Source: a virus
Lineage: Duplodnaviria > Caudoviricetes
DNA: 34,239 bases
Virus record (IMG/VR): IMGVR_UViG_3300027819_000040
Span: 1-34,239 of that record
Reading direction: 5' to 3' (one strand)
Numbering within the stretch: the stretch's first letter is position 1; each line of letters opens with the position of its first letter. The notes under the pieces were generated by a model. The model did not search any database. It was not told the DNA's origin and saw only the letters and a list, made by a program, of their open reading frames with translations. Shown here in pieces: positions 1 to 34,239 of this stretch. The translations under genes were made by a program, and so were the position numbers.

Positions 1-142
1 CGAGCCACTGCTGAAATCGGCCCATCGCGATGTGATCCCGGACGTGACTCGGCAACACGAACGTCGCCGGGTAGCCATCGACGTGGAGCTGCGCCTTGCC
101 GTTGGGAGCGACGGAAAGGATGTCGGCGAGGGTGATCTTCAT
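1..142 (-). CDS. Hypothetical protein, runs off the window edge (MKITLADILSVAPNGKAQLHVDGYPATFVLP...)
   Basis: ATG at 142-140 overlaps the upstream TGA (ATGA); frame stays open to position 1. Confidence 0.55.
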   Translation of the reverse strand, partial: MKITLADILSVAPNGKAQLHVDGYPATFVLPSHVRDHIAMGRFQQWL

Positions 143-170
143 GCTGTGATCTTCATGTTGTGATCTTCAT
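132..170 (-). repeat. Three copies of a 14-bp-period repeat ATGAAGATCAC(nnn), making mini-ORFs MKITT* and MKITA*
   Basis: ATGs at 170, 156 and 142, exactly 14 nt apart, each overlapping the previous TGA. Confidence 0.9.
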
Positions 171-739
171 GCGGCGATCCGAGTTTGAGGGTCCGGCGCC
201 ACGTCGGCCCCGTACACGGCCCACGTGGCGCGCATGCCGTGCGCGGCCGTCCGGTCGCGATCGCTGGCGCTGGGGCCGGCGTAGATGCGACCGCTGCGCT
301 GTAGCGGCCATTGCAGGTGCGGCCAGTCGACCGGGTCGTGCCAGAGTCCGCCCCATGTGAGGCGCGCGGCGGCCGCTGCCGCGGCGAGATCGGACTTGAA
401 GGCCTCGGAGACGCTCCACAGCTTCGACTTCGAGATGATGTCGACCGCGAGCCCATGCCCGTGCACGCTCACCAGGTGCGAGGGGGCATTCGTCACCCGC
501 TTGCCGCCGGGGAATGCGTAGCTCTCAGGCACCAGACGCGCGCGACACTCGGCCTCCGACCGTCCGCAGCCAAAGATCCACCACTGACGTTCCTTCGTGC
601 GCAGCGCTTCAAAGACAAAGGCGTCGTGACCTTTCGCGGCCATCGCGGCGAGCACCTCGTCAACGCGCGAGCGGAACGCCGACGGCAGAGCGGTCACATC
701 ACGGGACTCGCGGACATACGGCCTCGGATCGCGCATCAC
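167..739 (-). CDS. Endolysin, peptidase M15 family (L-Ala-D-Glu peptidase-like)
   Basis: Motifs LRTxxRQ, SVHGHGLAVD, WGGLW and DWPHLQ; sits after holin-like genes. Confidence 0.88.
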   Translation of the reverse strand: MMRDPRPYVRESRDVTALPSAFRSRVDEVLAAMAAKGHDAFVFEALRTKERQWWIFGCGRSEAECRARLVPESYAFPGGKRVTNAPSHLVSVHGHGLAVDIISKSKLWSVSEAFKSDLAAAAAAARLTWGGLWHDPVDWPHLQWPLQRSGRIYAGPSASDRDRTAAHGMRATWAVYGADVAPDPQTRIAA

Positions 740-1122
740 GCACCCGCCCCGATGACTTCATGCGCGCGATCTATCATGGTCTCGTGATCCGCCGGCGGCT
801 GGCGCACGTCGCCGATGCCGAAGCGGGAGAGCATCACCTTGCCGAACTCGAGCGCCTCGTGCGGCGACACCTTGCTCAGGGCGTTGAGCAGCGCCGGCGC
901 AAACACGATGCTGATGGCAAAGGTCGCGTCCGGCCAGCCCATGTTCTCGATCCGCCAGACCATCCGCAGGGCCGCCACGGCCATGCCGAAGAGAATGAAG
1001 CGGCTCATGGAGAAGACCACCGGCGTGTCGAGGCTCGCCACCTTCACGGGGTTTTTCTCCGTGAACATGGAGACCAACGAGAAAAGGAACTGCAGCAGGG
1101 GCTTCACGATGGTGGGCTTCAT
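736..1122 (-). CDS. Putative holin / membrane protein
   Basis: 128 aa with about two hydrophobic segments; stop overlaps the endolysin start. Confidence 0.6.
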   Translation of the reverse strand: MKPTIVKPLLQFLFSLVSMFTEKNPVKVASLDTPVVFSMSRFILFGMAVAALRMVWRIENMGWPDATFAISIVFAPALLNALSKVSPHEALEFGKVMLSRFGIGDVRQPPADHETMIDRAHEVIGAGA

Positions 1123-1409
1123 GGCGCTCGCTCCCGGCGGTTGTTACTGCGGTTGATGAGCAGATCGGCGTCTTGATTGTCCTCGATGCGCCGCAACCGC
1201 CCCACCACCTCGCCGAGTTGGCCGCGAATCTCCGCTGTCGCCGCCTTCTGGTCGCCAATCGCTGTTGACAGCGCGGACACTTGACTGGACAGCGCGGATA
1301 CTTGCCCGGAGAGATCGCGCGCCCAGAAAGCGACCAGCGCCAAGACGATGGTCACGAGAATCCCCGTGAGCCAGCGGAACGTGAGGGTGTCGGGTTTACC
1401 GAGGGTCAT
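1119..1409 (-). CDS. Single-TM coiled-coil protein of the lysis module (holin/antiholin-like)
   Basis: Start reassigned to MTLGKPD; TM segment WLTGILVTIVLALVAFW followed by a heptad region; ATGA overlap with the next gene. Confidence 0.6.
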   Translation of the reverse strand: MTLGKPDTLTFRWLTGILVTIVLALVAFWARDLSGQVSALSSQVSALSTAIGDQKAATAEIRGQLGEVVGRLRRIEDNQDADLLINRSNNRRERAP

Positions 1410-1453
1410 GGTGCGGCCTGCGGTGAATGGTGGCGGGCAGTAAAAGCCCGGTG

Positions 1454-1876
1454 TCAGAGACCTAGCGCTGCTTTCTCGACGCGTCCCCACTCCCGGCACT
1501 CTTCGACGAACGCATTGTACGCCGCGGACTCCGGACTCGGCGCCAGGCGCAGCATCTTCAGTTCGTCCGGGATACTGTAGCGCGCGCCGATCTTCTGCCG
1601 CACGCGCTCATTGATGAGTCGCACGTGCGGGCTTGCAAGTTTCAACTCGGCGCGCAGGGCGTCGCTGAGGTTCACGGGGGCGATGCTCTGCGCGATCTCG
1701 CCGGGCTGTGCCATCGGGAGCACAGCGCCGTCCGGCAGGCTGACATACGTCAGGCCGTCACTCAGCGTGGCGAGCTCCGTGCCGAGCGTGCCGTGCGACG
1801 CAGGGTCTTCAGGCAAGCGCAGCGTGCGCGTGATCTCGGTGGTGATATGCTGGCGGTAGCTGACGATAGACGGCAT
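1454..1876 (-). CDS. Hypothetical protein downstream of the DGR RT, possibly a tail fibre assembly chaperone
   Basis: GAGGA SD before MPSIVSY; overlaps the RT 3' end by 68 nt; helical C-terminus YSIPDELK...YNAFVEECREWG. Confidence 0.6.
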   Translation of the reverse strand: MPSIVSYRQHITTEITRTLRLPEDPASHGTLGTELATLSDGLTYVSLPDGAVLPMAQPGEIAQSIAPVNLSDALRAELKLASPHVRLINERVRQKIGARYSIPDELKMLRLAPSPESAAYNAFVEECREWGRVEKAALGL

Positions 1877-2828
1877 AGTGCTGGTCCTCGGTGGATCGCA
1901 GGAGGGAACGGAGGGAGTGGGTGCGGCGGGCATGGCCGAGCAGGGAGGCCGCGCTTTCGAGGTCGGCGCGGCGCACGGCCCGGCGGTAGGTGCGGAGCGC
2001 GCGGGAGCGGATGAAGCGCTTGTCCGCCCAGGTGCGGTAGCCGACGAAGTTCAGGCCGCGGCTGACCGGGGCGATCGTGGATTTCGAGAGTTCGAGGTGG
2101 AGCGTGTCGCGCAGGAAGTCGATGATCTGCGCGCGGTACGTCAGGGCCTCGTCGCGCGAAAGGCCGAACAGCACGAAGTCATCGACGTAGCGTGCGTAGG
2201 TGCGCACGCGGAGCTCGCGCTTGACGAAGTGATCGAGCGGGTTGAGGTAGATCAGGGCGTACAGCTGGGACAGCAGATTGCCGATGGGGACGCCGCGCGG
2301 CTCGCCGTGATCGGCGAAGGCCATGAGCAGCGCCATCAGCCGCGCATCCTTGACCTTCCGCGCGAGCAGCTGCTGCAGGACGGGACGGTCGATGCGGTAG
2401 AAGAACTTCCGGATGTCGAGTTTCAGGGTGTAGCTGCCCGCCGGGGCCTGCTGCAGCGCGGCCTGGGCGTAATCGGCGGCGGCATGCGTGCCGTATCCCA
2501 CGCGACAGGCAAACGACTGGTCAATGAAGGTCGCGCCGAAGATCGGGCCGATGACCGCGTAGATGGCGTGCTGCACCACGCAGTCGCGGAAGGCCGGCGC
2601 GTAGATGATGCGCGGCTTCGGCTCGTGCACCATGAAGGTGTAGTAGGGCCGCGGCTGGTAGGTGCCCGCATGCAGCTCGTGGTGCAGGCGCTCGAGCTGT
2701 GACCCGAGGGAGCGCTCGAACATGTGACAGGCGCGCCGCCCGCGCTTGCTCTGCGCCGCCGCGTAGAATGCGGCGAGCAGGGCCTCGCGCGTGAAGGCGC
2801 GGTCGAACAGGTGGCCATGGCGCTTCAC
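1809..2828 (-). CDS. DGR reverse transcriptase
   Basis: LKLDIRKFF, GVPIGNLLSQ (DGR-type SQ), YARYVDDF catalytic motif, LNFVGY; adjacent to TR and avd. Confidence 0.97.
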   Translation of the reverse strand: MKRHGHLFDRAFTREALLAAFYAAAQSKRGRRACHMFERSLGSQLERLHHELHAGTYQPRPYYTFMVHEPKPRIIYAPAFRDCVVQHAIYAVIGPIFGATFIDQSFACRVGYGTHAAADYAQAALQQAPAGSYTLKLDIRKFFYRIDRPVLQQLLARKVKDARLMALLMAFADHGEPRGVPIGNLLSQLYALIYLNPLDHFVKRELRVRTYARYVDDFVLFGLSRDEALTYRAQIIDFLRDTLHLELSKSTIAPVSRGLNFVGYRTWADKRFIRSRALRTYRRAVRRADLESAASLLGHARRTHSLRSLLRSTEDQHYAVYRQLPPAYHHRDHAHAALA

Positions 2829-3027
2829 GCCGCCACCCCATTCACGTGCGGCGCCTGACGTTCGCGCCGAGTGGGGGCGCCCGCGCGGCTGATGCTACTG
2901 GAAAGGCGCCGTCCCACCGATTTCGCCGACGTGGCGCCGTAAGTGCTGCGCTCGCCGCACCGGAAACCATCTCCCTTGGCTCCACCGTCGCCTGGCCGTG
3001 CGCCGCGTGGCGTTCGAGGTGTGGCCG

Positions 3028-3145
3028 AGTCCGCCCGGAACCCCACGTTGTTGTTGGAGTTGCCGCGCACATTGTTCAGATTGAGCGTCCAGGCGCCCGC
3101 GTTGCTCGCGTTCGTCCAGTTGCCACCCGCAATCGGACACATGCT
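3028..3145 (-). repeat. DGR template repeat (TR)
   Basis: 118-bp ungapped copy of 3631-3748; 10 mismatches, all at TR adenines on the minus strand; 10 AAY codons. Confidence 0.96.
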
Positions 3146-3572
3146 AAGATGCCTCCCGTCCTGCTGAGTGCTCGGCCTTCCGTTCGTCTTTCGCGCGGTC
3201 GGCGAGAATCCATCCGCCGATCATGCGACCCAGCTCATCCACCAGCCGCGACAGCGCGAGATAGCGGTGCGCCGCGCGTTTCTTGTCGGTGTCGTGCGTG
3301 CCGTCCTTGAAGCCGAAGTAGCCCAGCTCGTGCGCCAGTCGGGTGAGCATGCGCAGCTGTTCGTGCCGGATATCGAGCTGCGTGAGCGTCGTTTTCTTGT
3401 GGTACCGTTTCTGGCACTCGACGATGAGGGCGTACACGTCGTAGGCGGCACGCCGGAGTTCTAGGGCCAGTCCATACTTTTCCGCCTTGGGGAAGTGGTT
3501 GAGGTAGATGGTGAGCAGCTTCGCGAACTCCATGAACTTCCGATCCAGCTGTGCTTCTGAGTGAATGCCCAT
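3144..3572 (-). CDS. avd: DGR accessory variability determinant (four-helix bundle)
   Basis: 142-aa basic helical protein (FPKAEKYGLALELRR...LDIRHEQLR...ELGRMIGGW) between target and TR. Confidence 0.92.
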   Translation of the reverse strand: MGIHSEAQLDRKFMEFAKLLTIYLNHFPKAEKYGLALELRRAAYDVYALIVECQKRYHKKTTLTQLDIRHEQLRMLTRLAHELGYFGFKDGTHDTDKKRAAHRYLALSRLVDELGRMIGGWILADRAKDERKAEHSAGREAS

Positions 3573-3595
3573 AGGTCCGTGTGGTGAGCGTCCTC

Positions 3596-3619
3596 GCCCC
3601 GTCGCTATCGCTCAGGGGC
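3596..3619 (-). promoter_or_regulatory. Hairpin immediately after the VR and stop codon, candidate DGR target-recognition element
   Basis: GCCCC-TGA-GC-GATA-GC-GAC-GGGGC directly after the target stop; absent after TR. Confidence 0.55.
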
Positions 3620-5125
3620 TCAGAGATACAAGGCCGCCCGGAACCCCACGTCGTAGTTGGAGTTGCCGCGCACATTGGCCAGATTGAGCGTCCAGGCGCC
3701 CGCGTAGCCCGCGTCCGCCCAGTTGCCACCCGCAATCGGACACAGGCTGGCGGGCTGATAATCCCAGAGCCCGTCATTGCCGAACGGGTTGGTGCCACCG
3801 ACGCCACCGACCAGCGGAACGCCGAGGCCCGCCGCCTGCCAGGCGAGTCCGGTCGTGGCCTCGCTGAACACCTGCGCGGCGTTGCCGTAGTACTTGAGGG
3901 TGCTGCTGGCAAGCAGCGCCCCGTAGGTCGCACCCAGCTCCTCGTAGTCCGCGGCGAGCAGCTGCGCGGCGGTGCCCCAGAGGTCATGCGCGGCCCCGCC
4001 GGCGCCCGCCGTCTGGTCCTTCATGCGCGCACTCGTCTTCAGGACGTAGTACTTCGCCGTGTCGCTCGCGACCGTGAGCCCAGGCGAGATCTCCCAGATG
4101 TTGCCGTTCAGATCGCAGACGCCGCAGTTCTGGCCGTTGTGTGTGGTGCGGGCGAAGAGGTTCGCAGAGCCCGTCTTGCCGCAGTTGGTCGCGGAGCCGT
4201 CCGCGACATACAAAATGCCGGCGTCGTTTGCGTCACCCAGGGCATTGTTATTGTTGCCCTTCGGGAAGTTGATGACGCCAGCGCCGTCGTACCACGCGTT
4301 CCACGCCGTGGACGTGCTCTCCTGCGCGTGTGCACGAGAGATCAGGGCTAGTGCGGCGCGCTGGAAGTGTGGGGCCGGGAAGAAGTTCGCGCCGCGCGTC
4401 TTGGCGGCGGCGATGCAGCCATAGTAGAAGTCGGCCGGCGCGCCCGTCAGCGAGGCGAAGTTCGTGTTGGCAAGGCCGCCGCGCAATGCGCTGGTGAGCG
4501 GAACGCCGTTCTTCAGGCTGCTGGCGGTCCCGGCGTTGTTGCTGGGCTGGTATTTGTCGTGGAAGAAACCCGGCTGCACGACGCCGTTGTCGTAAAATGC
4601 CCGATGCAGCGCATAGCCAGCGGCATTCGCGGCCGCAACCGATGCAAAGTAAGAAAACGGCTTGATACTCACCACGTTGACCGAGAGGCCGTTGGCGCCG
4701 GTGCCGTACTTGTAATAGAAGGCTGGGATCCACACCATCACCGAGCCGTCGGGGTAGGTGTAGTTGCCGAAGTTGTCGCTATACGGGTCCGCCGTTCCAC
4801 TCATGGCCGTCATGCCGCTTGGCGGTGCGAGGCAGACGCCGACGCCGAAGCCCGGAGCGCCAGGCGTGCCGATGCCATCCTGCCCCCACGGCGTACTGAC
4901 CCACTGCGTGCCATCTGAGCGGAGGATATTGCCCGCGGCGCCGGGGGTGACACCATCCACTGCGGCGACGGAGGCGAGTTGCGCGGCGATCTCCGCTAGG
5001 AAGTCCGTGAAGATTTGATCCGGAAATAGCGGGGAGCCGCTCACCCCTTTCTGCGCATAGCCATAGCCATTCGCTGCCAGAAAGTCGGCAGCCGTGTAGG
5101 TGCGTCCGTTGAGCGTGACGGGCAT
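3620..5125 (-). CDS. DGR target protein, Mtd-like receptor-binding tail protein with probable C-type-lectin-fold C-terminus
   Basis: VR at the extreme 3' end; DLNGNIWE and GGNW...VGFRAA motifs; last gene of the tail module. Confidence 0.9.
   Translation of the reverse strand: MPVTLNGRTYTAADFLAANGYGYAQKGVSGSPLFPDQIFTDFLAEIAAQLASVAAVDGVTPGAAGNILRSDGTQWVSTPWGQDGIGTPGAPGFGVGVCLAPPSGMTAMSGTADPYSDNFGNYTYPDGSVMVWIPAFYYKYGTGANGLSVNVVSIKPFSYFASVAAANAAGYALHRAFYDNGVVQPGFFHDKYQPSNNAGTASSLKNGVPLTSALRGGLANTNFASLTGAPADFYYGCIAAAKTRGANFFPAPHFQRAALALISRAHAQESTSTAWNAWYDGAGVINFPKGNNNNALGDANDAGILYVADGSATNCGKTGSANLFARTTHNGQNCGVCDLNGNIWEISPGLTVASDTAKYYVLKTSARMKDQTAGAGGAAHDLWGTAAQLLAADYEELGATYGALLASSTLKYYGNAAQVFSEATTGLAWQAAGLGVPLVGGVGGTNPFGNDGLWDYQPASLCPIAGGNWADAGYAGAWTLNLANVRGNSNYDVGFRAALYL
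3631..3748 (-). repeat. DGR variable repeat (VR)
   Basis: Encodes SLCPIAGGNWADAGYAGAWTLNLANVRGNSNYDVGFRAA versus TR SMCPIAGGNWTNASNAGAWTLNLNNVRGNSNNNVGFRAD. Confidence 0.96.
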
Positions 5126-6001
5126 CTAGAGTACCTCAATAAGCGAGAAGGGAATGGTCCCCGATGCCGCCAGGGCGCACTCGATCGGGGAAAGCTCCTT
5201 GAACTGGCAGAGCATGGCGCGCCGCGCGCGGTGGGCATCGTCGGCCTCGTCCCAGAAGAACACCAACTGTGCGCTGATGCCGGCGCGGCGCTGCATGTCG
5301 AACAGGTGCACAAGCGCTTCATTCTCAGGCAGGTGCTCTATGGTGAACGCCTGCTCTCTGCGCCGAGGCTTGTCGCTGACGATGTACGCTCCGCCGTCGG
5401 TCTCGGCGCGCACGCTGGCGCTGGAGTAGCCTATCCGCGCACCGTAGGACATGTTGATGGTCGGGACGTATCCGGGTGACAGCACGAGCCGCGCGAGATC
5501 GACATAGCCCGCCGTGTTTGTGGTATCGTCCAGCTCCACGCGCCAGTACCGAGCAAGCACCGGCGACGGCGTGACATGATAGAGGCCAATGCTCCAGTAC
5601 GCCGCCTCCTCGATGCTGGGCTTGCCGTCCCACGCGCCGGGCCGTCCCCACGGCAACGATCCGGTCGGGTAGACGACCGGCAGCACATCGAGCCAGCCTG
5701 AGTCGTAGAGCGGCGCGGTGAACACGCCCGCGACATCGCTCGCGCGCAACCGGAAGCGCGCCGTGCGCGACAGCGTGTGCTTGGGAATCGCGAAGACACG
5801 AATATCGCGCGCAGCCCCAAGGTCAACGTCGAACTGTGTGGCCAGCGTCGTGGCATTGCTGGAGCGCGCGACACGCGCCAGTCGCGCATCCTGGAGGTTC
5901 GTAAGAGGCAACCCTGCGAGCCACGACCCGCCCGACAGCGTGGCGCTGACCGTGGACGATCCGTCCGACAGGATGGGGAATCCGAAGAGGCAGGCGCTCA
6001 T
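5126..6001 (-). CDS. Minor tail / tail tip protein
   Basis: 291 aa with a galactose-binding-like beta sandwich signature (FDVDLG...ARYWRVELDD); tail module position. Confidence 0.7.
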   Translation of the reverse strand: MSACLFGFPILSDGSSTVSATLSGGSWLAGLPLTNLQDARLARVARSSNATTLATQFDVDLGAARDIRVFAIPKHTLSRTARFRLRASDVAGVFTAPLYDSGWLDVLPVVYPTGSLPWGRPGAWDGKPSIEEAAYWSIGLYHVTPSPVLARYWRVELDDTTNTAGYVDLARLVLSPGYVPTINMSYGARIGYSSASVRAETDGGAYIVSDKPRRREQAFTIEHLPENEALVHLFDMQRRAGISAQLVFFWDEADDAHRARRAMLCQFKELSPIECALAASGTIPFSLIEVL

Positions 6002-6002
6002 G

Positions 6003-8438
6003 TCAGCCCCACAGGGTGAGAGTGACGCGGCGCGCGGCAGCGTCCGGCGAGACGCCGGCGACGAGGAGCTTCCTGCCTGCCGAGAGGCCGTACCGCGGAT
6101 GTTGCAGCGTCACGACATCACCCAGGTCGATCACCAGCGTGCCGGCGTTGAGTTCGGGCTGCACCTCGAACAACTCGCGTCGGACGCCGCGGAGCGTTTG
6201 CACGCGCGCTGCTTCCGTGGCGGCGTCACTGGCGCTCGTCAGCAGAGTTTCGACGGTGTACTCCCCCGCCAGTAGATGCGCCGTCTGGACGGCCGCGTCC
6301 GTGCTCACCACCTCTCGCCACTCACGGGCAAGCTCCTGCCGGACGTCTGAGGAGACTCCACCCGCGAGATCGGTGGTCTGGACCACATAGAACCGGCCAT
6401 ACCGCAGGATGGTCCGATACGTTGGCAAGCCGCGCCCCGTATCGTTCGTGGCCACGCGGTCCAGTGGTTTCAGCAGGTCATTCGCGGTCAGCGAAGCCAC
6501 TGAGCTGCCAGCGGCCGGATCGATCAGTTGCTTGATGCGGTAGATGCCGCTTACGCTACTGCCCCACCATGCACCCACGCTGGCTGCGATCTTGTCGCAC
6601 AGTTCCGCTGCCGTCGTCTCCTCCAAGCCCACCCACAAGCCAAGGACCGCCGCGTTGGCGGCGTCTAGTGCCGTGATGTCGCTGGCGCGCCAGTCCGGTG
6701 ATGTCTTCCCGGCCTTCGTGAGGACTTGCGTGTATATCTGCCCTGCGGTCCGCGCCGCCGCGTTCGCGCCTTGAGTCACGTCCGCTGTCACCAGCCCTGC
6801 CGGTGGCGCACCGAGGCGGAAGTAGCCACCGGCGAGGTAGACACCGAACATGCCCGGAGCCGGAGCTAGCGCATCATCGAGGAGGTCGGTCTGATTAGCA
6901 TAGGTGTCCGGAGTTCCAGACCTGTAGGTGCCGTTGAGAGCGAGGCAGAACCAACGCCCTCCCATGAGTAGCACTTCGGCAGGGTCGCCGTTGGTAAGAC
7001 TCTCCGACCCCGCGATGGCCTGCCACGACCGTCCGTTATCCTGACTGCTCGTGAGTGCCGAAAACCCAGTGCCGCTGTCAACTGACGTCAGGACAAACCA
7101 CCCGCCGCCGAGGCCAAGCGCCCTGACGGTGTGGCGTGTGGTTAGCGTGTGGACAATCGACCACTGGCGAGCCTCAACGCTACGGTAGACGGTAGTGCCG
7201 TTGCTCACCACAATGTAGGCACCATCGGAATACCCAGCCGCGCGGAGGCTACTCGTCCCGAGAGTTGTCGCGGTCCACGTAATGCCGTCCGGCGATGTGG
7301 TAAGCGCCCCACTGGCTCCGACCACCACAATGAGAGGTCCACCGGTCGCCAGTGTTTCTAGGGCCGAGGCGGTACCACTCGTCCGTGCTGTCCATGTAAC
7401 ACCGGTTGGCGAGGTATGGATTGCCCCTCCGGTGCCAACCGCGATAAAGAGCCCTCGCGGCGCATCCCAACGTACATCATCAAACGATGATGCCGCGGCC
7501 GCAGTACGGATGGTCCACGTAGCGCCGGCATCATCGGAGGTGGCAATCTCGCCGGTGGCGTTGTTGGTAACAGCACAGAAGCGGTCGAGAGTGGGCGAAT
7601 ACGCCATCCCCGTGACACAGCCCGCGGAGATGAATGGTAGGCCGCCGATGGTCGAATAGCTTGTGCCGTTAGTAGTTGTGTGGATTATCGGGTTGCCGCC
7701 AGAGATACCGCCCGTGACAATAGTGGACCCATCGGTCGCGCCACAGTAACCGCCTATAGTAGCGTGAGCTTCACTCCAGTCAAACGGAGCATCAGTCCCT
7801 AACCGCACGCCCTTGTCGTATACCGCGTCTATGCCGTTCAACGCGCCGTCGTTGACCTGGTAGATCAGCTTGCTCGTGTTCACGCAGATCGCCGGCACCT
7901 TTTTCACGACACCGTAACACAGCGGTTTCGGCTTGCCCTTGAGGTCTGTGGCGACGCCTTCGAGGCCGGCGGGCAACGAGTTGCTCCCGGCGTATTTCGT
8001 GGTCTGCAACGGCACCTGCAGTTCCAACTGCCGGTCGCGTACCTTCACGATCACGCTACTGACGCTGACCTCGCACTGCTCCATCGTGCCCACGAAGACC
8101 GTCGTGAAGCCGGCCGGATACGCCGCCGCCTCGTCGCCTACGCGCACGGTGATCGCGCGGCCGTCGAACGCGTATCCCAGCAGCGCGTCCAGTCCGCCGT
8201 CCTCGTTGTTGAGCACAAGGTCCCCATAGCCGATCCGGGTGCGCCCCTGCGTCGTGCCGCGCGCGAAGAGGTCGCGCTGGATGTCGAGCGCTTGCTTGAG
8301 ACGCGGATCATAGAACGTGTTCGCGGGCGTCTCGCTCGGCGTGGTCGTGAATCCGCGTCCGGACGCGAAGGTCAGCACACGCGTCCCCGGCAGGGCCGGG
8401 TCATAGACCGTGAGTTCGGCGAGGTAGATGAGCGCCAT
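6003..8438 (-). CDS. Tail tip/hub protein with an internal Asp-box (beta-propeller) module
   Basis: Start reassigned to MALIYLAE; GKPKPLCYG and DLGDVVTL tail motifs; S-x-D/T-x-G-x-T-W repeats in the middle. Confidence 0.8.
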   Translation of the reverse strand: MALIYLAELTVYDPALPGTRVLTFASGRGFTTTPSETPANTFYDPRLKQALDIQRDLFARGTTQGRTRIGYGDLVLNNEDGGLDALLGYAFDGRAITVRVGDEAAAYPAGFTTVFVGTMEQCEVSVSSVIVKVRDRQLELQVPLQTTKYAGSNSLPAGLEGVATDLKGKPKPLCYGVVKKVPAICVNTSKLIYQVNDGALNGIDAVYDKGVRLGTDAPFDWSEAHATIGGYCGATDGSTIVTGGISGGNPIIHTTTNGTSYSTIGGLPFISAGCVTGMAYSPTLDRFCAVTNNATGEIATSDDAGATWTIRTAAAASSFDDVRWDAPRGLFIAVGTGGAIHTSPTGVTWTARTSGTASALETLATGGPLIVVVGASGALTTSPDGITWTATTLGTSSLRAAGYSDGAYIVVSNGTTVYRSVEARQWSIVHTLTTRHTVRALGLGGGWFVLTSVDSGTGFSALTSSQDNGRSWQAIAGSESLTNGDPAEVLLMGGRWFCLALNGTYRSGTPDTYANQTDLLDDALAPAPGMFGVYLAGGYFRLGAPPAGLVTADVTQGANAAARTAGQIYTQVLTKAGKTSPDWRASDITALDAANAAVLGLWVGLEETTAAELCDKIAASVGAWWGSSVSGIYRIKQLIDPAAGSSVASLTANDLLKPLDRVATNDTGRGLPTYRTILRYGRFYVVQTTDLAGGVSSDVRQELAREWREVVSTDAAVQTAHLLAGEYTVETLLTSASDAATEAARVQTLRGVRRELFEVQPELNAGTLVIDLGDVVTLQHPRYGLSAGRKLLVAGVSPDAAARRVTLTLWG

Positions 8439-8443
8439 GGCGG

Positions 8444-11400
8444 CTACACGTAGAGCGGTTGGGCGCCGTCGGTCTTTCGCACCGTCGCGCTGACGCCTTC
8501 GATTGCCTGTTCGACCGCATTCATGCGCTCGGTGAGTTGCTGAAAGCCCGCGGCCATTACCGTGACGGTGCGTCCCATCCCGTCCGAGACTGCCTGTGCG
8601 ACATCGCTCTGCGTCAACGGCAAGGGGCCCTCCGGCACCTTGCCCACCGGCTTGATGACCTTCTCCCATCCGCTCGCCATCGCGTTGGCCACGGCGAGCT
8701 GCGCGCGAAGCACCTCGAGTTGCTGGGCGAGGATATCAAGCTGCCGCTGCGCCTCGGCCCGGATTGCTGCGATTTGCGAGGCGGCGTTGGCACGCGCGGC
8801 CTCTGCCAGGTTCGCCAGCGTGGCGATCTGGTTCTGCTGCATCGTGACTTGCTGGCGGAGCACAGAAAGGACCTGCTGTTCGTACGTCAGTTGCGTGCCA
8901 TAGCGGTCGGTCAACGCGGCAAGCATCGCCTGCACACCGGCGAAATCCGAGGCGTAACCCACGCTACTGGCGTTCACCGCGCGCGACTTCTCAAGGAACG
9001 TCTGCGCGGCGCTGCCGAGACCGAGGGCGGCATCTTTGTCGCCACCCATCGCGCGCGCGGCCAGCGCCTCGTACTGCGCCTTGGCCTCCGCCAACTGCTG
9101 GACGGGCGACAGGGTGGTCAGATTGCCGAGCTTCAGCGCATCAGCGAACGTGCGCAACGAGTCGATGACCTGCTGCGTCTTTTGCGCGTCGGCTTCTGCG
9201 ACCCGCAGTTGATCCTGCAGCACCTTGAGCTGCTGCTCGGCGGCGGTGCGCTGCGCATCGAGCCCGGAGAGCGTGGCCTCGAGACTCGCGTTCGCGGCAG
9301 CGATCTGGTCGTCCATCTGACGGTTGATCGTGATCGCCGCGTTCTCGATGCCGTGAATGCCACGCATGAAGTCGAGCTCCGCCGGGGAGCGGCCTGCCTT
9401 CTGCGCGTCGGAGAACTCCATGTCCTGCGTGAAGGCGCGACGGGCGTCCTCGGCCGCGCGCGAGTTGCCGACCGCGGTGAGGCCGCGCACCAGCAGGCTG
9501 TTCTGAAACTCCGCCGACGCGCGCGCGAATGCCTCTGCAGCCGCCGCAGCCGCTGCGAGCGCTTCCGCCGCCTTGCGCGCCTCTTCAGCCAGGCGGTCCT
9601 GTTCCTCGTTGTAACGCCGCGTTTCGTCCGCCGCGCGCAGCATGGCCTGCTGCATGGCGTAGATCGCATCGACTTCCGCTCGCGCTGCGAAGCGCGCCGT
9701 CTCGTTCTCCCGACCCGCGTAGGCCTTCGTGATCGCGTCCTGCATGGCGTTGTACTGGGCGCGCGCATCGGCCAGCGCCTTGTCGAGCTCCGACATGTTG
9801 CCGAGCGCGGAGCGCGCGTAGTCGGCCAACGACAGTTGGAACTCGGCCTGCGCCTTGCGCAGCGCCGCCGCGTGCTCGCGCGCCGCCTTCGCCGAGCCGA
9901 GCAACCCGCCGGCCAGGCCCGCGAGGCCGCCAATCACCATGCCAATCGGGCCCGCTGCGGAGCCAGCGGCTATGCCGGAGAGGGCACCGGTGACCGGATT
10001 CGCGGAATCGTAGCCCGAGAGGCCGCCAGCGATAGCGGCCGTGCTGTACTTCAGCGCGGAGTAGCCGACGCCGCTGTTCCTCCCTTCGGCCTCCATGCGC
10101 GTCATCAGGTCGGAGAACGCGCGGTAGATGCCCTCCATGCCGTCGCGGAACGAGTTGCCGAACCCCTCGACGATGCGGCCAATGCCGCGCCGCCAGATGG
10201 CGGCGACATCGGCGACGTACTTCTCCTGGGCCTTGTAGTTCTCGCCGAAGAAGCTGAGCCAGACGGCCCGAGCCTTCTCGACCCATGACTTGGCAATGTC
10301 CCCTGGTGACGCTGGTCCGGTATTGAACGGAGAGACGCCGACGCCTGGGCCTGAACCGGCGCCGATGCCAGTCACGACTGTGCCCCCGCCCGCCGAGAAG
10401 CCGCCGACACTCGGCTTCAACTGGCCCGCGTGGATGTCGGCGATCTGCTTCTCGATGCGCAGCCGTTGCAGGGCGCGGTCGTTGATTTCGTCGTCAAGCT
10501 TCTTCTGCCGCTCCTTCAGGACCGCGATCTCGACCAGAGCATCCCGATGGAGGCGGGTGAACTTGAGCTGCTGCTCAGCTTCGGCCTTGTTCGTGACCAA
10601 CGCCTGTGCCAGCGAGAGTTCCTTGAGCTGCTTGAGCAGCCCGATGTTCTCGCGCGTCACCTGCAGCTTCGTCTGCGCGTCTGTGATTTCCTTGCGCATG
10701 TCGGCAGTCGCCGTCTCGTGCGCTGCCTTCGCGGCCTTCGCGGCCTCCTCAGCCGCCTTCGCTGCTTTCGCCTGCTCGCGCAGCGACTTCAGGTGCTCGT
10801 TGGTGGCGTATAGTTGCCGCAGCTTTGCGGCGCTCTCAGCATCCTCAGCTTCTCTGAGTTCGAGGGTGGCTTCATACAGTTTGTCGATGGCGTACTTCCC
10901 AGCGAGAAACACCCCGAGCAGAACCGTCGCGGCGCCGGCCGTGCTCGTTGCGAACCCAACGGCCTTGCCCCAGAGGGTCGCCGCCTGCGCGCCGAGTGTC
11001 ATAGTCGCCGAACTCGCCGCGGTGGCGGTGGCCAGTTGCGTATTTGCTGCCGCAGCGGCCATGTTCGCGCGCTGCACGCCTGTAAGAGCAGCCATCTGCG
11101 AGGCCGCCGTGGCTTCATTGACATAAAGCGCCTGCGTTGTGAGCGCGAGGTTCTGCTGTGCAGCGATCTGCTGCGCCCGTGCCGCCGCCACCGCGAACTC
11201 GGCCCGCTTGATGTCGGAAGCGATCAACACCGCGTTCGCTGCCGCCGTGGATTCCAGCGCAGCTCCGTAGGCAAGCAGGGACGAGAGGCCCTTCCCTGCG
11301 TAGGCAGCGGCCACCAGCAGCACGACGTTGAGCATGCCGCCCGCCGCCTCGACCGTCGTCTTCATGGCGACCGCGAGGGCGTTGATGGTCGCGACGACGC

Positions 11401-12121
11401 CCGACGTGCTCGACTGCGACAGCTCGAACAGGTCGCCGAAGTCGTTGGCGAGCCCCTTGAGTGCACCACCGAGCGTGTCGCGCGCAGCTCTTGCTGCGCC
11501 GCCGAAACGCTCCTCTACGCGCGCGAGAATGACCGCCTGCGCCTCCGCTACCTTGCCGTGTTCGGCCATCGCGGCGATGGACGCAACCTCGGACTCACTG
11601 AAGAGGCGCGTACCGCGGTTGAGCGCGGAGAGCGCTTCCGCCGGCAACTGAAGCGCCCGCCCCAGTTGCGAGGCGCTGGTGTTCAGGTCGCCGCCCATCG
11701 CCGTGGCGAGGTCTTCTGCGGCCTTTGCCGCGCGGATGAACTCATCACCCTTGATGTTCGTGAACGCGAGCAGCACCGCTTCTGCGCCCTTCACGGCATC
11801 ATCGCTGAACGCGGTAAGCTGCTGCTCGGAAGTCGCGAGCTTGTCGAGTTGTCCGATGGTGAGACCGACCGCGCCACCCGTTGAGCGTAGGCGCGCTTCG
11901 AGTTGCGCCTGCACGTTCTGTGCGTCGATCGTCTCCTTTATGAACTTCCCCATGATCGCGCCGGCGCCGAGCGTGACGCCCAGCTTTCCCGCCGTCGAGG
12001 CCAGTAGGCCGACGGCGCCTTCGGCACGGGCGGCTCTGGCCGCCAACTTGTCGAGCGAATCGTTGGCCGTGACGACTTGCCCGTTCTCGACGCGTATTCC
12101 GAGGGTGACGATGTCGGACAT
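8444..12121 (-). CDS. Tape measure protein
   Basis: 1225 aa, Ala-rich helical and coiled-coil; directly follows the tail chaperones. Confidence 0.93.
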   Translation of the reverse strand: MSDIVTLGIRVENGQVVTANDSLDKLAARAARAEGAVGLLASTAGKLGVTLGAGAIMGKFIKETIDAQNVQAQLEARLRSTGGAVGLTIGQLDKLATSEQQLTAFSDDAVKGAEAVLLAFTNIKGDEFIRAAKAAEDLATAMGGDLNTSASQLGRALQLPAEALSALNRGTRLFSESEVASIAAMAEHGKVAEAQAVILARVEERFGGAARAARDTLGGALKGLANDFGDLFELSQSSTSGVVATINALAVAMKTTVEAAGGMLNVVLLVAAAYAGKGLSSLLAYGAALESTAAANAVLIASDIKRAEFAVAAARAQQIAAQQNLALTTQALYVNEATAASQMAALTGVQRANMAAAAANTQLATATAASSATMTLGAQAATLWGKAVGFATSTAGAATVLLGVFLAGKYAIDKLYEATLELREAEDAESAAKLRQLYATNEHLKSLREQAKAAKAAEEAAKAAKAAHETATADMRKEITDAQTKLQVTRENIGLLKQLKELSLAQALVTNKAEAEQQLKFTRLHRDALVEIAVLKERQKKLDDEINDRALQRLRIEKQIADIHAGQLKPSVGGFSAGGGTVVTGIGAGSGPGVGVSPFNTGPASPGDIAKSWVEKARAVWLSFFGENYKAQEKYVADVAAIWRRGIGRIVEGFGNSFRDGMEGIYRAFSDLMTRMEAEGRNSGVGYSALKYSTAAIAGGLSGYDSANPVTGALSGIAAGSAAGPIGMVIGGLAGLAGGLLGSAKAAREHAAALRKAQAEFQLSLADYARSALGNMSELDKALADARAQYNAMQDAITKAYAGRENETARFAARAEVDAIYAMQQAMLRAADETRRYNEEQDRLAEEARKAAEALAAAAAAAEAFARASAEFQNSLLVRGLTAVGNSRAAEDARRAFTQDMEFSDAQKAGRSPAELDFMRGIHGIENAAITINRQMDDQIAAANASLEATLSGLDAQRTAAEQQLKVLQDQLRVAEADAQKTQQVIDSLRTFADALKLGNLTTLSPVQQLAEAKAQYEALAARAMGGDKDAALGLGSAAQTFLEKSRAVNASSVGYASDFAGVQAMLAALTDRYGTQLTYEQQVLSVLRQQVTMQQNQIATLANLAEAARANAASQIAAIRAEAQRQLDILAQQLEVLRAQLAVANAMASGWEKVIKPVGKVPEGPLPLTQSDVAQAVSDGMGRTVTVMAAGFQQLTERMNAVEQAIEGVSATVRKTDGAQPLYV

Positions 12122-12122
12122 G

Positions 12123-12500
12123 CTAGTGCTCCTCGGCAGGTGGATTGAGCATCACGCCATCGAGTCGGAAGAGCGCCTGGACTTCATGGGGGCGCAGGTC
12201 CACGTTGAGCCGCCGCGCCATCGCATCGATCGACGCCCACGTGGCGGGCACGATCCCGTGCGTGGAGATGCCGGACCGCCCGTGGAGTTGCCGGACCAGA
12301 TCCTCGAGGTATTCCATCGACTCGGGGAACTCCGGCCCAGCCAGATCGCGCGTCGCCTTGGCGCGCGCCCACGGGGTGCGCGACCGCGCCGCCCGGAGGA
12401 GATGGTCGCGCACCGTGCCCTTGCCATCCGCACTCGGACGGTTCAGGCGCGCTTCATGGGCGAGCGCGGCGGCCAACTGCTCTACCCCTTCCTGAAAAAA
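12123..12500 (-). CDS. Tail assembly chaperone C-terminal extension (gpGT/T-like), reached by -1 frameshift
   Basis: The -1 frame from TTTTTTC reads FFQEGVEQLAAALAHE...WASIDAMARR...EVQALFRLD; ends just before the tape measure. Confidence 0.75.
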   Translation of the reverse strand, partial: FFQEGVEQLAAALAHEARLNRPSADGKGTVRDHLLRAARSRTPWARAKATRDLAGPEFPESMEYLEDLVRQLHGRSGISTHGIVPATWASIDAMARRLNVDLRPHEVQALFRLDGVMLNPPAEEH

Positions 12501-12913
12501 CGCTCGTGGTCTCCCATCGCCCGCTCGATCTGCGCGCGGAGGTGCTGCGCCCTCGTTGAGGTCAGGATGGCCATCGCATTCTCGGCCGTGAACGGCAGCT
12601 TTTTGCCGGGGCCCATGAAGAAGCCATCGAAGCCCTCGGTGCACTTCACGATGGCCTCGACGTCGTTGCCTTCCGTCGCGTCGGCGACGTCCTGTCCGAT
12701 GCGCAGGCGCTTGCCGAGACGGCGCTTCTGCGCCTTGAGGACGGCGAGGTAGGTGTTGGAGTAGGTGCCCTTCACCGTCCAGGTGACTGGCTTCTTCTCC
12801 GTGCCCTCGCCGTAGTACATCGGCTCGTCGTGCTCATCCTGCAGATGAATCGTCTGCCCCTCGTCTTCGATGGCGCCGAGATCGGGGGCGGTGCTCAGGT
12901 CAAATCCCTGCAT
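12482..12913 (-). CDS. Tail assembly chaperone (gpG-like)
   Basis: AGGAG SD; between tail tube and tape measure; slippery site near its 3' end. Confidence 0.8.
   Translation of the reverse strand: MQGFDLSTAPDLGAIEDEGQTIHLQDEHDEPMYYGEGTEKKPVTWTVKGTYSNTYLAVLKAQKRRLGKRLRIGQDVADATEGNDVEAIVKCTEGFDGFFMGPGKKLPFTAENAMAILTSTRAQHLRAQIERAMGDHERFFRKG
12494..12500 (-). other. Programmed -1 frameshift heptamer T-TTT-TTC
   Basis: CGT TTT TTC AGG AAG GGG TAG; an X XXY YYZ heptamer in the correct phase, with the -1 frame open to 12123. Confidence 0.8.
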
Positions 12914-13092
12914 TGGCGTGCTCCTGTGGGGGTGTTCGCCGCCTGTGCCGGGGCACGCAAGCCTGTTGACGGGGTTCCGTCGCCAACAGCACCGACACAG
13001 ACGGAGAACGAAGATTCAGTCAGCCAACCACGCGCGCGTGCGGCACGCAGTGCCCTGCACAAGCTCCACCACCAGCACCGTCACCCATCGCC

Positions 13093-14304
13093 TCAGGCGA
13101 CGGTCAGATCCGAGATGAGCAGCGTCGTCGGCGCGTAGCCGGCGCCGCGGTCATCGTCACCGCCGTAGAGCTTCATCGTCTGCGTGTTGTCGCCGGTGCC
13201 GGCGGCAGGCGATGCGAAACTCCCGAACGCGAGGTTGCCCGCGTAGACGCCAATGCCACTCTCGTCCTGCTTGTCCTTGTAGTGGCACAGCAGCGAGAGG
13301 TCGGCGTCGGCGGCGTAATCGTCGAAGTCGTCGCCGTCTTCCATCAGGCCCGTGACCTGGCCGGCGAACTCGAAATCGCCGATGTTCGCGGCCGGTCCGT
13401 CCGTCGTGCCGATGACGTCCGTCTGGCTCACCGGGGCGGTGATACCGAAGGTCAGCGCCGTCAGGTCGAGGCGCTTGGTGCCATTCAGGAAGACGCCACC
13501 GTCGAGGAGAATCAGGCTCTCACCAGACGGGAAGACCGGCGAAGTCATCACCGGCACGCCAGCACCAGCCGCCTTCAGCTCGAGCGTGCGCGCCGCGATG
13601 CCGAAGGAGATCTTCGGATACGCCGACGGCCCCTCGTTGAAGATGAGCGAGTTGAAACGCGCGTCGGACACGAACTTGGAGCGCGGCACGTCCATGCCCG
13701 CGATGTACTCCTCGACCGAGTGGAACGAGTCCACGTAGTTGGTCGGCGTGAGGACGTGCCGCGCGATCTCCATCGAGAAGGCGATGTCCGCCACCTGATC
13801 CACGAGGTAGCCGGACGGGATGGTCGCCACGCGATTGCCTGCGCCGCCCACCGACAACACCGGCACCCACTTGCCGTTGTTGCCCGACGTGGACAGGTCG
13901 GTGAAGCGCACGAACATGCCGGCGAGCAGCCCGGCAGTGAGGAGGCTTCCGCCACCGAACGTCAGGATCGTTCCCGTGCCGCTAATCGTGACCGACGTCA
14001 ACGTCGCCTCGGTCACCGTGACCTTCGCGGTCCACGCCGCGGCGCCGAGAATCGCGGGGCCCAGGCCCTCGAACACCTCGGCCACGAGTTCGGTCTCGTA
14101 GGCCGCCGTGCTCTTCACCGGGCCGCGGCGCGCGCGCTTCTTCATGCGATTGTGCTTCATCATCGCGGAGACGATGGACGCGGCCTCCGACTGCAGCCCA
14201 CCGCCGGCGAGGAGCTCGATGCCGAAGGCAGCGGCGCCGGACGCGGGGACCCCCTTGCCGCTCTGGGGCTTGAAGGCGAATACCGTCTTGGAGAGATCGC
14301 TCAT
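13093..14304 (-). CDS. Major tail tube protein
   Basis: 403-aa beta-rich protein between neck genes and chaperones; GAGG SD. Confidence 0.8.
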   Translation of the reverse strand: MSDLSKTVFAFKPQSGKGVPASGAAAFGIELLAGGGLQSEAASIVSAMMKHNRMKKRARRGPVKSTAAYETELVAEVFEGLGPAILGAAAWTAKVTVTEATLTSVTISGTGTILTFGGGSLLTAGLLAGMFVRFTDLSTSGNNGKWVPVLSVGGAGNRVATIPSGYLVDQVADIAFSMEIARHVLTPTNYVDSFHSVEEYIAGMDVPRSKFVSDARFNSLIFNEGPSAYPKISFGIAARTLELKAAGAGVPVMTSPVFPSGESLILLDGGVFLNGTKRLDLTALTFGITAPVSQTDVIGTTDGPAANIGDFEFAGQVTGLMEDGDDFDDYAADADLSLLCHYKDKQDESGIGVYAGNLAFGSFASPAAGTGDNTQTMKLYGGDDDRGAGYAPTTLLISDLTVA

Positions 14305-14325
14305 GGCGTTGGTCCTCTGGCAGGG

Positions 14326-15012
14326 TTAGGCGAGCACGGCGTTGCGACTTCTCGCACGCCACGGCGCGGTGAGAATGAGGCAGCCCCACCCAGTGAGCTG
14401 GATGAGTTGTCCGGTATAGGGCGCATGTTCGGGATCGATCTGCACAGGTCCGGCGACGGTGCCTGGAGCGAAGCGCGCGCGCAGCGCATCGACTTGCTTC
14501 CGCAGCGCCCGGTCGCCAATACCGACAGGGAATCCCGGCAGCGTCGAGACGCCGTACCACTTCAGGATGTACAGCCCCTCCTCGTGCATCTGGCCGCCGT
14601 TCGTCGCGAAGGTCCGCATGGCCGCCGCGGCATGCACGAACTCTTCTTCGACGTAGGGGCGCCCAGCGACCGGGGTGAGGCCGACCATCTCCCACGAGCG
14701 GAGCAGCGGGACACCGACGCTGAGGCTGCGACCAGAGGCAGCGACTTCAACGGCGCGCGCGTTCTTCACGGTGATCGCAGCGGCCGAGACGCCGGTGATG
14801 ACGTCGAGGGTGTTGGCCGCGAACCCGGCGGGCACGAGCTCCATGCCGACATCGAATCCCTCGGTCAGGAAGGTCGACTCGCCCGGCGCACCGGTGAGCG
14901 TGCGCGCGTACCCGGTGGCCGTGGCGCTGAGAGTCGTGAGACCCGTCGTCGCAACGACGAGCCCAAGCGCGCGGTTGCGCAGCGCCAGCTTGGCGGCCAT
15001 GAGATCGATCAT
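14326..15012 (-). CDS. Putative tail terminator / completion protein with an extra N-terminal beta domain
   Basis: Synteny just before the tail tube; C-terminal half resembles terminators (PYVEE...GLYIL...ARFAPGT). Confidence 0.55.
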   Translation of the reverse strand: MIDLMAAKLALRNRALGLVVATTGLTTLSATATGYARTLTGAPGESTFLTEGFDVGMELVPAGFAANTLDVITGVSAAAITVKNARAVEVAASGRSLSVGVPLLRSWEMVGLTPVAGRPYVEEEFVHAAAAMRTFATNGGQMHEEGLYILKWYGVSTLPGFPVGIGDRALRKQVDALRARFAPGTVAGPVQIDPEHAPYTGQLIQLTGWGCLILTAPWRARSRNAVLA

Positions 15013-15013
15013 C

Positions 15014-15394
15014 TCAGCGGAACCCCAGCCGATTGCACACGTCGGCGACGATGTTCGCGAAGCCGCGGCGCGTCAGGGCGACGTTCCACCGCCCGCCAAT
15101 CGCTGCGCGCTGCTCGTACGGGCCGCCGCCTGGGCGCGCCACGCCATCCTCGTTCTGCTGGGCCCACGGAACAGACGTGGAGATCAACGCGCGCGTCGGC
15201 GTCTCGAACTCCACCTGCCAAGAGGCGCGCAGTTCGCCGCCGCGCACATCGGCCACGACCTGTCCGGGCGCGCCAGTGAGGGGCGAGCCGAAGACAATGG
15301 AGTTCTTCGTCTCGGCCACGACGCCGGAGAAGACGGCCTCATTGGCCACCTTGACCTTGCGCGTCCAGCGCTCGATGTCGGCGGCGAAGCTCAT
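15014..15394 (-). CDS. Neck / tail completion protein (HK97 gp10-like)
   Basis: MSFAADIERW start, GELRASWQV, S.VPWA..NEDG motifs; synteny. Confidence 0.7.
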   Translation of the reverse strand: MSFAADIERWTRKVKVANEAVFSGVVAETKNSIVFGSPLTGAPGQVVADVRGGELRASWQVEFETPTRALISTSVPWAQQNEDGVARPGGGPYEQRAAIGGRWNVALTRRGFANIVADVCNRLGFR

Positions 15395-15777
15395 ACGGTC
15401 CCCGTCGGGAAGTAGAGAATCGGCTCACCATCCGGGGCCAGCGTGTCGCCAGCGTCGCGGATCGTGTAGTCCACGCCCGCCCAGCGCATCGGCTTGCCCG
15501 GAGCGATCACGCCGACGGGCAGGCCCTTGGCCGCGATCATCAGCGTGACCGGATTCACCAGCACGAGGTTGAGCGCCTTGAAGCGGTCGGGGTCGCCCTC
15601 GATCTGAATTGCACGCCCAATCACGTCCGCACTCGGTCCGCTGCCACCCGACCACTGGCCGGTCGCCTCATCGAAGACCGGCGCCGACGCGGGCGCACCG
15701 GGAAACGTCACTGGCGCGCCCTTGCGCGTGATCGTGGCGAGTGCGCGCTGTGCGCTGGCGGCGTATTTCGACGCCAT
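15391..15777 (-). CDS. Head closure / head-tail joining protein
   Basis: AQRALATITRKGAPVTF, FDEATG, YTIRD...PDGEPILY pattern; coupled to both neighbours. Confidence 0.7.
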   Translation of the reverse strand: MASKYAASAQRALATITRKGAPVTFPGAPASAPVFDEATGQWSGGSGPSADVIGRAIQIEGDPDRFKALNLVLVNPVTLMIAAKGLPVGVIAPGKPMRWAGVDYTIRDAGDTLAPDGEPILYFPTGTV

Positions 15778-16301
15778 CAGGAGGCGCGCTCCACGGTGGC
15801 CGATCCCCAGCCGCTCGTGGCTTGCAGGAACGGCGCGAGGAGCCGCTGCACGATGGGCGGGAAGCGATCGAGGCCCGTGGCCGTGTCGCGCGCCGCAAAG
15901 TACTCCGTCGTCAGCGGGCCGGTCTTGTCGACCTTGATGTTGCCGTTCACCCCGCTGTTCAGCGGATCATCGGTGGCGCCAGCGGCGAAGAGTGGCGCAT
16001 ACGAGATCGCCAGTTCGATGCACGCGGAGACGACTGCGGGCGGGAGCACCCCGCCATCGCCGGTACGCGGGAAGAAGAGCGCCTGAGCACTCGTGCCGGG
16101 TGAACCGGCGAGTCCCGGCGTTGAGTCGATGTCGCGCGTCGCGGTGACGAGCGCTTGGACCTGCTGATCGGCTGAGAGATCGCCGAACGCGACGGTGTTC
16201 GGATCGGGTACGCGATAGGCCGCGACGGCCAACGCACCGCTGGCGTCAGCGTATGCGTTGGCGTCGGTCGCGCCCGGAGTGGCAACTAGCGTCAGGGCCA
16301 T
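15777..16301 (-). CDS. Head-tail adaptor (often annotated DnaT-like)
   Basis: ANAYAD...ALVTATRDID...QALFFPR...LPPAVVSACIELA...KTGPLTTEY signature. Confidence 0.75.
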   Translation of the reverse strand: MALTLVATPGATDANAYADASGALAVAAYRVPDPNTVAFGDLSADQQVQALVTATRDIDSTPGLAGSPGTSAQALFFPRTGDGGVLPPAVVSACIELAISYAPLFAAGATDDPLNSGVNGNIKVDKTGPLTTEYFAARDTATGLDRFPPIVQRLLAPFLQATSGWGSATVERAS

Positions 16302-16313
16302 GGCCTTTGCCGA

Positions 16314-17285
16314 TTACGGCGCGCCAGGCACAGCGAGCGTCAGACCATCGGGGGCAGTGACCGCCTTCACGGCCACGGCGTTCTGCAGCCAGAGATCGTC
16401 CGTCCCGGCCACATAGTCGCCGGTGTCATACGCGCCACCGAGGATGTTCTCGGCCACGACGTTGCCCGACCCACCGGTCAGGTCCACGTACTTTCCCGTC
16501 CCCTTCACGGTGCCGAAGACGTTGTCGCGGATCAGCGAGCCGACGAGCGCCGAGACGATGTGCCGCTCATTGCCCTCGGTGGAGCTGTCGGACTGGAAGA
16601 AGTTGTCGCGGATCTTCCAGCGGCGCGGGTTGGCCACGCTCGTGCTCGTGTTGCGGATCGCGGCGGCCGAAGCCGAGGCGTCCAGCGTCTCGAACGTGCA
16701 CCCGATCACGTCCACGTTGTAGCAGCCGCCGTCGTCTTCGATGCCGTACAGGCCATTGCGGAAGTCGCAGCCGTAGAAGCCCGAGTGCCCCGCGTCGTAC
16801 TCGCTCAGGCCGCTCAGCGCATTGCGCTGGAGCTTCACCGCGGCGTACGCCGTCGGCACGTCGAAGAGGATGTTGAAGAACTTCCAGCCGCGGCCGCGCA
16901 CGGTCATCAGCGGACCGGCCGGCGAGCCCGGCGACTGCCAGACCGCTGCACCGTAATCGACGGCGGTGGCACCGCTGCCCGGCTGGTCCGCGTGATGCTG
17001 CGAGAGACAGCCAACGATCGTGATGTCGAACTTGAGGTTGGAGCCGACGATCTCTTCCGTGACCTTGCCGCGGAAGTAGATGGTGTCGCCCGTCTGCGCC
17101 ATGCTGATGGCCTTGGCCATCGTCTTGTAGGCGCTGTCCCACGACCGACCGTCGTTCGCGGTGTCCGACCCGTTGTAGGTGCGGACGTACCACGCGGCGC
17201 CAACGCCACCGGAGAGCATGGGCTGGAGCTGCTCGACGTCAGCCTGGAGCGCGCGCACCTGCGCGTAGAATCCCTTGCGCGACAT
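16314..17285 (-). CDS. Right-handed beta-helix (pectin-lyase-like) virion protein
   Basis: YV...GSD.NDGRSWDSAYKTMAKAI...GDTIY cap motif followed by I.DN.F / V.ENI repeats. Confidence 0.75.
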   Translation of the reverse strand: MSRKGFYAQVRALQADVEQLQPMLSGGVGAAWYVRTYNGSDTANDGRSWDSAYKTMAKAISMAQTGDTIYFRGKVTEEIVGSNLKFDITIVGCLSQHHADQPGSGATAVDYGAAVWQSPGSPAGPLMTVRGRGWKFFNILFDVPTAYAAVKLQRNALSGLSEYDAGHSGFYGCDFRNGLYGIEDDGGCYNVDVIGCTFETLDASASAAAIRNTSTSVANPRRWKIRDNFFQSDSSTEGNERHIVSALVGSLIRDNVFGTVKGTGKYVDLTGGSGNVVAENILGGAYDTGDYVAGTDDLWLQNAVAVKAVTAPDGLTLAVPGAP

Positions 17286-17287
17286 GA

Positions 17288-17689
17288 TTACCGCCTCCGT
17301 CTGCGATTCGTGTTCCCCCTGCGCCCTTCGCGACGCGCGGCGGGCTCCTGCCCGCCGCCAGGGGGTGCCTCTTCCGTCCGCTCCGTCCAGTCACCAGCGA
17401 TCGCCTTCCTCGCCAGCAGATGCTCGACGGAGCGCCCGTACATCGCCTGCGCTAGCGCGAGTTCATCACCGCGGTGAAACAGCCGACCGTTCATGAGGAC
17501 CGCGCCGACAATGCGTCGGTCGTCGGGCCGCGCCGGACGCGGTGCATCTGCCGGCGGCGTCTCCGCCTTTGGCGTATCACCCGCGCCTAACGCGGCCTGC
17601 TCAGCCGTCTCGCTCTTGCGTTCCGCGTTCTCGCCGGTTCGTTCCGCGATTTCGGCCTTTCGTTCCGTCTCGAGCGGTGTCCCAGTCAT
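17288..17689 (-). CDS. Hypothetical protein with an arginine-rich C-terminus
   Basis: Start MTGTPLE after GGAAGG; ends RREGRRGNTNRRRRR; first gene after the capsid gene. Confidence 0.6.
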   Translation of the reverse strand: MTGTPLETERKAEIAERTGENAERKSETAEQAALGAGDTPKAETPPADAPRPARPDDRRIVGAVLMNGRLFHRGDELALAQAMYGRSVEHLLARKAIAGDWTERTEEAPPGGGQEPAARREGRRGNTNRRRRR

Positions 17690-17758
17690 GTGCCTTCCCG
17701 GTACCGGACGCCTTCGGGGCGGTGGCATGCGCACCGCCCGTCACGCGTCGCCGTCCTG

Positions 17759-18808
17759 CTAGACCGTCACGAGCGTGTCGACCACGTACGTCTTCTGCTC
17801 GTCGGGGAGCGCCAGCGCGTTCTGCTGCGCCTCGATGAGCAGCGTCTTGCCGTCGTTCTTCTCGCTGCGGAAGATCACGACGCCGTTCGCGAGCGACCGG
17901 TTGGCGCCCTGGAGGAAGTCGTACGCGCGCACGACCGGCGCGACGTGCGTGTTCCCGACGACGCCCGACTGCGGCTGGAAGGCGATCTTGCCCGCCGGCA
18001 CGTAGTTCGCCGACGCGTGGGCGCTGCCGCCGTCCGTCGGCGCGTGGTAGGTGCGCTCGTCGATGACCAGCGTCACCTCGGGGAAGCCCTCTTCGCGGAT
18101 GCGATCCTGTAGCGTCGAGAACGTCGGACGCAGGCCGTTCGGCCCGTCCGGCGCATCGGCGATGATCTCGCGCACGACGGCGCGGCGCGTGCGCACGGCG
18201 CCTATCGCGCCCATCTTCGTCTGCGCCGCCTGCAGCGCGATGAGGAAGTTGTCGTACGCGTCCTGCCCGGCGTCCGACCAGATCGTGCCGGCGGTGATGT
18301 ACGACGTCGCCGCATCGAAGCCGAGCGCGACCGTCACCGTGACGCCGGTCTTCGGGTCCATGACGGTGATCTGGCCGTTGAACCACGCCTCGAAGGCCTC
18401 GACCTCGAGCTGGCGCTCGCTGGCATCGGCGAGGCGCTGCGGCCACGTGTTCAGGTCGCCGATCACGCCGCGGCGAAGGAGTTCCTGCACGCCGCTCTCG
18501 CCAAAGAGCTGCAGCATGCGCTCGTCGATGTGGTGCGTCGGATTGATCGGCACCATCTCGAAGTTCTGCGCGGGGCCCAGCTTCTCCGGGATCTCGCGGC
18601 CCTGCGCGTTCCACTCGCGCCGCCCGCCGATGGGACGGAAGTCGACGGTGGTGATGCTGGACAGCTTGATGGAGTCGGTGGGGACGCGCGGGAAGATGGC
18701 GCGGTAGCGCAGGTCGAGCGGGTTCTCGGCCAACCGGGTGGCTTCACGGATGGTGAGGTTCGCCGGCGTCAGCGAGGCGATGGAGTCGAGGAAGCTGAAG
18801 AGTGCCAT
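17759..18808 (-). CDS. Major capsid protein (HK97 fold, lambda gpE-like)
   Basis: 349 aa after the decoration gene; E.EAFEAWFNGQI, V..GF, TWS-like (TIWSD) and LP motifs typical of the capsid E family. Confidence 0.88.
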   Translation of the reverse strand: MALFSFLDSIASLTPANLTIREATRLAENPLDLRYRAIFPRVPTDSIKLSSITTVDFRPIGGRREWNAQGREIPEKLGPAQNFEMVPINPTHHIDERMLQLFGESGVQELLRRGVIGDLNTWPQRLADASERQLEVEAFEAWFNGQITVMDPKTGVTVTVALGFDAATSYITAGTIWSDAGQDAYDNFLIALQAAQTKMGAIGAVRTRRAVVREIIADAPDGPNGLRPTFSTLQDRIREEGFPEVTLVIDERTYHAPTDGGSAHASANYVPAGKIAFQPQSGVVGNTHVAPVVRAYDFLQGANRSLANGVVIFRSEKNDGKTLLIEAQQNALALPDEQKTYVVDTLVTV

Positions 18809-18814
18809 GGTCGA

Positions 18815-19180
18815 TTACACCAGGTTGAAGCGCTTCGCCAGCGCGAGCGACGCCAGTTCGTTGGCGTCGAGCGCACGGCCGAGGTTGTCCTCGATCGCCT
18901 GCTTGTTGAGCGAGCCCGAGATGATGCAGTTGCCGAAGTGATCGGCGGCGCCGAGATGCACCGGCTCGGGGCCGATGACCCCGAAGACCACATCCGTCAG
19001 CCCGGTGCACGGGACGCCGGTCGCGAGGATCGGCAGTCCGACCGGCAGCGTGCCGTTGGCGTCATCGACGCCGGTGAGCTCTGAGACATCGAGCTTCACT
19101 TGGTGGACCTGACATTCACCGACGCGGATGTCGCTGTACGCGACCCCGGCGGCTGCGACCTGCGTAACCGAAATGGGCAT
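18815..19180 (-). CDS. Head decoration protein
   Basis: Start reassigned to MPISVTQ (GGAG SD); 121 aa, TLPVGLPI...FGVI; immediately upstream of the capsid gene. Confidence 0.75.
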   Translation of the reverse strand: MPISVTQVAAAGVAYSDIRVGECQVHQVKLDVSELTGVDDANGTLPVGLPILATGVPCTGLTDVVFGVIGPEPVHLGAADHFGNCIISGSLNKQAIEDNLGRALDANELASLALAKRFNLV

Positions 19181-19211
19181 GACCCTGCTCCGTGAAGGGG
19201 ATGAAAGCCGA

Positions 19212-19431
19212 ACCGGGGGGCCGCGCCCAGACGAGACGCCACGCGTGGCGTTCGTTGCTGAGTGCGACCCCCCGGCATCGCGCTGAGGGTGCCGTCGTTG
19301 GCGCATCGCGCGCCGACGGGGCGTTCTGTCTATGTCCGTGTGGCCTCGCGCCACACCCTGCGGTTCCTGCCTTGCGCGGCCTCGCGCCGCGTCCGTCTGC
19401 CTGCGGGTGCCAGACACATCGCGCGTCCGGC
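19212..19431 (-). ncRNA. Structured RNA element: five hairpins with GCGA(G/U) pentaloops plus a long GC-rich hairpin
   Basis: Loops start at 19277, 19305, 19345, 19381 and 19418; GCGCGAKG invariant while stems differ; long hairpin at 19213-19275. Confidence 0.65.
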
Positions 19432-19444
19432 CTGACTTCACCTA

Positions 19445-19761
19445 TGGAGCTGCGGGGAGTCGAACCCCGGTCCAGCGCAGCTATTCTTCACCGGTTCTAC
19501 GTGCGTAGACGGTTGCGCCGTCAGCGTCTTGCGGTCCTTCAGGGGTGCCGGTTCCCCGTCACCCTCCACCACTCACGCAGCCATCTGGACAGGCGTGAGA
19601 CTGTTCCTGCGGACCTGCATGGGCTGGCGCGCTGACCGAGCCGCCTTCCAACCGTCGAGCGAGACCGTCGATGAGTTCGCGGTTCTTGTGTGGGACTGTG
19701 AGCCCGTCCCTCTCTGCGCGCACCGGTGCATTTCACAACGCTGTCGAAACCAGTCAGCCCC
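19445..19761 (-). ncRNA. ssrA: Phage-encoded tmRNA, 317 nt, CCA not encoded
   Basis: 5' GGGGCTGACTGGTTTCGAC and 3' GGACCGGGGTTCGACTCCCCGCAGCTCCA; 7-bp acceptor stem with G3:U and discriminator A; T-arm; internal reading frame AN...MAA*. Confidence 0.93.
19573..19680 (-). other. tmRNA tag reading frame ANSSTVSLDGWKAARSARQPMQVRRNSLTPVQMAA*
   Basis: GCG AAC resume-like codons at nt 82 of the RNA; ends Ala-Ala; stop lies in the CTCACGC/GCGTGAG helix; resume codon is inferred. Confidence 0.7.
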
Positions 19762-19776
19762 CAACCCTTCGTTTCC

Positions 19777-20475
19777 CTACTTGAACGCCAGCGCGTTCTG
19801 CTCTTTCCCCTGCTTCTGCACGGCCGCGGCGGCCTTGCCCGCGGCGACGGGATCGTATGCGGAGCCACTGCCACCACCACCGAGATCCGGATCCGCGCCC
19901 GATCCACCGGCATCGGCGCCGCCATAGTAGAACGGCGCTTCGGTCTTGTACGTCTTCGACAGGAAGTCCTCGATCGCCTCCGACGTGACGTTGCCCGCCG
20001 CGTCCTTGACCACGATCGTCTTGTTGTCGTCGGCCAGATCCGTGCGGATCATCAGATCCAGCATCGCCTTCGGCAGGCGCTTCTCGAGAATGCCATGCTT
20101 CAGCGCGAGCGCAGACACCTTGTCCTGATGCTGCAGCTTGCGATTCTCGGCCTTCAGCTTCGCGTTCTCGTCCTCGAGTGGCTTGCGCGCCTTCGCCTCG
20201 TCGTCCTTGATCTTCTGCAGCTCCGTGGCCGAGATGCCCTTCGCTGCGGCGTCCGCCGCCCGCTTGAGATCGTCGCGTTCCCGCTCAGCCGCATCGGCCC
20301 GTTCCTTCTCCGCCTTGCGCGCCGTGCGCTCCTTCTCCAGGGCGGCCTTGCCGGCATCGCCGAGCGCCGGGTCGGCGGCCTGCGCCTTCGGATGGTACTT
20401 GCCGTCCTTCAGCTCGTATTCAGAGCGGAAGGCCTCTGGGATCGCGTCCTGCGTATCAAAGACGGGCAGCGGCAT
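19777..20475 (-). CDS. Capsid scaffolding protein
   Basis: Start MPLPVFD; IPEAFRSEYELKDGKY, ALEKERTARK coiled coil, APFYY plus Gly-rich tail. Confidence 0.85.
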   Translation of the reverse strand: MPLPVFDTQDAIPEAFRSEYELKDGKYHPKAQAADPALGDAGKAALEKERTARKAEKERADAAERERDDLKRAADAAAKGISATELQKIKDDEAKARKPLEDENAKLKAENRKLQHQDKVSALALKHGILEKRLPKAMLDLMIRTDLADDNKTIVVKDAAGNVTSEAIEDFLSKTYKTEAPFYYGGADAGGSGADPDLGGGGSGSAYDPVAAGKAAAAVQKQGKEQNALAFK

Positions 20476-20524
20476 CGGACCTCTCGTGGGACTGTGGAGT
20501 GCGTGCGGGCTCTCTACCGTCAGT

Positions 20525-20580
20525 AGTGTACAAGGCCTCGGCGCGGGTAGCAGAACGAATGACTGTAAGTTTTTCCAAAC
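20525..20580 (-). promoter_or_regulatory. Putative late promoter upstream of the scaffold, motif copy 3
   Basis: GGAAAAACTTACAGTCATTC; -10 TACACT 32 nt after TTACAG. Confidence 0.65.
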
Positions 20581-20605
20581 GGGGCCAGATTCTGCCTTCT
20601 GGACA

Positions 20606-20637
20606 GCGAAACGCCCCATCCGAAGTGGACGGGGCGT
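20606..20637 (-). terminator. Probable intrinsic terminator
   Basis: 11-bp stem ACGCCCCGUCC/GGAUGGGGCGU with a short U-rich tail, downstream of the 20692-21045 gene. Confidence 0.55.
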
Positions 20638-20691
20638 CTGTGGGTCCTCTCACTCAGCACGACCGGAGGACCTGGCGCGGTCGCGGCGTCG

Positions 20692-21045
20692 TTACAATCG
20701 CAATCGGAATCCGAGCGCGTCTTCCACGGTGACGTTTGTCAGTGTAGGTCGGTTGCGTACGGCCCCATGCACGGCGGTCATCGCATGATCCGCACCGGCA
20801 TGGAGCGTCCAGGGCACCGATCGCTCAATCGAAGTGGCCACGACGAACGTCGCTGGCGCCGGCGCAGGGTCGCTGCGCTCGATCGCCACCTCCGACGTCA
20901 TGCTGGGCATGGCCGTGTGAAGGATCGGCGTGGAATGGTCGGCGCCGATGCCGAACTGAACCGGCCCCGCACGATTCGCCGGCAAGACCGCCAGGCAGCC
21001 GAGGATGAAGACGGCCAGCGCCATCAGTCGCATGAACACCCGCAT
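20692..21045 (-). CDS. Small exported or membrane protein (moron-like)
   Basis: GGAGG SD; signal-peptide-like N-terminus MRVFMRLMALAVFILGCLAVLPA; own promoter and terminator. Confidence 0.6.
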   Translation of the reverse strand: MRVFMRLMALAVFILGCLAVLPANRAGPVQFGIGADHSTPILHTAMPSMTSEVAIERSDPAPAPATFVVATSIERSVPWTLHAGADHAMTAVHGAVRNRPTLTNVTVEDALGFRLRL

Positions 21046-21092
21046 AGTGCGCCCTCCGTGAGTGTGGGTTCGCCTGCTCTGCTGACACGCGC

Positions 21093-21148
21093 ACGATAGG
21101 ATGCGCCGTCGTGGATGTCGAACCGGATGGCTGTAAGTTCTTCCGGCG
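21093..21148 (-). promoter_or_regulatory. Putative promoter, motif copy 2
   Basis: GGAAGAACTTACAGCCATCC, then TCGACA-17 nt-TATCGT. Confidence 0.7.
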
Positions 21149-21163
21149 CGTGCACGAGCAGCG

Positions 21164-22126
21164 CTACACACCAGCTCGTGAGACGAAGTACCGGTCGAGG
21201 CACCGACAATTCCAATCGCCCTCGCCGGCGCGCATCTGCCCGTTGCTGTACGGCTGGTCCGCCGGGACGATCTCGTTGTTCATCGCCAGATGCTCCTCTC
21301 GCTCGCGCTCATCGCCGATGCCGATCCACTGCTTCATCACCTGAAAGCCGTCGGGGATCACGCCCTTGTCCTTGGCATCATCCCACGCTATGGACTGCCC
21401 CTGCTTGAACGCATCGACGGTCAACTGTCGGCTGACGGTGACCGCGTTGTTCTCGATGGTCGCGTCCCGGTAGAGCGCCACGATCTTGTCGATGCGCGCC
21501 TCGCGCTCGGCCGGGGAGAGCTTTTCGAGCGCGCGCAGGCTGAATCGTTGGTCGAGGAGCGCACGCTGCGAGGCGGCGGCGAGCCGTCCTGTCGTCAGTT
21601 CCTCACGCAGGTTCGCCACGTAGTCCACCGCATGCGGCGGCAGGCCGATGGCGGCCTTGATCTCACGCACCGCCGAGCCCGATCCCAGCTTCTCGCGCAA
21701 GCTCTGCTCGACGAGGAGGCGCACGGTCTCCCGCACATCTGACTGGATCGTCTCCAGCGCGCTGGTCTCGATCGTGCGAATGGCCGTGATCACATTGGGT
21801 GAGAGATGGTCGAACGTCACCGCCAGAACGCCATCCACCTTGCCGCCGTTCGGCAGGTCGCGCGTGTGATAACGCACCGCATCGGCGAGGTTCTCCCGCA
21901 CCTGGGTGCGCACGGGAGAGAACGCGCGGTCGAACACCTCTGGCGTGAGGGCGGCCTGAATCGCGCCCACGACATCGCGACGCGCGATGATGCGCGCCAG
22001 TTCCGCCTCGGGGAGCGCGCGCCGCAGGATCTCGAACGCCAGCAACGTCGCGCGCGCGAGGTCGTTACTGCGCACCGCCACACGGCGGTTCACGCGCGCC
22101 CAGAACCGGAGTTGTGCGGCAGTCAT
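21164..22126 (-). CDS. Minor head morphogenesis protein (Mu gpF / SPP1 gp7-like)
   Basis: C-terminal KQW...DERERE.H..MN...NCRC motif. Confidence 0.85.
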   Translation of the reverse strand: MTAAQLRFWARVNRRVAVRSNDLARATLLAFEILRRALPEAELARIIARRDVVGAIQAALTPEVFDRAFSPVRTQVRENLADAVRYHTRDLPNGGKVDGVLAVTFDHLSPNVITAIRTIETSALETIQSDVRETVRLLVEQSLREKLGSGSAVREIKAAIGLPPHAVDYVANLREELTTGRLAAASQRALLDQRFSLRALEKLSPAEREARIDKIVALYRDATIENNAVTVSRQLTVDAFKQGQSIAWDDAKDKGVIPDGFQVMKQWIGIGDEREREEHLAMNNEIVPADQPYSNGQMRAGEGDWNCRCLDRYFVSRAGV

Positions 22127-22587
22127 GTGGCGGCCCTCTCCTCGATCTGAGGCTCGTCATCGAAACAGAGCGTGTCCACTCCGTTGCCGCACGAGCTGGT
22201 GAACTTCGCGGCCAACGCAACGGCTTCGGCTGCATTCAGGCCAAGGTGCATCCCCGCGATGGCGAAGTCCCGGCCCGAGCCTTCGGCGAACTGCTTCTCC
22301 TCGACCGTCACGCCGTAGCCGTTCGACTCAATGCGCTCGATCCGGCCTCCTCGGTGGATGATGAGCAGGTAGGTCGCGTCGTCCTTATCCTGCTTCGGAT
22401 GCCGCTGCGGGTCTTTCCCGCTCCTCACCCAGTCCACGAGTTCCAACCCACGGCACAGCTCGCCGTGCACGCCGACGAGCATGTCCGGCCCGACCCGGAA
22501 GAGCTTGGTGCACGTGAAGTTCAGCCCGTAGGTGGTGCCGCGCTTGTCGGCGGCGAGGGTCTTGCCATCCCATGCGAGGACCGTCAT
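22123..22587 (-). CDS. HslV / proteasome-beta-like Ntn threonine peptidase
   Basis: N-terminal (M)TVLAWDG..LAADKRGT, conserved K in TKLFR, GSGRDFA..., A.EAV..A.K; start reassigned to put Thr first. Confidence 0.8.
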   Translation of the reverse strand: MTVLAWDGKTLAADKRGTTYGLNFTCTKLFRVGPDMLVGVHGELCRGLELVDWVRSGKDPQRHPKQDKDDATYLLIIHRGGRIERIESNGYGVTVEEKQFAEGSGRDFAIAGMHLGLNAAEAVALAAKFTSSCGNGVDTLCFDDEPQIEERAAT

Positions 22588-22607
22588 CGCGTCACTTCGC
22601 CAGTCGC

Positions 22608-22997
22608 TTAGCACTCATGCGTGCCGCCAGCGGTCACGTATCCGTGCCACTCACATCCGCCGATGAGTTTTACCGAGCACTGCCCCGGTCCGCAGAACGT
22701 GAGATCGTCGAGGCTCGTGGAGCCTTCGCTGATGAACCAGCGCCCCGGCCCCGGATTGATGTCATTCGGTACGGTCGGTGCATGACGCGGGTTCGCGAAC
22801 CAGCACAGCACGTAGTGCGCGCCCATGACCTTGCCGTCCTCGCTGCGCGGCTTCCCTTCTGCGCATTTCGGACACTGGAATTGCACGCCCTGTGCCTCGT
22901 CGATGCTCTCGACGTGTCGGTAGCCTTCATACTCGTGCTCGGCGTCCTTGCCGTGCCAGCCGCCTACGAAGTGACCATCCAGTTCACGAAGTCGCAT
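22608..22997 (-). CDS. Cys/His-rich hypothetical protein (DUF6527-like)
   Basis: FQCPKC...H...W...LTF..SV...C.WHGYV pattern; TGATG overlap with the portal stop. Confidence 0.6.
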   Translation of the reverse strand: MRLRELDGHFVGGWHGKDAEHEYEGYRHVESIDEAQGVQFQCPKCAEGKPRSEDGKVMGAHYVLCWFANPRHAPTVPNDINPGPGRWFISEGSTSLDDLTFCGPGQCSVKLIGGCEWHGYVTAGGTHEC

Positions 22998-24622
22998 CAG
23001 GCGGTTCCTCCCTGCTGGGCAGCGGCCTGCCCGACGGCCCGACCCTCCGCGGCGAGACGATCCGCCTCCACGCGCGCGTCCACGCGCTTCTTCAGCTCGA
23101 TCTCGGCGAGCCGATCCTCCCACTCGTCCACGATCTGCTGCGGGTCCACGTCAGGATCCACGCGACCACCAGCCTGGAGGGCCTTCACGATGTGGATCTT
23201 CGGGAAGCCCTCTGCCGAGAGCGCCGCGTAGGCCGACATGGTCTGCGCGTCGAGCGTCAGCTTCTCGAACTCGTTGTTGATCGTCACCGTGCCAGCGGTC
23301 TGCTTGATGTACTGCCCAGCGAACCCGAAGGCCGACTCGAGGCAGTCCTTGAGCGCGCGGCCCACGGTGATGATCGACGCGCGCTGCGCGGTGTTGTCCG
23401 CGCGGTTCGCCGTCGCCGTCTCGGCCGCGCGCGGATCTGGGGCGAGGAAGTTCATGCCCATCGCTCCCATCTCGGCCTTGCACGTCTCCAGCGACTTCAT
23501 GCCGGGCTCGAGCACGTCAACCGGCGGCGAGGTCCAGTAGATCGGTTCCGCAACGCCAGGCATCGCCGGTGCCTCAATCGTATCGCCGGGACCGAGCGTG
23601 ATCTGCGGGTACACCCCGTTCTGGTCGGGCTGCGCACCGATACGCACGAGGGTCGGAATGAAGGCGCGCTCCTCGAGGCTCAGCACACCCGTCTGGATGC
23701 GGTGATGGGTCAGGTTGAGTTCGGCCAGGTCCATGAGCGGCGGCACGAACTCCCCCGGCTTGATCTCCTCGCCAACCGCCATCGGCGACCACGGAATGGC
23801 GGTCAGGTTGCGCATCACCGTCGGGCCTTCGGTGATGGCTACAGACCCGTTGGTTTCCGTCCACAGCTCGTAGGTCACCTTCGACGCGTTCAGCGTGTAC
23901 ACGCGATAGCGCGTGACCGAGGCGAAGCCGAACCGACCCACGCGCTCCGTCGCCGTCTCTCGGATCACCAGCATGACCAGCGTCTTCCTTCCGTTCACGC
24001 TCTGGTAGAGCGGCAGCACGACGTTGTCGCTCTTCACGAGGATGAAGTAGGGGCGCAATCCCAGCGCCTCCTCGTCCGCCGCATCCAGCGTTTCGCCCTT
24101 TGCCACGGCCTCTCGCGCGGCCAGCGAGGCCTTGGAGAAGTCGACGTTGGTGAGCGTCACACGCGGGTACTCCGTCAGGATGCCGGCGAGGCCGTCCACC
24201 GTTCCCGCGGTCGCGAGATGCTTGGCGAACACATCACCGTGGGTCCCGATCGCATCGACGTTTTCCCAGAGCGTCACGAGTGCCGCCGGCATGTCCTTGC
24301 CGAGCACGGGCGGCGATTGGAGCAGGAGCCCAACGCTCGCGCGCACCGTCGCCTTGTACCCGTTGAACAAGGCGGCGATCGTGCGTCGCGCATCGTAGCG
24401 CGTGGTGCCCTCGCCGGGGTACGTCGGCAGATACTCGGTCCCGCCGCGGCGGATCGCCTCGACCCCTTCCATCAGGTCGCGACACTTCTTCGACCTGGCC
24501 TTCATGCGCTTATAGGCCTCCGTCTCGACATTCGGCGTGTCAGAGCTGACGGCGGCGGCATCATTGGCGTTCGCTGCCACAGCAGCATCGGCGGCGGTAC
24601 GTTCCCCGGAGGCGGTTGGCAT
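22997..24622 (-). CDS. Portal protein (DUF4055 / SPP1-like)
   Basis: 541 aa after TerL; YLP...E...Y..R, PPLMDLAELNL.H and ETAT motifs. Confidence 0.9.
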   Translation of the reverse strand: MPTASGERTAADAAVAANANDAAAVSSDTPNVETEAYKRMKARSKKCRDLMEGVEAIRRGGTEYLPTYPGEGTTRYDARRTIAALFNGYKATVRASVGLLLQSPPVLGKDMPAALVTLWENVDAIGTHGDVFAKHLATAGTVDGLAGILTEYPRVTLTNVDFSKASLAAREAVAKGETLDAADEEALGLRPYFILVKSDNVVLPLYQSVNGRKTLVMLVIRETATERVGRFGFASVTRYRVYTLNASKVTYELWTETNGSVAITEGPTVMRNLTAIPWSPMAVGEEIKPGEFVPPLMDLAELNLTHHRIQTGVLSLEERAFIPTLVRIGAQPDQNGVYPQITLGPGDTIEAPAMPGVAEPIYWTSPPVDVLEPGMKSLETCKAEMGAMGMNFLAPDPRAAETATANRADNTAQRASIITVGRALKDCLESAFGFAGQYIKQTAGTVTINNEFEKLTLDAQTMSAYAALSAEGFPKIHIVKALQAGGRVDPDVDPQQIVDEWEDRLAEIELKKRVDARVEADRLAAEGRAVGQAAAQQGGTA

Positions 24623-24628
24623 GGTGAC

Positions 24629-26083
24629 CTAGAGGTTGTGAGTGGAGGAGCCCCACTGGCCCATCGGGACTGAGAGCTTTGCATCAGCACCCGCGGCGGC
24701 GTCGATCTGGTCGTCGTGAGTGCCGTTCGGGAAGTCGGCAGCTTCGGAACGGAACGGGTCGAGCCAAGTGTTGATTGGTGCACCGTCTGCGCGTCTCCCG
24801 CCCGTGCAGAGGACCGCGTTTCCGGCCTCCGCTTTCGATGCCAGGGGCTCGGCGCGCAGCGTCTTGTTTCCCGTCGGATGTTCGGTGTGCACGGTCATGC
24901 CGATGGCCTGCAGCCGTCGGACGATCTGCGCGGTGCGTTCCTCGCCGGCGATCCCCGCCTCTTTTTCGATCCACCACTGCACGCGATTACCGTATGCGGC
25001 GCGGTCAGCGCGACAGATCAATTCCAGCTCGGCATCGCGCGCGGCCACGCTTTTGCGGAATCGGGCGATGTCCACGAACGCGGTGCGCTGGTCCGGCATC
25101 CGACACCCCAGCGCGCCACAGGAATAGTCCGGATCGTGACGGCCTCCGCGCGGCTCGGTGCCCGCGAGGTCCCAGTACCGAACCATTGGGCCAGTCGCCG
25201 GCACGGCATCGAGGAGCTGCCACCATGCCCACTTGAACATTCCGCCTTCGCGCGGGCGCGGACGACCCTGCAACAGCGAGGCGAATCCGTAGGCTCCCAA
25301 CTCCTCCCGCTTCTCCGCCAGCCACTCGGCGCCGCGCAGTTCGGGCCACAGCGGTTGACCGAGCGCGCGGCCGAGCGGGTCGTTCGCTTCCGCCTCAGCC
25401 GGGAGATCGAGGATCGTCCATCGTGCAGACTGCTGGTCCATGAGGCGACCGGCGGGATCGTCCATGTGCCACCGGCTCATGGTCACGATGACGGCCGTGT
25501 GCGGCTCGCAGCGCGCGAGGATGTCGTTGGTCAGCCAGTCCCACACGCGGTCGCGCTTCGCCGGACTCTCCGCGTCATCGCGCGAACCGATGGGGTCGTC
25601 GATGAGGATAATGTCCGCGTTGACCGAGGCAACACCGGCACCGGCGCCCACGGCCCTGACGCCGCCACCAGCGGCCGTTTCCCACTCGCCCGCCGTGTCG
25701 CGATCGGTGCTGAGCTCCACGCGACCACGCGCGCGCACGGCGCGCCGGATCTCGCGGCTGAACTTCTGGGCCTGCTTTTCGCTGTAGCTACCCAGCAGGA
25801 TGCGCGTCCGTGGGTCGCGCTCGGTCCGGTAGACCGCATAGCCGACAGTGTTGTGCTCCGTCTTGCCGTGGCGAATCGGGATCTGAAAGTAGACGCGCTT
25901 CCGCGTTCCCGCCGTCACCGCATCGAGCTTCTCCTGCATGGCCACGAAGTGCGCGTAGTCCCACCGGAACTCCGGGCGCGTCTCGGCCATCCACGCGCCG
26001 AACCGGTCTGGCGAGACCCACGCAGCGCTGGCAAGCGGCGTGATGGGGCCGAAGTGAAACGGACCCGTGTCGAGCGGGTTCAT
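24629..26083 (-). CDS. terL: Terminase large subunit
   Basis: Walker A IPIRHGKT, Walker B ILIDDP, nuclease YWDLA and FP.G.HDDQIDA; exact start uncertain. Confidence 0.95.
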   Translation of the reverse strand: MNPLDTGPFHFGPITPLASAAWVSPDRFGAWMAETRPEFRWDYAHFVAMQEKLDAVTAGTRKRVYFQIPIRHGKTEHNTVGYAVYRTERDPRTRILLGSYSEKQAQKFSREIRRAVRARGRVELSTDRDTAGEWETAAGGGVRAVGAGAGVASVNADIILIDDPIGSRDDAESPAKRDRVWDWLTNDILARCEPHTAVIVTMSRWHMDDPAGRLMDQQSARWTILDLPAEAEANDPLGRALGQPLWPELRGAEWLAEKREELGAYGFASLLQGRPRPREGGMFKWAWWQLLDAVPATGPMVRYWDLAGTEPRGGRHDPDYSCGALGCRMPDQRTAFVDIARFRKSVAARDAELELICRADRAAYGNRVQWWIEKEAGIAGEERTAQIVRRLQAIGMTVHTEHPTGNKTLRAEPLASKAEAGNAVLCTGGRRADGAPINTWLDPFRSEAADFPNGTHDDQIDAAAGADAKLSVPMGQWGSSTHNL

Positions 26084-26108
26084 CCAGGCGCGAAGGTCCG
26101 CCCGCGCG

Positions 26109-26501
26109 CTACGCCGTGGCGAGGCCAGATGCACCAAGCGCCTCGAGGAGCCGGACCGCCTTGTCGGTCATCACACCGTGCAGCACCGCTAGGTCGGACG
26201 CCGGCTGCTTCGTGAGCCAGTCCTTGTCGGCGAACACGGCGGTCTGCGCCTCCAGCGTCTTGAGATTGGCGCGCAGGTAGAGGATGAGCAGGTCGCCGAT
26301 CTGCTGCCTTTTATCGGGTGCAACGGACGAAACATCCGACGCATCCCGTCGCGTTGTTGGTTGCTTGGCCCGGACGCGCCACGACTTGATGGTGCCCGAG
26401 GGGATCTTGTATTGCGCGGCCACTTCCTCGATGCCCTGGCCGGCAAGCATGGCCGCCATAACGGCGGCTTTCGTCTCGGGGCTGTACGTGGTCTTCTTCA
26501 C
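26109..26501 (-). CDS. terS: Terminase small subunit (N-terminal HTH)
   Basis: YSPETKA...IEEVAAQYKIPSGTIKSW HTH followed by helices; directly upstream of TerL. Confidence 0.75.
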   Translation of the reverse strand: MKKTTYSPETKAAVMAAMLAGQGIEEVAAQYKIPSGTIKSWRVRAKQPTTRRDASDVSSVAPDKRQQIGDLLILYLRANLKTLEAQTAVFADKDWLTKQPASDLAVLHGVMTDKAVRLLEALGASGLATA

Positions 26502-26507
26502 GTACGC

Positions 26508-26563
26508 AACATCAACTCATCCCGTGCGTTTCGCCGATTGAATGGCTGTAAGTTTTTCCGGCG
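26508..26563 (-). promoter_or_regulatory. Putative late promoter upstream of terS, motif copy 1
   Basis: CGCCGGAAAAACTTACAGCCATTC; weak -10 GATGTT at the same 32-nt spacing. Confidence 0.55.
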
Positions 26564-26840
26564 GATTCACCGGGGCGTCGGCGACCGACCACGCCAGTGT
26601 GAGACTGTGGACGTTCCGCACGGCGCGACCGTGGCCAATCAGGTATCCTAGCGCGAGCAACTGCCGGACTGCGGCGACGGCCGACTTCTCCGAGATCCCG
26701 ACGGCCTCCGCCATCGCGTACACCTTCCACTCCCGCACCTCGCAATGATCCAGCGCGGTGGAGAGGTAGTTGTAGAGCCGGATCGCGCTCGGCGTCAGGC
26801 GGCGATCCCTCCGGAAGGTCAGTTCGGCCGGGCAGGTCAT
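26517..26840 (-). CDS. Winged HTH protein, candidate late transcription regulator
   Basis: DRRLTPSAIRLY..L...MAEAVGISEKSAVAAVRQLLALGYL; AGGAG SD. Confidence 0.8.
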   Translation of the reverse strand: MTCPAELTFRRDRRLTPSAIRLYNYLSTALDHCEVREWKVYAMAEAVGISEKSAVAAVRQLLALGYLIGHGRAVRNVHSLTLAWSVADAPVNPPEKLTAIQSAKRTG

Positions 26841-26850
26841 GCCGGTACTC

Positions 26851-27309
26851 CTAGTTCGAAATGAGAGACGACGCCGGAAGTTTGCGCCATGTACCTTCAG
26901 CCTTACGCCGCGCCCTAACTACAAGGAAATGAAGCAGATGCCTGCTGCTCTTCTCGTGATTGCATGAATGACAGACTCGGACGAGATTGTCCGCGGAATG
27001 ATCCCCGCCGCGCCTTCGCGGGACTATATGGTCCCATGATCCGGACACTCCTCCGCAGTATGCGCAGGGATCGCTCAACCTCCACGCGACGTTCTCTTTG
27101 GCGGTCTTGTAGCCGGTTCCCTTTGCAGATCTCCTGCGCCGTTGTGCTAACACAGGGGGATTCTGCACCGGGGAAGCCTGCAGAGGTCGAGCACGGGCCA
27201 TCCACCGTGCGTTATCCGCTGCAAATACAAGCGCCTTCTCAGCGTCGCTCAGTTGACGCCATCGCTTCGGACCGGCGGCCGTTTCATAGAGCCCATTTCG
27301 GCACCTCAT
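26851..27309 (-). CDS. HNH endonuclease
   Basis: CAYCG...DHIVP...GG...NLV..CHSCNHEK; start reassigned to the ATGA overlap. Confidence 0.88.
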   Translation of the reverse strand: MRCRNGLYETAAGPKRWRQLSDAEKALVFAADNARWMARARPLQASPVQNPPVLAQRRRRSAKGTGYKTAKENVAWRLSDPCAYCGGVSGSWDHIVPRRRGGDHSADNLVRVCHSCNHEKSSRHLLHFLVVRARRKAEGTWRKLPASSLISN

Positions 27310-27632
27310 GCAGGCTCCGGAATTCCGTCCGTTACGAGCCCGCGCCGGATGAGCGCCGCGTAGTGCTGCTCCGCGGCCTCCCTCCAGGACCGACGCACCT
27401 GCTCGATGCAGGTTACCGCCACCTCCATGAGCACCGGCGCCGTCGTTCCGGTGGCCGGGAGTCTGGCGACGTCCTTCCAGTGCATTTTGTCCGGGTCGTG
27501 GTAGCGAATCCACAGGTACGGCGCCTCGCCGCCGATCTCGACGGCGACGAACCCCGTGCCGCCGTAGATCCGCTCAAGCGCTTGGCGGACATTTCTCAAC
27601 TCACGGTTCGACAGCAGGTTGACGGTGATCAT
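27306..27632 (-). CDS. Hypothetical protein
   Basis: Start MITVNLL after GGAG; stop coupled to the HNH start. Confidence 0.6.
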   Translation of the reverse strand: MITVNLLSNRELRNVRQALERIYGGTGFVAVEIGGEAPYLWIRYHDPDKMHWKDVARLPATGTTAPVLMEVAVTCIEQVRRSWREAAEQHYAALIRRGLVTDGIPEPA

Positions 27633-27657
27633 CGGTCTGACTCTCCGGGGCATCCGA

Positions 27658-27822
27658 TCATGGTTTGATAGTCGTCGGCCGACCGGGCGCCGGCGACGGG
27701 CAGGCTTCGAGGAGCTGCGCCGGGTGGCGCTGTGCATCAATGACAAGGAAGACGTGCTCGGCGACGAACAGCGCGAGGAGCACGCAGCCGAAGGCGACGA
27801 GGACGCGTTCCGCGCGGGTCAC
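27658..27822 (-). CDS. Small membrane protein, 54 aa (not in the ORF track)
   Basis: GTGA overlap with the upstream stop; MTRAERVLVAFGCVLLALFVAEHVFLVIDA... Confidence 0.55.
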   Translation of the reverse strand: MTRAERVLVAFGCVLLALFVAEHVFLVIDAQRHPAQLLEACPSPAPGRPTTIKP

Positions 27823-28517
27823 GTCGGGCTCCCACCTTCCGCGACGTCGGTGTCTTCAGAACGGGCGGCGCGAGAGCGCGGCGCACCGGTGCGAAGTCGA
27901 GGGATCAGCCCGTCATACCACACAGGGTCTAAGGCTCCTATCGCACCTAGAACCATCGCTGCGGCGTGCCGATGCCAGCCGCGCGCATCAACCGCCCGGA
28001 AGATCATACCGCACGTGCAATGCGTCTCGCCTAGCACGTTCGTGTTCGGCTGATGAGCCTTGAGCGCAAAACTCATCTTCTGGTGAAGCGCTTGGATGTC
28101 CGGTTCTCTCGACTCTGTCGCAGGACCGGATGTGGGCCAGCAGCGCGGACAAGCCTCGGCATCCTCGCCAACGCCGATGCTTCCCAGCCCGTGGCATTCT
28201 GGGCAGCGCGCATCGGTCACGATCTGAGGAGACGAGGCGGACGCGTAGAGCTTCGCCAGGATCTTCCTCACGATCCCTGCGTAGTCGATGGTGATGTACT
28301 CCGACGGGATGTCGCTCTTGTGCTGCACTTCAGCCGCGATGACCCCCTGCTCAATGGCCTCCATCAGCGCGCCCTGCACCGCGACTCTGTCTGGCTCATT
28401 CGATGGGGACGAGAGGGCGGCGCGGATGCGTTCGTAGCAGGCTCGGTCCATGTCGGTCGCGATGCTCGTGTTGCGCTCCAACCATCCGATGTCAAACTCC
28501 CTTTGCTTGTCAGCCAT
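27819..28517 (-). CDS. Mosaic hypothetical protein with a DnaJ-like CxxCxGxG zinc motif
   Basis: CPECHGLG...CPRC and H...HCTCG...H; GAGG SD. Confidence 0.6.
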   Translation of the reverse strand: MADKQREFDIGWLERNTSIATDMDRACYERIRAALSSPSNEPDRVAVQGALMEAIEQGVIAAEVQHKSDIPSEYITIDYAGIVRKILAKLYASASSPQIVTDARCPECHGLGSIGVGEDAEACPRCWPTSGPATESREPDIQALHQKMSFALKAHQPNTNVLGETHCTCGMIFRAVDARGWHRHAAAMVLGAIGALDPVWYDGLIPRLRTGAPRSRAARSEDTDVAEGGSPT

Positions 28518-28723
28518 TTGGAACCTCGCGGTGTTGGGCCAGTCCGCAGCGCTCGCAGGTGCGATCCTGCACGCGGACAGTCACTTCTTCCGGCGCAACG
28601 AGCGGAACGTATCCGCCGAAGCTCGTATATCCCTTGATCGTTGCGGTGCCGACCACGACGGCACTCCACTTGCCCCAGCGGTGCAGTCCGATCCGGCAAA
28701 GCAGGTCAGCCATTTGGAACCTC
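28509..28723. repeat. 19-bp direct repeat (28509-28527 and 28705-28723) flanking a small gene
   Basis: Identical GAGGTTCCAAATGGCTGAC on the minus strand. Confidence 0.9.
28510..28713 (-). CDS. Small zinc-ribbon-like protein
   Basis: LLCRIGLHRW...RTCERCG; coupled at both ends. Confidence 0.7.
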   Translation of the reverse strand: MADLLCRIGLHRWGKWSAVVVGTATIKGYTSFGGYVPLVAPEEVTVRVQDRTCERCGLAQHREVPNG

Positions 28724-29506
28724 CGTGTGCCGTTGTCCGTCGAGGAGAGCCTTGTCGTGTGCGCGGGCGTTGGGGTGCCCGCCGAGTTGCTTCAGGAAGA
28801 ACGGGACCCCGGCCTTCGCGCATTCGTCGCGAAGCGCGCGCGCCCAGCCCTCGTCCATCGGACGTGCGCCCGCTCCGCTCTCGCCACCGGCGATTACCCA
28901 GCCAATCGGGTAGATGGGCGTTGAGCCACCGCACCCTTTCAGTGCGTTGACGTGTAGATCATCCGCGCCGACCATCGTGTTGCCGGGGGCGCAGAACACG
29001 GCGGCCATCGGCAGCTTTGTCGTGACCGGGCCAAGCAACGGCTCGCAGGACAGGAAGTGGCCGCGCGCCGGGATCTTCAGCAGGTGAGGGATGCGCGCGG
29101 TTGCTTGCCGTTGGTTCTCGGCGCTCGTTCCCAGCCAGACGTTCGGACAACCCTCGCCCCAATCAGCGGGCAGGTGCGCCGCGATCCGCTCCGGCCGCTT
29201 CGTCAAGATTTGATACGTCAGGTGCGGCGTGACCCGGATGATCTCCCACGCTTCAGCGCGCCATGCGTCGGCGTCGGGGTGGAAGAAATCCGACCATGAG
29301 CACGTGAAGATGCGCGCCGACTCCTTCCACTTCAGCGGGGCGTCGAAGACCGTCTTCGAGCGCCGCACTTCAGCGAACGCCGGCAGCTTGTACTTCAGGT
29401 GCTCGCGCTCGGCGTAGCAGTGCGCGCAGCCGGGGCTGACTTTCGTGCAGCCCTGCCAGGGGTTCCACGTCTTGTCCGTCCATTCAATGCCAGTCTGCTT
29501 GCCCAC
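28706..29506 (-). CDS. Phage Gp37/Gp68 family (DUF5131) protein
   Basis: IEWTDKTWNPWQGCTKVSPGCAHCYA, LTKRPER, WVIAGGESG, PFFLKQLG. Confidence 0.92.
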   Translation of the reverse strand: MGKQTGIEWTDKTWNPWQGCTKVSPGCAHCYAEREHLKYKLPAFAEVRRSKTVFDAPLKWKESARIFTCSWSDFFHPDADAWRAEAWEIIRVTPHLTYQILTKRPERIAAHLPADWGEGCPNVWLGTSAENQRQATARIPHLLKIPARGHFLSCEPLLGPVTTKLPMAAVFCAPGNTMVGADDLHVNALKGCGGSTPIYPIGWVIAGGESGAGARPMDEGWARALRDECAKAGVPFFLKQLGGHPNARAHDKALLDGQRHTEVPNG

Positions 29507-29507
29507 G

Positions 29508-29699
29508 CTACTTTCCCTCCGCTGTCAGGGTGGCACGGCGGTTCTGTTCGGCGGTCACCTCATCGAGCAAGCGCCGGATCGTACCTTCTCGCACGTATCC
29601 GAACGGATGTCCGCGGCGGTCGATGTTCACGCACCGGGCCGTCTGCGACTCATCGTCGAGGATGATGCGCTCGCCGGGGACATCAATCGTCACGATCAT
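29508..29699 (-). CDS. Hypothetical protein
   Basis: 63 aa, ATGA-coupled to the upstream gene. Confidence 0.55.
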   Translation of the reverse strand: MIVTIDVPGERIILDDESQTARCVNIDRRGHPFGYVREGTIRRLLDEVTAEQNRRATLTAEGK

Positions 29700-30355
29700 G
29701 AGACCGATCTCTCAGCGTCGCCGGCGCGCGTGAAGTTGATCACCCAGACCCACGGGTTGCTCGCCCACGGCGCACGCTTGCTGTTGATGTCATTCCAGAG
29801 CAAGGCATAGGCGCCAACCGCCGATCCACTCAGCTCTTGGAGGAGAGACCCGTCGGTGTCATGGCAGCCTTCCGCCCGTGCGTCCGCCTCGCTGATGTCC
29901 TGAAGCCGCTCGACGCGCACGCCGGTGATTTCGAGCGTGAGGCGAGAGGCCCAGCGGGACATGTGGATCGATGGTTTCGGCTTCGTCCAGTCGCCATCCT
30001 CTGGGTTGCCGTCTGCCCAGTAATGGACGGGCGCGCCAACGTCCAACGAACAATGGCCGTGCCAGTACGAGAAGCACTCCCGCACCCACAGCCGATCACC
30101 GGGCACGCCGTAGGGCGAGAAGACGCGCTGCACCGAGTCGTCGTCTGCGCAGAACACATGCAGGTAGCCCTCGTTCACTAGCGCGAACGGGTTGCCTGCA
30201 CCTCCTCGGTCTGCAAACGACAAGGTTGCCGCGAGGTCCGGTTGCTTGGCGCGTATCCAGCGCGGCAGCTTCACGACCCGTCGCGTCTGTGTCTTGCGTC
30301 CGTCGAGGATGCCCCGGACGCTGTGGCCGCTGAAGATGATCGGCCGTTCACGCAT
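29696..30355 (-). CDS. ASCH/PUA-like phage protein
   Basis: ERPIIFS...ILDGRKTQTRR, GDRLWVRE, PSIHM.RWASRLTLEIT.VRVERLQDIS, W..NPWVWVI.F. Confidence 0.85.
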   Translation of the reverse strand: MRERPIIFSGHSVRGILDGRKTQTRRVVKLPRWIRAKQPDLAATLSFADRGGAGNPFALVNEGYLHVFCADDDSVQRVFSPYGVPGDRLWVRECFSYWHGHCSLDVGAPVHYWADGNPEDGDWTKPKPSIHMSRWASRLTLEITGVRVERLQDISEADARAEGCHDTDGSLLQELSGSAVGAYALLWNDINSKRAPWASNPWVWVINFTRAGDAERSVS

Positions 30356-30956
30356 GGGGGCGCTCGGTCTGCTCATTGCCCGGCAGCGCACGAATCTTCG
30401 CGGCGATCCGCCGCGCCGTGGACGCGCTACCGATGGCCTCTCCCGCACCGGCGTCGCTCAGCGTCTTCACCGCCGCTGCGAAGTTGTCGGGATACTGGGC
30501 CGCCTCGGCGTCGGCGATCTGCGCGCACCGTTCACGCTCTGCGAACGCTAGCACATGCGGGTCGTCGCGCGGGGTCGGGATGGTGCCTGGGAGACGCGAG
30601 CGCATCAACGCCAGCGTGCTCGGGTCGTTCAGCAACCGCGCGATTTCCAGTCCTTGCTCGCAGTAGCAGGGGCTCACCGGGTCGCGTCGGCGCGGACACG
30701 AGACATGGTGGAGGTGGTGAGGCACGTCCTCAGAGAGGATGGTCCTCGCCTCATCCACCGTCGGCATCCCCGCGTCAGCGGGAGTGTCCACCACGAGCGA
30801 CTTCAGCCATTCCGCGTTGAGCGTGGCAATCGGTCGGCCCGCAGCATCCGTCAGCTTCACGATCGCATCGTCAGCCTTCTCGGCGCCGTCATCGCCATAG
30901 TCGATGCCCAGCCACTCCATGATCCGCTCGCGTTGAAGCTCAGTCAGGTAACGCAT
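30348..30956 (-). CDS. Hypothetical protein
   Basis: Start MRYLTEL after AGGAG; AERERCAQIAD...IAAKIRAL phage motif. Confidence 0.6.
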   Translation of the reverse strand: MRYLTELQRERIMEWLGIDYGDDGAEKADDAIVKLTDAAGRPIATLNAEWLKSLVVDTPADAGMPTVDEARTILSEDVPHHLHHVSCPRRRDPVSPCYCEQGLEIARLLNDPSTLALMRSRLPGTIPTPRDDPHVLAFAERERCAQIADAEAAQYPDNFAAAVKTLSDAGAGEAIGSASTARRIAAKIRALPGNEQTERPHA

Positions 30957-31320
30957 GGCCTGTCTCCTGTCCCGCCGCTTGTTCCGCGTCGAGTAGACTG
31001 TTGTATTCATCCCACGAGTTGAAGCACGTCGGATTGCCGTTGCTGGCCAGCACGTTTCCGTGCAACGCGGCCTCGAACGCGCGGAGTCCATGCCTCCCGT
31101 AGAACTCGGGATTCTCTTCGGCAGAGCGCAGGAATGCCTCCACGTCCTCTGTTTGCAGGAGGACACCGCCGCGCGGATCGCATGGCAGCCCGTACTCACC
31201 TTTCGTCCGGTATGGCGGCGCTGCATCAGACCACCAGCACGTCAGCGCGCCGTAGTAGATCGTCGTGGGACGCGCGGCGCGTACGTCGGCAATCGTGCGC
31301 TGCTTGGTTGCGAGCCTCAC
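30940..31320 (-). CDS. Hypothetical protein
   Basis: 126 aa, IYYG..TCWW...LPCDPRG.VL; GTGA-coupled. Confidence 0.65.
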   Translation of the reverse strand: MRLATKQRTIADVRAARPTTIYYGALTCWWSDAAPPYRTKGEYGLPCDPRGGVLLQTEDVEAFLRSAEENPEFYGRHGLRAFEAALHGNVLASNGNPTCFNSWDEYNSLLDAEQAAGQETGHALPD

Positions 31321-32156
31321 TTGCTCTCCCGTTCAGAGGACTGGGCGGCATTCGGCGCTCCGCTTGTGGTGGCCTGCCATTCTCTCGCGTCCATCCACGG
31401 AGTATGCGTGAGACATCGCGCCGCGACCGCAACCTCCTTCTCGCCTTCTCCCGCCGTCTGGCACGTCGGCGACTTCCCGCACTGCGTGCACGGGTGCATA
31501 TCGGCGAAACGCGGATAGCCGATCGAGTCAACCGTCACGACGGCTTTCATCGCGATGTCACCGGTGAGGGCGGGGCGAACAGCGGCAAGACGTTCGGCAA
31601 GGCAGTGCAACTGGACGGCCAACGGATTGGTGCCATCGCCGATCCCCCATTCTCCGTCAATCGCATCGGCAGCTCTGCGCACGAGCGCGACGTCCTCATC
31701 GCTCACCGCCCCGAGAACAAGCGGACGCCGGGCTGTATCTGGCACCAGCTTCCACACGAGATCCAGGTGGGCCGCTTTCGCCGTGAAACAGTTCAGGCAG
31801 TACACGCCCTCTCCGACCGTGCCGGTGACGAGGTTGAAGAGCGCGTTGTCCGTATACCAGATGACGTTCTTCGCGCCGCAGAATCGACAGCGGGTGTCGC
31901 CGTCCTCGTGACGGTGATCGCCGACTACCTTCGACAGCAGCCGGTCTTGACGCACGAGTTGGTCGAGGGCAGTCCGCACGTCCCCGCCCCGTCCGCAGAC
32001 CTCGCCATCGTTCATCACCACCACGGACCAGTCGGGCGTTGCGTCGTGAATCACCACGCCGTCGCTGGTCACGCCGACCGTCTTCGCGATAGCATCAATC
32101 CGTTCCACGTCGGAGATGGGCGCTTCGCCGTCCTCCGGCTTCCCGTTAGCGGACAT
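31317..32156 (-). CDS. Mosaic hypothetical protein with Cys-pair motifs
   Basis: CRFCG...YCLNCF and CTQCG; GGAG SD. Confidence 0.6.
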   Translation of the reverse strand: MSANGKPEDGEAPISDVERIDAIAKTVGVTSDGVVIHDATPDWSVVVMNDGEVCGRGGDVRTALDQLVRQDRLLSKVVGDHRHEDGDTRCRFCGAKNVIWYTDNALFNLVTGTVGEGVYCLNCFTAKAAHLDLVWKLVPDTARRPLVLGAVSDEDVALVRRAADAIDGEWGIGDGTNPLAVQLHCLAERLAAVRPALTGDIAMKAVVTVDSIGYPRFADMHPCTQCGKSPTCQTAGEGEKEVAVAARCLTHTPWMDAREWQATTSGAPNAAQSSERESK

Positions 32157-32430
32157 CAGTCGGCGCTCCTCTGTTATCGAGAATGCCGATGCGCTTTGCC
32201 ATTTCGATGAGGTCCAGCACCTCGCGCTGTAGGTACTGCGCGTTGCTGACCTGCTGGTCGCGCGGGAGCGTCGGGTTCACGCTCTGCCATCCCCAGCGCA
32301 GGGTCTTGGCGCACGCGTGCACGACCTCGCCCGCCTCCTCCATCAAACGCACCAACTGCTCCTGCTCCTGTGGGGTGACGTCATCGCCACAGAGGCGCTC
32401 TCTGTCGTACTTCGATTTAGGCATGGTCAT
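32146..32430 (-). CDS. MazG-like nucleotide pyrophosphohydrolase
   Basis: LMEEAGEVV...K..R.G...L.REVLDL (EExxE...ExxD). Confidence 0.7.
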   Translation of the reverse strand: MTMPKSKYDRERLCGDDVTPQEQEQLVRLMEEAGEVVHACAKTLRWGWQSVNPTLPRDQQVSNAQYLQREVLDLIEMAKRIGILDNRGAPTDVR

Positions 32431-32797
32431 CTCCTGAGACGTCGAAGAATCCGAGCTGTCCGCGCAGCGGACGGAATAGCAGCGGCTCGGCGTTGGCGAG
32501 CATGAAGCCGAAGGGGCCGAAGAAGTAGCGAGACGTGGAGTGCGGCACGCAGTCGGTCAGGGTCGCCTTCCCGACAATGCCACCGCGCTCGAAGGCATCG
32601 GGCGCTGGCATCGTGATCTCGGGGAAGGTGTGACGAATCCAGTCGTATCCGTCGGCGTCGAACGTCTTCCCGGCATGGACGAGAAACTCGCCGCGGAAGT
32701 CCGTCCACCACGACCGGTTCTCAACGTCCTTACGCACTTCGATTGGCGCGTTGACGATGAGCCACGCCCACGGCTGCTGAATCGAGAGGGCTTTCAT
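32417..32797 (-). CDS. ASCH domain protein
   Basis: MKALSIQQPWAWLI...KDVENRSW.T.FRG...HAG...GGIVG...RGQLGFF. Confidence 0.92.
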   Translation of the reverse strand: MKALSIQQPWAWLIVNAPIEVRKDVENRSWWTDFRGEFLVHAGKTFDADGYDWIRHTFPEITMPAPDAFERGGIVGKATLTDCVPHSTSRYFFGPFGFMLANAEPLLFRPLRGQLGFFDVSGDDHA

Positions 32798-33141
32798 TCG
32801 CTTGCCCCCTGCGTCGGCGGCGGGGCGAAATCAAAGACCTCGTGCTCGCCGCCGTCGTATGTGACGATGACCGGATTCAGCTTGAATAGCCCGCCGCCCG
32901 CATAGTTGCAGGGGCCGCCTTCGCGCTTGAACGTCTTGGCGTCATCCGCTGCGATCCATCGCCCCACGCACGAGAAGGCCACCGCTGATTCAGTCGCTCC
33001 AGCGTCCATCCAGTCCTGAACGGTGGCGACATGACCGCACGACGGGCACACGAACGCCCAGCGCATCGGATCTTCACCGAACCGCCGCACCGCCTCGGCC
33101 TTCCACTCGGCGATCGTCATTCGCGTGATCGTGCTAGCCAT
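32794..33141 (-). CDS. VVA0879-like protein
   Basis: RFG.D...WAFVCPSCGH...FSCVGRW...CNYAGGGLF; start MASTIT after AGGAGG. Confidence 0.7.
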   Translation of the reverse strand: MASTITRMTIAEWKAEAVRRFGEDPMRWAFVCPSCGHVATVQDWMDAGATESAVAFSCVGRWIAADDAKTFKREGGPCNYAGGGLFKLNPVIVTYDGGEHEVFDFAPPPTQGASE

Positions 33142-33307
33142 CGTGTTCCTCCTGCTTGGCGGCCTTCCGTCTCCGATCTGCACGCCAGTCCTGCCACGCG
33201 GCGTAGGCATACGCCAAACCGAACATGGCGAGGATGGCGAGGGAGACGGCGAGGAACGTGACCACTCCCGCGACTTCCTTCATCAGCCAGAACTTGAGGG
33301 CTTCCAT
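33134..33307 (-). CDS. Small single-TM protein
   Basis: MEALKFWLMKEVAGVVTFLAVSLAILAMFGLAYAYA; TAATG coupling. Confidence 0.55.
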   Translation of the reverse strand: MEALKFWLMKEVAGVVTFLAVSLAILAMFGLAYAYAAWQDWRADRRRKAAKQEEHDG

Positions 33308-33810
33308 TAGTGCTTTTCCGGTAGGTCGTATACCGTCACCGGCACGCCGCGCGCGCAGAGCGTGCGCTCGATGATCGGCTCTATGTCCTCCCACGAGGCG
33401 CCGGCGATCCCGCAGCCGATGCGCGGCATGTGGACAGCACCACCGGGGAAGCCCAGTACTTCGTCGGCCAGCAGATTCAGGCACCCCTCCAGCGCCATGA
33501 AGTCAACGGCGCAGGGGCGTGCGGCCGTGGGGAATCCCCTCTGTGCGACCATGTTCACGACCGCCGTCGAACTCGACACCACGGCCACTTGTATCTCGCC
33601 CAATGCGAAGTGTCCCGACGCGCCAGCACCGAATGACGTCTCGTGCCAAGCGATGTAGTCCGCGCGCGGCGACGACCACCTGCGCGAAATGGCCACCACG
33701 AACCCGGCGCCCCATGCGCCGACGTCGTTGCAGATGTGCGCGATGAACGCGCGCTCGTCCGCACCCTCACGTTGCGGCTCCGTGGCGTCCCCGATGACGT
33801 AGCGGATCAT
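33307..33810 (-). CDS. Macrodomain protein (Poa1p/TARG1/DarG-like ADP-ribose processing)
   Basis: IRYVIGDAT, HICND.G.WGAGF, VHMPRIGCGIAGASW; start reassigned to the ATGA overlap. Confidence 0.9.
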   Translation of the reverse strand: MIRYVIGDATEPQREGADERAFIAHICNDVGAWGAGFVVAISRRWSSPRADYIAWHETSFGAGASGHFALGEIQVAVVSSSTAVVNMVAQRGFPTAARPCAVDFMALEGCLNLLADEVLGFPGGAVHMPRIGCGIAGASWEDIEPIIERTLCARGVPVTVYDLPEKH

Positions 33811-34239
33811 TGCGCCAGCTCCGCGAGCATCGCCTTGATCTTCTCGCGGGCCTCCCATGCGGCCTCTTCCTGGCGGCGCACGATCACCGCCTCGATGTCG
33901 CAGGGCGTCCACAGGAAGGCGAGGTCCTTGTCTGGCGACTCGACGACTGCGCCCTTGCTGTCGAGCTTGTACCACTTGAGGGGCTCGATGCCGTCCTCGC
34001 CGGCGTAGCGCACGACCGCCCGAGGCCGTGGGCCGGAGTCATCGATGAGGATGAGCAGGCCGTCGGCACCGACGCGAGCGCGCGAACCGTTCCGCGCGAG
34101 GGCGATGCCCTTTGAGCCCGTCGCGCTCGCTGCGCCGCGTGAGCCCGTCGCGCTCGCTGCGCCGCTTTCGCCCGTCGCGCTCGCTGCGCCGGTGTAGCCC
34201 GTCGCGCTCGCTGCGCCGCTTTCGCCCGTCGCGCTCGCT
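33807..34239 (-). CDS. Phage protein with (GAASATGxx)n decapeptide repeats, 5' end outside the window
   Basis: Open frame through ASATGES-GAASATGYT-GAASATGES-GAASATGSR-GAASATGSK into YAGEDGIEPLKWYKLD. Confidence 0.8.
   Translation of the reverse strand, partial: ASATGESGAASATGYTGAASATGESGAASATGSRGAASATGSKGIALARNGSRARVGADGLLILIDDSGPRPRAVVRYAGEDGIEPLKWYKLDSKGAVVESPDKDLAFLWTPCDIEAVIVRRQEEAAWEAREKIKAMLAELAQ
34114..34239. repeat. In-frame tandem repeat with constant core GCCCGTCGCGCTCGCTGCGCC and a variable hexamer
   Basis: At least five consecutive units at the window end, all coding. Confidence 0.9.

Follow-up and report, generated by a model that had tools for sequence, protein, structure and literature searches.

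Antitermination at boxB, a single hairpin found together with boxA, is processive. The CsrB/RsmZ sponges and the targets of CsrA present GGA in hairpin loops, and autoregulation by the scaffold of phage P22 has reportedly been cited since 1985. In ANTAR antitermination (EutV, NasR, AmiR), small hairpins stand in tandem, the last of them overlaps an intrinsic terminator and protein binding leads to read-through; the target loops are hexamers with A at position 1 and G at position 4 (PMC3369931, in excerpts). The N-boxB pair of phages lambda and P22 consists of a pentaloop hairpin, GNRNA in the loop and GNRA-like in fold, that is read by a basic α-helix (PMC12027372, in excerpts). Translation of the P22 scaffold gp8 is under the control of gp8 itself, by way of the N-terminal region of the protein (10.1101/2022.12.13.520362), and the passages of that work on autoregulation name no RNA target. 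Mutants of the 80alpha scaffold show a fall in capsid protein production, for which the authors favour misfolding over regulation (passages of PMC5744158). GP20-a (RF02991), GP20-b (RF03003) and six candidate RNAs, all upstream of GP20 genes, have been proposed as cis-regulators (passages of PMC10690425). In cluster K phages, the SAS/ESAS sites, with the 13-bp sequence GGGATAGGAGCCC, lie before non-structural genes and form no hairpin (PMC3203893, in part). The CGCAAYG family of rRNA pentaloops has a C-G closing pair, a G1-A4 pair and a variable fifth base (PMC9830547, in part). Here we describe a phage leader RNA that is real, conserved and uncatalogued and that, judging from its sequence and predicted folds, is probably an attenuator.

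Five hairpins with a common loop precede the capsid genes

The window, which is the whole stretch of 34,239 nucleotides analysed here, carries on its minus strand the head genes in the order terminase, portal, MuF, scaffold, tmRNA, array, 121-aa gene and major capsid gene. The head scaffolding protein gene (19777..20475, 232 aa from its MPLP start), which encodes the candidate RNA reader, matches phrog_206 with an E value of 2.6e-13, and some homologues of the protein carry PF06810. The major capsid protein (17759..18808, minus strand; phrog_29, and PF03864 by precomputed assignment) has no match among cultured phages. Its relatives, of 74-80% identity, occur in two assemblies titled Gemmatimonadales and Gemmatimonadaceae, so that the host is probably a member of the Gemmatimonadota. 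The 121-aa product (18815..19180, minus strand) matches no family and from its position is probably a capsid decoration protein; its gene is the first that the leader would gate.

Other genes of the window stand apart from this arrangement. An HslV-family peptidase gene (22123-22614, minus strand), also present in L016, lies between portal and MuF. A small membrane-type gene (20692-21171, minus strand) with a sigma70-like site at 21121-21093 is inserted between MuF and scaffold, and has no family match and no match in the relatives. A diversity-generating retroelement (1809-5125, minus strand) encodes Avd and a reverse transcriptase; it also has a short frame (2825-3142), probably the template repeat, with similarity to the C-terminal end of the tail protein encoded at 3620-5125.

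Five minus-strand hairpins with GCGA(G/U) pentaloops separate the tmRNA from the 121-aa gene, with the loop G at 19422, 19385, 19349, 19309 and 19281 and loop-to-loop spacings of 37, 36, 40 and 28; the hairpins and spacings are those that a preliminary description of this DNA had reported. In the order of the RNA they are two extra hairpins with loops GCGAU (19409..19431) and GCGAG (19375..19391), a strong hairpin H1 with loop GCGAG (19338..19356), H2 with loop GCGAU (19291..19319), whose core is extended via a bulge, and the weak last hairpin H3 with loop GCGAU (19269..19289). The first four have perfect stems of 9, 6, 7 and 5 bp; that of H3 consists of 2 bp, an A-C mismatch and 5 bp. H1 is followed by a conserved single-stranded linker, GGACAUA (19331..19337) and then AAC. 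The RCAGR sequence previously noticed in the linkers is present in three of the four, but the linker that the relatives conserve is (G/A)CAUA...AAC.

Such a density of hairpins is not expected by chance. In the 261-nt intergenic region we observed four same-loop pentaloop hairpins with stems of at least 5 bp, while three or more were found in 0 of 5000 dinucleotide shuffles, so that in this check, which had been named beforehand, the array stood far above shuffled sequence. When stems of at least 3 bp were accepted, four same-loop hairpins, the observed number, arose in 3 of 5000 shuffles. None of the other 261-nt segments of the sequence contains three same-loop hairpins with stems of at least 5 bp. 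The overall folding energy of the region is ordinary (z = +1.19), and the signal of the array thus resides in the repeated loop, not in stability.

The loop differs from those of the described regulators. Like boxB, it is a phage pentaloop and is perhaps read by a basic helix; however, A5 is invariant in boxB, whereas the array loops have an invariant A4 and a variable fifth base that is mostly U, G or C. No boxA accompanies the array, the conserved linker (G/A)CAUA...AAC being unlike the boxA of P22, and several hairpins would act on one overlapping hairpin. No N-like antiterminator gene was matched among the 41 window proteins compared with PHROGs. The six-base A1/G4 pattern of ANTAR targets is absent from these five-base G-Y-G-A-N loops. 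In contrast to CsrB/RsmZ, all 10 leaders described below have loops of the type GCGA or GUGA, without GGA. A similar loop is that of CGCAAYG, one substitution away from C-GCGAY-G, although CGCAAYG is a structural motif and not a regulatory system. By analogy, the array loop probably folds as a GNRA loop with an extruded fifth base.

Comparison with catalogued RNAs gave no counterpart. The array matches no Rfam family at any threshold tried, in agreement with the preliminary description, which recognised no named family. RF02991 and RF03003 gave no match at the gathering score or at E <= 10, nor any in 20 related loci at E <= 1. The GP20 RNAs resemble the array in being structured RNAs beside a GP20-type gene, some homologues of our scaffold carrying the PF06810 domain, but they lie upstream of GP20, whereas the window array lies downstream of the scaffold gene. 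The arrays of cultured phages differ from SAS/ESAS in sequence, in forming hairpins and in preceding the scaffold gene. A full-text literature search, covering mostly papers free of subscription, found no description of a GYGAN leader motif. PMC12591593 contains no phage term, and a search for the motif in the main text of PMC5737381 gave no description. The passages and six supplementary files of PMC10690425 that were searched gave no match; its files 1, 2 and 4 may contain a candidate of this kind.

The last hairpin overlaps a long terminator-like hairpin

The 3' arm of H3 is also the 5' arm of a 65-nt hairpin of -50.9 kcal/mol (19212..19276, minus strand), a predicted terminator; H3, with its A-C mismatch, is a predicted antiterminator. 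A U-rich tail follows (19201..19211, minus strand), which is weak in the window phage (4 U in the first 8). The preliminary description had delimited the array to 19267..19431; its hairpins stand, but it missed the long hairpin overlapping the fifth of them, and because of this overlap and of the tail the element extends to about 19201.

The same geometry recurs in all nine aligned leaders. In 9/9 of them the long hairpin begins 4-5 nt downstream of the G that opens the H3 loop, and thus uses the 3' arm of H3. It measures 56-75 nt, with energies of -35 to -54 kcal/mol, and 4-7 of the 8 bases that follow it are U; the lower value applies to two tails, that of the window being among the weakest. 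Keeping H3 closed costs 7.8-12.3 kcal/mol. The 11-bp base of the long hairpin is 93.9% paired with 20 double changes, a result reached in 0/500 shuffles. The predicted fold of L321, which had been held out, shows the same overlap, and with it the U-rich tail directly follows the stem in 10/10 leaders. As a control, we searched six leaders for a long helix with a U-rich tail, which was found after 0/18 upstream hairpins versus 6/6 last hairpins.

This arrangement is close to that of ANTAR targets, where tandem hairpins with fixed loop bases also end with one that overlaps a terminator-like hairpin with a U tail (here 9/9 leaders and the held-out L321). It differs by its three to five hairpins, its conserved linker and its target, the phage head genes, and Pfam revealed no ANTAR-domain protein among 26 window proteins. 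We consider it likely, from these folds, that the leader is a terminator/antiterminator switch, that is, an attenuator, ahead of the decoration and capsid genes.

The long hairpin could alternatively be an RNase III-type processing or translation-coupling structure, the array setting the cleavage, stability or translation of the capsid mRNA. Such a role would suit its size of 56-75 nt, well beyond that of textbook terminators, its internal loops and the two tails with only 4 U in 8; it would also suit the arrays of other phages, most of which lack a terminator and abut start codons. A consensus terminator scanner did not call the long hairpin of the window. However, a U-rich tail comes directly after the stem in 10/10 leaders, and the GGAG ribosome site of the 121-aa gene (19188-19191) lies about 20 nt beyond the stem and outside it. 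We therefore regard a processing structure as unlikely and retain the attenuator.

A TTGAC-type sigma70-like promoter stands shortly before the array in 5/9 leaders; it is absent from the window, L004, L018 and L020. With several identical loops downstream, the transcript between promoter and terminator could itself be the product, a small RNA acting in trans as a decoy for a protein, as CsrB does. Yet the position before the head genes is fixed, the terminator fold would destroy the last site, the loops lack GGA and other arrays lie on start codons, which together render a decoy improbable.

Two further structures were noted. In L004, L017 and L018, the GCGA loop of H3 can be paired with a UCG from the U-rich tail, so that formation of the terminator would hide the H3 binding site. 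The window contains another terminator-like hairpin upstream of the scaffold gene (20607-20635, minus strand; tail UUUCG/UUUGUCG), which also occurs in L003, L020, L184 and L186 and lies just 3' of a TTGAC promoter in several relatives; the head operon may hold a second checkpoint there.

The leader is conserved and covaries in related phages

Capsid-based scans retrieved 18 loci, one being the window's own phage. Seven of the other 17 were too short or cut for the scaffold-decoration interval and ten were readable. The array occupies this interval in 7/10 (L004, L007, L011, L012, L016, L017 and L018); in L003, four such hairpins are found before the scaffold gene instead, and L010 and L019 have no array. 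Pattern scans added L321 and one of two further matches, L020, which has the same scaffold family and leader but an unrelated capsid. Ten phages, the window phage and nine relatives, thus have a common layout made of optional extra hairpins, H1, the (G/A)CAUA...AAC linker, H2, H3, the long hairpin, the U-rich tail and a ribosome site, with three to five G-Y-G-A-N pentaloop hairpins per leader.

Within the linker, CATA and AAC are invariant in 9/9 aligned leaders. H1 is paired in 49/49 cells of an alignment of seven sequences with 15 double-sided changes, which 0/500 shuffles reproduced; L011 and L016 were left out of it because their H1 has an internal loop. The covariation claimed earlier from the window alone is thereby borne out among relatives. 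H3 covaries weakly, being 90.7% paired with 3 double changes, a pairing reached by 15/500 shuffles, and five of nine leaders have the A-C mismatch. A close rhizosphere relative shows 1/184 differences over 19167-19350 against 15/382 in the next gene, on single low-depth contigs; in sequencing run X3, 19351-19445 is covered by no contig.

The nearly palindromic, repeated 9-nt core could also suggest a DNA-level feature such as operator sites or cruciforms. This is hardly credible, since the stems vary freely yet stay paired, G-U pairs included, the U tail is strand-specific and a start codon lies within the loop in other phages. The covariation and the lack of an Rfam match instead support the proposal of the preliminary description that the array is a multivalent protein-binding RNA.

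A covariance model built from nine leaders gave 83.6 bits for the held-out L321. In 150 other genomes of the host class it detected no further copy. Scans of viral contigs with single proteins gave no capsid relative and one weak scaffold match without array, and a scan with the scaffold alignment gave no match because the alignment has no conserved stretch. By blastn against cultured phages the leader gave only 25-nt matches with E about 3. A relaxed ACATA pattern hit 27 loci, but 0/26 parsed ones had the leader layout and these hits were discarded as noise. A loose pattern of two cores matched many sites in two host genomes, and these sites form no part of the results given here.

The tmRNA gene upstream of the array (19442..19761, minus strand) scores 81.9 bits with the RF00023 covariance model, against a gathering threshold of 47; ARAGORN made no call at this position. 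CCA is not encoded. The tag frame, of 35 residues and ending in MAA, starts at 19680 (19573-19680, minus strand), whereas nine Gemmatimonadota tmRNAs have 9-residue ANxxLALAA tags; the close relative has three base changes within this frame, none introducing a stop. An exact 142-nt match inside the tmRNA was found in sequencing run X4, which is probably DNA, and it plays no part in our reading. Scanning 17 loci with Rfam revealed a tmRNA only in L008, the window's own phage, which makes the gene a lineage-specific insertion. Excision of the tmRNA, which had been supposed to free the leader, is therefore not a necessary step, as the relatives scanned have no tmRNA and 5/9 aligned leaders have their own promoter. 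In the window phage, 10-13 nt separate the end of the tmRNA from the first hairpin, and processing of the tmRNA may thus create the 5' end of the leader. A tRNA gene directly precedes a scaffold-leader array in two unrelated phages, in parallel with the tmRNA here: tRNA-Met in L018 (L018:3593-3665, two-hairpin array) and tRNA-Trp in Hestia (L368:123-194).

The same loops cover scaffold start codons in other phages

A scan for three GCGYGATGC cores returned at least 120 loci (about 250 estimated), 60 of which were dropped as pentapeptide-repeat coding by a pattern filter of our own. Among the matches listed, 26 of the 60 loci kept precede one redundant capsid family. The 26 downstream frames chosen comprised 9 major capsid proteins, 2 scaffolds, 4 with another match or one of unknown function and 11 without match. 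From a second, generic scan (119 loci, 82 dropped by the same filter) we examined 25 arrays. In 12 of them, a ribosome site is followed by an AUG that lies in the last loop and opens a long frame, and 9 of 11 tested frames of this kind encode scaffolds. Indeed, the annotated scaffold AUG of mycobacteriophages Mufasa and SamScheppers lies within the last loop. Among the arrays of the second scan, the long overlapping helix with its U-rich tail was seen only in L275, from the same contig as L020, and in L321. The same loop is thus wired in two ways, over the scaffold AUG elsewhere and over a terminator-like hairpin here.

Variants of the loop, GGGAU/GGGAC and G(U/A)GAU, occur before scaffold genes in L365 (Faja), L368 (Hestia) and L187. 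In Faja and Hestia, where the hairpins are GGGAU and G(U/A)GAU and one of them covers the AUG, the scaffold segment is a variant too, which may reflect co-variation of loop and protein. A different conserved hairpin (UUCCGC...CUCGGCGG) is located before the capsid gene, in the scaffold-capsid interval of L349-L354 (cluster K relatives); Mufasa and most relatives have it irrespective of a GYGAN array.

A scaffold motif accompanies the array

Residues 38-57 of the window scaffold (20305..20364, minus strand) carry the motif AL-x-x-ER-x-x-RK, a candidate RNA-binding segment at the start of a predicted helix 40-78. Across scaffolds the common pattern is [ATS][LI]-x-x-E[RK], again at the start of a long predicted helix. 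It is present in 8/8 readable scaffolds of array-bearing clade members versus 0/2 of array-less ones, and in 15/18 scaffolds below other arrays (missing in L029, L130 and L340). Above capsid-leader arrays, 11/16 frames have it, the frame extracted being not scaffold-like in 4 of the 5 misses. Scaffold homologues contain the motif in 54/66 cases, compared with 0/120 capsid homologues.

In a discovery set of nine cultured actinophages, C-G-closed GYGAN hairpins were found in 3/3 phages with the motif and 0/6 without; Guillsminger has one GYGAN loop, closed by U-G, and Shadow1 two weak ones not closed by C-G. A new set of 11 actinophages was chosen by coverage of the motif region among the tblastn matches listed (45 of 225). 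Hairpins were present in 4/5 with the motif (Gibbous, TPA4, SweatNTears and E6, not Mysterium) and in 1/6 without (Hestia), an association that is not significant alone (Fisher p = 0.08). TM4 and Baehexic, expected to be positive by coverage, have neither motif nor hairpins. With the loose pattern, the motif occurs without arrays in L183, L184 and Mysterium, and tblastn with the motif region (39 residues) gave only 13 near-identical records.

The relatives compared in this association are not independent. Since the leader adjoins the region encoding the scaffold N-terminus, linkage could explain part of it; the association persists, however, both with the array upstream of the motif and with the array about 600 nt downstream of it, for which linkage alone is a less good explanation. 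Compared with the P22 N helix the motif has less basic character, and it might be no more than the start of a coiled coil. A structure model of the scaffold (pTM 0.43) had no PDB match at E <= 0.001, and Atlas matches for its N-terminal 45 residues were all below 0.9. P22 gp8 is comparable as a scaffold whose N-terminal region mediates control of its own translation, but the AL-x-x-ER motif is absent from it and the region around its start (P22 3700-4000) contains no G-N-G-A-N hairpin.

The same switch might have another reader, either a host protein that is conserved, for instance a Nus factor or a ribosomal protein, or a small phage regulator encoded in the approximately 17 kb of the phage beyond the window. 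The occurrence of one loop with several scaffold families and hosts is in keeping with this, as is its distance of a single base from the rRNA family CGCAAYG (PMC9830547, in part). However, no ANTAR, CsrA, NusG or Com match was found among the 41 (PHROGs) and 26 (Pfam) window proteins, and no zinc-ribbon gene of the Com type lies beside the array, which led us to reject a Com-like or CsrA-like neighbour. Phages recorded on M. smegmatis vary in the presence of the array, in step with the scaffold motif, and the leader model found no new copy in the 150 host-class genomes. Another reader thus appears rather unlikely. If the leader is an attenuator, we think that the scaffold probably reads it, given how the motif is distributed; L020, which retains this scaffold family and the leader beside an unrelated capsid, favours the same view.

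Proposed mechanism

Starting from the observed hairpins, covariation, overlap, position and statistical link to the scaffold motif, we tentatively propose, with the balance close to even, that the array is the front half of a leader RNA acting as a terminator/antiterminator switch, probably flipped to read-through by free scaffold. Transcription entering the leader would stop by default at the long hairpin. Unassembled scaffold would load through its AL-x-x-ER helix on the strong upstream hairpins, keep the weak H3 closed and so block the base of the terminator, whereupon the decoration and capsid genes would be transcribed. As capsid protein uses up free scaffold, the switch would fall back to termination. 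The drop in capsid protein in 80alpha scaffold mutants would be in line with such a switch, although misfolding is the explanation preferred by those authors. In phages with hairpins over the scaffold start, the same recognition would repress scaffold translation, and both wirings together would balance scaffold against capsid. In the literature we found no scaffold reported to act on a terminator that precedes capsid genes. Of the functions suggested in the preliminary description, antitermination and scaffold autoregulation both fit, in combination, while a CsrB-like sponge is unlikely because the array loops contain no GGA.

Mufasa, with hairpins and motif, and TM4, with neither, are both placed in Timquatrovirus; with this natural pair, a direct test of the idea is possible in Mycobacterium smegmatis.

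There is so far little explanation of the way in which tailed phages keep scaffold and capsid protein in balance. The present finding contributes a defined motif in RNA, a stretch of 20 residues as its candidate reader and two modes of wiring, as operator and as attenuator. It is conceivable, though we lean slightly against so broad a statement on sequence comparisons, that scaffolds of many unrelated tailed phages are moonlighting RNA regulators whose AL-x-x-ER helix reads G-Y-G-A-N arrays, either as an operator at the scaffold start or as an antiterminator of the capsid genes, feeding assembly back on translation and transcription. If this is true, a structural assembly chaperone would double as a transcription antiterminator, and the compact new peptide-hairpin pair would be usable as a tool.
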